Source: Minisyncoccota bacterium
GTDB taxonomy: Bacteria; Patescibacteriota; Minisyncoccia; Phycocordibacterales; UBA9973
Direction: 5' to 3'
Length of the DNA stretch: 64,000 nt
NCBI GenBank assembly: GCA_041648595.1
Contig: JBAZOQ010000001.1
Location: forward strand, 82,242-146,241
Shown piece after piece: positions 1-64,000 of the stretch. The notes beneath the pieces are model-generated. The model ran no database searches. It was not told the origin of the DNA and was given only the letters and a program-made list of their open reading frames with translations. Within the stretch, counting starts at the first letter, position 1; each line of letters starts with the position of its first letter. The translations under genes and the position numbers were made by a program.

Positions 1-1
1 T

Positions 2-307
2 GCTTCTGGGCTTCCAACTCATGAATTTACTTTTCTTGGTTTTATTCCACATAAAAAAGGGAGAGAAACTTTATTTAAAGAGATAGCTCTCTCAAAGAGA
101 ACTATGGTATTTTATGAATCTCCACATCGTATTTTAAAAACATTGGAATCATTAAATAAATTTTGTCCAAATAAAAAAGTTTGCATAGCTCGTGAGATTA
201 CCAAAATTTATGAAGAATTTAAAACAGGTTCTTCATTAGAGCTCTTAGATTACCTAACAAAAAATCCTATTAAACAAAAAGGGGAGTTTACGGTATTGGT
301 TTCCTAA
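2..307 (+). CDS. rsmI: 16S rRNA (cytidine1402-2'-O)-methyltransferase RsmI, C-terminal part; 5' end lies outside the window
   Basis: The frame is open from the window start (ASGLPTHEFTFLGFIPHKKG...YESPHRILKTLE...REITKIYEEF...GEFTVLV), matching the C-terminal motifs of tetrapyrrole-methylase-family RsmI. The ORF track gives only the M-started 104..307 portion. Confidence 0.7.
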   Translation, partial: ASGLPTHEFTFLGFIPHKKGRETLFKEIALSKRTMVFYESPHRILKTLESLNKFCPNKKVCIAREITKIYEEFKTGSSLELLDYLTKNPIKQKGEFTVLVS

Positions 308-368
308 TTTTACAACAAATCTTTTGAATTTATAAAAATTTTGTAAAAAGATATGTTATAATTAAAGA

Positions 369-1349
369 GTGAAGAAATTAGAAAATAAAAATAAAATAGT
401 TATATATCAGGCTTCATCTGGAGCTATTGAACTTCGTGGAGATTTTGAAAAAGAAACAGTATGGGCAACACAAGCACAGATTGCTCAGCTTTTTGATGTT
501 ACCCCTCAAAATGTGACATTACACTTAAATAATATTTTTAAAGACAAAGAATTGGACATAAAAGCAACTTGTAAGGAATCCTTACAAGTTCAAACCGAAG
601 GAAACAGAAAGATTAAAAGAAATATTAAACTTTATAATTTAGATGCAATTATTGCTGTAGGTTATCGTATAAGTTCAGTAATGGGAACTAATTTTCGCAT
701 TTGGGCTACGAAAACTTTACGTGAACATATCATAAAAGGCTATACAATAAATCGTAAACAAATCGCAAAAAATTATAATGCTTTTATGCAAGCTGTAGCT
801 AATGTTCAAAATTTATTACCAGAGCATATTACACTTGATCCTAAAGCAGTTCTAGAACTTATTAAAGAATTTGCTAGCACATGGATGTCAATTGGTGCTT
901 ACGATAAAGAAACACTAAAAATTATTGGTTCTACTAAAAAAGCTATTAAATTTAGTGGTATAGAATTAACTAATGCTATTATTGATTTACGTTCTAAATT
1001 AATTAAAAATAAAGAAGCTACAGAAATTTTTGCACAAGAAAGAGAGAAAGGAAGCATAGAAGGAATAGTTGGAAATGTTATGCAAACTTTCGGAGGTAAA
1101 GCACTTTATAAAACTACAGAGGAAAAAGCAGCACACCTTTTATATTTTATGGTTAAGAATCATCCTTTTATAGATGGAAACAAGCGTTCTGGTGCATTTG
1201 CTTTTATTTGGTTTTTAAGAAAAACTAAAACAAAAGGATTTAGAAATATAAATCCAGCAACATTAACAACTCTTACACTTCTTATAGCTGAAAGTGATCC
1301 AAAAAAGAAAGATCAAATGGTTGCATTAGTTACTCAATTGTTGAAATAA
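369..1349 (+). CDS. RhuM-family virulence protein fused to a C-terminal Fic/Doc-like domain (HPFIDGNKR motif); GTG start
   Basis: The N-terminal region (IVIYQ...IELRGDFEKETVWATQAQIAQLFDVTPQNVTLHLNNIF...YNLDAIIAVGYRISS..GTNFRIWATKTLREHIIKGY) is typical of RhuM. The C-terminal HPFIDGNKRSGAFAFIWFL matches the Doc/Fic HxFx(D/N)GNKR motif. Confidence 0.75.
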   Translation: MKKLENKNKIVIYQASSGAIELRGDFEKETVWATQAQIAQLFDVTPQNVTLHLNNIFKDKELDIKATCKESLQVQTEGNRKIKRNIKLYNLDAIIAVGYRISSVMGTNFRIWATKTLREHIIKGYTINRKQIAKNYNAFMQAVANVQNLLPEHITLDPKAVLELIKEFASTWMSIGAYDKETLKIIGSTKKAIKFSGIELTNAIIDLRSKLIKNKEATEIFAQEREKGSIEGIVGNVMQTFGGKALYKTTEEKAAHLLYFMVKNHPFIDGNKRSGAFAFIWFLRKTKTKGFRNINPATLTTLTLLIAESDPKKKDQMVALVTQLLK

Positions 1350-1369
1350 ATATAAGGAGTAGTATTTTA

Positions 1370-1684
1370 CTACTCCTTATATGCAATTCTTCTTTCAAAA
1401 AAAATTTTTATAAAGAATTGCCCACCTTTTTTCTCTTTTACTTGTTCTTTTTTATAAATTCTTTGCAAGAAAAAATTACTTTTAACTAGTTTTGGATTAT
1501 CTAAAAAAAAGCATACTTTATCAGATATAATAAAATCTTCTTTTAAAATATCTTCTATTAAAACTTCTTTATATAGTTCCCCACATAATCCGACAACTTT
1601 TTTCTTTGCATCTTCTTCAGATGAAAAAGAAAAACTAATAATTTCTTTATTAAGAGAATTTATAAAATAGTATAAAAAATACAT
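1370..1684 (-). CDS. hypothetical small protein
   Basis: A 104-aa ORF between the RhuM gene and priA with no recognisable motif. It could be spurious in AT-rich DNA. Confidence 0.3.
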   Translation of the reverse strand: MYFLYYFINSLNKEIISFSFSSEEDAKKKVVGLCGELYKEVLIEDILKEDFIISDKVCFFLDNPKLVKSNFFLQRIYKKEQVKEKKGGQFFIKIFFERRIAYKE

Positions 1685-1750
1685 AAGAACACTCCTTCCT
1701 TTTTTCTTTTTAATATAGACTTTTTATTTTTTATGTCAAATAGTAGTTTT

Positions 1751-3775
1751 TTAGAGTAAATCCTCTGGATCTATAGAGATTTCGTAAGTAGGAGGTAGAG
1801 ATAATAACAAATTATATAAATTCTGATCTATTACTGAATTATTAGAAATTTCTGGTAATGACCATTTTTGGGGATTTAATCTTATTAATGCATTAGTTAC
1901 ATATTGATTTTTATTTTTACTTATAAATCCACTAAAAATTTCTGGTTCATATAATTTTAAAATTTCACTTAAATTTCTTTTTGCTTCTATGGAATCTTCT
2001 TTTTCTCCTAAAAATGTAATTTTTATAAAACGTTTGTATGGAGGATAATTTAGATTTTTTCTATCTTCTAATTCCTCACGTACATAAGAAAGTAAATTTT
2101 CTGATTTAAATGCAAGTAAAGTTTTGTCATTTTTATTTTTTGTTTGAATGATAAGTTTTTTTTCAGTTTTATCAAGAATAGAAAGTAAAAGCTGAATTAT
2201 TTTTTCACTCATTCTAAAACTTGGTATACTCCAAAGAGCATCAAATGAAGCTACAATAGATAAATCAACTTTTTCTTTTAAGTAATAAAAAGCCATTTCT
2301 GTGCCTATTAATATTTTACCAACATTCTCTCCGCCGGAGGCGGATCCGCCCTTGGCGGAAAAATCTTTTATTATTTTTTCTGCTCCAGATGCTGTTTTTG
2401 CTATTTCTTTATCTATTTTAAAGATTTTTGTTTTATTAAATTTATTTTTTATTTCTTCAAAAATTGTATCTGTTCCTATACCGAGTGGCATCAAGTTCCA
2501 GCTTCCACAATTTATACATTTTGTTTGTGGATCTTTTTCCGTATTGCACTTGTTGCAGATAAACATTCTTTTTTTACCATCCTTAGAAAGATAAAGTACA
2601 AGTGGAGCTAAACATTCTTCACAATTGACTGTTTCATTACAATCTTTACATACAGTATACGTTGCTAGGCCTTTTCTTAGTGAAAAGATGAAAACATTTT
2701 TTTTGTTATTTAAAGAATTTTCTATTTCCTCAATACTTATATCATTAAATATTTTAAACTTAGAGGCCTTGCCTCCGCTTGGAGGCAAGGCCTCTAAGTT
2801 TTCTTCTTTATTTGTATTTATTATCTTTGTTATTACTTGATTAAAATTAGTTCTAAAAGACAAAGGATATATTTCACTAAAATTATCAATTTCTTTTCTT
2901 GCTATTGTTTCAAAACGTAATAATGTATCACCTAATATAAATTTTGCATTAATTTTTGAAGCGAAAAGTTCCGCAAAAATTCGTAAATCAAAATGAGGTC
3001 GTGGAATCATCTTGTAAACATTTGAGCTTTCATGTTCAACTATTATTACACTTATGTCTATACGAGGTATAGACAAAAATGGTGCAGTCCCTAATATTAA
3101 TACGCCATGTTCTGAATTTATTATATTTTTATATTGTTCAATGACTTTTTTAGGTTTTAATCCTCCATGTATAGAAAAAGTAAAATTTTCAATACCCTTA
3201 GAAAGTGATTGATAATACATATTTATATCATGTTCTGTAGGTAATATAATAAAGACAGATTTTTTTAGAGCAAATTGTCCACGAATTAGAGTTTTATAAT
3301 AGGAAATACGATCCTCTAATTGTGCTTGGAATAATAATTTTTCAGTTTTTATATTATTAGAAATATCTGCTGTTTTTTCTTTTTGATTATTTTCGTTTAA
3401 AGAAAATTGATTACTAGAAGAAAATTCTAATATTTCATCATATTTTTCTCGGAATATTGACGGAATAAGAGACAATACTCCATTATTTTTTTTTGTCATA
3501 AAATAAGAACTTAAAAGAAAAGTAGATTCTAGATATTCATTTCTAAAAATTGAATGCTCTTTTACCTCAGTTATTTTTTTCAACTTAAAAGACATATTTT
3601 TGATTTTTGATTTTATATCTGTAACTTCTTGAGAAGAAACAACTAAACCTAGAATTTTTTTATTGCGAACAGGAACATAAACAATACTTCCATTTTTTAT
3701 ATCTTTTGACGTAAAATAACTTAAATCTGTTTTGAAAACTCCTTTTTCTAGTGGTATTATGGTCACAATTTTCAT
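1751..3775 (-). CDS. priA: primosomal protein N' (PriA helicase)
   Basis: It has helicase motifs and a Cys4 zinc-binding region (CKDCNETVNCEEC...CNKCNTEKDPQTKCINCGS) within 674 aa. It contains two in-frame GC-rich palindromic insertions (see findings). Confidence 0.8.
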   Translation of the reverse strand: MKIVTIIPLEKGVFKTDLSYFTSKDIKNGSIVYVPVRNKKILGLVVSSQEVTDIKSKIKNMSFKLKKITEVKEHSIFRNEYLESTFLLSSYFMTKKNNGVLSLIPSIFREKYDEILEFSSSNQFSLNENNQKEKTADISNNIKTEKLLFQAQLEDRISYYKTLIRGQFALKKSVFIILPTEHDINMYYQSLSKGIENFTFSIHGGLKPKKVIEQYKNIINSEHGVLILGTAPFLSIPRIDISVIIVEHESSNVYKMIPRPHFDLRIFAELFASKINAKFILGDTLLRFETIARKEIDNFSEIYPLSFRTNFNQVITKIINTNKEENLEALPPSGGKASKFKIFNDISIEEIENSLNNKKNVFIFSLRKGLATYTVCKDCNETVNCEECLAPLVLYLSKDGKKRMFICNKCNTEKDPQTKCINCGSWNLMPLGIGTDTIFEEIKNKFNKTKIFKIDKEIAKTASGAEKIIKDFSAKGGSASGGENVGKILIGTEMAFYYLKEKVDLSIVASFDALWSIPSFRMSEKIIQLLLSILDKTEKKLIIQTKNKNDKTLLAFKSENLLSYVREELEDRKNLNYPPYKRFIKITFLGEKEDSIEAKRNLSEILKLYEPEIFSGFISKNKNQYVTNALIRLNPQKWSLPEISNNSVIDQNLYNLLLSLPPTYEISIDPEDLL
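2329..2360. repeat. GC-rich double-hairpin element (family D copy 1), in-frame inside priA, encoding ...SAKGGSASGGEN...
   Basis: The sequence ccgccggaggcgg atccgcccttggcggaaaaa forms two adjacent hairpins. The 3' half (gatccgccYttggcggaaaa) is nearly identical to an intergenic copy at 42486..42518. Confidence 0.7.
2764..2795. repeat. Perfect 32-bp GC-rich palindrome in-frame inside priA (encodes LEALPPSGGKASKF)
   Basis: The sequence gaggccttgcctcc gctt ggaggcaaggcctc has 14-bp perfect arms in an otherwise ~25% GC gene. The frame is preserved on the priA strand, and the palindrome also creates the spurious antisense ORF 2625..2840. Confidence 0.75.
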
Positions 3776-3818
3776 GTTTCTATTCTAACATAACTTATGA
3801 TATATTTAATTAATGGGT

Positions 3819-3933
3819 CCCGTTAGAAGCCGCGGTCACGGTGTATAGCGGGAAACAAAGAAAATTATTTATTTAAGTTAATATTAGTAGGCGTAATTTA
3901 TGTAAAAATAGACCGCGACCTGCTTCTAACGGG
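3819..3933. mobile_element. MITE-like element copy A with 11-12 bp perfect terminal inverted repeats TCCCGTTAGAAG / CTTCTAACGGGA, flanked by the 5-bp direct repeat ATGGG (3813-3817 and 3934-3938)
   Basis: The structure is ATGGG t cccgttagaag ccgcggtc acggtgtatagcggga ... gaccgcgacctg cttctaacggg ATGGG. The right-hand ATG is the mreB start codon. The extended arms (ccgcggtc/gaccgcg) are also complementary. Confidence 0.6.
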
Positions 3934-4947
3934 ATGGGAATTTTTTCAAGAAAATTAGGCATAGACCTAGGCACAGCCAATACTTTGGTTTTTTTGCCTG
4001 GTAAGGGAATAGTATTAAATGAACCTTCAGTTGTAGCAGTTTCAGAACAAGACAATAAGATTCTAGCTATTGGTTTTGAGGCTAAAGATATGATAGGAAA
4101 AACACCAGATTCAATAATTACTTATTGTCCTATGAAAGATGGTGTTATTGCAGATTATAGAGTCACAGAAGCAATGCTTCATTATTTTATAAATAAAGCA
4201 TTGGGAAAATTTAATTTTTTTAAACCAGATGTGATGATTTCAGTACCAGCTGGTGTCACCTCAACAGAGAGAAGAGCTGTAGTAGAAGCAGCAATACGTG
4301 CTGGAGCTAGAAATGCTTATGTAGTTAAAGAGCCGATACTTGCAGCAATTGGTGCTGGTATTCCTATTTATGAATCAAAAGGACATATGGTGGTAGATAT
4401 CGGTGGAGGAACTACCGATGTTGCTGTTATTTCATTGGGAGGAATTGTTGCTTCTACTTCTGTTAAATGTGCTGGAAATAAAATTGATCAAGCTATAGCT
4501 GATTATATTAAAAAAACTTTTAATTTGGCTATAGGAGACAGAACAGCCGAAGAAGTAAAAATAAAAATTGGAGCAGCTGTTCCACTTGAAGAAGAACTTA
4601 GGGTTACAATAAAAGGAAGAGATTTTATTCAAGGGTTGCCAAGATCTGCTCAAGTGGGAACCAATGAAATAGTGAAAGCAATAGATGGAGAATTAAAACA
4701 GATAATAAAAGCTATAAAAGATGTATTACAAGAAACTCCACCAGAACTTGCTTCTGATATTATGGATTATGGAATTATTATGACAGGAGGGACGTCTCAG
4801 TTGCGTAATTTAACAGATTTAGTTTATAGAAAAACTGGAGTAAAAGCAACATTAGCCGATGAATCTATTTTTTGTGTAGTAAAAGGGACAGGCGTAGCAT
4901 TAGAGCATCTAGATGTATATAAAAAAACAGTTTTAAGTAAAAAATAG
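3934..4947 (+). CDS. mreB: rod shape-determining protein MreB (actin-like ATPase)
   Basis: The N-terminal sequence MGIFSRKLGIDLGTANTLVF..., an actin-fold phosphate-1 motif, and DIGGGTTD are present within 337 aa. Confidence 0.9.
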   Translation: MGIFSRKLGIDLGTANTLVFLPGKGIVLNEPSVVAVSEQDNKILAIGFEAKDMIGKTPDSIITYCPMKDGVIADYRVTEAMLHYFINKALGKFNFFKPDVMISVPAGVTSTERRAVVEAAIRAGARNAYVVKEPILAAIGAGIPIYESKGHMVVDIGGGTTDVAVISLGGIVASTSVKCAGNKIDQAIADYIKKTFNLAIGDRTAEEVKIKIGAAVPLEEELRVTIKGRDFIQGLPRSAQVGTNEIVKAIDGELKQIIKAIKDVLQETPPELASDIMDYGIIMTGGTSQLRNLTDLVYRKTGVKATLADESIFCVVKGTGVALEHLDVYKKTVLSKK

Positions 4948-4952
4948 AATTT

Positions 4953-5690
4953 ATGATTCTAGAACATTTAGATAAAAATAATTTACATCATGCATATTTG
5001 ATAGAAGGTAGAAAAGAGGATATTGTGCCAGATATTTTTGAATTTTTAAAAGATTTAAAAATAAATACATCCAACAATCCTGATTTTTATCATATGTCTT
5101 TTGATACATTTAAAATTGAGGATGCTCATAATTTAAAATCTATACAATATGAAAAAAGTTTTTCTTTGGGCAAAAAAATAATTTTGATTTCAGCTAATAA
5201 TTTTTTGTTAGAAGCACAAAATACTTTACTAAAAATTTTTGAAGAACCAATAGAAAATACGCATTTCTTTTTAATTGTGCCAAATAAAAATATTTTGTTA
5301 AAGACCTTACTCTCTAGATTTTATTTAATTCAAACTAAGTCAGACTTAGAAGAAGAATTGAAAGAAGCAGAAAAATTTATTTCAATGCCGTTGAGAAATA
5401 GATTAGACTATATTAAAGAATTTTTGATAGAAGAAGTCCCGACCGAAGTCGGGATCCCGACAGAGGTCGGGAAAGATATATTACAAGATTCTGTTCGTGC
5501 AAAAGCATTAAGGTTTCTCAATGCATTAGAAACTGTGCTTCACCACAGGGTAGCCCTGTGTAATTACACAGGGCTACCCTGTGGTGGTATTTTTGCTCAT
5601 ATTTTTAAAGTCCGTGAATTTATCAATCAACCTGGTTCATCAATAAAAAGCTTGATGGAATCTTTAGCACTAAAAATACCAAGTTTTTAA
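4953..5690 (+). CDS. holB: DNA polymerase III delta-prime-like subunit (HolB-like, degenerate, no P-loop)
   Basis: HHAYLIEG...NTLLKIFEEP...HFFLIV resembles the clamp-loader delta' fold, and a bona fide dnaX lies elsewhere in the window. It contains two in-frame GC-rich hairpin/palindrome insertions. Confidence 0.55.
   Translation: MILEHLDKNNLHHAYLIEGRKEDIVPDIFEFLKDLKINTSNNPDFYHMSFDTFKIEDAHNLKSIQYEKSFSLGKKIILISANNFLLEAQNTLLKIFEEPIENTHFFLIVPNKNILLKTLLSRFYLIQTKSDLEEELKEAEKFISMPLRNRLDYIKEFLIEEVPTEVGIPTEVGKDILQDSVRAKALRFLNALETVLHHRVALCNYTGLPCGGIFAHIFKVREFINQPGSSIKSLMESLALKIPSF
5436..5472. repeat. Two adjacent small GC hairpins in-frame in the holB-like gene (encode EVPTEVGIPTEVGK)
   Basis: The sequences cccgac cgaa gtcggg and tcccgac aga ggtcggga form a tandem peptide repeat PTEVG-IPTEVG. 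Confidence 0.6.
5541..5587. repeat. Perfect ~46-bp GC-rich palindrome in-frame in the holB-like gene (encodes HHRVALCNYTGLPCGG)
   Basis: The sequence caccacagggtagccctgtgtaat tacacagggctaccctgtggtg has ~23-bp perfect arms. Confidence 0.75.
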
Positions 5691-5721
5691 TTTTAATCAT
5701 AAAATGTTATGATATATAAAT

Positions 5722-6273
5722 ATGCAATATAATTTTTCAAATTTTAAGACAGAAATAAATAAAATAGCAGAATATTTAGGAAAAGAATATACTCAGCTTA
5801 ATATTGGCCGAGCATCACCTATGATACTCGATAGTGTGTCTGTAGAATCATATGGTTCACGTGTTCCATTGAAAAATATTGCTTCTGTTTCTATTGAAGA
5901 TCCGAAAACTTTACGTATTATAGCTTGGGATAAAAACCAAATTAAAGAAATTGAAAAAGCTATAGTATCCTCAAATTTAGGATTATCAGTTGCTGTAGAT
6001 GGTGGAGGCATTAGAGTTATTTTTCCACAATTGACTACTGATACAAGGCAAACACTTGTAAAAGTATTAAAAGAAAAATTAGAAGAAAGTAGAATAACAG
6101 TACGTAAAGAACGTGAAAGAATTTGGGATGAAGTTCAAAAATTAGAGAAAGAAGGGAAGATGACTGAAGATGAAAAATTTAGAGCAAAAGAAGATTTGCA
6201 AAAAGTAATAGATGAAATAAATCAAAAATTGGAAGATATTTTTGAAAAAAAAGAAAAAGAGGTATTGGGGTAG
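5722..6273 (+). CDS. frr: ribosome recycling factor
   Basis: The 183-aa protein starts MQYNF...IGRASPMILDSVSVESYGSRVPLKNIASVSIEDPKTLRI... and has a C-terminal charged coiled arm. Confidence 0.85.
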   Translation: MQYNFSNFKTEINKIAEYLGKEYTQLNIGRASPMILDSVSVESYGSRVPLKNIASVSIEDPKTLRIIAWDKNQIKEIEKAIVSSNLGLSVAVDGGGIRVIFPQLTTDTRQTLVKVLKEKLEESRITVRKERERIWDEVQKLEKEGKMTEDEKFRAKEDLQKVIDEINQKLEDIFEKKEKEVLG

Positions 6274-6315
6274 AACAGCTTATAGGTGTTAGCTTTTAGC
6301 TTATAGAGAAATACA

Positions 6316-7452
6316 ATGAACATACTTATATTTATAATCATTCTTCTTGTCCTCGTCCTAGTTCATGAATTTGGACATTTTTTTACTGCAAAAAGATTTG
6401 GTATTAGAGTGGATGAATTTGGTTTTGGTTTTCCTCCTAAGTTATTTAGTTGGAAATATGGTGAAACAGAGTATAGCATCAATCTTTTACCAATCGGAGG
6501 ATTCGTAAAAATTTTTGGTGAAGATATGGATGAAGCAGATCTGTTGGAGGTTGGATTTTTAGATAAAAAAGAAACTGTAGAAAAAATAGATTCAGCAAGG
6601 AGCTTGGTGAATAAACCAAAATATCAACAAGCGTTAGTTATGTTTGCTGGAATTTTTTCTAATTTTTTACTTGCCTGGCTTTTGTTTTCTGTTGGTTTTA
6701 TGTCTGGACTTCCTACTTCGGTTGGAAGTGAACCGAAAGGATATACAGTGAAAGATCCACATTTGGTTTTAGTTTCTGTTTTAGCTAATTCACCAGCTGA
6801 AATGGGTGGATTAAAATCAGGGGATAAAATAGTTTTAATTAAAAGTGGAAATGATTTAGTTCAAAATATCAATCCTGATATATTGAAATCTTTTATAGTT
6901 TCTCATGGTGATAAAGAAATTGAGTTTAGCTATATACGTGGAAAAGATGAAACAATAAGAATTACAAATATAACTCCTTCTATAAGTGCGACTAATCAAA
7001 ACCCCAGCATTGGTATAGCTATGGATGAAATAGGTATCGTTAAATTGCCTATTTTAAGTGCCCTTTGGGAAGGTTTAAAATTAGATTGGTCTGTCACTAA
7101 AAACACTGTTATAGGGCTTTATACGCTCATTAAGGAGGGTATAACAGGCAAAGGAAGCTTCTCTTCGGTCACTGGACCTGTCGGAATGGTGGGTATAGTC
7201 GGAGATGCATACCAATTTGGTTTTGTATATTTGCTATCTTTTGCAGCATTAATTTCAGTTAATTTAGCCATAATAAATCTTATTCCATTTCCAGCATTAG
7301 ATGGTGGACGACTTCTCTTTTTACTTATTGAAAAAATAAAAGGTTCTCGTTTAAATCCAAAATTTGCAAATGGTGCTAATATGGTAGGTTTTGCATTACT
7401 AATTATTCTAATGCTTTTTGTTACTTATCATGATGTAGTTAAATTATTTTAA
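6316..7452 (+). CDS. rseP: RIP zinc metalloprotease RseP (site-2 protease) with PDZ domain
   Basis: An HEFGHFF motif (HExxH) lies in the first TM helix, followed by a PDZ region and an LNLIPFPALDGGRLL C-terminal motif. Confidence 0.85.
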   Translation: MNILIFIIILLVLVLVHEFGHFFTAKRFGIRVDEFGFGFPPKLFSWKYGETEYSINLLPIGGFVKIFGEDMDEADLLEVGFLDKKETVEKIDSARSLVNKPKYQQALVMFAGIFSNFLLAWLLFSVGFMSGLPTSVGSEPKGYTVKDPHLVLVSVLANSPAEMGGLKSGDKIVLIKSGNDLVQNINPDILKSFIVSHGDKEIEFSYIRGKDETIRITNITPSISATNQNPSIGIAMDEIGIVKLPILSALWEGLKLDWSVTKNTVIGLYTLIKEGITGKGSFSSVTGPVGMVGIVGDAYQFGFVYLLSFAALISVNLAIINLIPFPALDGGRLLFLLIEKIKGSRLNPKFANGANMVGFALLIILMLFVTYHDVVKLF

Positions 7453-8424
7453 ATGTTAAAAAATAAATTAAAAATTGGAGTGCTTTTTGGTGGTAAGTCT
7501 GCAGAGCATGATGTATCTATTTCATCATCAAAAAATATAATTGATGCATTAGATAAAAATAAATATCAAATTTTTGTAATAAAAATAGAAAAAAATGGTG
7601 AATTTGATTTGAATTTTGTAAAAAAAATGGATCTTATTTTTCCTGTATTACATGGACCATACGGAGAAGATGGAAGTATGCAAGGATTGTTAAAAATTCT
7701 TGGGATACCTTTTGTTGGTCCAAGTGTGCTTGGCTCAGCTGTCGGAATGGATAAAGATGTGATGAAAAGGCTATTTAGAGATGCAAAAATTCCCATTGGT
7801 AAATTTATTACTGTTTGTGCTGGAGAAAAAATATCTTTTGAAAAAGTTAAAAAAGTTCTTGGTTTACCAATGTTTATAAAACCTGCAAATATGGGTTCTT
7901 CTGTGGGTATTAATAAAGTTAAAAATAAAAAAGAATTTGAAATTGCAGTAAATGATGCGTTTCTATATGATTCAAAAATTGTAATTGAAGAAAATATAAA
8001 TGGACAAGAAGTGGAATGTTCAGTATTAGGAAATGAGAATCCAATGGCTTCTATTGTTGGAGAAATAGTTCCTAAAAATGACTTTTATTCGTATAAAGCA
8101 AAATATATAGATGGAGATGGTGCGGTACTTTTAATACCAGCAAGACTTTCAAAAACAATATCTAAAAAAGTTCAAAATTTAGCAATTAAAGTATTTCAAA
8201 CATTAAATTGTGAAGGAATGGGTAGAGTAGATTTTTTTGTTAAAAAAAATGGGGAGGTGATAGTCAATGAAATTAATACAATTCCAGGATTTACAGCTAT
8301 TAGTATGTATCCCAAACTTTGGGAAGCGAGTGGAATACCTCTATCAAAACTTTTAGATAGATTAATCGAGCTCGCAATAGAGCGATTTGAAAGAGAATCT
8401 AAACTAAAGACTACGGTTAAATAA
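7453..8424 (+). CDS. ddl: D-alanine--D-alanine ligase
   Basis: The protein shows an ATP-grasp fold, an N-terminus IGVLFGGKSAEHDVSISS and the C-terminal motif EINTIPGFT. Confidence 0.9.
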   Translation: MLKNKLKIGVLFGGKSAEHDVSISSSKNIIDALDKNKYQIFVIKIEKNGEFDLNFVKKMDLIFPVLHGPYGEDGSMQGLLKILGIPFVGPSVLGSAVGMDKDVMKRLFRDAKIPIGKFITVCAGEKISFEKVKKVLGLPMFIKPANMGSSVGINKVKNKKEFEIAVNDAFLYDSKIVIEENINGQEVECSVLGNENPMASIVGEIVPKNDFYSYKAKYIDGDGAVLLIPARLSKTISKKVQNLAIKVFQTLNCEGMGRVDFFVKKNGEVIVNEINTIPGFTAISMYPKLWEASGIPLSKLLDRLIELAIERFERESKLKTTVK

Positions 8425-8429
8425 AAAAA
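8372..8429 (+). repeat. 58-bp direct repeat copy 1 (native 3' end of ddl including the stop); the identical copy 2 is at 9224..9281
   Basis: The sequence tcgcaatagagcgatttgaaagagaatctaaactaaagactacggttaaataaaaaaa occurs twice, 852 bp apart. The 794 bp in between carry one minus-strand ORF. Confidence 0.8.
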
Positions 8430-8460
8430 GACCTACGGCTTGGTAGCTTTTGGTCTTTTT
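8428..8460 (+). terminator. rho-independent terminator after ddl
   Basis: The sequence aagacc tacggcttggtagcttt tggtcttttt forms a hairpin followed by a T-run. Confidence 0.6.
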
Positions 8461-8471
8461 ATCTTTCTGAT

Positions 8472-9086
8472 TTATACAGTAAAAAATAAATATCCTGCAT
8501 TTTGATCACCACTATAAGGATTGTTATATGAACCAGTAGTAATAACCTTATTATAACTTGGGTCATATACAACAATTAAATCATCATCATCTTGGTCTAA
8601 TTTCTCTAAGGGGTCACTCATGATGAATATACGATCCATATTGTGAATATTCAAAAATTCTTTAGTAAATATCTTTGAAATTATATATGCAACATGGAAT
8701 GTAATCTGCGGTGGAATTAAATAACAATCAGCAGGAAATCCATCTCTAATTAAAACTGAAGGATATCTACAATAAGTTGCCCTGCCTTTGATAATTGCTA
8801 CTTTATCAAATATTTCTCTAATAGAGCTAGAGAAACTTTTTTTGAAAAATCCAGATAGAATTAATTTATTGATTTTATTCCCAATGTCGATGTTTCTTAA
8901 TTTTAGATCATTGACCATAGCTGTGATTGACATATCATCACCTAGTGTTGATTTAGTAAAATCAAGATGCTTACCTAACCTATAGGTATTAGGTAACAGT
9001 AATATATCTACAATGATAATATCATCAGCCTTAATTCTAAATTGACCAACTTCCATTGTAAATATTTCTGATATTTTATTTTCCAT
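8472..9086 (-). CDS. hypothetical protein (only ORF inside the segment bounded by the duplicated ddl 3' end)
   Basis: A 204-aa ORF with no recognisable motifs, located between the two 58-bp direct repeats. Confidence 0.45.
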   Translation of the reverse strand: MENKISEIFTMEVGQFRIKADDIIIVDILLLPNTYRLGKHLDFTKSTLGDDMSITAMVNDLKLRNIDIGNKINKLILSGFFKKSFSSSIREIFDKVAIIKGRATYCRYPSVLIRDGFPADCYLIPPQITFHVAYIISKIFTKEFLNIHNMDRIFIMSDPLEKLDQDDDDLIVVYDPSYNKVITTGSYNNPYSGDQNAGYLFFTV

Positions 9087-9223
9087 TTTGAGCCTCGTTA
9101 TTTATTCTTTGTTTGTTGAGTTATTTTTATCTCTAAAATAGGGGACAAAAATAACCCAACAAATATTTTTAAAGATCAAAAAACTATGTTTATAATACAG
9201 TTATTATAATAAAAAGTCAATAG

Positions 9224-9281
9224 TTCGCAATAGAGCGATTTGAAAGAGAATCTAAACTAAAGACTACGGTTAAATAAAAAA
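9224..9281 (+). repeat. 58-bp direct repeat copy 2 (non-coding duplicate of the ddl 3' end)
   Basis: It is identical to 8372..8429. Confidence 0.8.
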
Positions 9282-9343
9282 ACCACTGTCTAACTTTTTA
9301 AGTTTTAAGTGGTTTTTTACAAGATTCTCAAGAAAAATTCATT

Positions 9344-9676
9344 TTATTTTTTTGCAAAAATATTATTACCTTTTTGCATTTTAAATGATATATAGTTCTC
9401 TGTTTCATGTACAATTTTTGCTTCAAGTCCAGTTATTTGGCATATTACTCTCATAAAAGACTCTGCATAAGCTTTATCTGGTAAATGATTTAATATTTCT
9501 ATTTTATCTTCCGATTGTACGCCTGTATTTTCAAAGTATAATCTATTTAGACTTGGACGAGTAACTGACATAAGAAGTGCATTACCATGCCCAATATGCA
9601 TTATCACTAAATCATCCTTTTGAATCCCTGTTCTTTTTAACACTGTTTTTGAATTTGTTTCTTGTTGCGTTACCAT
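9344..9676 (-). CDS. hypothetical protein
   Basis: A 110-aa ORF (..LVIMHIGHGNALLMSVTRPS..) with a hairpin terminator downstream at ~9282-9320. No confident family assignment. Confidence 0.4.
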   Translation of the reverse strand: MVTQQETNSKTVLKRTGIQKDDLVIMHIGHGNALLMSVTRPSLNRLYFENTGVQSEDKIEILNHLPDKAYAESFMRVICQITGLEAKIVHETENYISFKMQKGNNIFAKK

Positions 9677-9824
9677 GTTTGACTCCTTTTATATTATTTA
9701 ATTAAATTAGTTATCTCTACCACCAAAAGAAGCAGAGAAAACTAATTTAATATAAACAAAAAGAAAATATCAAAGAACCTTAATACTTGTATAAGTATAG
9801 CATTTTATATTAAAAAGTCAAGAG

Positions 9825-9895
9825 CGGGTGATGAGGGAATCGAACCCCCGCCAAAGGATTTGGAGGCCTTCGTTCTGCCACTAAACTAATCACCC
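9825..9895 (-). tRNA. tRNA-Trp (anticodon CCA)
   Basis: The reverse complement GGGTGAT TA GTTT AGTGGCA GAAC G AAGGC CUCCAAA TCCTT TGGC GGGGG TTCGATT CCCTC ATCACCC G folds as a cloverleaf. The acceptor stem is perfect, the T-loop is TTCGATT, and the anticodon loop CUCCAAA matches bacterial tRNA-Trp. One C-U mismatch sits at the 31-39 position. Confidence 0.7.
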
Positions 9896-9901
9896 ATGGC
9901 T

Positions 9902-10558
9902 TTATTTATACCTTTTCATGAAAACTTTTGCAATAGATTGTAATTTACGAGCTACGGAAACATCTGAATAATGAAGTTTAATACAGCCTTGATATCCTTC
10001 TTTTTTATATTTTCCGCTATTTGATTTTAAATAACTTCTATTGAATTGCTCTTTTGGTATTTTTGTTATTTTTGACCAAAAATCTTTTTGGATTTTTTCA
10101 TTATGATATTTATGCAGATGCATTAAAATTCTAAACTTCTTCTCATCTAAATCAAAAGAATTTCTAAACAAATATAAGAAGGTAACAATTAGATCTGGGT
10201 CAGAATTTGTAAATGTTACAAGACTTTTAAGAGATTTATTGCCTTCACAAAAATAAATCATAGCACATAAGATAGCTCGGTCTGCTTTGGTACAATCAGT
10301 TTTAGAAAGTATCTCTTTTGCAAAATTATCAGCTTGAATATTTTTTTGACGAGTTTTTTCTTTTATTGTTTTTTGAGAAGCTAGTTGACCGTTTGTATAA
10401 TTCTTTTTTAGTCGAGCTTGAGCTTTGTCAGAAAGTTTTATTCCTTGTATCCATATAGAGATAGTGCCTTTAGATACCCCGAGCATTTTATGAAGTTCTT
10501 TCACAGAATATCCTTTCTTCCTCAATTCTGTAGCTTTTATTTGTAAGTCTTTTTTCAT
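9902..10558 (-). CDS. HTH-domain protein with a degenerate LAGLIDADG-like C-terminal region (homing-endonuclease-like), adjacent to tRNA-Trp
   Basis: The N-terminal ELRKKGYSVKELHKMLGVSKGTISIW looks like a transposase/resolvase-type HTH and is homologous to the 65-aa ORF at 24353..24550. The central AILCAMIYFCEGNKS resembles a degenerate LAGLIDADG motif. Confidence 0.4.
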   Translation of the reverse strand: MKKDLQIKATELRKKGYSVKELHKMLGVSKGTISIWIQGIKLSDKAQARLKKNYTNGQLASQKTIKEKTRQKNIQADNFAKEILSKTDCTKADRAILCAMIYFCEGNKSLKSLVTFTNSDPDLIVTFLYLFRNSFDLDEKKFRILMHLHKYHNEKIQKDFWSKITKIPKEQFNRSYLKSNSGKYKKEGYQGCIKLHYSDVSVARKLQSIAKVFMKRYK

Positions 10559-10619
10559 AAAATAGTATTTTATATATTATGTTATATAACTATTATACTA
10601 CATACAAAAACAAAAAGAA

Positions 10620-10645
10620 ATCCCCCTAGAGAGGGGGATTTTCTG
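10620..10645 (-). terminator. hairpin terminator downstream of rpmG (possibly bidirectional)
   Basis: The sequence atccccctagagagggggat forms a perfect 8-bp stem with T-rich flanks on both strands. Confidence 0.55.
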
Positions 10646-10655
10646 ACGACTTTAA

Positions 10656-10814
10656 TTACTTCTTAATCTCTTTATGCTTAACTTGTTTTTTGCACCATTT
10701 GCAATACTTCTTGAGCTCAATCTTTTTAGTGACGAGTTTCTTATTTTTACTGGACCAGTAATTTATACGTTTACAGGTAGTACATGCAAGTTTTATAAGT
10801 CTTTCTTGTGACAT
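10656..10814 (-). CDS. rpmG: 50S ribosomal protein L33 (not in the ORF track; 52 aa)
   Basis: Hand translation of the minus strand gives MSQERLIKLACTTCKRINYWSSKNKKLVTKKIELKKYCKWCKKQVKHKEIKK. It shows the classic bL33 Cys pair pattern and length. Confidence 0.8.
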   Translation of the reverse strand: MSQERLIKLACTTCKRINYWSSKNKKLVTKKIELKKYCKWCKKQVKHKEIKK

Positions 10815-10851
10815 GTATATAGAATAATATAAAATCCTTTAAAAAGCAACC

Positions 10852-11763
10852 TTATATCAATTTTTTTAAATTTATCTTTTTGGATGCATCAAACCACTTA
10901 ATTTCTTTATCGCGTTTAAACCATGTCATTTGGCGTTTTGTGTATTTTATAGTTTCTTTTACAACTTTTTTATAAGTAGGGGAATCGTATTCAAAACCAA
11001 ACTCTTTTAGTCTTTTCTCTGATATACCAAATTTTTTGAGTTTTTTTATTTCATTAAGTAAACCATCTGCAAACATTTTTTTAACTCTTTTTTCTATTTT
11101 CTTTTTTAAAATATCTGTTGGTAAATATAATCCAATTTTTATGAATTTATATGGTGATACACTTTCTGCCATGGCAGAGTTTGTATCACTTTGTAGTTTT
11201 GGAACTTTACCGAGAGCTTTTGCTATCTCTATTGCTCTCACTAATCTCACTTTATTATTTAACTCATTTTTATTTTTAATATCTTTTGCACGTCTAGGGT
11301 CTAATTTTTTCAAATACTCAAATAATGCTATCGCAGATTTTGAGTATAATGCTTTTCTCAATTTCAAATTTGGTGGAACTTTTGGAAAAACTGTCCCTTT
11401 AGTAATTGCATCAATATAAAAACCAGTACCTCCACAGATAATTGGAGTTTTACCTTTTTTTACAATCTCAGCCATGGCGTAGATTGCTTTTTTTTGATAT
11501 TTGGCTACTGTGAATTTCCGTTTAGGATCTACAACATCAATAAGATGATGAAAAATTCCTTTCATTTCTTTAGTAGTAATTTTTCCAGTCCCAATATCAA
11601 GTCCTTTATAAACTTGTCTAGAATCAGCAGAAATAACCTCTGCACCGTTTATCCCTGCTTTTTTAGCTTGTCCTGAGCTTAGTCGAAGGGCAATTTTAAC
11701 AGCTAAATTACTCTTTCCAGTAGCTGTAGGGCCTAATATTACAATAACTTTTGGTTTTTGCAT
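10852..11763 (-). CDS. miaA: tRNA dimethylallyltransferase (isopentenyl-adenosine A37)
   Basis: The N-terminal P-loop is VIVILGPTATGKSNLAVKIAL, and ...SADSRQVYKGLDIGTGK is the MiaA signature. Confidence 0.9.
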   Translation of the reverse strand: MQKPKVIVILGPTATGKSNLAVKIALRLSSGQAKKAGINGAEVISADSRQVYKGLDIGTGKITTKEMKGIFHHLIDVVDPKRKFTVAKYQKKAIYAMAEIVKKGKTPIICGGTGFYIDAITKGTVFPKVPPNLKLRKALYSKSAIALFEYLKKLDPRRAKDIKNKNELNNKVRLVRAIEIAKALGKVPKLQSDTNSAMAESVSPYKFIKIGLYLPTDILKKKIEKRVKKMFADGLLNEIKKLKKFGISEKRLKEFGFEYDSPTYKKVVKETIKYTKRQMTWFKRDKEIKWFDASKKINLKKLI

Positions 11764-11772
11764 TAGAAATTT

Positions 11773-13104
11773 TTATTTCAAAATTTTAATATCTGCACCA
11801 ATAGAATTTAAACGTTTAGCTATCTCTTCATAGCCACGGTTTATCATATATACATTACGTAAAATGGATGTACCTGGGGCTGCAAGCATAGAAATGAGTA
11901 TTACCATTGATGGGCGTAATGCAGGTGGACAGACGACTTGAGCAGCTTTGAGTGGTGTTCCACCTTGTATGTAAACTCTATGAGGATCAGCAAGAGTAAT
12001 ATTTGCCCCCAAACGATTTAATTCAGTAAAATATATTGCGCGGTTTTCATAAACCCAATCGTGTATCATAGTTTGACCTTTTGCACGGATAGCAATAGGT
12101 ACAAAGAATGGTAAATTATCTATATTTATTCCAGGATATGGATTGGAGTGAATTTTGTCAGTTAATGCTTTTAATTTACTTGGAAAGATTTCAATGTCAG
12201 CAAGTTTAGTACGTCCATTATAAGAGTAATATCTTTTCAGAATTTTAAATTTTAAATTCATTCTTTTTAATTTTTCAAGTTCAAGAGAAAGAAAATCAAT
12301 AGGACAACGTGTTATGGTGAGTCTAGAATCAGTGACAATACAAGCAGATATAAACATCATAGATTCTATAGGGTCTTCACTATTCCAATATTCAATATTT
12401 TTATTTACTTCTTTTATTCCATGAACGATCAATGTAGAAGTGCCTATGCCTTCTATTTTTACTCCTAATATTTCAAGAAAAAAACATATTTCCTGAACCA
12501 TATAATTTGCACTGGCAAAAGATATTTTTGTATCGCCCACAATCAAAGCTGATGCAGTTAAAACATTTTCACAAGCAGTGTCTCCAGATTCATACATTAC
12601 TATATCTCTAGATTTTAAATTTTTTGCACTAATTTCATAATTTTGTGATGTAGTTTTTATTTTTAGTCCTAATTCTTCAAGTGCATAAGTATGAGCTGCA
12701 ATAGTACGTTTTCCTAAATTACAACCTTGTGCATGTGGTAGTGAAAAGGAAGATAAATAATGAATAAGTGGACCTATTAGCATTACAATAGAACGAGTTT
12801 TTATTGCTGAATCAATATTTATATTTTTTAAATTAAAATTTTTAGGTGGATTGATTATTACAGTATTTTGATCTTGCCATTTGATTTTTACTCCAATACT
12901 TTCCAATATTTCGATTACTCTATTCACTTCTTCAATACGAGCAATGCCATGTAACGTGGTTGTTCCTTTATTCAAAAGGGAAGCACAAAGAAGTCCAACA
13001 GAACCATTTTTAGAAAAATTAGTTTTTATGGTTCCACTTAATTTTTTTCCACCATTTACTAAAAAATCAGTAGAGATGCTCGGTTGTATTTTTATTTTTT
13101 TCAT
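11773..13104 (-). CDS. murA: UDP-N-acetylglucosamine 1-carboxyvinyltransferase
   Basis: EPT-family motifs and the active-site region are present. The track ORF extends to 13203 through a GTG, but those extra 33 codons overlap tRNA-Leu, so the likely start is MKKIKIQ at 13104. Confidence 0.85.
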   Translation of the reverse strand: MKKIKIQPSISTDFLVNGGKKLSGTIKTNFSKNGSVGLLCASLLNKGTTTLHGIARIEEVNRVIEILESIGVKIKWQDQNTVIINPPKNFNLKNINIDSAIKTRSIVMLIGPLIHYLSSFSLPHAQGCNLGKRTIAAHTYALEELGLKIKTTSQNYEISAKNLKSRDIVMYESGDTACENVLTASALIVGDTKISFASANYMVQEICFFLEILGVKIEGIGTSTLIVHGIKEVNKNIEYWNSEDPIESMMFISACIVTDSRLTITRCPIDFLSLELEKLKRMNLKFKILKRYYSYNGRTKLADIEIFPSKLKALTDKIHSNPYPGINIDNLPFFVPIAIRAKGQTMIHDWVYENRAIYFTELNRLGANITLADPHRVYIQGGTPLKAAQVVCPPALRPSMVILISMLAAPGTSILRNVYMINRGYEEIAKRLNSIGADIKILK

Positions 13105-13110
13105 ATTCTG

Positions 13111-13194
13111 TGCCCAGGGAGAGAATCGAACTCTCATGATGTTGCCATCAATAGATTTTGAGTCTATCGCGTCTACCAATTCCGCCACCTGGGC
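13111..13194 (-). tRNA. tRNA-Leu (anticodon CAA), type II with long variable arm
   Basis: The reverse complement GCCCAGGTGGCGGAATTGGTAGACGCGATAGACTCAAAATCTATTGATGGCAACATCATGAGAGTTCGATTCTCTCCCTGGGCA folds as a cloverleaf. The anticodon stem-loop is ATAGA CTCAAAA TCTAT, the extra arm is TGATGGCAACATCATG, and the T-loop is GTTCGATTC. Confidence 0.85.
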
Positions 13195-13267
13195 AATCCA
13201 CACATTTTACACAAAAATCACATTAAAATCAATTTAATAAAAAATATTAATATGCTAGAATAGATTC

Positions 13268-14314
13268 ATGTCTACTTTATACTCCAACTCAATTTTTTGG
13301 ATTGATACAGACAAGATCAAACCAAATCCATATCAACCAAGACGAGATTTTGATGAAACTCGACTTCAAGATTTAGCTGACTCAATTAAACAATATGGAG
13401 TATTGCAACCTTTGACAGTTTCTCGTGTTGAGATAGAAAAGGAAGATGGAGGTCTTGCAACAGAATATGAACTTATAGCAGGAGAAAGAAGATTAAGAGC
13501 AGCTATTTTAGCTAGAGTATCACAAGTGCCAGCTATTATTCGTGTCGGAGATACTTCAATGATGAAACTTGAACTCGCTATTATAGAAAATTTACAACGT
13601 GAAGATTTAAATGTTGTTGATCGTGCAAGAGCATTTTTTCGTTTAACTAGTGAATTTAAATTCACTCATAATGAAGTTGCTAAAAAAATGGGTAGAAGTA
13701 GGGAATATGTTTCAAATACTTTACGTATTTTGGCATTGCCTGAAGAAGTACTTAATGCATTGTCTGAAGGAAAAATTACAGAAGGACATACGAGACCAAT
13801 TTTGATGCTTACAGATCATCCAGAAGAACAAATGGTTTTATTTAAAGAAATTTTATATAAAAAAATAACTGTTAGAGAAGCAGAAAGATTAGCTAGAAAA
13901 ATTGCTTATGATCGTGTACGTAAAAAAGAATTTTTGCCAGATCCAGAAATAGTAGAACTTGAAGAAGAGTTTCAAGATAAATTAGGTACACGTGTTCATA
14001 TAGATAGAAAAGAACTAGGTGGACAAATTAAAATTGATTTCTTTTCTACTGAAGATTTACGTGCAATTTTAGATTTAATAAATAAATCAGCAATTGAAAG
14101 GAAGTTAGATGATGCTCCTGCTCATGCAGGAATGTTAGAAAATTATATTGCTAAAAATACAGAAACCGTAAATGTTGAACAGATAACACCTGAACAAATG
14201 TCAGAATTAGCCATCAATTCTTCTGAAATTCCATTAGACGATAGAACAAAAAATGAAATAAAAAAAGAAGAAGATGAAGATCATTTATACGATATTTCTA
14301 ATTTTAGCGTTTAA
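13268..14314 (+). CDS. parB: chromosome partitioning protein ParB (Spo0J)
   Basis: The ParB box (LIAGERRLRAA) and IENLQREDL are present, along with an HTH and a long acidic C-terminal extension. Confidence 0.85.
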   Translation: MSTLYSNSIFWIDTDKIKPNPYQPRRDFDETRLQDLADSIKQYGVLQPLTVSRVEIEKEDGGLATEYELIAGERRLRAAILARVSQVPAIIRVGDTSMMKLELAIIENLQREDLNVVDRARAFFRLTSEFKFTHNEVAKKMGRSREYVSNTLRILALPEEVLNALSEGKITEGHTRPILMLTDHPEEQMVLFKEILYKKITVREAERLARKIAYDRVRKKEFLPDPEIVELEEEFQDKLGTRVHIDRKELGGQIKIDFFSTEDLRAILDLINKSAIERKLDDAPAHAGMLENYIAKNTETVNVEQITPEQMSELAINSSEIPLDDRTKNEIKKEEDEDHLYDISNFSV

Positions 14315-15780
14315 GAACGTCCAAAAGATTTAAGTTTAGAGAGCAAACTATTTTTTTCTAGATAAGATCTGATATTCTTTTTTGCTACATTTGTTTTTGA
14401 ATACTCAAGCCATTTAGAAGATGGATGAGAATCTTTTCTTGTTACTATTTCTACTATATCTCCATTCTTAAGATTTGAAAGTATTGGAGCTATTTTATTG
14501 TTTACTTTTACTCCAGTTATATGATCACCAATGTCTGAATGTATAGCATAAGCAAAATCAATTGGACTAGAATCTTCTGGTAGGTCTATAACATCACCCT
14601 TTGGTGTAAAAATAAAAATACGGTCGTTAAAAAAATCAGTTTTAAGATGTTCTAAATATTTTAAAGGATTATGTAAATCGTAATTAAAATCTTTTAATTC
14701 TTCTATCCATTTAAATTTAGATTTATCGTCTTTATCTTTTTTATAATTTTTTTCTTTATAGGCAAAATGAGCTGCTATACCATAAGCTGCCTCTTCATGC
14801 ATTTCTTTTGTTCTTATTTGGATTTCTGCAGTTCCTCCTGAACCAGTAAAAATAGTCGTATGTATAGAACGATATCCATTTGGCTTAGGAACAGCTATAT
14901 AATCTTTAATTCTACCTGGTAATGGTTTCCACAGAGAATGTATTATTCCTAAAACTCTATAACATTCTTCTACACTTTCTACTACGACACGAAGAGCGAC
15001 AATATCATTAATTTTTGATATATCCATATCACGCTTTAGAAGTTTTTTCCATAAACTATATTTATGTTTCATTCGATAATCAATTTCGATTACCTTGACT
15101 TTGTTTTTATAAAGTTCTTTTTTGAGTTCACTATGTACTTCTGCTAAATATTTTTGATATAAATTTTTTTCTTCTTTTATTATTTCTTCTATTTCTGCAT
15201 ATTCTTTTGGATAAGCAAAAGGGAAAGCTGCATCTTCTAATTCACCTTTTAAATTTCCCATTCCTAAACGATTTGCAAGTGGAGCATAAACTTCTAAAGA
15301 TTCCATTGCTATTCTTTGTTTTTTATCTTCCCTTATAAACTGTAATGTACGTAAATTATGAAGTCTGTCTGCAAATTTTATAATGACGACTCTTAGGTCG
15401 TTAGTCATAGCAACAAAAAATTTTCTTAAACTTTCTACATGTCTCTCATGTCCTCTGTATTTTAAAGTTCCAAGTTTTGTAACACCATTAACTAAAAAAA
15501 CAATATTGTCTCCAAACTCTTTTTTCATTTCTTCTTCTGTAATTTTTGTATCTTCCAATACATCATGCAACAATCCTGCACTGATAGTTTCAACATCCAT
15601 TCCAAGTTGAGCTAATATTTTAGCAGTTTCAAATACATGAGAAAAATATGGTTTTCCATCCATTCTCTTTTGACCTTCATGAGCACGTTCTGCAAAATTA
15701 TAAGCTTTTTCTATAAGATCCTTATCTTTTATGCTTATTTTTCCAACTATAAGATCTATTATTTCTTTAACATTGGACAT
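14311..15780 (-). CDS. RelA/SpoT-family (p)ppGpp synthetase/hydrolase (HD + synthetase + TGS, short form)
   Basis: The HD hydrolase motif (HLLHDVLEDT), the RelA/SpoT synthetase core (...RIKDYIAVPKPNGYRSIHTTI...) and a C-terminal TGS domain are present. Confidence 0.8.
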   Translation of the reverse strand: MSNVKEIIDLIVGKISIKDKDLIEKAYNFAERAHEGQKRMDGKPYFSHVFETAKILAQLGMDVETISAGLLHDVLEDTKITEEEMKKEFGDNIVFLVNGVTKLGTLKYRGHERHVESLRKFFVAMTNDLRVVIIKFADRLHNLRTLQFIREDKKQRIAMESLEVYAPLANRLGMGNLKGELEDAAFPFAYPKEYAEIEEIIKEEKNLYQKYLAEVHSELKKELYKNKVKVIEIDYRMKHKYSLWKKLLKRDMDISKINDIVALRVVVESVEECYRVLGIIHSLWKPLPGRIKDYIAVPKPNGYRSIHTTIFTGSGGTAEIQIRTKEMHEEAAYGIAAHFAYKEKNYKKDKDDKSKFKWIEELKDFNYDLHNPLKYLEHLKTDFFNDRIFIFTPKGDVIDLPEDSSPIDFAYAIHSDIGDHITGVKVNNKIAPILSNLKNGDIVEIVTRKDSHPSSKWLEYSKTNVAKKNIRSYLEKNSLLSKLKSFGRS

Positions 15781-15802
15781 GCTCGATATTATAACACTAT
15801 TT

Positions 15803-18058
15803 TTATTCTATTTTAGATAACTTATGTGGATTATGATTTGGACAGGATTTGTCACTACATCTATCAGGAATAGTTTTTGTGCCTTCCATCATTAATGATC
15901 CACACTTATTACATAATTTACCTGTAGGTTTTGCTTTTATTGCATATTTACAATCAGGATAATTTGAACAAGAATAAAATATACCAAAACGTCCTCTTCT
16001 TTCACTTATATCTCCTTTTTTACATACAGGACAAATGACGCCGGTTCTTTTTTTAGCCTCTTCAGCTTCATCTTTTTTAATAAATTTACATTTTGGATAA
16101 CGTGAACAAGAGATAAAAGTACCTGTTCCATCACGTCTTTCTTTTATAATCAATTTACCACCACCTTGTTTTCCTTTTTTCTCTCCACATTCAGGGCACA
16201 ATTCTCCAGTTTCTTTAGGTCCTTCCAGTTCTGTTCCATCTAATCTTAATGCTCCATCACAATCTGGATATTTAATACAAGAATAAAATTTACCACCACG
16301 AGAAAGTTTTATAATCATTTTATCTCCACATTTTGGGCATTTCATATTTTCTGGTGCTTCTCCTAGGTTTGTCGCTTTCTCTAATTTCTCTTTTATTTTT
16401 ATTTCTTTTGAAAATGGTCCATAAAAATCTTTTAATGTTTTCTCGTATTCACGTTCACCGCGTGATATTTCATCTAATTCATCTTCCATTTCTGCTGTAA
16501 ATGTATCAGAAATATAATTTGCAAAATGTGTTTCTAAAAATAGAGACACAACTTCACCAACATCAGTAGGGAATAGAGTTTTATTTTCTTTTCTTACGTA
16601 TTCACGATCTTCTAGCGTCTTCATTATGGAAGCATAAGTAGATGGTCTACCTATATCACGAGCTTCCAATTCTTTAATAAGGCCAGCCTCACTATATCTA
16701 TTTGGTGGTTCTGTAAATTTTTCTTCTTTTATTAAATTTAGTAATTTTAATTTTTCTCCAATTTTCACTTCTGGTAATTCTATGTCTTCTCCTCTACTAT
16801 CCTTCTCAACTTCCAACCATCCTCTAAAAAGAATTCTTGAACCAGTAGCTGTAAAGTCTGGAAATTCAAATTCTGCGGAAGCCTTGCTTCCGCGAGTACG
16901 CGGAAGCAAGGCTTCCGCAGAAATATTTGCACTTATTTTTGTTTTTAATAATCTTGCATCAGTCATTTGAGATGAGACAGTACGTTCCCAAATCAATTTA
17001 TAAAGTCTCTGTTGTTCGTCGGTACCCGCTCCAAGATTTTCTATATGAGTCGGACGAATTGCTTCGTGTGCTTCTTGTGCATTTTTAGATTTAGTTTTAT
17101 ATATTTTAGCTTCTGCATAATTTTTTCCATATTTTTTTTTAACAAGAGAAATGATTTGGGTTTGTGCTACTGCGGATAGGTTTGTACTATCTGTTCGCAT
17201 ATATGTAATATGTCCAGCTTCATAAAGTTTTTGTGCTAATTGCATTGTTTTTGAAGGAGAATAACCAAGTCGTGAACTTGCTGTTTGTTGTAATGTAGAA
17301 GTAGTAAATGGTGCACGAGGTGTTCGTTTTTGTTCTGATTCTTTTACTCCAGTTACTAACCAATCTCCATTTTTTCCTTCTTCTAATATTTTTTCAACTA
17401 AATCTTTTTCTCTTGGTTCCTTGGAACAATTTAATGTTATCTTTGCTTTTTTGAGTGTTTCAAAAAGACCCAAAAGTTTCCAATATTGTTCAGGAATAAA
17501 AGCACGGATTTCTCTTTCGCGTTCCATTATTATACGAAGTGCAGGGGATTGGACTCTTCCTGCAGAGAGCCCATAACGTACTTTTTTCCAAATAAGTCCT
17601 GAAAGATCATATCCTACAAGTCTATCCAAAACTCGTCTCGCTTCTTGAGCTTTTCTTAAGTTTGTATCAATTTCTCTTGGATTTTTTAATGCTTCAATAA
17701 CTGCTTCTTTTGTTATTTCATAAAAAGCTACACGCTTTATTGGTGCCTTTACTTTTTTATCTTTTTTTAATAGTTCTTCTATGTGCCATGCTATAGCTTC
17801 TCCTTCACGATCAGGGTCTGTTGCTAATAAAATTTCTGTTGCTTTTTCTCCAAGTGTTTGAAGTTCATGAACAACTTTTTCTTTACCACGAGAAATCTCA
17901 TAATGTGGTATAAAGCCACCTTCTATGTCTATTGCTGTTTTATTTGATTTAGGTAAATCACGAATATGTCCAATAGAAGCACGTACTGTGTACGCACCTT
18001 CTAAATATTTTTCTATAGTTTTTGCTTTTGATGGTGACTCAACAATAAGTAATTTCAT
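15803..18058 (-). CDS. topA: DNA topoisomerase I with C-terminal zinc-ribbon repeats
   Basis: A Toprim N-terminus (MKLLIVESPSKAKTIEKYL), the type IA core, and multiple C-terminal CxxC...CxxC zinc ribbons are present. It contains an in-frame 48-bp palindrome. Confidence 0.9.
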   Translation of the reverse strand: MKLLIVESPSKAKTIEKYLEGAYTVRASIGHIRDLPKSNKTAIDIEGGFIPHYEISRGKEKVVHELQTLGEKATEILLATDPDREGEAIAWHIEELLKKDKKVKAPIKRVAFYEITKEAVIEALKNPREIDTNLRKAQEARRVLDRLVGYDLSGLIWKKVRYGLSAGRVQSPALRIIMEREREIRAFIPEQYWKLLGLFETLKKAKITLNCSKEPREKDLVEKILEEGKNGDWLVTGVKESEQKRTPRAPFTTSTLQQTASSRLGYSPSKTMQLAQKLYEAGHITYMRTDSTNLSAVAQTQIISLVKKKYGKNYAEAKIYKTKSKNAQEAHEAIRPTHIENLGAGTDEQQRLYKLIWERTVSSQMTDARLLKTKISANISAEALLPRTRGSKASAEFEFPDFTATGSRILFRGWLEVEKDSRGEDIELPEVKIGEKLKLLNLIKEEKFTEPPNRYSEAGLIKELEARDIGRPSTYASIMKTLEDREYVRKENKTLFPTDVGEVVSLFLETHFANYISDTFTAEMEDELDEISRGEREYEKTLKDFYGPFSKEIKIKEKLEKATNLGEAPENMKCPKCGDKMIIKLSRGGKFYSCIKYPDCDGALRLDGTELEGPKETGELCPECGEKKGKQGGGKLIIKERRDGTGTFISCSRYPKCKFIKKDEAEEAKKRTGVICPVCKKGDISERRGRFGIFYSCSNYPDCKYAIKAKPTGKLCNKCGSLMMEGTKTIPDRCSDKSCPNHNPHKLSKIE
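16873..16920. repeat. Perfect 48-bp GC-rich palindrome in-frame inside topA
   Basis: The sequence ctgcggaagccttgcttccgcg agta cgcggaagcaaggcttccgcag has 22-bp perfect arms. It encodes ...AEALLPRTRGSKASAE... on the topA strand, and nearly the same peptide on the other strand (spurious ORF 16782..16970). Confidence 0.8.
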
Positions 18059-18148
18059 TTTATTTTTTTATAAGCTATAAGCTAAAACCTATAAGCTGTA
18101 TTTAACAGTATTACACGAAATATATTTTTTTTGCAAATTTGAATTCTT

Positions 18149-19012
18149 TTAACCCAATCGTATTTCCCCCATTTCTTCTTTTATTAATTCTTTTATTTCC
18201 ATCACAGTGAGTATTGCATTTGCATTAGGTGTCGGCATTTTCATAGCTCTTATTAAATCATCTCTTGGAATAGGTTCACGAAGTAAATCTACTACTTTTT
18301 TTTCTTCAGTTGATAAATCTATAAAAAGTTTTTCTTGCTTTTCTTTATCTTTTGGTTTTTCAAACCCTAGTGCCTCTAATACATCCTCTGCACAAGTTAT
18401 GGGTGTAGCCCCTTGTCGTATTAATCTATTTGTTCCTTTTGAATTTGATGAAAAAACTGATCCAGGTATAGCAAGCACATCTCTATTATATTCAGTAGCA
18501 AGTCGTGCAGTAATTAATGTTCCAGATTTTTCCTCGGCTTCTATTATAAGTACAGCTTTAGAAATTCCTGCCATTAATCTATTTCGCATTGGGAAGCTCC
18601 ATTGTGTGGCCTTGAAATCTGGTTCAAATTCTGAAATTAAACATCCACCAGTCTCTATTACATCTCTCATGAGTCTTACATTTGTTTTTGGATATATTGC
18701 TTCATCTCCTAAACCTGAGCCAGGGAAAACTATAGTTTTGAGTCCTACTTGCATTGCTTTTTTATGAGATATTGTATCTATACCTATAGCAAAACCAGAA
18801 ACTATGGCTATTGGATAACCTTTTAAACCAGCAATTATTTTTTCACAAATTTCTTTTCCGTATGAAGTAAATTTACGAGAGCCAACTACTGATAAATAAA
18901 TTAAATTTTTTTCAGTAGGTAAATCACCGATTATCCATAAATCTTCTGGGGGTTGTGGAATTTCTAATAATGCAGCAGGGAATTCTTTTTTGTTTAATTT
19001 TCTTATTTTCAT
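18149..19012 (-). CDS. dprA: DNA processing protein DprA (Smf)
   Basis: The Rossmann-like DprA core (VVGSRKFTSYG...IVSGFAIGIDT...GSGLGDEAIYP...LITARLATEYNRDVLAIPG) is present. The track ORF starts at 19102; MKIRKL at 19012 is the more plausible start. Confidence 0.8.
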   Translation of the reverse strand: MKIRKLNKKEFPAALLEIPQPPEDLWIIGDLPTEKNLIYLSVVGSRKFTSYGKEICEKIIAGLKGYPIAIVSGFAIGIDTISHKKAMQVGLKTIVFPGSGLGDEAIYPKTNVRLMRDVIETGGCLISEFEPDFKATQWSFPMRNRLMAGISKAVLIIEAEEKSGTLITARLATEYNRDVLAIPGSVFSSNSKGTNRLIRQGATPITCAEDVLEALGFEKPKDKEKQEKLFIDLSTEEKKVVDLLREPIPRDDLIRAMKMPTPNANAILTVMEIKELIKEEMGEIRLG

Positions 19013-19138
19013 AAAAGATATTATTTTATATTTTGTAATTATACTACTTATAGTATATAATATAAATACTTGTCCCGTAGTAAATTTTTGATTACGTGAC
19101 ATAAAGATAAAGATTATTAATAAAATTTTACTACTGGG

Positions 19139-20404
19139 ATGTTAGACATCAAATTCATTCGTGAAAACAAAGAAATAGTGCAAGAAGGTGCAAAGAAAAA
19201 ATTAGTAGATATTGATATTGAAAAACTTGTAACCCTTGACGATGAACGTTTAAAACAACTAAAAGAAGTTGAGGACTTAAGAAGTGAAGTAAATAAAGTT
19301 TCAAACAATATAGCTCGTGACCAAGACCCTGTTCTTAAAAATCAATTAATAGAAGAAATGCGTATTGTAAAAGAAGATATTAAACAAAAAGAAGAGAAAC
19401 TAAAAATTATAATAGAAGAATGGCAGAAAATGATGCTACAAGTTCCTAATGTTCCAGATATTTCTGTTCCTGATGGAAAAAGTGATGAAGAAAATCTTGA
19501 ACTTAGAGCTTGGGGAGAAAAACCAGTATTTGATTTTACACCAAAAGACCATGTTGCAATTGCAGAGAATCTTGATTTGGCAGATTTTGAACGGGGAACA
19601 AAAGTTTCTGGTTTTCGTGGTTATTTTATGAAAAATGATGGAGCATTATTATTCTTTGCTCTTTGGCAATATTTTTTAGATTATTTTGTTAGCCAAGGTT
19701 ACACTCCAATGATTGTGCCTTCACTTGTAAGAAAAGAAACTCTAATGGGTACAGGATATATACCTGGTGGTGAAGATGATTTATATAAAACACAAGATGG
19801 AGAATATTTAGCTGGAACAGGAGAAGTGGCAATGATGTCTTATTATTCTGGAGAAGTTTTACAAAAAGAATCTCTTCCTAAAAAATTTATTGCTTTTTCA
19901 TCTTGTTTTAGACGTGAGGCTGGAGCTCATGGAAAAGACGTGAAGGGAATTATTAGAGTACATGAATTTTTTAAACTCGAACAAATTTTGTTATGTGAAG
20001 CAAGTCATGAAGAATCTGTAAAGCTTCACGAAGAAATAACAAATCATGTAGAGCATTTAATGCAAGAATTAGGTATTCCTTATCGTATTGTTGTGAATTG
20101 TGGTGGCGATCTTGGATTAGGACAAGTTAAAAAATATGACATAGAAGCTTGGATGCCTTCTCAAGATAAGTATAGAGAAACTCATTCATCTTCATATTTT
20201 CATGACTTTCAAACGAGAAGACTTAATATTAAATATAGAGATGAAAATGAAAAATTAAAATATGTTCATTCTTTAAATAATACAGCTTGTGCTACAAGTA
20301 GATTACCAGCAGCTATACTAGAGAACTATCAACAAGCAGATGGTACTGTAAAAATTCCAGAAGTTCTAAAAAAATATATGGGTGGAAAAGATTTCATAAA
20401 ATAA
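19139..20404 (+). CDS. serS: seryl-tRNA synthetase
   Basis: The N-terminal coiled-coil starts MLDIKFIRENKE, and class II motifs are present (FRRE, GLGQVKKYDIEAWMPSQ) within 421 aa. Confidence 0.9.
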   Translation: MLDIKFIRENKEIVQEGAKKKLVDIDIEKLVTLDDERLKQLKEVEDLRSEVNKVSNNIARDQDPVLKNQLIEEMRIVKEDIKQKEEKLKIIIEEWQKMMLQVPNVPDISVPDGKSDEENLELRAWGEKPVFDFTPKDHVAIAENLDLADFERGTKVSGFRGYFMKNDGALLFFALWQYFLDYFVSQGYTPMIVPSLVRKETLMGTGYIPGGEDDLYKTQDGEYLAGTGEVAMMSYYSGEVLQKESLPKKFIAFSSCFRREAGAHGKDVKGIIRVHEFFKLEQILLCEASHEESVKLHEEITNHVEHLMQELGIPYRIVVNCGGDLGLGQVKKYDIEAWMPSQDKYRETHSSSYFHDFQTRRLNIKYRDENEKLKYVHSLNNTACATSRLPAAILENYQQADGTVKIPEVLKKYMGGKDFIK

Positions 20405-20415
20405 TTTAAAAAGAT

Positions 20416-21327
20416 ATGAAAAAAAGTGTTTTAAGTTCTCCGCGTCTTGTAGAATTAAAAAAAAAGAAGCATCAAATATTAAGAAGAAAAATACTTTTTT
20501 TTCTTCTTTTATTTATATTAATAACTACTTTTTTATCTTTTTTTTCAAAATGGAAAGAAGTAAATATAAATAATATTGTAGTTTTGGGGAATAAGGTTAT
20601 AGAAACTAAAACAATAACAGATCTTGTAAATGAAAAAATTACTGGTAATTATTTTTATTTTTTTCCAAAAACAAATTTTTTATTTTTTCCTAAAAATGAA
20701 ATAATAAAAGGACTTAGAGAAAAATTTAAAAGATTAGATAATATATCTTTAAATATAAAAAACATTAAAACCTTAGAAATATCTCTTTCAGAAAGAACTG
20801 CCTTATATACATGGTGTGGAGATACTTTACCTGAATTAAATAACTTAGAAAGTAATATCACAGATAAAAATAAATGTTATTTTATGGATGAAAATGGCTA
20901 TATTTTTGATGAAGCTCCTTATTTTTCTGATGATGTCTATCTAAAATTTTATGGTAAAACAGATGTTGAACGTTTAGAATCCGGAAGTCCAACATCCGAA
21001 ATAAATCCATCTGGTTCTTATTTTTTACAAACAAATTTTAAAAAGATTATTTCTTTTAAAGAGACAATAAAAAAATTGGGAATGAAACCATCAGCATTTT
21101 TTGCAGAAGATAATGGAGATGCAAAAATGTTTCTTTCTTCTTCTTCGGCGTCAAAAATGGGGCCAAGTATAAATTTTAAAATAGATTTTGACATGAATAA
21201 GGCTATAGAAAATTTACAATCAGTTTTGACAACAGAGCCATTGCAATCTGATTTTAAGAATAAATATAATTCTCTTATTTACATTGACCTAAGGTTTGGA
21301 AATAAAGTATACTACAAATTCCGGTAG
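20416..21327 (+). CDS. FtsQ/DivIB-like cell division protein (single N-terminal TM + POTRA-like region)
   Basis: An N-terminal basic stretch and a TM helix are followed by a beta-rich extracytoplasmic region. The assignment rests on architecture and synteny with the cell-envelope genes only. Confidence 0.4.
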   Translation: MKKSVLSSPRLVELKKKKHQILRRKILFFLLLFILITTFLSFFSKWKEVNINNIVVLGNKVIETKTITDLVNEKITGNYFYFFPKTNFLFFPKNEIIKGLREKFKRLDNISLNIKNIKTLEISLSERTALYTWCGDTLPELNNLESNITDKNKCYFMDENGYIFDEAPYFSDDVYLKFYGKTDVERLESGSPTSEINPSGSYFLQTNFKKIISFKETIKKLGMKPSAFFAEDNGDAKMFLSSSSASKMGPSINFKIDFDMNKAIENLQSVLTTEPLQSDFKNKYNSLIYIDLRFGNKVYYKFR

Positions 21328-21466
21328 CATATATTTTATAAAACACGACATATTTGCAAGCTTACAAATTGCTATGCTCGTCGTTCAAGAAAAATATAGT
21401 CGGAATACCTCCTTATTTTTCTAAACTCCTGTGCAATGTTTTCTAAAACACATGCTACCGGAATTT
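21317..21466. repeat. Structured intergenic element bounded by 15-bp perfect inverted repeats AAATTCCGGTAGCAT / ATGCTACCGGAATTT, with nested inner inverted repeats
   Basis: The left arm overlaps the TAG stop of the FtsQ-like gene. The right arm ends 6 nt before the dus ATG. The inner pair is cgacatattt / aaatatagtcg. Confidence 0.55.
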
Positions 21467-21471
21467 AACAT

Positions 21472-22479
21472 ATGCAAAATTTTTGGCAAAAATTAAATAA
21501 ACCTTTTTTTTGTTTAGCACCAATGTCTGATGTCACTGATATTGCTTTTCGTCGTATTTTGGCGAAATATAGCAAAAACAGAGAAAACAAAGATAGTGTT
21601 ATTTTTTGGACAGAGTTCATAGCTGCTGATGGTCTATGTAATAAGCTCGCTAAAAAAAAGTTGTCTTATATATTAAAATATTCAGAATCTGAGAGGCCAA
21701 TTGTTGCTCAAGTTTTTGGTGCTAATCCGGAAAATATGGAAAAAGCTTGTAGTTATATTGCTAGTCTTGGTTTTGATGGAATAGATATAAATATGGGTTG
21801 TCCAGATAAATCTGTGGTGGCCCAAGGAGCTGGATCTGGTTTGATAAGAACTCCACAACTCGCAAGAAAAATTATACAAGCAGTTCATGCTGGAATAAAA
21901 TCTGCAGGTCTCCATATTCCAATATCAGTTAAAACAAGAATTGGTTTTTCTAAAGAAGAAATAAATACTTGGATACCAGAATTATTAAAAGAAGATATTT
22001 CTGCTTTAATAATTCATTTGCGTACTACAAAAGAATTATCACTCGTCCCAGCACATTGGGATCTAATGAAAAAAATCATTGAATTACGAAATAAAATAAA
22101 TCCAGAAACTTTAATAATTGGCAATGGAGATGTTGAAGATTTAGAAGATGCAAAAAATAAAATACAAGAATATAGTTGCGATGGAGTAATGATAGGTAGG
22201 GGAGTTTTTGGTAATCCTTGGGTATTCATCTCACCCCCAACCCCTCTCCTTATTAAAGAGAGGGTGGAGGAAAAGCTTCAAATTTTAATAGAACACACTC
22301 AAATTTTTGATAAAGAACTTTTGAAACCTAAACATAAAAATTTTTCTGTTATGAAAAAACATTTTAAAGCATATGTGAATGATTTTCCTGGTGCTAAAGA
22401 ATTGAGAGTAAAATTAATGGAAACCAATAATGCCAAAGAAGTAGAAAAAATAATTAATGATTTTTTAAAAAGAAAATAA
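21472..22479 (+). CDS. dus: tRNA-dihydrouridine synthase (DusB family)
   Basis: The TIM-barrel Dus motifs FCLAPMSDVTDIAFRRI, DINMGCP, ...K..IG and IGRGVFGNPWVF are present. Confidence 0.85.
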   Translation: MQNFWQKLNKPFFCLAPMSDVTDIAFRRILAKYSKNRENKDSVIFWTEFIAADGLCNKLAKKKLSYILKYSESERPIVAQVFGANPENMEKACSYIASLGFDGIDINMGCPDKSVVAQGAGSGLIRTPQLARKIIQAVHAGIKSAGLHIPISVKTRIGFSKEEINTWIPELLKEDISALIIHLRTTKELSLVPAHWDLMKKIIELRNKINPETLIIGNGDVEDLEDAKNKIQEYSCDGVMIGRGVFGNPWVFISPPTPLLIKERVEEKLQILIEHTQIFDKELLKPKHKNFSVMKKHFKAYVNDFPGAKELRVKLMETNNAKEVEKIINDFLKRK

Positions 22480-22572
22480 AAAGGAATTTCAAAAAATTTC
22501 TGAGCCTTCGCCCTCGGAGTCCGTGAGGACAGGGGACCCACGACTCTTGAAATTCTTTAAATTCCTTTTTAT
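22480..22572. repeat. Palindromic GC-core element family C, copy 1 (intergenic, dus-dnaX)
   Basis: The sequence is taaaaaggaatttcaaaaaatttctgagccttcgccctcggagtccgtgaggacaggggacccacgactcttgaaattctttaaattccttttta. The AT-rich arms are mutually complementary, and the conserved GC core is shared with copies at ~40901..41002 (reverse) and ~49711..49820. Confidence 0.75.
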
Positions 22573-22599
22573 TTTCTAAAAATCTGATATAGTTATTCT

Positions 22600-23667
22600 A
22601 TGCACGACTTAGCTTTATATCGTAAATATAGACCTCAGAGCTTTAAAGAAGTCTTAGGGCAAGACCATATTGTAAAGGTCTTAGAGAGTTCTGTGGAGAC
22701 AAATAAAGTTTCTCATGCTTATCTTTTTGTTGGTACTCGTGGTACTGGCAAAACGTCTGTGGCTAGAATTTTTGCTAAAGAAATTGGAGTCTCAGAAAAT
22801 GATCTTTATGAAATAGATGCTGCTTCAAATAGAGGTATTGAAGACATTAGAGAGCTTCGTGATGGAGTGCGTGTATTACCATTTGACTCAAAATACAAGG
22901 TTTATATCATAGATGAGGTGCATATGCTCTCTAAAGACGCTTGGGGGGCATTATTGAAGACATTAGAAGAGCCACCAAAGCATGTGATCTTCATTTTAGC
23001 TACCACAGAAGTCCATAAAGTTCCTGAAACTATTGTGTCTCGTTGTCAGGTTTTTACATTTAGAAAAGCTTCTGATTTAGTTTCTAAAAATATGATTTTA
23101 GAAGTTGCAAAAAAAGAAGGTTTTGAATTGGATAATAGCACAGCAGAATTGATAGCAATACTTGGAGATGGATCTTTCCGTGATGCATTAGGTACTCTTC
23201 AAAAAGTTTTAAATTTTTCTGTTGATTCAAAAGGTGAAAAAGTTAAAAAAATAAATAAAGAAGATGTGGAAAAAATTACAGGCGCACCAAAAACTATTTT
23301 AGTAAATGATTTTATTTCTTCTATTGCTTTAAAAGATTTAGAAAAAGGAATACTGACAATAAGAAAAGCTGCAGCAGAGAATTTAGATATGAAACTTTAT
23401 TTTAAACTTATTATACAAAAGTTTCGCATGGCAGTAATTTTAAAATATGCACCAAAATTAGAAAAAGAAATGGCAGGGGATTTAGGAGAAGAAGATTTAG
23501 AGTTTTTGAAAAAACTTGTTAAACAAGATACTGAAGGTTTACTTCGTTCTAAAGCATTATCTATACTTCTAGAAGCTTATAGCGATATAGATAGAGCATT
23601 TATATCAGAATTACCATTAGAACTTGCACTTATTAAGATTTTGGGGCAAGATAAAGAAGTTAAATAA
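22600..23667 (+). CDS. dnaX: DNA polymerase III subunit gamma/tau (short form)
   Basis: The clamp-loader AAA+ signatures YRPQSF..VLGQDHIVKVL...HAYLFVGTRGTGKTSVARIFAKEI and the sensor motifs are present. Confidence 0.8.
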   Translation: MHDLALYRKYRPQSFKEVLGQDHIVKVLESSVETNKVSHAYLFVGTRGTGKTSVARIFAKEIGVSENDLYEIDAASNRGIEDIRELRDGVRVLPFDSKYKVYIIDEVHMLSKDAWGALLKTLEEPPKHVIFILATTEVHKVPETIVSRCQVFTFRKASDLVSKNMILEVAKKEGFELDNSTAELIAILGDGSFRDALGTLQKVLNFSVDSKGEKVKKINKEDVEKITGAPKTILVNDFISSIALKDLEKGILTIRKAAAENLDMKLYFKLIIQKFRMAVILKYAPKLEKEMAGDLGEEDLEFLKKLVKQDTEGLLRSKALSILLEAYSDIDRAFISELPLELALIKILGQDKEVK

Positions 23668-23671
23668 ATAT

Positions 23672-23742
23672 TGGGAGATCGTCTAACGGCAGGACAGCGG
23701 CCTTTGAAGCCGTGAATTATGGTTCGAATCCATATCTCCCAG
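23672..23742 (+). tRNA. tRNA-Gln (anticodon TTG)
   Basis: TGGGAGA TC GTCT AACGGCA GGAC A GCGGC CTTTGAA GCCGT GAAT TATGG TTCGAAT CCATA TCTCCCA G folds as a cloverleaf. The acceptor and T stems are perfect, the T-loop is TTCGAAT, and the anticodon loop is CU-UUG-AA. Confidence 0.8.
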
Positions 23743-23820
23743 CTAGCTAAAATAACCTTATTTTATAAAGTTATTTTTATTTACCTTAAGTTAAGTTAGA
23801 ATTTTTGATATAATAAAAAC

Positions 23821-24304
23821 ATGCGAAAAGAAATTCAATTAAAAACTAAAGACGAACATATTATTTATGGAACATTTGATTCAGTTAAAAAAAGTAAAAC
23901 CCTATTAATTTTTGTTCATGGATTTACTGGGCATAGAAATGAACACCATAATAGTTTTATGGGATCCTGCAGATAAAATGAAGGATTTAAAAGAAAAAAA
24001 TGCTGAATATAATGCTGATCTAGATAAATATATTTTTAATTCAAGATTAAATATAATTGTTTCTAAAGAATTGGTTGATGAGTGGCAAACTATAGATGTT
24101 GGTAAATTAGCTGAGGAAATAGATATTCCATGTAAATTTATTTTTGCTGGAAATTATAATAAATTAGAAGTATGGAAACCATTTTTAAATAGAATAAAGG
24201 TAGCTAATGAATTTGCAATAGTTGAAGGAGCTAGTCATGTATTTATTGAAGAGGGAGTTGAGCAAAAACTATTTGAAGAAACCCTTAATTATATAAAAGC
24301 ATAA
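23821..24304 (+). pseudogene. Disrupted alpha/beta-hydrolase gene: an N-terminal fragment (frame 1, MRKEIQLKTKDEHIIYGTFDSVKKSKTLLIFVHGFTGHRNEH..., stop ~23973) plus a C-terminal fragment in another frame (ORF 23912..24304 with the catalytic-His region VEGASHVF)
   Basis: The two fragments sit in different frames. The nucleophile-elbow (GxSxG) region appears to be missing, and the combined length (~180 aa) is short for the fold. Confidence 0.55.
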
Positions 24305-24352
24305 TAAAAATATAAATTATACTTTTATTTTGTGTTAAAATCGTGGATTTTT

Positions 24353-24550
24353 TTATCTCTTTACCTTCACTAATTTTTTTGAGTTTTTTGATTTAACAAC
24401 ACCATTCTTAAACCAAAATCCAATGGTGCTTTTTCCTATTTTAAGCTTTTCTGCTATTTGATTAAAACTCATTCCTTTTTTTCTAAGCATTACTGCTTTT
24501 TCTTTAATTTTTTTACTATATGAAATCATATAAATTAATAATATGCTCAT
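24353..24550 (-). CDS. small HTH protein (65 aa), homologous to the N-terminus of the 9902..10558 protein
   Basis: KAVMLRKKGMSFNQIAEKLKIGKSTIGFWFKN aligns with ELRKKGYSVKELHKMLGVSKGTISIWIQG. It may be a truncated remnant. Confidence 0.4.
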   Translation of the reverse strand: MSILLIYMISYSKKIKEKAVMLRKKGMSFNQIAEKLKIGKSTIGFWFKNGVVKSKNSKKLVKVKR

Positions 24551-24758
24551 TATCCTTGAAACACAAGTAATTTACCTTAAGGCCAGCACTTTTAATTATA
24601 TTTTGCTATAATAAAATTATGAAAAACATAAGAATCAGTTTTAAATTTTTATGGTATGATTTTTGGATAGGAGCTTTTTATGATAGAAACTCCAAAGTTT
24701 TATATGTTTGTCCATTACCAATGTGTGTTATAAAAATTTGGAAAAGTGAATAAAATTT

Positions 24759-25274
24759 ATGAATAAAATTCTAGAATTTGGAATAAAAAGAGAAAATGAA
24801 GAGCGACGAGATGGTGGATGTGCTGTTGTTTTTGATACTGAAAGTCAAAGATATGCAGTATATAGAAACCTAAAAAATAAAATATTAGGACTTTATGGTG
24901 GTGGATTTGATGATGGAGAAAATGAAGAACAAGGAGTATTAAGGGAAGTCATTGAAGAAAGTGGTTTATATGATTTTTTATATACAGAAAAAATAGATAA
25001 AGTATTAACTCATTATTTTAATTTTAATAAAAAGAAAAATAGAGTAGCGATGGCTACATGCTTTTTGGTAATCCTGAAATCTAAGAGTTTAAAACCAACT
25101 AATTTTGATGAACATGAAGAATTTGAATTAGAATGGATGACACCTAAAGACTTATTTTTTATTTGGGAAACCAATAGTAAAGATAAAAATTATGACCACT
25201 GGATTTATTTTCTTAAAAAAGCAGTAAATCGTGCTATTGAACTTAGTTATGATACAACTAGTCAGAAAATGTAA
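24759..25274 (+). CDS. NUDIX hydrolase
   Basis: The Nudix box GGGFDDGENEEQGVLREVIEESGL (Gx5Ex7REUxEExGU) is present. Confidence 0.75.
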   Translation: MNKILEFGIKRENEERRDGGCAVVFDTESQRYAVYRNLKNKILGLYGGGFDDGENEEQGVLREVIEESGLYDFLYTEKIDKVLTHYFNFNKKKNRVAMATCFLVILKSKSLKPTNFDEHEEFELEWMTPKDLFFIWETNSKDKNYDHWIYFLKKAVNRAIELSYDTTSQKM

Positions 25275-25363
25275 TATTTGACAGAGTAGTTTTAGAATGC
25301 TATTATGTTTTAATAACTAAAGGTTCTTTTTAATTAAAAAAATATCTTGAAAGGGTTCAAAAA

Positions 25364-25894
25364 ATGGAATTCAAAAAAACTGACCTAATTATTCTTAGTG
25401 AAAAGAAATTGCATGTTAGTTCTTCAGCAATAATACTTTTTGAAAAAATAACAAAATTTCATAGAGAAAAATCAAATGGTTTGTGGATAAAAATTAGGGA
25501 CGTAAAAAATCAATCAAATCGTTTAAATTTACCTATTTTTACCCCCTCAGAAGAAGTTTTGTATATTTGCGACCAAGAAGCTACAGATTTGTTAATTTTG
25601 AAAGATACTGTTTCTAATTTTAATTTTTTTGATAATTATCATTATGAAAAAAGTATAAATGCTGGATCTATTTTATTTAACAAAAATGAAACCCGGTTTC
25701 AATCAACAGTTTCTGGTCTTTTAAGAAAAGAAGATAATATTTTTCTTGCAATGTGTTTAATACCAACAGTATTAAACATAGAAATAGACTTTGTCGTAAA
25801 TCATATTCAGAAAAGAGATAAAGATGCTCTTCCTGAATGTTTTTTTAAAGAAAATCATTATCTTAACAAAATTTTAAAAGTTTTTAAAATATAA
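25364..25894 (+). CDS. hypothetical protein
   Basis: A 176-aa ORF with a hairpin terminator immediately downstream (25908..25937). No motif recognised. Confidence 0.45.
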   Translation: MEFKKTDLIILSEKKLHVSSSAIILFEKITKFHREKSNGLWIKIRDVKNQSNRLNLPIFTPSEEVLYICDQEATDLLILKDTVSNFNFFDNYHYEKSINAGSILFNKNETRFQSTVSGLLRKEDNIFLAMCLIPTVLNIEIDFVVNHIQKRDKDALPECFFKENHYLNKILKVFKI

Positions 25895-25969
25895 TTTTAA
25901 AAACAAAAAGCCTTGAGAAATCAAGGCTTTTTTTATTTTTGATAATATATTCTACTTTTTCACTTAATA

Positions 25970-26821
25970 ATGTATAATTATATAATGACTTTTAAAAAAT
26001 TTTATATTATTATATTTTTAGTATTTTCTATATTACCAACACAAAAAATATTTGCTCAAACTCCTAATACTGGTTTTGTTTCAGAAAATATTTGGTATTC
26101 AAAAGATCCACTAATGGAAGGGGATAAGGTTCAGATATATACATTTGTTTTTAATCCTGACAGTAGAGAATTATCTGGTACTGTGATTTTCTTTGATAAA
26201 ACTGTTTTATTAGGTAAAAAAGAATTTGTTATACCTCCAAAAGGTGCTAAAGATGTATTTATTAATTGGACTACAACTGCAGGTGACCATATTATTTTTG
26301 CTAAAATAGAAAATGCTAAATTTTTACTTTCAAATGGAAAATATGAAGAAGTATATATAGCCCTAAACGAAACAGAAAAAAACTCTCAAACTATATCTAA
26401 AAAAATAACCTCTGCAGATACAAATACTGACATAAATCCTATTTCCAATATAAGTAATACTGTATCTGATTCTATTTCAAATATTAAAAATATAATAGAA
26501 GAAAAAACACCAAATTTTATAACTCAACCAATACTAGCTACTACAAATAAATTAGAAGAATTAAGAAAAAATATAAACACAACAGGACAACTTAAAAAAG
26601 AAGAAATAAAAAAAGAAATAGAAAACTTAAATTCTACTAAAATAAACAAAGAAGGAAATTCAAAAACAACAAGAAATCCGTTATTAAAACCATTTAAATA
26701 TGTAGAATTATTCTTTGTTTCCACCTTATCTCTAATCCTAAACAATAAAATTCTATTTTATGGAATTTTACTTATTTTAATTTTCTTTATTTTACGTTAT
26801 ATTTGGAAGAAAATTTTCTAA
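25970..26821 (+). CDS. hypothetical secreted/membrane-anchored protein (N-terminal signal peptide, Ser/Asn-rich linker, coiled region, C-terminal TM)
   Basis: The assignment rests on hydrophobic N- and C-termini. It is positioned upstream of the PBP2 gene. Confidence 0.45.
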   Translation: MYNYIMTFKKFYIIIFLVFSILPTQKIFAQTPNTGFVSENIWYSKDPLMEGDKVQIYTFVFNPDSRELSGTVIFFDKTVLLGKKEFVIPPKGAKDVFINWTTTAGDHIIFAKIENAKFLLSNGKYEEVYIALNETEKNSQTISKKITSADTNTDINPISNISNTVSDSISNIKNIIEEKTPNFITQPILATTNKLEELRKNINTTGQLKKEEIKKEIENLNSTKINKEGNSKTTRNPLLKPFKYVELFFVSTLSLILNNKILFYGILLILIFFILRYIWKKIF

Positions 26822-26874
26822 CTTTAAATAAAAAATAAATTTGTATTTTAAATTTAAGTGTGTAGAATAAGCTT

Positions 26875-27138
26875 ATGATACAAAGAATCGTAGCGTCCTT
26901 AATACTTCTTTTTTCTATTCTATATATGCCTTTTTATTTGTCTATAATATTGGCATTAATAGGTATAATATATTTCTCATTTTATTGGGAAAGTGTCTTT
27001 CTATTTTTTATTTCAGATTTAATTTTTGGTATAAAAGAAGAAAAACTTTTAAATATCTATTTCATATCTTTTTTAATATCTTTCATAGTTTTAATATCTA
27101 TAGAATTATTAAAAAGAAAAATTAGAATTTCAAAATGA
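26875..27138 (+). CDS. small integral membrane protein (2-3 TM), overlaps the PBP2 start by 4 nt
   Basis: An 87-aa hydrophobic ORF translationally coupled to the PBP2 gene. It could be a minimal MreD-like protein, but this is unproven. Confidence 0.45.
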   Translation: MIQRIVASLILLFSILYMPFYLSIILALIGIIYFSFYWESVFLFFISDLIFGIKEEKLLNIYFISFLISFIVLISIELLKRKIRISK

Positions 27139-28829
27139 TACGAAGAATATTAAGAAAACAAAAAATTAAAAATGCTAATTTTTTTGTAGAACCAGATGAG
27201 ATTTTTCTTGATTCTAAAAATTTACAAAATTTTGATCGTCAACAATTCGAAGGTCGCATAGAAAAACCAATTTCCAAAAAAACTATATTTTTTGTTGGAT
27301 TTTTCTTCTTATTATTTTTAGTAATTTTTTCAACCAGACTTGGATACCTTCAAATAGAAAAAGGGTATGCATATTTAAATAGAAGTCAAAATAATATTTT
27401 AGAAAAACAAATTATTTTTAGTGATAGAGGTATCATTTATGATAGAAATAAAGTAGAGCTTGCTTGGAATAAAAAAAGAGATGATTTACCTACGACAATA
27501 CGTTCATATATATCCCCTGGGTTTTCTCATGTTTTAGGATATGTAAGTTACCCAACACAAGATAAATCAGGAAATTATTGGCAAAGTGAATTTATAGGTA
27601 AAGATGGACTTGAAAAACAATATAATCAAGAATTAAGGGGTGTAAATGGTTCAAAAATAGTAGAGATAGATGCTCGCAAAATAATTCATTCAGAAAATAT
27701 AGTAAATGCTCCTTCACGTGGTGTTGATTTAATTACAACAATAGATTCACGTATTCAATCAGAATTATACACTCTTATTAAGAATCTATCAGCTAGTAAT
27801 TCTTTTTCAGGTGGAGCAGGAGTATTAATTAATATAAAAAATGGAGAAGTTTTAACATCAGTAAGTTTTCCAGAATATGATTCCGAAGTTTTATCTTTGG
27901 GAAAAGATACAGAAAAAATTCAAAACTATTTAAAAGATAAAAGAAAAGTATTTTTAGATAGGACAATTTCAGGACTTTATGTACCGGGTTCTATAGTAAA
28001 ACCATTTTTTGCTATTGGAGCATTAACAGAAGGAATAATTGATCCATACAAAAAAATATTATCAACTGGTTCAATTTCAATACCAAATCCATATTTAAAA
28101 GATCAAGAAACTGTTTTTAAAGACTGGAAAGCACATGGATGGGTAGATATGCGACAAGCATTAGCTGTTTCAAGTGACGTATATTTTTATGAAATTGGTG
28201 GAGGTTTTCAAGGCCAAAAAGGTTTAGGAATTGTTAATATTGAAAAATATGCTTCACTTTTTGGTATTGGACAAAAAACTGGTATTGACCTACCAGATGA
28301 AAAAAGTGGTGTTATACCAAGTCCAGAATGGAAAATAAAAAACTTTAATGGAGAAGTCTGGCGTATTGGAGACACTTATCACACCGTCATAGGACAATAT
28401 GGCTTTCAGGTAACTCCAATGGAAATGGCACGTGCCATATCTGCACTAGCAAACTACGGAACACTTATTACTCCACATTATATTTTAGGAGACAAAGAGA
28501 AAGAAAATATTATTTCAAAAATAAATTTTAAAAAAGAAGATTTTAACACAATCCATGAAGGAATGAGGGAAAGTGTTTTAGTTGGAACTTCTGTTTTACT
28601 AAATGTGCCATATATAAAAGTTGCTTCTAAGACTGGAACAGCGCAACTTGGTATAAATAAAAATAAAGTTAATTCTTGGATTGTTGGTTTCTTTCCATAT
28701 GAAAATCCACAATATGCATTCACTATAATGATGGAAGCGGGACCTTCCTCAAACGGAGTCGGAGCATCATCTATTATGCGCCAACTACTAGATTGGATGT
28801 CTATAAATACCCCAGAATATTTTGAATAA
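27135..28829 (+). CDS. mrdA: penicillin-binding protein 2 (peptidoglycan D,D-transpeptidase)
   Basis: An N-terminal TM is followed by the SxxK (SIVKPF), SxN (SSDVYF) and KTG (KTGTA) motifs. Confidence 0.85.
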   Translation: MIRRILRKQKIKNANFFVEPDEIFLDSKNLQNFDRQQFEGRIEKPISKKTIFFVGFFFLLFLVIFSTRLGYLQIEKGYAYLNRSQNNILEKQIIFSDRGIIYDRNKVELAWNKKRDDLPTTIRSYISPGFSHVLGYVSYPTQDKSGNYWQSEFIGKDGLEKQYNQELRGVNGSKIVEIDARKIIHSENIVNAPSRGVDLITTIDSRIQSELYTLIKNLSASNSFSGGAGVLINIKNGEVLTSVSFPEYDSEVLSLGKDTEKIQNYLKDKRKVFLDRTISGLYVPGSIVKPFFAIGALTEGIIDPYKKILSTGSISIPNPYLKDQETVFKDWKAHGWVDMRQALAVSSDVYFYEIGGGFQGQKGLGIVNIEKYASLFGIGQKTGIDLPDEKSGVIPSPEWKIKNFNGEVWRIGDTYHTVIGQYGFQVTPMEMARAISALANYGTLITPHYILGDKEKENIISKINFKKEDFNTIHEGMRESVLVGTSVLLNVPYIKVASKTGTAQLGINKNKVNSWIVGFFPYENPQYAFTIMMEAGPSSNGVGASSIMRQLLDWMSINTPEYFE

Positions 28830-28880
28830 AAAGTATTATTTTGTTTTTTTTAATAAATACAGTATAATATTAAGATGAAT

Positions 28881-28979
28881 CCCGTTAGAAGTTAACTATG
28901 CGGGATTGATATTTTAATGATAATCAAGTTATATAATATTATTTATAATTAATGTAATATTAGTATAACTTCTAACGGG
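28881..28979. mobile_element. MITE-like element copy B with the same CCCGTTAGAAG / CTTCTAACGGG terminal inverted repeats, flanked by the 5-bp direct repeat ATGAA (28875-28879 and 28980-28984)
   Basis: The structure is ATGAA t cccgttagaagtta actatgcggga ... taacttctaacggg ATGAA. The right-hand ATG is the start of ORF 28980..29201. It shares the internal tat(a)gcggga motif with copy A. Confidence 0.6.
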
Positions 28980-38350: not shown

Positions 38351-39403
38351 TCACCTACTAATAACAGCTAAAATTATACCTATAATAGAAAAAGCAACAG
38401 ATAAAATCCAGAAACGCATTGTAACTTTATAAGATGGCCAACCTAGTGCTTCAAAATGATGATGAATTGGAGCTAATCGAAATATTTTCTTACCATTTCT
38501 TAATTTTTTTGAAAAAACTTGTAAAATGACAGACAAAGAACTGATAACGAGAGGCATTGCAACAATTGGAAGAATCAAAATTGAATCAGTCAAAAATGCT
38601 AGTGTCGCAAGTGTTATTGTAAGCCCTATAATTCCTGTTTCTCCCATATAAAATCTAGCTGGAGGAATATTAAACCAAAGAAATGCTAATATTGCTCCAG
38701 TTATAACGGCTGAAAATGCAGCTATATCTATTTGATTGTTTGTAAATGCTATTACTGAATAAGCAGCAAAAATAGAAGATAATACTCCACCTGAAAGGCC
38801 GTCTATACCATCTATGACACCACCTGAAAAAGTAGCTAATGCAACTATTATAAAAAGTGGAATAATTAAAATACCTAAATATAATTCTCCACTAAATGGA
38901 ATATGTATTGTTACCATTCCTAATTTAAAATAAAAATAAAGTCCAATTAAAAAAGAAATACAAAATACTAAAAATACTTTCCATTTACGCCAAGACTTAT
39001 CATCATGAGCAATCTTTCCTTTTCCATAAATTTGTATTAAATCATCCCAAAGTCCCAAAAATGATCCAAAAAGTAAAACTAAAAGAGGTATTAAGGTTTG
39101 ATTTTTACTCAAAAAGTTTATCTTTTCAGTAATTTCTGTTGGAAATAAAATTGAAATTATATAAAAAATTAAAGTTGAAAAAAGTATTGAAACCCATATT
39201 ATTATTCCACCAACTCGAGGAGTTTTAAGTTCTTCCTCTTCATTATGAACTTTTTGAAATTCTGTATTAGTAACATCATTACGAGAATATTTTTTCCACA
39301 TTTGGTATTTATAAAAAAAATGTGTTGCAAATGGTGTTATAAAAAGCCCTATTAAAAGAGCCATTATCATTGGCAAAAATATTTTAACTAAATTTAAAAG
39401 CAT
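38351..39403 (-). CDS. mraY: phospho-N-acetylmuramoyl-pentapeptide transferase
   Basis: The polytopic membrane protein carries the APIHHHFEALGW motif. Confidence 0.85.
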   Translation of the reverse strand: MLLNLVKIFLPMIMALLIGLFITPFATHFFYKYQMWKKYSRNDVTNTEFQKVHNEEEELKTPRVGGIIIWVSILFSTLIFYIISILFPTEITEKINFLSKNQTLIPLLVLLFGSFLGLWDDLIQIYGKGKIAHDDKSWRKWKVFLVFCISFLIGLYFYFKLGMVTIHIPFSGELYLGILIIPLFIIVALATFSGGVIDGIDGLSGGVLSSIFAAYSVIAFTNNQIDIAAFSAVITGAILAFLWFNIPPARFYMGETGIIGLTITLATLAFLTDSILILPIVAMPLVISSLSVILQVFSKKLRNGKKIFRLAPIHHHFEALGWPSYKVTMRFWILSVAFSIIGIILAVISR

Positions 39404-39459
39404 ATAGAGATTATAACAGATTTTCTAAAACTGTGTATAACCAAAGAAAGACCACCATT

Positions 39460-40350
39460 CTAGAGATCTACTTTATATAGTGTATCTATAATTTTTTCTA
39501 TATCAGAAAATCTACCTTCTCTTGTTGATCCTAATACTGTAATAGCTATATTGTGATCATATTGATTTTTGTAAATTATAGTTAAATTACCACCAGCAAG
39601 TGGTGTATATCCTGTTTTAGAAAATAAAATATTAAGAATTTTATCTAAAATAACATCAGTATTTTTTATTTTGTGCTCAAAACCATCTTCAGATTTTATT
39701 GTTATTTCTGGTAAAATACTTGCACTAAATATCTCAGGATATAATTTAAATCCATATATAGCCATAATATTTACATCATTTGCTGAAGAATAAGCACCCA
39801 CATTTTCTTCATCAATATCTAAACCAGTAAAATTAAAAAAAGATGTATTCTCCATACCGATCATTAGTGCTTTATTATTCATTTTTTCTAAAAAACTATT
39901 ATTATTTTCCGAAAAAGCATAAGCACCATCATTCGCAGAGCCAACTAAAGTAAATTTAGCTAAATCCCTAATCTTAAATTTTTCATTAACAAAAAATCCA
40001 TAATCCCCTTCTTGCTTTACCGCTTCTTTAGAAATAGAAATAACATCATCCATTTTATGATTATTAAGAACAACAATAGTACTCATTATTTTAGTCAATG
40101 ATGCAATAGGCATTTTTATATTATCATTCCTTCCATAAATTTTTCTATTTAAAGTTTCATCATAAATAGATATTGCCTTAGCTTCTATTGGAATATTTGA
40201 AAACGTATCATATATCTTTGCAATTTTATTTTCTTCGTTTTTATACTGAAGTTCTAATTTATTATTACCAATAGAAAAAAAAATTGCTTCTATTGCAAAT
40301 AAAATTAATATAAAAAATAACAAATTATTTTCTTTAGATGTCTCCATCAT
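39460..40350 (-). CDS. D-alanyl-D-alanine carboxypeptidase (S11, PBP5/6-like)
   Basis: The SxxK (SLTKIMS), SxN (SANDG) and KTG (KTGYT) motifs are present. Confidence 0.8.
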   Translation of the reverse strand: MMETSKENNLLFFILILFAIEAIFFSIGNNKLELQYKNEENKIAKIYDTFSNIPIEAKAISIYDETLNRKIYGRNDNIKMPIASLTKIMSTIVVLNNHKMDDVISISKEAVKQEGDYGFFVNEKFKIRDLAKFTLVGSANDGAYAFSENNNSFLEKMNNKALMIGMENTSFFNFTGLDIDEENVGAYSSANDVNIMAIYGFKLYPEIFSASILPEITIKSEDGFEHKIKNTDVILDKILNILFSKTGYTPLAGGNLTIIYKNQYDHNIAITVLGSTREGRFSDIEKIIDTLYKVDL

Positions 40351-40357
40351 TTTTTAA

Positions 40358-40891
40358 TTATTCTTCTAAATTTTGTGCCATAGATTCAATGGAACTATTT
40401 ATTAATTCATAATCTGGTAATTCTTCTACAGATTTTACGCCCATAAATGAAAGAAGTTCAAATGTAGGTTTATAAATATAACGTCTACTATCTTCAGAAT
40501 CAATATTTTTTTCTATCAAACCCCTAATAGATAACGCCCTTAATGTAAAACTGGAATTTACTCCTCGTATGTAGTCAATAAGAGATCTGCCTACTCCTTT
40601 TTTGTAAAGAATAATTGATAATGTTTCTAAACTTGCTTTTGAAAGTTCTTTATTTAATTCCTCTTTTTGTAATCTCTCTATAATATCTGAAAGTTCTGGC
40701 GCTGTTCCTAAAGTTATCTCATTCTCTTTTTCTTGTAACACTATTCCTCTACTTTTTAAATTTTCTTTTAATTTCTCTAATGCTTCATTTATTTCAATCT
40801 GTTCCACACCCAAAAACTCTGCGAGCTTTTTTCGAGACATTGGTTCTCCTTTAAAGAAAAGTATTGCTTCTATTTTTTGTTCTAAATTCAT
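40358..40891 (-). CDS. scpB: segregation and condensation protein B
   Basis: Tandem winged-helix ScpB pattern (EAILFFKGEPMS...). Confidence 0.8.
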   Translation of the reverse strand: MNLEQKIEAILFFKGEPMSRKKLAEFLGVEQIEINEALEKLKENLKSRGIVLQEKENEITLGTAPELSDIIERLQKEELNKELSKASLETLSIILYKKGVGRSLIDYIRGVNSSFTLRALSIRGLIEKNIDSEDSRRYIYKPTFELLSFMGVKSVEELPDYELINSSIESMAQNLEE

Positions 40892-40900
40892 AATTTGTTT

Positions 40901-41002
40901 AGACTCCCTGAAATTAAAAAATTTTAAGAGTCGTGGGTTCCCTGTCCTTATGACTCCGAGGGCGAAGGCTCAGAAATTTTTTGAATTTCTGGGAGTCTAT
41001 TA
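40901..41002. repeat. Palindromic GC-core element family C, copy 2 (reverse orientation); supplies the last 14 codons and stop of scpA
   Basis: The sequence agactccctgaaattaaaaaattttaagagtcgtgggttccctgtccttatgactccgagggcgaaggctcagaaattttttgaatttctgggagtct has complementary arms. The scpA C-terminus PEIQKISEPSPSES* is read from the element. Confidence 0.75.
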
Positions 41003-41742
41003 ATTATAATATCTTCAAAATTATTATCTTGAACCACATGAAGCATTCCCTGCCTTACAAGTTCTAGCATAGCAAGAAAACCAATAATTACAACCACCTT
41101 CTCTTCTTTTGTCACTGCTTTTCCCGCAAAATCCTTAAAACTCATTTTTAATGCTCCTTCTATTCTTTTAGTCAATTTATCAATCATTTCTTCTATACTT
41201 ATCACTTTTTTCACTTCTACTTCTGGCAAAAATACTTTTTTAGGAATTCTATCTAAGGCACCATGTGCAAAAGTCATCATACTTTCTTTTGTGATTTGTT
41301 CATCAGGTAAAAATATTAATACCTCATTTTTTCTTTCAAGCGGTGCAAAAATTATTTTTTTACCAAACATTTCTTTTATATGTACTCCTAATTTAGTATA
41401 AAGTTCATATAATTTTAACCTATCTTCCAAACTATGTATGTCACTCTCTTCTTCAGAAGTTAAATTCAAATTAGGTAAAAGTGATTTTGATTTTATTAAA
41501 ATAAGTGTAGCTGCTACTACTATAAAATTTGATATTTCAAAAGTTCTTTTATCTTTTGATAAAGATTCATCTTCTTGTATTTTTTTAAAATAATTTAAAT
41601 AATCTTCAGTGACCTGTGCTAATGATAAATCATTAATAAAAAATTTCCTTTCTTCTATCAAAGAAAGCAATAAATGAAAAGGCCCTTCAAAGGCTTCTGT
41701 CTTTATTTGATATAAATCGTCTTTATCTGTTTCTGTTTCCAC
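40948..41742 (-). CDS. scpA: segregation and condensation protein A
   Basis: N-terminal ScpA kleisin motif (LYQIKTEAFEGPFHLLLSLIEERKFFINDLSLAQVTEDYLNY). Confidence 0.8.
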   Translation of the reverse strand: METETDKDDLYQIKTEAFEGPFHLLLSLIEERKFFINDLSLAQVTEDYLNYFKKIQEDESLSKDKRTFEISNFIVVAATLILIKSKSLLPNLNLTSEEESDIHSLEDRLKLYELYTKLGVHIKEMFGKKIIFAPLERKNEVLIFLPDEQITKESMMTFAHGALDRIPKKVFLPEVEVKKVISIEEMIDKLTKRIEGALKMSFKDFAGKAVTKEEKVVVIIGFLAMLELVRQGMLHVVQDNNFEDIIINRLPEIQKISEPSPSES

Positions 41743-41766
41743 CTTTATATTATAACACGCTTTAAT

Positions 41767-42459
41767 CTATTTTAGTGTGATACTTTGCAAAATGATAGGT
41801 TCAATAGGTCTGTCGGAACTATCTGTTTTTACAGAATTTATTTTTTCTGCAACATCAAGTCCAACTGTAATTTTTGCAAAGACAGTATGTTTTGTATCTA
41901 AAAAATTATTTGTAGCTGCATTAATAAAAAATTGGCTACCATTTGTATTTGGTCCAGAATTTGCCATTGCTATAGTGCCTATATCATTCTTGTTACTAGA
42001 AGTTAATTCATCATCAAACTTATATTCTGGTCCTCCTGTACCCCAAAGATTTTCTTTTGTATCATCTTTTGAAAGTGGATCACCACCTTGACTCATAAAA
42101 CCTTTTATAATTCGATGAAATTTTGTACCATCATAAAAACCACTTTCTGCAAGTTTAATAAAATTTTCTACAGTCTTGGGTGTGTTTGGATTAAATTCTA
42201 TTGTAATATCTCCTTTGTTTGTTTTTAATGTAACTGTCATAATCTTTTTATTTTCTTCCTTATTTATAATATTTTGATCTTGTCCATTAGTAATAGGTTC
42301 TTGTGTTGCAGTTTCTGGTGTATTTACGGCAGATTCAACTGGTAAACTAGCTTCTTTTGTGTCAGAAACTTTTAATACATCACCTATATTTGAAACAGAC
42401 AACCAATATCCCAAACCAAGTACTACTAGTAGTAAAAACACAATTCCATATTTATTCAT
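41767..42459 (-). CDS. peptidyl-prolyl cis-trans isomerase, cyclophilin type, membrane-anchored/secreted
   Basis: The cyclophilin signature FHRIIKGFMSQGGDP follows an N-terminal TM/signal. Confidence 0.85.
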   Translation of the reverse strand: MNKYGIVFLLLVVLGLGYWLSVSNIGDVLKVSDTKEASLPVESAVNTPETATQEPITNGQDQNIINKEENKKIMTVTLKTNKGDITIEFNPNTPKTVENFIKLAESGFYDGTKFHRIIKGFMSQGGDPLSKDDTKENLWGTGGPEYKFDDELTSSNKNDIGTIAMANSGPNTNGSQFFINAATNNFLDTKHTVFAKITVGLDVAEKINSVKTDSSDRPIEPIILQSITLK

Positions 42460-42485
42460 ACTTATATATTTATATTTTAAAATTT

Positions 42486-42518
42486 CAGCCTGAGGCTGAT
42501 CCGCCTTTGGCGGAAAAT
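42486..42518. repeat. GC-rich double hairpin, family D copy 2 (intergenic)
   Basis: The sequence cagcctgaggctg atccgcctttggcggaaaa shares gatccgccYttggcggaaaa with the priA-internal copy at 2329..2360. Confidence 0.7.
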
Positions 42519-42519
42519 T

Positions 42520-42543
42520 TATAATATTTTGATTATATCATAA
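42520..42543 (+). repeat. 24-bp direct repeat tataatattttgattatatcataa, copy 1 (copy 2 at 43219..43242); the pair brackets gene 42569..43201
   Basis: The match is exact over 24 bp, with ~700 bp between copies. Confidence 0.7.
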
Positions 42544-42568
42544 ACATCATAATTGATTAAATTTACTA

Positions 42569-43201
42569 CTAATTTTTAATTTCTTTAAAGAATTTATTCC
42601 ATCGCAATCTTTCATCTGCCTCTGTTAATTGTTGCACGGTAGTACTAACAATTATAAATATAATCAATAATAAAACAGAACTTATCTCAAAACCGACAGA
42701 ACCTGAAAAAAGAATAAAAAACATCATAATCCACAATGGTAAGTATCTGAAAAAACCAGTATTTCCACCCATATCATCTTTTTCTTCATATTCATAAAGT
42801 TCTTCACGTTGTTTATAGAATATAATTTCTTTATATATAGATAATCCTATAAATAACAAAAACAGCAAAACACCTTGATTAAATTGATTTTCAAAAAAAA
42901 TAAAAAGATATTTTCTTAATACAAATGCATGAATTCCTAAAAAAATGATAGTCCAAATATTAAATAAAAATATAACAAAAAATGAATATTTAAATTTTAT
43001 CATAAATATATTTGTAATAGAGAAAAATAACAATAGCTGTATAAAAAAAACAGAAATTGCGGCAGGAAAAGTCCAATATTCCAATATACCGAAGATTAAA
43101 GATGAAAAAAAATAAAAAATATCAACATAAATTGTTTTACTATTTGGTATTTCTTTAACTAAAGGTAATAGAAAAATTTTTATTTTTTCGGACATATCCA
43201 T
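42569..43201 (-). CDS. hypothetical polytopic membrane protein
   Basis: A 210-aa protein with 5-6 hydrophobic helices, flanked by the 24-bp direct repeats. Confidence 0.5.
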   Translation of the reverse strand: MDMSEKIKIFLLPLVKEIPNSKTIYVDIFYFFSSLIFGILEYWTFPAAISVFFIQLLLFFSITNIFMIKFKYSFFVIFLFNIWTIIFLGIHAFVLRKYLFIFFENQFNQGVLLFLLFIGLSIYKEIIFYKQREELYEYEEKDDMGGNTGFFRYLPLWIMMFFILFSGSVGFEISSVLLLIIFIIVSTTVQQLTEADERLRWNKFFKEIKN

Positions 43202-43243
43202 ATATTTATATTAATTTCTATAATATTTTGATTATATCATAAT

Positions 43244-43618
43244 TTAAAACCAGACCCCTATCGTAACTTTAATATTTAAATTATCATAAAGATTCTCTTC
43301 AAAACGAATTTGTTTTTTAAGAGGCAAAATATATGTCGGAGAATACCTATCTGGAAAAATGGAAGTCACCCATTCACTTTTCTTTACCTTAGCTTTAACA
43401 TAAATAGCACCCCAACCACGTCGAAGCTTCCCTTTTTGCATTTCTTTAATTTCAGCAGATATTTTTTCTGATACCCTAGCAAACCGCCAAGCACTATCAA
43501 CATTTTCTCTATCAGTTCCATATGCCCAGACAATCACTTTACTTTTAAATTTAAAAGTTCTTCGTATTTTTCCAACCTTAATTTCTTTTTTTATTTTAAT
43601 TTTTAAATTCTTTGACAT
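43244..43618 (-). CDS. hypothetical protein
   Basis: A 124-aa basic protein with no motif recognised. Confidence 0.4.
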   Translation of the reverse strand: MSKNLKIKIKKEIKVGKIRRTFKFKSKVIVWAYGTDRENVDSAWRFARVSEKISAEIKEMQKGKLRRGWGAIYVKAKVKKSEWVTSIFPDRYSPTYILPLKKQIRFEENLYDNLNIKVTIGVWF

Positions 43619-43701
43619 CTACTTATTAAATTGACTAACCCAAAATATTTTTTTATCTTTTAACCACTTTAATATTAGTTTTCCATATTTTTATAATATC
43701 T

Positions 43702-43735
43702 AACATCCTTACAAACTCCAGTTTGTAAGGATGTT
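43702..43735. terminator. 15-bp-stem hairpin aacatccttacaaac tcca gtttgtaaggatgtt, downstream of the ArsR-family gene
   Basis: It has a perfect stem and shares the core ctacaaactccagtttgtag with the hairpin at ~44037..44070. Confidence 0.55.
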
Positions 43736-43736
43736 A

Positions 43737-44036
43737 TTATGTTTGTTTAAATAATTTTAAAAAATTAACAAAGATTTTACCATATGGAGATAAAGTATGT
43801 TCAACAAATTTACCTTTATATTTTTTATTAATCAATCCTGCTTGGTGAAGTCTTCGAGTATGCTCTCCTATTGTTTTCGGATTTGCATCAAGCGTTTCAA
43901 TAATACCATCAAGAGTTATTCCATCTTCCTTGGCTACAAGAAGTAATATTTCAATGCGATGATGGTTTGCCATACCTTTGAGATGTCGCTCCATTTGTTT
44001 AGCTGTTTTTATTTTACCCATATTTATATTATACAC
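43737..44036 (-). CDS. ArsR/SmtB-family winged-helix transcriptional regulator; GTG start
   Basis: HHRIEILLLVAKEDGITLDGIIETL...HTRRLHQAGLI is the ArsR HTH signature. Confidence 0.75.
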   Translation of the reverse strand: MYNINMGKIKTAKQMERHLKGMANHHRIEILLLVAKEDGITLDGIIETLDANPKTIGEHTRRLHQAGLINKKYKGKFVEHTLSPYGKIFVNFLKLFKQT

Positions 44037-44070
44037 AATACCCCTACAAACTCCAGTTTGTAGGGGTATT
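44037..44070. terminator. Second hairpin of the same family, aatacccc(c)tacaaac tcca gtttgtaggggtatt, between the SWIB gene and the ArsR gene
   Basis: The loop and inner stem are the same as 43702..43735, while the outer stem carries compensatory changes. Confidence 0.55.
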
Positions 44071-44122
44071 ATTTAAATTAGAAGCAAAAATTATTTCTTT
44101 GCTTTTTTGGTTTAACTTAAAA

Positions 44123-44419
44123 TTATGAAAGATGCTTGGAAACAAGCTTGGTCATTTCAAACATATTGACTACACTTTTGCCACCAAACACTTTCTTGAG
44201 TGCAGCATCAGCTACGATATTACGCTTGTTCTTTGGGTCTTGAAGATTATTCTTCTTGATATATACCCACAATACCTTTACCACCTCAGACCTAGGCATA
44301 GGACCCTTGCCTACTACTTCTGCCAATTCTGTACTTATCTTCATTGGCTTCATAAATGCGGAAACTTTTTTTTCTGCCATATAATTTCTTGTTGTTAATC
44401 CCGGCACCTTAATTTTCAT
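44123..44419 (-). CDS. SWIB/MDM2-domain protein
   Basis: KPMKISTELAEVVGKGPMPRSEVVKVLWVYIKKNNLQDPKNKRNIVADAALKKVFGGKSVVNMFEMTKLVSKHL matches the SWIB domain consensus over its whole length. Confidence 0.75.
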   Translation of the reverse strand: MKIKVPGLTTRNYMAEKKVSAFMKPMKISTELAEVVGKGPMPRSEVVKVLWVYIKKNNLQDPKNKRNIVADAALKKVFGGKSVVNMFEMTKLVSKHLS

Positions 44420-44487
44420 TTTGGGTCGAGACTCCGACTTTACGTCGGGGTTAATAATATCTATATATTATAGCATAATTTTACTTC

Positions 44488-44652
44488 TTATGCCCTTTAG
44501 AATAACCTGCTACATTTAAAGCAATGGCTATTATTTGTTTATGACTTCTAATCTTACCATTCGCCCCACGAGCCTTTCCTGTCTTTTTATTATCAGCCTC
44601 TAATTCTTTTATATTTTCACCTATATTCTTTTTTCCTTTCAATAATGGCATA
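44488..44652 (-). CDS. hypothetical small basic protein (~54 aa; not in the ORF track; coordinates approximate)
   Basis: Hand translation gives MPLLKGKKNIGENIKELEADNKKTGKARGANGKIRSHKQIIAIALNVAGYSKGHK. Confidence 0.25.
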
Positions 44653-44727
44653 TATTTAATTTTTTATTAATAGCACAATGATGGTTTTTAGGTAAAGATA
44701 ATTATAAAATATACATATTTCAATAAT

Positions 44728-44910
44728 TTAGTTTTGTGTTATTTCTTTAAAAAACTCTTCCCCATACAAATTTTTTATTTCAGTATTTATTTTATCTATT
44801 AAACTTAAAAATAATTTTTCAAAAACTTCTCTTGCTTTTTTATAATCTTCTTCATTGAGTTTTATTTTTGTCCCTATTGGATGGTTTTTTGCAAATTTAG
44901 TATTTCTCAT
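44728..44910 (-). CDS. hypothetical small protein
   Basis: A 60-aa ORF downstream of, and co-oriented with, the methyltransferase and the 159-aa gene. Confidence 0.3.
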   Translation of the reverse strand: MRNTKFAKNHPIGTKIKLNEEDYKKAREVFEKLFLSLIDKINTEIKNLYGEEFFKEITQN

Positions 44911-45023
44911 TTGTTTTAAATATCTTTCATCAATCTTTGAAAAAGAATGAACAATAACATGTCTTAGTGCCTGATATTTTATTATATTATCTTTTATTTC
45001 ATCATCAATTTTTAAATTTATTT

Positions 45024-45503
45024 TTAAATATTCTTCAAAAAACGAAGTGTGCTTTGTAAATCTTGAAAATTAAATTCTACACCTAATGATTTCGTTATTA
45101 CTTCTCCTAGCGTTGAAAATTTATAATTTAATACACTAACTTCAAAAACAATTTTTTTATCCTCTTTTGGCCACTGAATAATATCATGATATTCGTTTAC
45201 TATTGTGATTACTAAATCAGTTAGTGATGATTCTAAATTTGAAACTAGAAGAACATTAGCTTGATTGTAAATAACTTCATATTTATCTTTTAAACTTGGA
45301 TGATTTTTTATTTTTTCAATTTCACCAATAACTCTTTCAAGCTTTTCTTTGTAAAGAATAAAACCAGGAATTTTTTCATTCTCTTTTTCTAGTGATTTCA
45401 AAAGAACAAGTAATATTTTACTCACATCTGATCCTATTCGAGTGATTTGATCAATGGACTCTATATTTTTTCTATATTTCTCTAAAATTAATCCTGGCGA
45501 CAT
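45024..45503 (-). CDS. hypothetical protein directly downstream of the methyltransferase gene (possible partner or specificity component)
   Basis: A 159-aa, mostly helical protein with no PD-(D/E)xK or HEPN motif that I can confirm. Confidence 0.4.
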   Translation of the reverse strand: MSPGLILEKYRKNIESIDQITRIGSDVSKILLVLLKSLEKENEKIPGFILYKEKLERVIGEIEKIKNHPSLKDKYEVIYNQANVLLVSNLESSLTDLVITIVNEYHDIIQWPKEDKKIVFEVSVLNYKFSTLGEVITKSLGVEFNFQDLQSTLRFLKNI

Positions 45504-45520
45504 TTTTTTATAAAATTATT

Positions 45521-47578
45521 TTAATAATTGATATTTAAATAATTTCGGCTGGATTTCTGTTCGGCAGTTGTAAAATAAATATCTCGCTCATACCAATTTT
45601 TTTGCGGATAAAGTTTTGCGGCAAAAAGAGGGAGTTTTTCGATAAAATTATCAGAACGAAGATAAAAACCACGAATATTGTATCTTGTAGCTCGCAATAG
45701 ATGTATGTCATGTTGTGTGATGGCAAAACCTTTTGGTACTAAATATCCAATAATATTTTTATTATAAAAAGATTTACCATCAACTTTCCTACCAGTTATT
45801 TGAGATCCGTCATCTTCACAATATATATTTGTAATAATGTCATCTTTAAATGTTCGACGATCATAATATGACTCAAGTGTACTATGAGCTTTTTTTATTG
45901 TGATTTTTTCAAGCGAAACAATTTTTTCTTCTTGCTCTTGCATATTTTGAGTATAAATATCAAATGCTTTTAAGGTTAATTCTTCAACACTTTGATTTTC
46001 ATTTTGCCAAGCAATACAACTAATTGAGCTTTCACTGGCATGAAAATATTTACGATTAAAAAGATATCCATCTATAAACTTTCTATTACCAAGACCAAGT
46101 GATTTCCAGTACTTAATCGGCGAAAATAGCACATAACAATCATTCGGTTTTGTTAAATAATATTTCCATCCACTCCAATTAAATTGATTCGAAATGTCAC
46201 GAGCAGTTGATACATTAGAGTTTGCCAGATTTTTTAAATCAAGTTTCATATTCTCAAACACAAAAGTCCCTTTGCTGGTTTTATTTGTTAAATTATCAGT
46301 ATTCGCAGCACTACTGTCTCTATAAGGTGGATTCTCAAATAAAATGATATTGGTCTTTTTATCTTTTACAAAATTATTTAGCTCGGTGATAGATTTGATA
46401 TACTCCTTACTTATTTTAATTTTTGTTTTTCCGAGTATAAATTGTTCACTCAAAGCATCGCCACCATTTACAAGAGGCTCACGCCCGGTAACCTCCACCG
46501 GTGGTGGAATAATCTTTTTTACCTTAAGACCAAACCGTCCATTCAAAACAATCCATTCTTTTAATTCATAAGTGTTAACGATGGCATGCGATAATTCATT
46601 ATTAAAAATATAATCATGAATATTTATTTTTGTTTTATATTTTTCTAGTTTGCCAATAGTTATTTGATTAAAATCACTAAATTTAATAAGGGAAAGAACA
46701 TTTGCTTTATCTTTTAAATATTTATCAACAAATTCATCTGAAAGATATTTTCGCAATTCGCTGATAGTAATGTCATTTACTAGTTTATCAGTTAAAAATT
46801 CCAAAAGATTGCCGGTGCCGGCGCAACGATCAAGAATAATATAATCATTGCCTTTGGGAATCTAAGCAATAGCTTTGCGAACAAGTTCAGTGGCTTTCTT
46901 GCAATAAGCAGGCGGTGTATAAAAAGCGCCTAGCTCCTTGCGATGCATACGATCGTTTAGAAGATCCATTATGTATTTGAAATCTTTTTCCTTGCCTTTC
47001 CATAGCTGAATAAATTTTTTAAAATGTTTTGGCTCTCGAAATTCTTCAAAAAGTTTGATTTTTGTTGCTCTGGGATTTTCATCATAAAAACGATTGGACC
47101 ATCCAACAACGTCATATATGTCAATTGTTACTTTAGTAAAATTGTTTGTTTGAAGCAACTCAGTGATACATTGAATGCCGACAGGTTTATCATATTTAAT
47201 AACTTCTGGTTTTAATGTTGTACTAAACTCATCATTACTCTTGCTGGCAGCACCGATAAAAGGCGGACAGTTTATATAATCACGGGCAAAATCTTGAGAA
47301 TTAAACAGATAGGCAATTTCTTGATTTAGATCCACTAATAAGATGTTTGCTGGAATGCTAATACCCTTGACGCGTATATGGTTAAGATATTTTAGTGTTT
47401 GAAAAAGTACAGCATTGATATTATTGATATTAGGCTTAAATTCAAATATATTTCCGTTATAGATACCGTCGGTGTTATTACTGAGTTCGGTATCCGTAAT
47501 TCCAAATTTTTTAAAAAATTCAAATTGGCCCTCGCGCTCAGATTGAAAGTTATTCCCAGATTTGAATGTTTTTTTCAT
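45521..47578 (-). pseudogene. N6-adenine DNA methyltransferase (gamma-class; motif X GAFYTPP, motif I ILDRCAGTGNLL, motif IV NPPY, C-terminal TRD) interrupted by a single in-frame TAG at 46862..46864
   Basis: Track ORFs 46862..47578 and 45521..46804 are in the same frame. The M of the downstream ORF is really a TTG Leu codon. Translation through the TAG gives ...VRKAIA*IPKGNDYIILDRCAGTGNLLEFLTDKL..., restoring the conserved AdoMet motif I between motifs X and IV. Confidence 0.7.
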
Positions 47579-47628
47579 AATTTTATTTCTCCAACTTTTT
47601 ATATAAAGTTTAGTTTTATTATTAAAAT

Positions 47629-48390
47629 TTACAATCCACTTAATTGACTGTTTAATTCACGTTCAAGTGTTAATCCAAAATCTTTGATAATCCCCTGTTG
47701 GTCAATTGGCAAAAAAGTTCCAAGTTCATTTTTAAAATTTATTTGTTTTGCCTCGGCAATAATAAAATCTTTCTTCATAGCGAGTTTTTTCTTTTGTTCA
47801 GAAGAAAGTCTCCCTTGGCGCATTATAATATAAAGATCATAAAAATCACGTGGTTTTTTTCGTTCAATTAATGCACCAAAAATTTTTTCATCAATCAACT
47901 CATTTTGTGGTAAATGATTAATTGTATAAGTAGGCACAAAATTATTTGAAATACTATCTAGTTCACCTTTTATAATTACATCACTTCGTGTTGAAATATT
48001 TATCTCTACACCAATCGGTTGATAATCAAACATTTGAAATGTAGCAATTCCTAAATACCCACCACTTGTTGTTCCAAATCGGTCACCAAGCTTGACTTTT
48101 ATTCCCATTTTTTCTATTTCAGAAAGTGTTTTTAAAAATAATTCTTCAATAAATAGTTTTACTTCATGTGGAGCAACACCAAAAAGAGAAAAATCTAAAT
48201 CTTCAGAAAATCGTGGACTACCATAAACAATACGAAGTGCCGTTCCACCTTTAAAAAGAAGTTTCTCAGAATCTGGCAATTTATACAATTCTCCTAAAAA
48301 AATATGTTGAAAATATTCTCGAATTACGTTCGGAAATATTCCCATTTGATACTGCCTACTTAATTTTTCCAGTGTTTCTATAGATATCAT
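47629..48390 (-). CDS. AbiEii-family nucleotidyltransferase toxin (type IV TA / abortive infection)
   Basis: FKGGTALRIVYGSPRFSEDLDFSL is the hallmark DUF1814/AbiEii motif. Its start overlaps the upstream gene's stop (ATGA). Confidence 0.8.
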   Translation of the reverse strand: MISIETLEKLSRQYQMGIFPNVIREYFQHIFLGELYKLPDSEKLLFKGGTALRIVYGSPRFSEDLDFSLFGVAPHEVKLFIEELFLKTLSEIEKMGIKVKLGDRFGTTSGGYLGIATFQMFDYQPIGVEINISTRSDVIIKGELDSISNNFVPTYTINHLPQNELIDEKIFGALIERKKPRDFYDLYIIMRQGRLSSEQKKKLAMKKDFIIAEAKQINFKNELGTFLPIDQQGIIKDFGLTLERELNSQLSGL

Positions 48391-48986
48391 TGTAATGTTG
48401 TCTTTATTATACCTGAAAGTTTTTTATTACCAAACAACGAAGCATATTTCTTTGCTCTTGTGGAATTAATTTTTTCTTTATTAAAACGAGAAATCGGTTT
48501 TTGTCCACTCATTAATCGCAAATAATTTGCGTCTACAAAAGCTTTTTCAGCATCTGCAATGTTAAAACCTAGACCTTTCTGTTTTTGAATTTCGTAACCA
48601 GTGTATGCAACTTTTTTTATTTTTCGATAAGAAAAAATTTTTCCTAATGCTTCAAACCTACGTGTAGCTTTAGTAGTTACTGAAGTAATTTCATAAACTG
48701 TCTCCGGAATAACTCCATAATATGAAAGTGCAAATTCAAGTGAAATATAAGATGGAGTATAAAGTTTACTAGCAACATAAACATCAGGTGGTAAGGTATC
48801 TGGAAAAACATAGAATCCTTTCTTAAGTTGTATTATAAATCCTTGTTTTTTATACCTGTGAAGTAGTGCAGATGCAGCAACAGCAGAAACTCCAAACAAA
48901 GAGCGAATATCACTTGCATTAAATATATATAACTTTTTACCCTTTATTTTTGAGGCAAAAAGTGTCTGATTCACCAATTTGACCAT
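48387..48986 (-). CDS. AbiEi-family antitoxin/transcriptional regulator (partner of AbiEii)
   Basis: It sits immediately upstream of, and translationally coupled to, the AbiEii gene. The size and N-terminal wHTH-like region fit AbiEi. Confidence 0.55.
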   Translation of the reverse strand: MVKLVNQTLFASKIKGKKLYIFNASDIRSLFGVSAVAASALLHRYKKQGFIIQLKKGFYVFPDTLPPDVYVASKLYTPSYISLEFALSYYGVIPETVYEITSVTTKATRRFEALGKIFSYRKIKKVAYTGYEIQKQKGLGFNIADAEKAFVDANYLRLMSGQKPISRFNKEKINSTRAKKYASLFGNKKLSGIIKTTLQ

Positions 48987-49022
48987 ATTGTCAATTTACC
49001 AAAACGTTATAAAATTGTCAAT
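48987..49022 (-). promoter_or_regulatory. Two direct ATTGACAAT repeats (coding-strand sense) 27 bp apart, abutting the AbiEi start codon; candidate autoregulatory operator/promoter
   Basis: The minus strand reads attgacaattttataacgttttggtaaattgacaat ATG. The upstream copy contains a TTGACA -35-like hexamer, with TAAATT 17 nt downstream. Confidence 0.3.
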
Positions 49023-49057
49023 AATCGACTGTGTATAAACCTATTTCATCCATTTTT

Positions 49058-49324
49058 TTAACCCTTCATGTGTATATAAATTTCACGTAAAGGCTCATTA
49101 TCTTTTTTAATACGGTAAATATCTACTATCTCACCATCTAAATCAAAATCTTTTTTTTCTAATTCTTTACTAAAAGTAGGATCAGACTCAAGTTTAGATT
49201 CAGCGGTTGTACCACATGAAAAAACATCAAAAGGTTCAATTTTTTCTTTTAATCCCGATTCTTTTATCTTTTTTTCTAAAGATTTTTTAGGATCAAAAGT
49301 ATTTTCTATCATTCCAGTTTTCAT
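49058..49324 (-). CDS. small hypothetical protein, paralog of 49336..49626 (shared C-terminal motif VDIYRIK...Y.H.K)
   Basis: The two ORFs are tandem and align with each other. Confidence 0.4.
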   Translation of the reverse strand: MKTGMIENTFDPKKSLEKKIKESGLKEKIEPFDVFSCGTTAESKLESDPTFSKELEKKDFDLDGEIVDIYRIKKDNEPLREIYIHMKG

Positions 49325-49335
49325 AAATTTATTTT

Positions 49336-49626
49336 TTATTCTTTTATGTGTAAATATAATTTATATTTATTGTCTCCGTCTGTGCACTCAATTTTAATGC
49401 GATATATATCTACATTTTTACCATCTAGAATAACATTTTCAGCAATAGGTTTTTCATTTATTGGTAGCTTTTTTTCTATCATAATATACTCATATGGCTC
49501 AATATTTTCAATCCTACCTTCATCTATTGCTTTTTGTATTTCTTTTTTATAAAACTGCGTACCCTTATATTCTTGCTCTATTTTTACTTTACTACTATTC
49601 ACCTTGTCTATTTTACTTTGTTCCAT
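49336..49626 (-). CDS. small hypothetical protein, paralog of 49058..49324
   Basis: See the call for 49058..49324. Confidence 0.4.
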   Translation of the reverse strand: MEQSKIDKVNSSKVKIEQEYKGTQFYKKEIQKAIDEGRIENIEPYEYIMIEKKLPINEKPIAENVILDGKNVDIYRIKIECTDGDNKYKLYLHIKE

Positions 49627-49710
49627 AATGTTTTTTATTTAACCCACATTTTAGTGGGTATGTTAATAATCTATAGGTTTATTATACCACTCAAATCAAA
49701 AACTAAGAAA

Positions 49711-49820
49711 TGCAAGAGCAAAAACAAGAAATCAAAAATTTCTGAGCCTTCGCCCTCGGAGTCCGTGAGGACAGGGAACCAACACGACTCTTAAAATTTT
49801 TATTTCTTGTTTTTGCTCTC
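49711..49820. repeat. Palindromic GC-core element family C, copy 3; the right arm overlaps the TAG stop of the ABC-F gene
   Basis: The sequence is gagcaaaaacaagaaatcaaaaatttctgagccttcgccctcggagtccgtgaggacagggaaccaacacgactcttaaaatttttatttcttgtttttgctc, with complementary AT-rich arms. Confidence 0.75.
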
Positions 49821-51313
49821 TATTTTTCTAAATCAAGAATCTCATCAATACGGATCTTAGCCACGAATTCTGGTACGTGGGAGACTAAAATCAAAGCTCC
49901 TTTATATTGATTAATTGCTTCGGCAATAATAGGAATATGGCGAAAATTTATATGATTTGTAGGTTCATCTAAAATAAGTAACCCTGGACGCTCTAAAACA
50001 AGCCTAGCAAAGGCCACAAGCCCCTTCTGGCCTTCTGAGAGACTACCAATTTTCGTACGGATAAATTCACCTGTAATCAAAAAACTCGCAGCAGTAGCCC
50101 TCATATGCTCTTCATTGAGAGGTAAACCACCTGCAAGCATAGCACTAGCAAGAGATTCATAAACAGTATGTTCAAAATTTAAAGTTGAGAAATCTTGTCT
50201 ATAATAACCGATACGGATACCTTCAAGAATTTTTGCACCCTCCGAAGTATTGTTTGCGAGATGTTCAAGTAATGTACTTTTACCAATTCCATTCGGACCT
50301 TTCAAAAGTAAATGTTGATTCTTTTTCATTTTTATATTTGCTTTGTGTTTTACAATTTTTCCATTCTTTGCATTCATTGTCGTAAAAAAATTTATCGTAA
50401 TAATATCACCATTAATATCTTGTTGCACTGGAATTGTAAAATTTTTAATAGTTTTGTCTTCTTTTCGTACATCTACCATATTGTCTTCGAGCTCTTCTGC
50501 TTTTTCTCGCATACGCTTTGCGACTAGACGAAGTTGACCTCCTTTATGTGCAAAGACATTTGCTTGATCTTTTTTTGCTTGAATTTCTTTTGCAAGCTGA
50601 GCATTTTTCATATTTTCTTTTTCTACTCGAGCTGTAATATCTTTCAATACATTTTTATAGTTACCGACATATTGTTCAACTTTACGTGTATAAATATCTA
50701 AATAAAGAACACCATCCGTAAATGCATTTAAGAATTCTGCATCGTGAGAAATGACAATGACAGTCTTATCATATTTCATTAAAAAATCCGTAAGGTGAGC
50801 GATACCCGCATGATCTAAATTATTTGTAGGCTCATCTAATAAAAGTAAATCTGGATCTTGAATAAGTGCAGAAGCTAAAAGTATACGAGCGAGCTGTCCA
50901 CCAGAAAATGTTTTTAATATTCTGTCGTGAAGTTTTGTATGGCCTCTTAAATTTACAACTTCTAAAACATCATCAATCCGTGGATCTATATCATAAACTT
51001 TTTTAGTAAAACCATTTTCAGTAAAACATTGTTCAAAAAATTCACGCACAGTTAATATCAAATCACCTCTCGCCATAACTTGTTTTGCAGTAGCTATGGT
51101 GAGTTTGTTGTTTATGACTATTATCCCCGATTCAGGTTTTAGAGCTCCAGTGATAAGTCCAAAAATAGTACTCTTTCCAGCACCATTTTGTCCCATTATT
51201 GTAATTTTTGCTCCACGTCGAAGTGGAAAAGAAACATCGTCTAAAATGGGTTTATTATGCCCATATTCAAATGAGACTTTTTCAAATCTTAGAATTACTT
51301 CATCTTTTGCCAT
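49820..51313 (-). CDS. ABC-F family ATPase (two ABC cassettes, no TM; translation-factor-type)
   Basis: It has two Walker A motifs (GQNGAGKST, GPNGIGKST) and two signature motifs (FSGGQLARI, LSEGQKGLV). Confidence 0.85.
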   Translation of the reverse strand: MAKDEVILRFEKVSFEYGHNKPILDDVSFPLRRGAKITIMGQNGAGKSTIFGLITGALKPESGIIVINNKLTIATAKQVMARGDLILTVREFFEQCFTENGFTKKVYDIDPRIDDVLEVVNLRGHTKLHDRILKTFSGGQLARILLASALIQDPDLLLLDEPTNNLDHAGIAHLTDFLMKYDKTVIVISHDAEFLNAFTDGVLYLDIYTRKVEQYVGNYKNVLKDITARVEKENMKNAQLAKEIQAKKDQANVFAHKGGQLRLVAKRMREKAEELEDNMVDVRKEDKTIKNFTIPVQQDINGDIITINFFTTMNAKNGKIVKHKANIKMKKNQHLLLKGPNGIGKSTLLEHLANNTSEGAKILEGIRIGYYRQDFSTLNFEHTVYESLASAMLAGGLPLNEEHMRATAASFLITGEFIRTKIGSLSEGQKGLVAFARLVLERPGLLILDEPTNHINFRHIPIIAEAINQYKGALILVSHVPEFVAKIRIDEILDLEK

Positions 51314-51352
51314 GTTTTATGAGAATACCCTATTTTTGCTTAAAATGAAAGG

Positions 51353-52786
51353 TTATTTATACTCTTCAATAAATTTATATAAAAGCCTAACTCCTGTACC
51401 TAGTGCACCTTGAGCTAGATTTTCACCTGCCATTGCTGTCATACGAGGAGCCATATCTATATGTACCCATTTCAGACCTTTTTCACCTCCATCTTTGCCT
51501 TTTATAAACTGATGTAAAAAAACAGCCGCATAAATCGCTCCACCATAACGAGAGTCTTTATTATGCACATTAGTCCAATCACCAAGAGATCCTTTTATTT
51601 CATTTTCATATTCTTCCCATAAAGGTAAACGCCAAACATAATCTCCTGTTTCTTCTCCAACTTTTTCTAATTTTTTTGAGAGTTCCTCATTTGTTGTAAA
51701 AAAAGCAGAAGCTCTCTCACCAAGAGCCACACACGCAGCTCCAGTTAAAGTTGCGATGTCTATAATAACTTCAGGATTATATTTTTGTGCATAAAAAAGA
51801 GCATCCGCTAAAATTATTCTACCTTCAGCATCTGTATTTAGAACTTCAATTGTTTTTCCAGACATTGAACGTATAACATCTCCTGGACGATAACTTTTCC
51901 CAGATGGCATATTTTCAACAGAAGGAATTAATCCAATCACATTCTTTTTTAATTTCATTTTTGCAACAAGTGCTATTGTATGTATAACAGATGCACCTCC
52001 AGACATATCCATATTCATACCAAGAAGACCATTCGATGGTTTTAAATTTATTCCACCTGTATCAAAAGTAACACCTTTACCAACAAGAACAATAGGCTTT
52101 TCTCCTTTTTTACCTCCACTATATTCCATAATAATAAATTTAGATTCTTCGTCTGATCCGCGACCAACAGAAAGTATTGCTCGCATATTTTGTTTTTCCA
52201 TTTCTTTTTCGCCGAGCACTGTGATTTTTACAGGCAAACCTTTCACCGCTTCTTTTGCTTTTTGCGCCAAAATTTGAGGAGTCATATCTCCACCTGGTGT
52301 ATTTGAAAGTGTTCGAGTTTTATTTACTTCTTCTGCAATAATATGACCTTTTAAAATTGCTTTTTCTTCTTCTTTATTTACTCCTAAAATAACTATTTCT
52401 TTTATAAAATTAAAACCTTCTTTTGTTGGCGTTTTATATTCAATAAATTCATAATTCGCAAAATCAAGTTGTGAACCGATAAGCTCAGCAAGCGCTATAT
52501 CAGAAATCTTTATATTTTTAAATTTAAAATCATTAAAATTAAAACAAATCTTCTCTGACTTAACACTTTTTGCCATTATTACCATTTTACGCACAAGTAA
52601 AAAGAGCTTTCTCAAATTCATCTTATCTTTCTCGTCACATTTTAAATAAAGTGTTTTTTGCCCATTCTCTTTTTCAATCTCATCTTGATTTTTAGAATTT
52701 ACAGAAAGAAAAAGCATTCCAGTTTTTATATCTTTTTGACTATTTTTAAATATTATTTTCATATTTATACTATATACTTTTTTCAC
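51353..52786 (-). CDS. pepA: leucyl aminopeptidase (M17)
   Basis: NTDAEGRIILADAL is the M17 signature, and the VGKGVTFDTGG region is present. Confidence 0.85.
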   Translation of the reverse strand: MKKVYSINMKIIFKNSQKDIKTGMLFLSVNSKNQDEIEKENGQKTLYLKCDEKDKMNLRKLFLLVRKMVIMAKSVKSEKICFNFNDFKFKNIKISDIALAELIGSQLDFANYEFIEYKTPTKEGFNFIKEIVILGVNKEEEKAILKGHIIAEEVNKTRTLSNTPGGDMTPQILAQKAKEAVKGLPVKITVLGEKEMEKQNMRAILSVGRGSDEESKFIIMEYSGGKKGEKPIVLVGKGVTFDTGGINLKPSNGLLGMNMDMSGGASVIHTIALVAKMKLKKNVIGLIPSVENMPSGKSYRPGDVIRSMSGKTIEVLNTDAEGRIILADALFYAQKYNPEVIIDIATLTGAACVALGERASAFFTTNEELSKKLEKVGEETGDYVWRLPLWEEYENEIKGSLGDWTNVHNKDSRYGGAIYAAVFLHQFIKGKDGGEKGLKWVHIDMAPRMTAMAGENLAQGALGTGVRLLYKFIEEYK

Positions 52787-52932
52787 AAAAAACTCAAAAA
52801 AAAATGGTAATAAAAAACAAATAAAATATCTAGAATATCAACCTTAGTTAGATAAAGTAGATAAAAAGTTATCCACACCCCACCTTGCTACTTTACTTGA
52901 CTAAAGAACTTTATTTTGATAAAGTAGCTTAT

Positions 52933-53331
52933 ATGAGTAAAGGAATGAATAAAAATACATCAATAAAAACAATCAATTTAGTCCGAGAAATTGGATCAGG
53001 AATAAACTGGAACGAAAAGAAAAACAAACAATTTGTTGAAGCATTTTTGGCATTAGAAAATGCTAACGAGACACAATGTTTTCTTCGTGACCTTATGACT
53101 GAAACAGAAATAAAAGAATTTGCTAACCGACTAGAAGCTGCTTCCCTGCTTACTAAAGATGTGCAATATAATTCAATTATTGAAAGCACAGGTCTTTCTT
53201 CTACCACTATTGCTAGAATAGCAAAATGGCTAAATGGTTCACTTGGCGGATATCGCCTTATACTTAATCGTATTTCAAACCATCATCATAACTCCCCTAA
53301 AATTAGGAAAGGGTTGTCTTTGAGCTCATAA
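52933..53331 (+). CDS. TrpR/YerC-family small DNA-binding protein
   Basis: FLRDLMTETEIKEFANRLEAASLL....TGLSSTTIARI is the TrpR-like HTH. The track ORF starts at 52885; the likely start is MSKGMNK. Confidence 0.6.
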   Translation: MSKGMNKNTSIKTINLVREIGSGINWNEKKNKQFVEAFLALENANETQCFLRDLMTETEIKEFANRLEAASLLTKDVQYNSIIESTGLSSTTIARIAKWLNGSLGGYRLILNRISNHHHNSPKIRKGLSLSS

Positions 53332-53358
53332 TTAATTATTCTAAATTTTCTCGAAATC

Positions 53359-53389
53359 AACCCCTTCCTAAGTTTAGGAAGGGGTTTTA
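53359..53389 (+). terminator. rho-independent terminator after the TrpR-like gene
   Basis: The sequence aaccccttcctaa gtt taggaaggggtt is followed by tttt. Confidence 0.65.
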
Positions 53390-53479
53390 CGTTATGTAAA
53401 ACTTTTAATTGTTCTTTGAAAAAGATAATGGAGAAAAAATGAAAAGAAAATGGTTTAACTATTGTTCTTTAGGAGGAGC

Positions 53480-53578
53480 AGGTCCTCATAAGTAAATCAG
53501 ATTAGAGAAACTAAACAGGTCCTCATAAATAAATCAGATTAGAGAAACTAAAATTTATTTAGTTTCTCTAATTTATAA
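53480..53578 (+). promoter_or_regulatory. Tandem 37-bp direct repeat (x2) followed by an inverted partial copy forming a 15-bp-stem hairpin, ~25 nt upstream of the 53602 start codon
   Basis: The tandem copies are gcaggtcctcataagtaaatcagattagagaaactaaa and caggtcctcataaataaatcagattagagaaactaaa. They are followed by atttatt tagtttctctaat ttataat, and then the AAGGAG RBS. Confidence 0.6.
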
Positions 53579-53601
53579 TCCAAAAAATTAAGGAGATAAA
53601 A

Positions 53602-54522
53602 ATGTTACCACAAGCTATAAAAACAATGAAAAAACTACGAGAGATAAACAAATCTCTTGATCATGCCCTTAAGATAAACGAATTTGTTGATTCTTATGTA
53701 AATGAATGTATACTTTACGGTCAACCAGTTACTTTAATTACTCCATGGTCATTATCTAGAAGTTTTAAAGAAAGATATAAAGAACAAGAAAATAAGTTTT
53801 TCCCTACAGAAAAAGAAAAAACTTTATTTAGTTGGGAAATTCCACAAATTGAATTAATCTTAAAAGAAAATAACCTTGATTTTAATTGGTGGTTAATTTT
53901 TTCTAGATCATATATAAGATCTGCAACACTAGATAGAGAACAAGAAAAAGAGTATGTCGAAATGATTACCAAACTTTCAGAAGAAAATAAATCTGAATTA
54001 GCAATCATAAATTGGGAAGACGACGTTATTAAAACAAACCACCAACCGAATAATGATTTATTAAAATATGAATTATCATTCGAAAAGTCAGTAGATAAAA
54101 AAGATTTTGAGTACGAAATAGGAAGACGTTCAAATAGGTCAAAAAATATTCTTAACTTAGATATAACGAATGATAAACTTATAGAAGAAACAAAATACAA
54201 AATTGCTTGTGAGGCAAATGAGGGATTATTCCTTATGAAAAATGAAAATAATCCACTATGTCAACCTGGAAATTTTTTATTCCTAATTCTAGGAAAAGCT
54301 GAAAGATATTCTTTTTTTTCTACACTAGTTCCAGAATTTAAAAAAAGAATTGTATGTGTTTTACGTCCTTATCCTTGGAGATTAGGAGGGTTTGATAAAG
54401 AAAAGAAAGAACTTACACACACAGAAGAAGAATTAAAAAGATTCAGAGAAAATGAAGCAAACGAAGAATCTAATCGTCTTAGATCCTCTTTTTATTTTTA
54501 TTTTAGGGATGGTAAAAATTAA
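53602..54522 (+). CDS. hypothetical protein (306 aa)
   Basis: It has a good AAGGAG RBS and a charged, helical C-terminus. No family recognised. Confidence 0.5.
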   Translation: MLPQAIKTMKKLREINKSLDHALKINEFVDSYVNECILYGQPVTLITPWSLSRSFKERYKEQENKFFPTEKEKTLFSWEIPQIELILKENNLDFNWWLIFSRSYIRSATLDREQEKEYVEMITKLSEENKSELAIINWEDDVIKTNHQPNNDLLKYELSFEKSVDKKDFEYEIGRRSNRSKNILNLDITNDKLIEETKYKIACEANEGLFLMKNENNPLCQPGNFLFLILGKAERYSFFSTLVPEFKKRIVCVLRPYPWRLGGFDKEKKELTHTEEELKRFRENEANEESNRLRSSFYFYFRDGKN

Positions 54523-54589
54523 AAAAATATTGCAATGCGACATATAAAAATATGTCGCATTTATTATTTTTAGTATATAATATAATTAT

Positions 54590-55195
54590 ATGAAAAAATA
54601 AGTAGTTTCCATACATGGAGGAGAAACTTTTAGCTCTTATAAGAAGTATATTTCCTTTTTAAAAACGTATAAGTTTAAAAAAAATAAATTCACTAAAAAA
54701 AGATGGGCTAATTCATTACAAAGTAAGTTAGGAAAAAATTTTGAAGTTATTATACCACAAATGCCAAATGCTTTAAACGCAAAATATTTTGAATGGCAAA
54801 TTTGGTTTAAAAAACTATTCCCTTTTTTAAATAAAGAAGTTATTTTAATTGGTGGATCACTAGGGGGAATATTCCTTGTTAAATATCTGTCTGAAAACAA
54901 ATTTCCTAAAAAAATTAAAGGACTATTTTTAGTTGCTCCTCCTTTTGGTGATAGGGATAAAAAATATTCTTTAGCAGATTTTAATCCAAAAATAAAAAAT
55001 TTAAAAAACATAGAAAAACAATGCACTTATATTAATATTTACCATAGTAAGAATGACCCTGTTGTCCCTTTTGAAGATTTTTTAAATTACAAAAAATACC
55101 TAACCAAGGCTAACTTTCACGAATTTAAAAATAGAGAACATTTTAGCCAAGAAAAATTTCCAGAAATTATAAAAGATATCAAAAAAATAATATAA
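54590..55195 (+). pseudogene. YdeN/RBBP9-like alpha/beta hydrolase with an in-frame TAA at codon 4 (54599..54601): MKK*VVSIHGGETFSS...GGSLGG...
   Basis: The ATG at 54590 is in-frame with track ORF 54761..55195. The frame stays open from the TAA to 55195 and encodes the N-terminal HG region that the M-started ORF lacks. Confidence 0.55.
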
Positions 55196-55199
55196 AAAT

Positions 55200-55781
55200 A
55201 TGAAAACAATAAATAATAGAACAACAAAATATCCTATAAATGACATATTTTTAAATCGTTTTTCTCCTCGTTCAATGTCTGGAGAAAAAATAACAGAAGA
55301 AGAACTCATGACTTTATTTGAAGCTGCACGCTGGGCACCATCTTTATAAAACGAACAACCATGGAGATTTATTTATGCAATAAAAGAAACTTCAGATTTT
55401 GATAAATTTTTATCTTTTCTTATGGAAGGAAATAAAATTTGGTGTAAAAATGCATCAATATTGATTGTAGTAATTTCAAAAAAGAATCTTCCAAAAGGTG
55501 ACCTAAATATTGCTCACTCATTTGATACAGGAGCAGCTTGGGAAAATCTAGCATTACAATCTACTTCTATGAATCTAATTTCCCATGGCATGGCTGGTTT
55601 TGATTATATTTTAGCAAAAAAAGAATTTTCTGTTCCAGACGATTATAATGTTGAAATGATGATAGCTATAGGTAAACCAGGTAAAATAGAAAACTTACCA
55701 GAAGCATTTCAAGAACATGAAAAACCTAGTGACAGAAAACCATTAGAAGAAATAATTTCTGAAGGAAAATTTAATTTTTAA
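55200..55781 (+). pseudogene. nitroreductase-family protein with an in-frame TAA (55347..55349) inside the conserved APS-x-x-N-x-QPW motif (AARWAPSL*NEQPWRF)
   Basis: The ATG at 55200 is in-frame with ORF 55422..55781. The N-terminal 49 codons encode the nitroreductase FMN-binding N-terminus (RFSPRSMSGEKITEEELMTLFEAARWAPS). Confidence 0.65.
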
Positions 55782-57148
55782 AATCCTTCTTCTGTTAATC
55801 TTTCATCTATTCTATTCATATCTCGTGGAAACATTGAAGCTTCACGAATATTTTTTAATCCTAAAAGTTGCATAGTGATACGTTCAGCACCAAAAGAAAA
55901 TCCTCCTTCAGGTGGAACTCCATATTTAAAAGCTTCCAAAAACATTTTAATTTTATTAGGATCCATCCCCCAAATTTTTACATGTTCATTAAGTTGATCA
56001 TAATTGTTTATTCTGCGTCCACCTGAAAGCCATTCCACTCCACGACAAATAAGGTCTACCCCTTCATTATATTCAGGTTCCTCTGGATTGGGATAAACAT
56101 AAAAAGGTTTCTTGCGAGTAGGATATCCGTAAATAAAAACAAAATCAGACCCAGTCTCTTTTTTTACTATTTCACAAATTTCTCTTTCATCTTGTGGATT
56201 TGTATCTTTTTCTCCTCGAACATCACGATTATAAGTTTCAAAAATCTTTTGTTGAACTTCACTTAAAGAATATGTAGGAGTTTTTTCTATCATCACCGGT
56301 AAGGTGGTACCTAATATTTTTAAATGATCAACGTGTTTATTTTCTACTTGTTTTAAAATATATCTAAAAGTTTCTTCTGCCATATCACGAACATCTGTCC
56401 AAGAATCAATAAAACCCATCTCTGCATCCAAACAAACTATCTCTGTCAAATGTCTAGTAGTTGATGATGGTTCTGCACGAAAAACTTTATTTACAGAAAA
56501 ACACCTCTCAAATGCAGACATCACAATTTGTTTATAAAGTTGTGGTGATTGAGTTAAATATGCTTTTTTATCAAAATAATCAATTTTAAAAACTTCACTT
56601 CCTCCTTCTGCCACTGCTGGAGTAATGCTTGGAGCCTGAAATTCAAAAAACATATTTTTTTTCATAAATTCTCTAAAAGAATCAATTATTGTTTCTTGAA
56701 TTTTAAAAATTGCTTGTATTTTTGGTTGTCTTAAAACCAAAGCTCTATTATCAAGTTCTGCTGTTAACTCTAAATTATATCCATCAAGCGACATATCAAA
56801 AGGAAGAGTTGCAGCTTCTGCTAATACTTCAATACTAGTAACCTCAAGTTCAACATCACCATTTAACACATCTGTTTTTATATTTTTATCTGGGCGTTTA
56901 TTTACCATGCCTGTGATTTTCAAAACCCATTCTGGACGAATTTCTTTGGCAACATTTATGGCTTCTTCATGTGAAGGAAGAGCTACACACTGTACCAATC
57001 CAGTCATATCACGCATATCAAAAAAGACCATTTTCCCCTGGTCGCGCCTGATATTTACCCATCCGGTGATAATTACTTCTTTTCCAATATTATCTTTTAA
57101 ATCTTTAATATAAATTCTGTTTTTCATACTCCTATTATAATACCACAA
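55778..57148 (-). CDS. class IIb aspartyl/asparaginyl-tRNA synthetase (archaeal-type AspRS-like)
   Basis: An N-terminal OB anticodon-binding domain is followed by QSPQLYKQ, FRAEPSSTTRHLTEIVCLDAEMGF and a motif-3 GGFSFGAERI. Confidence 0.8.
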   Translation of the reverse strand: MWYYNRSMKNRIYIKDLKDNIGKEVIITGWVNIRRDQGKMVFFDMRDMTGLVQCVALPSHEEAINVAKEIRPEWVLKITGMVNKRPDKNIKTDVLNGDVELEVTSIEVLAEAATLPFDMSLDGYNLELTAELDNRALVLRQPKIQAIFKIQETIIDSFREFMKKNMFFEFQAPSITPAVAEGGSEVFKIDYFDKKAYLTQSPQLYKQIVMSAFERCFSVNKVFRAEPSSTTRHLTEIVCLDAEMGFIDSWTDVRDMAEETFRYILKQVENKHVDHLKILGTTLPVMIEKTPTYSLSEVQQKIFETYNRDVRGEKDTNPQDEREICEIVKKETGSDFVFIYGYPTRKKPFYVYPNPEEPEYNEGVDLICRGVEWLSGGRRINNYDQLNEHVKIWGMDPNKIKMFLEAFKYGVPPEGGFSFGAERITMQLLGLKNIREASMFPRDMNRIDERLTEEGF

Positions 57149-57173
57149 AAATTTTATTATAAAAATAAGAATA

Positions 57174-59402
57174 TCAAGACATGGGACGCTCTATGGTCTG
57201 ACTTTTTACTTTTATCAATTTCTGCTCAAGTAGGTTATAGAGCCAAGTTGTTTGTAAAAATTCACCCGTCCGGCAGTCAGATTGGTATTCGGCCTGAAAC
57301 TCTATTTCATCTACATTTTTCCAAATTAAACTTTTGATTGTTTGTGAGCCAAACTGATCATCTAAAAACCAATCGGGTTGTTGCTCAACAAAAGTAGTAG
57401 TATTAAAAATTTTTATATCCCCGTGGTTATTACAAAATCCACCAAAACTTTCAGACACAATCGCGATTCGCGTCAAGTCGGGAGCAATATCTAAGTCAGT
57501 TATTTCTCCAAAAATATCAGCAGAAATAAGTTTTAATTTATTTTTATCCGCATCAAATCGGTAAAAAACCCATGAGCAATTACTGGCCCCACAACCTTCA
57601 CTGTCCGTAGCACCAAAATAAAAAACATTTTCTGGATTCTCTAAAACTACCGGACTAATATGAGTGTAATTTGGCAAATCGGATGTTACTAAATCCGTTA
57701 TGCCTAAGTTTCTGTCAACATTTAATTGCTCCACATCCAAACTTCCAACAATTTTTTTCTTTGAATTAAGAAAATCGACTTGGTTATTTGTCTCGTTCAA
57801 AAATACATTGGGCACGAAGGAGTAATAGTCCCTCGAGTTATATTTATTGTCATCAAATGTTGAGAAAAAATTTGAAGTAAATTCGTGAAAGTTGATTTTT
57901 GGTTTGTAATTCATTAAAAAACCATAGTTTATAACAGTTGCGGTAGAATACTGATCCACAATTTTTGGAGATATGTGGCTAACCCATAACGATGAAGCAA
58001 AAAACAATATGACAATGGGTAAATAAATTATATGGTACCAATTCTTTTTTTCTAAATTCGCAAGAACATTTTTAATAAAACTTTTTGTCTCAGGGGAAAG
58101 TTTATTATAATCAAATGTTTTATTATTTATTTTCCTAATTGTGGTTGTCGGTCCATCATGCCAAGCTGTGAGTCTTTTTACTAATATATCTCCGCGACCA
58201 GTGATCCGCTTTTCTATATCTTTATAATTTTGGACTCCGCCAGCTACATTTTGATAAAAATCATAAGAGTCCTCAACTCCAAAGCGTTTTCTAGTATCTC
58301 CTGACAACTGAAATATTCCCATAGGACTGAGACCTGGTCCAGATTTAGCAAATGGTTTAAAGTGAGACTCTCGACTGGCTATGGCAAGCATTATATTTGC
58401 ATCAACATTATATTGATTACATTTTTCTTTTATTAAATCTATTATTTTTTCTCGCTCTTGACCCTCAATTTCTATATAAGAAGATAGAACATAACCTTTC
58501 GTACCACGAACAATTACCTCATGCCAAATTTCCGAAAGATTTTCAATATACTTTCCGAGTACACGCTCATTAATAATATTTACTTTTTCGCCATCTTTAA
58601 GCATTAACAAACTCTCGCTTTCATTGGTGTAATCTGATCTTAGGTTTACATCATCACGAATGATAATATCTTTATATAATTTTACAAAACCACTACTGTA
58701 AATTATATTTTCTAAGTTGATTTTTAATTTTATAGATTCTATTTCAGGTTTGCCTTGCCCATTTAATTCTAAAGAATGAAGTCCTCCATTCCAAATATCC
58801 GACATGGTGTATTCCTTACTGTTTCCCTTTAATTCCTGTCCGTACCAATACCATTTTTCAAATTTTTTATATTTTGGATTTTTTTCTGTTCTGCCGTCAA
58901 TTTTTATTTCTAATTTAGAATTAATTCCAACCCTGACTTTGATTCCAAGTTTTTTGATTTTTAAATTTTGGGAAATTATGTCTAAAAACTTACCAGGAGC
59001 AACAATATTATCTGCCATTAAATTTATTTCATTTTCTTCAATTTTATAAATTTTTATTTTCTCTAATGTCGGTTGACCATCAATCCAAAATTTTATTTGA
59101 TGAACATTAGCTTTGAGTGGTAAAATAAACAATACATTTTTTGTATTATTTTTAATTTTGTTCCCATTCCAAGAACCGGGACTAGTAAATTCCCTCTTTT
59201 TACCCTTGATTTCGGCAAATAAATAATCATCTATTTGTATTGCTAAATCGTCGTCGTTAAATAATCTCTTATAATTCTGAAGCCAATTTTTACATCTAGC
59301 TGATATTGATATTATATAAATTCCATTTTCAGGCACATCAAAACTCCAGATATACTGATTGTCCACTTGCATATCTATTTTTTCCTGTTTTATTAATTTC
59401 AT
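57174..59402 (-). CDS. large membrane-associated protein with a central lytic transglycosylase (SLT) domain
   Basis: ANIMLAIASRESHFKPFAKSGPGLSPMGIFQLSGDT matches the SLT catalytic region (ES, GLMQ-like). A TM helix lies mid-protein and a C-terminal beta-rich domain follows. Confidence 0.6.
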   Translation of the reverse strand: MKLIKQEKIDMQVDNQYIWSFDVPENGIYIISISARCKNWLQNYKRLFNDDDLAIQIDDYLFAEIKGKKREFTSPGSWNGNKIKNNTKNVLFILPLKANVHQIKFWIDGQPTLEKIKIYKIEENEINLMADNIVAPGKFLDIISQNLKIKKLGIKVRVGINSKLEIKIDGRTEKNPKYKKFEKWYWYGQELKGNSKEYTMSDIWNGGLHSLELNGQGKPEIESIKLKINLENIIYSSGFVKLYKDIIIRDDVNLRSDYTNESESLLMLKDGEKVNIINERVLGKYIENLSEIWHEVIVRGTKGYVLSSYIEIEGQEREKIIDLIKEKCNQYNVDANIMLAIASRESHFKPFAKSGPGLSPMGIFQLSGDTRKRFGVEDSYDFYQNVAGGVQNYKDIEKRITGRGDILVKRLTAWHDGPTTTIRKINNKTFDYNKLSPETKSFIKNVLANLEKKNWYHIIYLPIVILFFASSLWVSHISPKIVDQYSTATVINYGFLMNYKPKINFHEFTSNFFSTFDDNKYNSRDYYSFVPNVFLNETNNQVDFLNSKKKIVGSLDVEQLNVDRNLGITDLVTSDLPNYTHISPVVLENPENVFYFGATDSEGCGASNCSWVFYRFDADKNKLKLISADIFGEITDLDIAPDLTRIAIVSESFGGFCNNHGDIKIFNTTTFVEQQPDWFLDDQFGSQTIKSLIWKNVDEIEFQAEYQSDCRTGEFLQTTWLYNLLEQKLIKVKSQTIERPMS

Positions 59403-59496
59403 TGGTTGGATTATAACAAATAATTTAATCTAATTTCAAGTAAAATATTAAATTTTAAAATTAACCTAGTGCGTTGACATTTATATCACTAGAATT

Positions 59497-60447
59497 TTAA
59501 TAAACCTTAACCCCGATTTTTTCCCGCACTTCTTCCATTTTTTTCGAGGCTATTTTTTTTGTTTTTTCACTACCTGCTTTTAAAATTGCTAATGCTTTAG
59601 GAATATCTTTTTCAAATTCTTTTCTTTTTTCTCTAAGTGGTGCAATAAATTTTTCTATATCCTCTATAAGTAATTCTTTTAATTCTTTATACTTCCCTTC
59701 TTTTTCTTTATAAATCTTTTTTAAATCATCTTCGTTTCTAAAAAGTTTATGAATAGCATATACATTTTTAGGAATTCCTTCGCTAGAATCTGTAACTATA
59801 CTCATTACACTTTTTTTTATTTCTTCATATTCTGCAAAAAGTGGAATATGATTATTATAACTCTTAGACATCTTTCTTCCATCTATACCAGGAACAGTAG
59901 CAACTTCTTCTATTATTTTCGGTTCTGGTAATTTAAATGTTTCTCCAAAAATACGATTAAATTTTTCTGCAGTATCACGAGCGATCTCTACGTGTTGTTT
60001 CTGGTCAGAACCTATCGGTACGATATCAGGACTATAAAGTAAAATATCTGCAGCCATAAGCATAGGATAATTGAACGTCCCAACACATATTTCTTTATTT
60101 TTAGCTTCCGCATCTTTAAATGCATGAGCACGCATAAGGTATGGCATTGTTGTTAAAGTATCAAAAATCCAAGCGAGTTCTGTGTGTTCACTTATATCTG
60201 ATTGTTTAAATATTACTAATTTTTCTGGATCGAGCCCGATAGCTAAATAATCTAATAAAACCCCTATTATATTCTTCTGCATTTCTTCCCTATTTTGAAT
60301 AAAATTCAAAGCATGATAATCAGCAATAAAAACATAGCCATCATAATCCTTTTGTAAATCAACAAACTGTTTCATTGCACCAAAATAGTTACCTATATGA
60401 GGTGCTCCTGTTGGTTTTACACCTGATAATAATATCTTTTTTGACAT
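59497..60447 (-). CDS. trpS: tryptophanyl-tRNA synthetase
   Basis: SGVKPTGAPHIGNYFGA (HIGH) and KMSKS are present within 316 aa. Confidence 0.9.
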   Translation of the reverse strand: MSKKILLSGVKPTGAPHIGNYFGAMKQFVDLQKDYDGYVFIADYHALNFIQNREEMQKNIIGVLLDYLAIGLDPEKLVIFKQSDISEHTELAWIFDTLTTMPYLMRAHAFKDAEAKNKEICVGTFNYPMLMAADILLYSPDIVPIGSDQKQHVEIARDTAEKFNRIFGETFKLPEPKIIEEVATVPGIDGRKMSKSYNNHIPLFAEYEEIKKSVMSIVTDSSEGIPKNVYAIHKLFRNEDDLKKIYKEKEGKYKELKELLIEDIEKFIAPLREKRKEFEKDIPKALAILKAGSEKTKKIASKKMEEVREKIGVKVY

Positions 60448-60539
60448 ACTATAATATTATCATATTTGTCCCCATTTTAATAACATATTTAATAACTTTT
60501 TGATTTTGACTATTTTTTTACTATGCTAGAATAACTGGA

Positions 60540-61931
60540 ATGATAAAAACAAATAAAAACAACATACGAATCCCACCACAAAGTATTCCATCAGAACAAG
60601 CAGTATTGGGGTCTATAATGTTGCGTAAGGATGCCATACATGAAGTAGAAGATATTATAACTCCAGATTCTTTTTATGTTGAAAAACATAAAATAATTTT
60701 CAGAGCGATGCTAGATCTATCTTTTAAAAATGAACCAATAGATATGCTTTCACTTTCTACAAAATTAAGTGAGCAAAAAGTTTTAGAAAGAGTTGGTGGA
60801 AATCAATATTTAGCAGAAATAGTAAATGTAGTACCTTCTTCAACAAATGTTAAACATTATTCTGAAATTGTTCAAAAAAAATATGTCTTAAGAAGTTTGA
60901 TAGAAGCAGCTGATTATGTTTCAGAACTTGGTTTTGAAGAAGGAGATGATCACATGGATGACATATTAGATATGGCAGAGAAAAAAATATTTAGTGTAGT
61001 GTCGTCTCCAAAAAGTCAAAAATTTATAAATTTAAAAGATGCTCTACCTGAAGCATGGGAACGTCTTGAAAAATTACATGAACATAAAGGTGCACTCAGG
61101 GGTTTATCAACTGGATTTAAAGATTTAGATAATACACTCTCCGGTCTACAAAAATCAGATTTGATTATTATTGCTGCGAGACCTTCTATGGGAAAAACAA
61201 CGCTTGCTCTCGATATAGCTCGAATGGCTTCTGTCGTCCACGATAAATCTGTCTTAATTTTTTCTCTCGAAATGTCTTCCCAGCAATTAGTAGATAGAAT
61301 GCTTTCAGCACAATCGCGTGTAAATGCATGGAATTTACGTACTGGACATTTATCATCTGATAGAGATTTTTCCCAACTTCGTGATTCATTAGACAAACTC
61401 GCAAAAGCTAAAATTTATATTGATGATCAACCAGGCAACTCAATAGTCAGAATGAAAGCTCTTTCTCGAAGATTAAAAATAGAAAAAGGACTTGACCTTA
61501 TTGTAGTTGATTATTTACAACTTATGACTACTTCAAAAAATTATGATTCTATGGTAAATCAAGTGACAGAAATTTCAAGATCTTTAAAAAGCTTAGCTAA
61601 AGAGCTCGATGTGCCAGTATTAGCCTTATCTCAGCTTTCTCGTGCTGTAGAGAGCCGTGGTGGCAAGCCAAGACTCTCAGACCTTCGTGATTCAGGATCC
61701 ATAGAACAAGATGCAGATGTTGTAATGTTTATTCACAGAGAAGATAAAGGTAAAGATGAATCCGAAAAAACAAATATAGCTGAAATCTTAATCGAAAAAC
61801 ACAGAAATGGTCCAACTGGAAAAGTTGAACTTTACTTTGATGAAAAAACTACTACTTTCTTAAATCTTGAAAAAAGTAACCTAAGTGAATTTTCTGCGAC
61901 AAAAATAAGTGAGGATTTAGATGAGTTTTAA
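60540..61931 (+). CDS. dnaB: replicative DNA helicase
   Basis: A DnaB N-domain is followed by the RecA-like core (IIIAARPSMGKTTLALDIA, the H2 and H3 motifs, and the arginine finger). Confidence 0.9.
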   Translation: MIKTNKNNIRIPPQSIPSEQAVLGSIMLRKDAIHEVEDIITPDSFYVEKHKIIFRAMLDLSFKNEPIDMLSLSTKLSEQKVLERVGGNQYLAEIVNVVPSSTNVKHYSEIVQKKYVLRSLIEAADYVSELGFEEGDDHMDDILDMAEKKIFSVVSSPKSQKFINLKDALPEAWERLEKLHEHKGALRGLSTGFKDLDNTLSGLQKSDLIIIAARPSMGKTTLALDIARMASVVHDKSVLIFSLEMSSQQLVDRMLSAQSRVNAWNLRTGHLSSDRDFSQLRDSLDKLAKAKIYIDDQPGNSIVRMKALSRRLKIEKGLDLIVVDYLQLMTTSKNYDSMVNQVTEISRSLKSLAKELDVPVLALSQLSRAVESRGGKPRLSDLRDSGSIEQDADVVMFIHREDKGKDESEKTNIAEILIEKHRNGPTGKVELYFDEKTTTFLNLEKSNLSEFSATKISEDLDEF

Positions 61932-62028
61932 AATTTTACATAGTTCTTTTTAAAAGCCTTGGTAGGAGCGACGGCGACGGACAGAGAAAATTTTTAGCAA
62001 AAAATTTTTATGCTTTTTAAAAGAAGCT

Positions 62029-62697
62029 ATGAAAAATTTTAAAACTTATAATTTACAAAACATGAACACAATAGAAAAATTAACTGAAATATTCAAAGAA
62101 TTCCCTGGCATAGGAGAGCGACAAGCAAAACGTTTTGTTTATTTTTTAATGTCCAAAAATGGAGATTATGGAGATATTTTATCCAATTTAATAAAAGATT
62201 TAAAAAAAGAAATAGCTCAATGTACTGAATGTTTTAAATTTTTCCTTTTAGATTCAAATAAAAATAAATCGTGTGAACTTTGTATAGATCAAAATATTGA
62301 TTCTTCTACTTTAATGATCGTTGAAAAAGATTCTGACCTAGAAAGTATACATAAAAGTAAAGTTTATAATGGTAAATATTTTATTTTAGGAGGACTAGTC
62401 CCCATAGTTGAGAAAAATACAAATTCAAAAATAAGAATGAATGAATTAATAGAAAAAATTAAAAGAGAGAAAAAAAACCCGCCAAAGGACGGGCAAGTCT
62501 TAAAAGAAATTGTTTTAGCTTTTTCTCTTAATCCTCAAGGCAATCACACTGATTTTTATATTAGAAATCAATTAAAACCTGTCACCGAATCACTAAACAT
62601 AAAAATCTCATCTTTAGGTAGGGGTCTATCCACAGGCACAGAACTCGAGTATTCCGACAACGACACTCTTAAAAATGCTTTGAAAAATAGACAATAA
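62029..62697 (+). CDS. recR: recombination protein RecR
   Basis: An HhH N-terminus (FPGIGERQAKRFVYFL), a Cys4 zinc finger (CTECFKFF...CELC), a Toprim domain and a C-terminal extension are present. Confidence 0.8.
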   Translation: MKNFKTYNLQNMNTIEKLTEIFKEFPGIGERQAKRFVYFLMSKNGDYGDILSNLIKDLKKEIAQCTECFKFFLLDSNKNKSCELCIDQNIDSSTLMIVEKDSDLESIHKSKVYNGKYFILGGLVPIVEKNTNSKIRMNELIEKIKREKKNPPKDGQVLKEIVLAFSLNPQGNHTDFYIRNQLKPVTESLNIKISSLGRGLSTGTELEYSDNDTLKNALKNRQ

Positions 62698-62701
62698 AAA
62701 A

Positions 62702-62735
62702 GACCGTCACTAAATTACTAGCGACGGTTTTCTAT
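62702..62735 (+). terminator. weak hairpin terminator after recR
   Basis: The sequence accgtc actaaattactagc gacggt is followed by tttctattttt. Confidence 0.35.
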
Positions 62736-63104
62736 TTTTGCCAATTGATCCATAATATAGAAGATTTGTTAGCTTAAAAATAGAAGTTTCTACTTTTAGC
62801 AACAAATTTCCCTCTGCATCGAGAGAGTTCTAAGATCCAGTCTGAATAATCTCAATAATATTCAATACCTGTTATTCTAGAGTGTGAATCCATTATTTTT
62901 TTATATATTCCGGGCTCCCTCTCTCTTGACGTATACTGGGTATTTACTTCCCAATAGCCCTTTAAATGTATTTTTACGGGATCAAATTTAGCAATAAAAA
63001 GAACATATATGTTCTCCTTTTTTTATTACTATTGCACAAATGAGTGTTTCTCACAAAGAACAATAGTTTTAATAACTATAAAACTATTCAATTTTTTAGT
63101 CAAT

Positions 63105-63140
63105 CAATACTCAATTTCTGCTATCGCTAAGTTTGAGTAT
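63105..63140. repeat. 36-bp internally palindromic repeat R1 (caatactcaatttctgctatcgctaagtttgagtat); contains the TAG stop of gene 63127..63627
   Basis: It is 31/36 identical to R2 at 63603..63638. The outer arms atactcaa / ttgagtat are inverted. Confidence 0.8.
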
Positions 63141-63627
63141 TATATGATTTAGCTAATTTAAATGTTTTAATACATTCTTTTAGTTTAATTTCATTTATAT
63201 AATCTAAAAAATCTTTTGGAAGTGGAGATGGTCCAACCCAAACACTTTTTTGAATCATCTCATAACCAAATTCTCGTAAGTTAAAACGAAACCATTCTCT
63301 TTCTGCTTTTTTGGTTTCCGGTATATCAAACATAACAAGCAAATTTTTAGGTGCTTCTTTTTTATAAGGTGAATTAAATATTAAAAATCTAACTTTTTTA
63401 TTTTCAACATATTTTCTTCCACTAGGTAATAACAAAATACAATCATCTTGTTTTAAGATGTGACCATTCTTATTTAATTGATGAATCGTATTATTTATAG
63501 ATTGTTTTTTATAAGGGAAAATGGCTGGCAAGCCAAGCATACTAACCGGCATACCTCTATATCTAAATTTTGGTTCTAATAGAAATTTTAAAATTTTACT
63601 TTCAATACTCAATTTCTGCGATAGCAT
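63127..63627 (-). CDS. wHTH + Cas2/VapD-like endoribonuclease-fold protein (orphan; no cas1 or array seen in the window)
   Basis: The C-terminal NLLVMFDIPETKKAEREWFRFNLREFGYEMIQKSVWV closely parallels the Cas2 N-terminal beta1-alpha1-beta2 core (for example type II Cas2 [37 protein letters not shown]) and VapD. The N-terminal ~95 aa look like a winged helix. The ATG and stop fall at the equivalent position of the two flanking 36-bp repeats. Confidence 0.5.
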   Translation of the reverse strand: MLSQKLSIESKILKFLLEPKFRYRGMPVSMLGLPAIFPYKKQSINNTIHQLNKNGHILKQDDCILLLPSGRKYVENKKVRFLIFNSPYKKEAPKNLLVMFDIPETKKAEREWFRFNLREFGYEMIQKSVWVGPSPLPKDFLDYINEIKLKECIKTFKLAKSYNTQT

Positions 63628-63638
63628 AATTTGAGTAT
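63603..63638. repeat. 36-bp palindromic repeat R2 (caatactcaatttctgcgatagcataatttgagtat); contains the ATG start of gene 63127..63627
   Basis: See R1. The R1-R2 spacing is exactly 498 bp (166 codons). Confidence 0.8.
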
Positions 63639-63956
63639 AACATATTTATATAAGAAAATACTCTCAAAAATCGACAATAAAAAAACCAGCCAAAAATTTG
63701 ACTGGTTTAATATACTAATTTTACTAAACAAAACACAAATGGATCCTTGTTTGCTGCTTATTGCCAACATTGTAGACCAGGGGTATAACCGTGACCAACT
63801 GACACCTCTGTTTTCCCGCATTATTGCAGGCAGATTTTGTTTATAAGGCAAAATCCCTTGTCGACTACACATTGTCTCTTTACATCAAGAAATGGTTGGA
63901 TATAGTTAAAAAGATGCAGATTTACCTTTGAATCCGAACACTTGTAAAATAGAAAG

Positions 63957-64000
63957 ATGAATAAGTTTAATCATTTTAATTTAGGCGAAAGAAAAAGAAT
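63957..64000 (+). CDS. 5' end of an unidentified gene (MNKFNHFNLGERKR...), truncated by the window end
   Basis: An ATG at 63957 is followed by an open frame to the window edge. Confidence 0.3.
   Translation, partial: MNKFNHFNLGERKR

Follow-up and report, generated by a model that had tools for sequence, protein, structure and literature searches.

We found that a gene in the window (the whole 64-kb stretch of DNA analysed here, 29% G+C) encodes a 166-amino-acid, truncated PaaX-type regulator, mini-PaaX, and that two closely similar palindromes bracket this gene, one at its start (R2) and one at its stop (R1). This layout is kept family-wide and the same site also occurs inside miaA, which points to a regulatory unit rather than a CRISPR component, a toxin or a mobile element. 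From the sequences, we consider that mini-PaaX probably represses its own gene, through an operator on either side of it, and controls a small regulon. A first-pass annotation of this DNA had left three options for the locus, a repeat-delimited mobile cassette, an operator-flanked autoregulated nuclease or toxin, and a CRISPR-adaptation remnant; the evidence favors operator-flanked autoregulation, and nothing points to a toxin. The features of the regulator locus are as follows.

63127..63627, minus strand: regulator gene (open reading frame) for the 166-residue truncated PaaX-type protein, mini-PaaX
63358..63627, minus strand: winged helix-turn-helix, residues 1-90, the variable part of the family (from the structure model, sequence identity and co-change with the arms)
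63148..63348, minus strand: Cas2-like ferredoxin-fold domain, residues 94-160, nearly invariant, presumed dimerisation domain
63634..63642, minus strand: predicted extended -10 box, TGtTATACT, 6 nt before the ATG (read from the sequence)
63603..63638, no strand: R2, upstream palindrome and presumed operator, overlapping the -10 box and the start codon
63105..63140, no strand: R1, downstream palindrome and presumed auxiliary operator or roadblock, overlapping the stop codon
62698..63104, minus strand: S, a candidate structured RNA of about 380 nt in the ~430-bp flank, with its own promoter and terminator

A truncated PaaX-type protein

As had been proposed from the sequence alone, the protein consists of a winged helix followed by a C-terminal half with the ferredoxin-like fold of Cas2 and VapD, in which the aspartate of beta1 is kept. 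Among the profiles, the best match was Pfam PF20803 (PaaX_M, ‘PaaX central Cas2-like domain’), with an E value of 6.4e-14 and 52.3 bits against a cut-off of 24 over residues 97-159. Cas2 models also matched, each in part: PF09827 Cas2 (E 2e-5; 25.1 against a cut-off of 23.8) at profile positions 3-51 of 74 alone, the NCBIfam model TIGR01573 cas2 (E 2.6e-7; 30.8 against 24.5) at positions 3-40 of 96 alone, and the PADLOC Cas2 models (E 6e-9) at residues 96-148 alone. The PaaX equivalog model TIGR02277 aligned at profile positions 65-149 of 279 and gave 19.7 bits; its cut-off is 264.55, and this large shortfall is due to the absence of the C-terminal half of PaaX. Indeed, the protein ends at residue 166, and Pfam gave no match to PF08223, the C-terminal helical effector (phenylacetyl-CoA) domain; likewise, there was no significant Pfam winged-helix match in the N-terminal domain.

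The AlphaFold2 model (pLDDT 80.6 overall, and 59-85, or moderate confidence, in the N-terminal half) has the winged-helix-like order H-E-E-H-E-E-H followed by E-H-E-E-H-E. By fold comparison, the closest structure is E. coli PaaX, a DNA-binding repressor; this relationship is visible by fold comparison alone, as the sequence search of the PDB returned no significant PaaX match. Foldseek gave no significant match, with Lrp/AsnC, Cas2, VapD and PaaX-family structures among those listed. Its best whole-length match, not significant at E 0.04, was the Lrp/AsnC protein NMB0573 (PDB 2p6t), which follows the same plan of a winged helix and a small ferredoxin-like oligomerisation domain; however, no sequence relationship was detected, and the RAM domain of Lrp/AsnC proteins belongs to a different ferredoxin-like family. 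Asp101 of the MFDIP motif is invariant in 47 sequences and aligns with the aspartate of the Cas2 VYDV motif (LVVYDV in the Cas2 structure 3exc). A repressor model leaves this invariant residue without an explanation.

We conclude that the protein is a PaaX-type regulator cut short, with a winged helix and PF20803 and without the PaaX C-terminal domain, and that it is not a Cas2. What had appeared to be an unusual fusion, rightly set apart from standard Cas2, is thus the known PaaX plan minus its effector domain. In E. coli, PaaX consists of a winged helix-turn-helix, a dimerisation motif and a C-terminal domain, binds the long palindrome TGATTC-N27-GAATCA with its widely spaced half-sites, and obstructs RNA polymerase at its own promoter, which it thereby represses (PMC9493321). 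PaaX of E. coli and Pseudomonas (PDB 8a39, 3l09; PF07848, PF20803 and PF08223) is a phenylacetyl-CoA-responsive repressor, whereas mini-PaaX is half the size and, lacking the C-terminal effector-binding domain, has no obvious ligand. In addition, no paa (phenylacetate) genes were seen beside the regulator gene in the window or at the other loci; the putative mini-PaaX site differs from that of PaaX and carries a conserved 8-bp core; and mini-PaaX, unlike PaaX, retains the Cas2-type aspartate.

Mini-PaaX also differs from Cas2 and from the toxin endoribonuclease VapD. It is fused to a DNA-binding domain, matches about half of the Cas2 profile, and is a stand-alone gene kept in Patescibacteria, without cas1, an array or an antitoxin partner; the combination of a VapD-type fold with a small antitoxin gene, as in VapD/VapX, is absent. 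Stand-alone Cas2 proteins have about 90-100 amino acids, in contrast to the 166 of mini-PaaX with its extra N-terminal domain. The 1,491 detectable homologues have about 160-170 amino acids, every one whose source is named comes from Patescibacteria, and PF20803 is precomputed on every homologue listed. Some family members are named Cas2 by NCBI and JGI, and the TIGR01573 score, just above its cut-off, explains these public annotations. Literature searches combining PaaX with Cas2 or Cas2-like, and Patescibacteria regulon with palindromic, found no description of the family.

Palindromes at both ends of the gene

R1 and R2 agree at 31 of 36 positions and lie 498 bp apart, and each is an imperfect palindrome with arms ATACTCAA/TTGAGTAT, in agreement with the two internally palindromic repeats first noticed. 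The site has a 13-8-13 layout (about 34 bp) around an 8-bp core, GC(T/G)AT(C/A)GC; the core of R1 is inverted relative to that of R2. When the window was scanned with a degenerate pattern, R1 and R2 were the sole copies at three mismatches or fewer, with 0 expected from 100 shuffles.

The ATG (63625-63627) and the TAG (63127-63129) of the window gene both occupy repeat positions 23-25, as had been reported. As a strict rule, however, this match fails: it is specific to the subfamily, and the genes at L003, L005 and L006 stop elsewhere. The exact start of the window gene is itself uncertain, because the homologue at L007 has no ATG and begins at the codon equivalent to a TTG of the window gene (63612, codon 6); the true start could be this TTG.

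We inspected the flanking sites at 30 genome loci, of which 26 belong to the close family and 4 to remote homologues. A palindrome of about 34-40 bp was present at both gene ends in all 26 close family loci, and also in two of the four remote homologues (L028, with 34% identity, and L029), where the palindrome sequences are unrelated. The arrangement is real and conserved. The core GC(T/G)AT(C/A)GC is common to most loci, with a different core at L025. The arms vary by subfamily, with the types ATACTCAA, TACTxxAAAC, TTGTTAACA, GTGACACA and AAGGTAGC; they are alike in the two copies of one locus and different between subfamilies, with the symmetry kept. In the whole of the window's subfamily, the centre of the upstream palindrome lies 6 nt inside the coding sequence; in other subfamilies, the upstream centre is found at -36 to -69 relative to the start codon, and that of the downstream palindrome 17-45 nt past the stop.

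Mirrored positions were complementary in 80% of cases (48 sites), compared with 60% in shuffles and 31-45% when the sites were slid. The arm columns carry 18-26 two-sided changes, and the inner spacer is weakly symmetric (50-65% paired). Symmetric arms around a poorly symmetric inner spacer argue for two protein half-sites and a spacer rather than for a hairpin stem. On the protein side, identity between subfamilies is 30% in the winged-helix half and 75% in the Cas2-like half, and where the arms change in sequence, so does the putative recognition-helix region. The variable winged helix parallels the variable arms, and the conserved Cas2-like domain the conserved core. Of 43 distinct sites, 40 have an asymmetric core, for which a symmetric dimer would have no need. 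With 26 bp (about 2.5 helical turns) between the arm centres, the half-sites would face opposite sides of straight DNA. Both points weigh against the binding mode proposed below.

In the window's subfamily, the left arm itself contains the predicted -10 box TGtTATACT, and the start falls within the palindrome, whereas in most other subfamilies a TGnTATAAT sequence directly follows the upstream palindrome on its 3' side, at 6-8 nt from the ATG. The mRNA of the regulator gene is, by its predicted promoter, apparently leaderless. Either arrangement suits autorepression. At the other end of the gene, we asked whether R1 could be an operator for a downstream gene in the same orientation, and rejected this: the downstream neighbour is convergent in most loci, where the downstream palindrome lies between convergent gene ends and hence is not the operator of a downstream promoter.

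The same layout is found around an unrelated gene. An ArsR-like regulator in the window (43737-44036), which bears no relationship to mini-PaaX, is bracketed by two palindromes of 38-40 bp, and its homologues in three other Patescibacteria lineages are bracketed likewise; in those homologues, the upstream palindrome abuts an extended -10 box located 6-7 nt before the ATG. That an unrelated regulator shares this arrangement argues that the bracketing is a regulatory design and not a property of the Cas2-like domain.

The neighbours of the regulator gene are recR, dnaB, trpS and an SLT-domain gene, and the order gene-recR-dnaB-trpS is kept in seven related genomes (L002-L008) at 73-84% protein identity. 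Other family loci have rplU-, gdhA- and recJ-like neighbours, and the neighbours at 25 loci are housekeeping-like, as judged by sequence and, for some, by a Pfam run. The absence of cas genes and of an array from the window, noted at the outset, was borne out: the 64-kb window contains no CRISPR array, and neither cas1 nor any other cas gene was found among its called neighbours (by Pfam) or at any locus inspected. No linked recombinase or transposase was found among the neighbours at the window locus or the others, and no family relative was found on viral contigs. Each locus has one copy per subfamily, and the window contains no second paralogue. The 101.6-kb contig (ENA metagenome) ends 426 nt upstream of the regulator gene.

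Three loci (L037, L089 and L091) lack precisely the gene and retain one hybrid palindrome, with the left flank of R1 and the right flank of R2; deletion between the direct repeats would be the simplest way to arrive at this state. The gene and the S element stand in a different order at L002 than in the window, and a duplicated recR 3' end adjoins the regulator gene. The flank of about 430 bp that contains S, previously described as non-coding, looks like a structured RNA gene: it has a promoter (TTGACT-17-TATAGT, 63103-63075), a terminator (62728-62703), an MFE z-score of -6.5, and, in its homologues at L037 and L002, 19 compensated pairs. S had no Rfam match, and profile nhmmer turned up no additional copy among the sequences collected for this analysis; S is probably not part of the regulator unit. 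The GC-elevated flank on the other side contains a terminator, and no structure signal or homologue was detected there. Across the flanks, Rfam searches at gathering and permissive thresholds returned nothing credible, and ARAGORN found no tmRNA or tRNA. We also considered a decayed tandem duplicate after the stop codon, where R1 reads QKLSI in frame, and rejected it, as the three-frame translation of 62650-63140 is unlike the protein.

Sites in miaA and other genes

A relaxed scan of the window gave a third copy of the repeat with the same arms, and a sister palindrome with other arms, both inside miaA. A third, weaker palindrome in this gene was read from the sequence.

11314..11347, no strand: M1, third copy of the site, with the same arms, inside miaA; encodes YSKSAIALFEY (relaxed scan)
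11152..11191, no strand: M2, sister palindrome inside miaA, arms GTGATACA/TGTATCAC, core GCCATGGC (relaxed scan)
11463..11486, no strand: M0, weaker third palindrome of miaA, core GCCATGGC, arms CAATCT/AGATTG; encodes AIYAMAEI (read from the sequence)

The M1 site is kept at the DNA level. In three miaA genes picked by protein alone, the M1 codons are identical (TAC TCA AAA TCx GCG ATA GCA TTA TTT GAG TAT). Among 120 MiaA homologues that were likewise chosen by protein, the site peptides of M0, M1 and M2 were present in 87, 45 and 32, respectively, and in all combinations. M1 and M0 replace sequence of the same length and hence evolved in place; M2 is an insertion of 8-10 amino acids. We accordingly rejected the idea that the miaA palindromes are insertions like the Rickettsia palindromic elements, since M2 alone sits at an indel (8-10 amino acids) and M1 and M0 do not change the length. 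It is unusual for conserved operators to lie within a coding sequence, which weighs against reading the miaA palindromes in this way.

The sites within miaA are of several types. The M2 arms resemble the flanking sites at L010, which represent the operator type of another paralogue subfamily, and at the position equivalent to M0, the miaA genes of L043 and L081 have a strong palindrome of the TTGTTAACA type. The arm types of M2 and M0 thus both fit operator types of other paralogue subfamilies, in a comparison of paralogue arms and miaA sites made across separate loci. These matches suggest that several paralogues appear to converge on miaA, each with a site of its own there.

We also scanned metagenomes with the pattern ATACTCAA-N5-GCNATNGC-N5-TTGAGTAT, which matched 97 stretches. 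Thirty of these were at the M1 position of miaA (MiaA identity 48-88%) and 29 at the ends of family genes. At least 16 more of the 97 were 8-20 nt upstream of the same Cys-rich gene of about 560 codons, for which we have no family assignment, and a few lay between ruvB and ruvC or in reverse-transcriptase genes. Together, the sites in family genes, in miaA and upstream of the Cys-rich gene look like a small conserved regulon.

Proposed autoregulation and its alternatives

In the mechanism we propose, mini-PaaX would form a dimer through its conserved Cas2-like domain and bind the palindrome of about 34 bp. Its two winged helices would read the outer 8-bp arms, ATACTCAA and TTGAGTAT, and the Cas2-like domain would sit over the 8-bp core, GC(T/G)AT(C/A)GC. 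This pairing of protein and site is suggested by their co-localisation and co-variation. Occupancy of R2, which spans both the predicted -10 box and the beginning of the apparently leaderless mRNA, would shut off the gene's own promoter and produce autorepression. R1 would be a second operator, which may pair with R2 in a repression loop of about 500 bp or, alternatively, act as a protein roadblock to transcription from the convergent neighbour. The sites in miaA and, in related genomes, upstream of the Cys-rich gene would make up the small regulon.

Autoregulation through DNA loops has well-known precedents in lambda CI at OR and OL around cI, in lac O1/O2 and in gal OE/OI. In such circuits, a promoter operator works with an auxiliary operator a few hundred bp away, and cooperative binding tightens repression. 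The mini-PaaX arrangement, with its putative loop, differs in that the presumed auxiliary site coincides with the 3' end of the gene for the regulator itself, throughout the family. Neither a site at the 3' end of the gene nor sites in miaA have been described for PaaX.

We asked how well other explanations account for the same features. One that we regard as unlikely is control at the RNA level, in which the palindromes would be transcript hairpins that the Cas2/VapD-like domain binds or cuts: at the 5' and 3' ends of its own mRNA, within the miaA transcript and in the Cys-rich gene's leader, with the downstream copy perhaps serving as a terminator or stabiliser. This would fit the fact that all window-type sites lie within or beside transcribed sequence and that the hairpins of R1 and R2 (-10.7 kcal/mol, z about -3) and of M2 (-17.2, z -4.6) are more stable than shuffles. 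It would also give a role to the invariant Asp101, which occupies the Cas2 catalytic position, in a protein whose structural neighbours include the VapD and Cas2 RNases; the asymmetric centre (GATA/TATC) could be a loop, and the downstream copies stand between convergent genes, the usual place of terminators. In most subfamilies, however, the upstream copy is 5' of the predicted -10 box and so outside its own transcript. The pattern of pairing, strictly symmetric in the outer arms and only 50-65% in the inner stem, is the opposite of what a hairpin needs; the core occurs in both orientations relative to the target gene; and R1, a modest hairpin, lacks a U-run. Finally, the ArsR-like regulator has the same layout with no nuclease fold, and the closest structure to mini-PaaX is a DNA-binding repressor.

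Similarly, we weighed the suggestion that the locus is a self-recognising recombination or mobile cassette, and we find it improbable. In such a unit, the sites would be ends or recombination sites at which the whole is excised, inverted or moved, with the encoded protein, or a partner it recruits, acting on the 34-bp sites. The 13-8-13 layout with its conserved asymmetric core (40 of 43 distinct sites) does resemble loxP and FRT, which have 34 bp and 13-bp inverted arms around an 8-bp asymmetric core, and the co-evolution of site and encoded protein resembles transposon ends, as in IS elements and REP-RAYT systems, where the sites on either side of a gene co-evolve with the protein it encodes. 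The clean loss of the gene at L037, L089 and L091 with one hybrid site left, the differing order of gene and S in the window and L002, the duplicated recR end next to the gene and the invariant Cas2-type aspartate could be read in the same way. But mini-PaaX has no recombinase or transposase fold, a fixed position and few, conserved sites, and no movement was seen. The recR-dnaB-trpS synteny is kept in seven genomes, each subfamily has one copy per locus, the window lacks a further paralogue, neither a recombinase nor a transposase is linked to the gene, and viral contigs have no relatives of the family. The additional sites are fixed in miaA, a gene of the essential type, where they evolved in place and where recombination would be harmful. 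Ordinary deletion between 36-bp direct repeats would equally produce the solo site, and the unrelated ArsR-like regulator is bracketed in the same way.

A more specific form of this idea, to which we assign an equally small chance, is that the Cas2-like domain nicks DNA or helps it to recombine at the 8-bp core, making the unit a self-recognising, Cas2-derived DNA element that is excisable and has planted sites in miaA. The solo site at L037 might suggest excision of such an element. If true, mini-PaaX would represent a hitherto unknown type of DNA enzyme that descends from Cas2 and works outside CRISPR.

The remaining option, a degenerate CRISPR-adaptation remnant with a stray Cas2 between leftover CRISPR repeats, is effectively refuted: although the TIGR01573 (30.8 versus 24.5), PF09827 (25.1 versus 23.8) and PADLOC (E 6e-9) matches, the Cas2 labels of NCBI and JGI, and the 36-bp palindromic repeats, like many CRISPR repeats, can be cited for it, about half of the Cas2 profile is covered and PF20803 matches far better, the ‘spacer’ is the gene itself, there is no array in the window and no cas1 or cas neighbour at the inspected loci, the layout recurs in 26 of 26 close family loci examined (from more than 1,400 homologues) with lineage-specific repeats, and the same repeat lies inside miaA.

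The autoregulated repressor that we favor has implications for a group of bacteria, the Patescibacteria (CPR), in which almost nothing is known of gene regulation and whose members cannot be grown alone. For these organisms, the locus offers a concrete, testable pair of regulator and site. Members of the family, more than 1,400 in number, occur across the CPR, and the putative binding site of each could be read from the ends of its own gene. The way in which the winged helix varies with the arms, as the Cas2-like domain stays with the core, suggests specificity swapping. The sites that several paralogues appear to have in miaA suggest a link to tRNA modification, and the bracketing of the ArsR-like regulator suggests that this may be a common layout for autoregulators in tiny genomes. 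In addition, public pipelines call many proteins of this family ‘CRISPR-associated endonuclease Cas2’, a misannotation that inflates CRISPR counts in CPR genomes.

Duplicated recR end and the adjoining RNA candidate

The following features lie around the gene for the truncated PaaX-type regulator:
62698-63104 (-): S, candidate structured RNA of about 380 nt
62703-62728 and 63683-63708: terminators of the two recR-end copies
63709-63956: a stretch of raised G+C on the 5' side of the regulator gene, ending in a minus-strand terminator (63708-63683)
63957-64000 (+), continuing into 1-97 (-) of L001, the stretch with the contig end: ORF cut off by the contig end, first residues MNKFNHFNLGERKRIERYLKKGKSLREIARIL

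We found that the 3' end of the neighbour gene recR (62672-62716, ending LKNRQ* and including a bidirectional terminator) is 76% identical to 63655-63699. This second copy, which reads ENTLKNRQ*, lies just upstream of the regulator gene, and the remnant also occurs in three loci with recR-dnaB-trpS synteny (L002-L004). S follows the remnant in L002 but the real recR end in the window; this difference in placement implies that the surroundings of the regulator gene were rearranged in the past.

S carries a promoter (TTGACT-17-TATAGT) and a strong terminator. Its predicted fold has a minimum free energy of -102 kcal/mol, compared with -70 +/- 5 for shuffles (z -6.5), and includes the long-range pairing UUGAUCCC...GGGAUCAA; 19 pairs are compensated in the homologues of L002 and of L037, L089 and L091, loci that lack the regulator gene. 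A search of S against Rfam 15 gave no match, and no tmRNA was found.

For the GC-elevated stretch, we found no ORF, no Rfam match and no homologue among the fetched loci, and its fold was not better than shuffles (z -1.5). The ORF beyond it presumably resembles the N-terminal HTH of an IS30-type transposase, which would account for the assembly break.

Palindromes beside other genes

Palindromes and the genes they adjoin were as follows:
43737-44036 (-): ArsR/HTH_5-type regulator gene, with palindromes 43699-43738 and 44034-44073 at its ends
L122 1024-2775, L042 6192-7901, L104 6125-9525 and about 13 further metagenomic loci: Cys-rich family genes
About 2758-2798, 5543-5583 and 16876-16916: three GC-rich palindromes (36-40 bp), near-perfect (18-20/20 pairs)

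The ArsR-like regulator and its homologues in L132-L134, one named Sungbacteria, one named Parcubacteria and one from Minisyncoccia, comprise 94-99 aa and share the two-palindrome layout (38-40 bp at the gene ends). The core is AAACTG|GAGTTT, with slight differences in the arms, and TGTGTATAAT lies 6 nt 5' of the ATG, adjoined by the upstream palindrome.

Cys-rich proteins (~550-590 aa) begin with the zinc ribbon CxNCKKDFxIExxDFxFYEKIxVPxPxxCPECR; Pfam and NCBIfam give no assignment. Their genes carry the ATACTCAA palindrome 8-20 nt 5' of the ATG, and it precedes each paralogue where these occur in tandem.

The three GC-rich palindromes, in contrast to the 29% G+C genome, are probably strong terminators. 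Separately, a 37-bp unit, CAGGTCCTCATAAATAAATCAGATTAGAGAAACTAAA, occurs as two tandem copies (97% identical) at 53479-53552.

Palindromes within genes

Intragenic palindromes and the relevant neighbour of miaA are:
L065 348-381, L110 10113-10146 and L118 3255-3288: ATACTCAA-type palindrome, in frame in reverse-transcriptase (RVT_1) genes, encoding YSNSAIAEFEY
L129 about 12172: palindrome with other arms (ACGTCAACA type) inside a TP_methylase-family gene
13268-14314 (+): parB/spo0J-like gene, 1.5 kb from miaA

Because RVT_1 and TP_methylase-family genes contain them too, palindromes within genes are not confined to miaA. The order parB-murA-miaA is kept in L129-L131, and the miaA palindromes thus lie in a conserved neighbourhood beside a partition gene.
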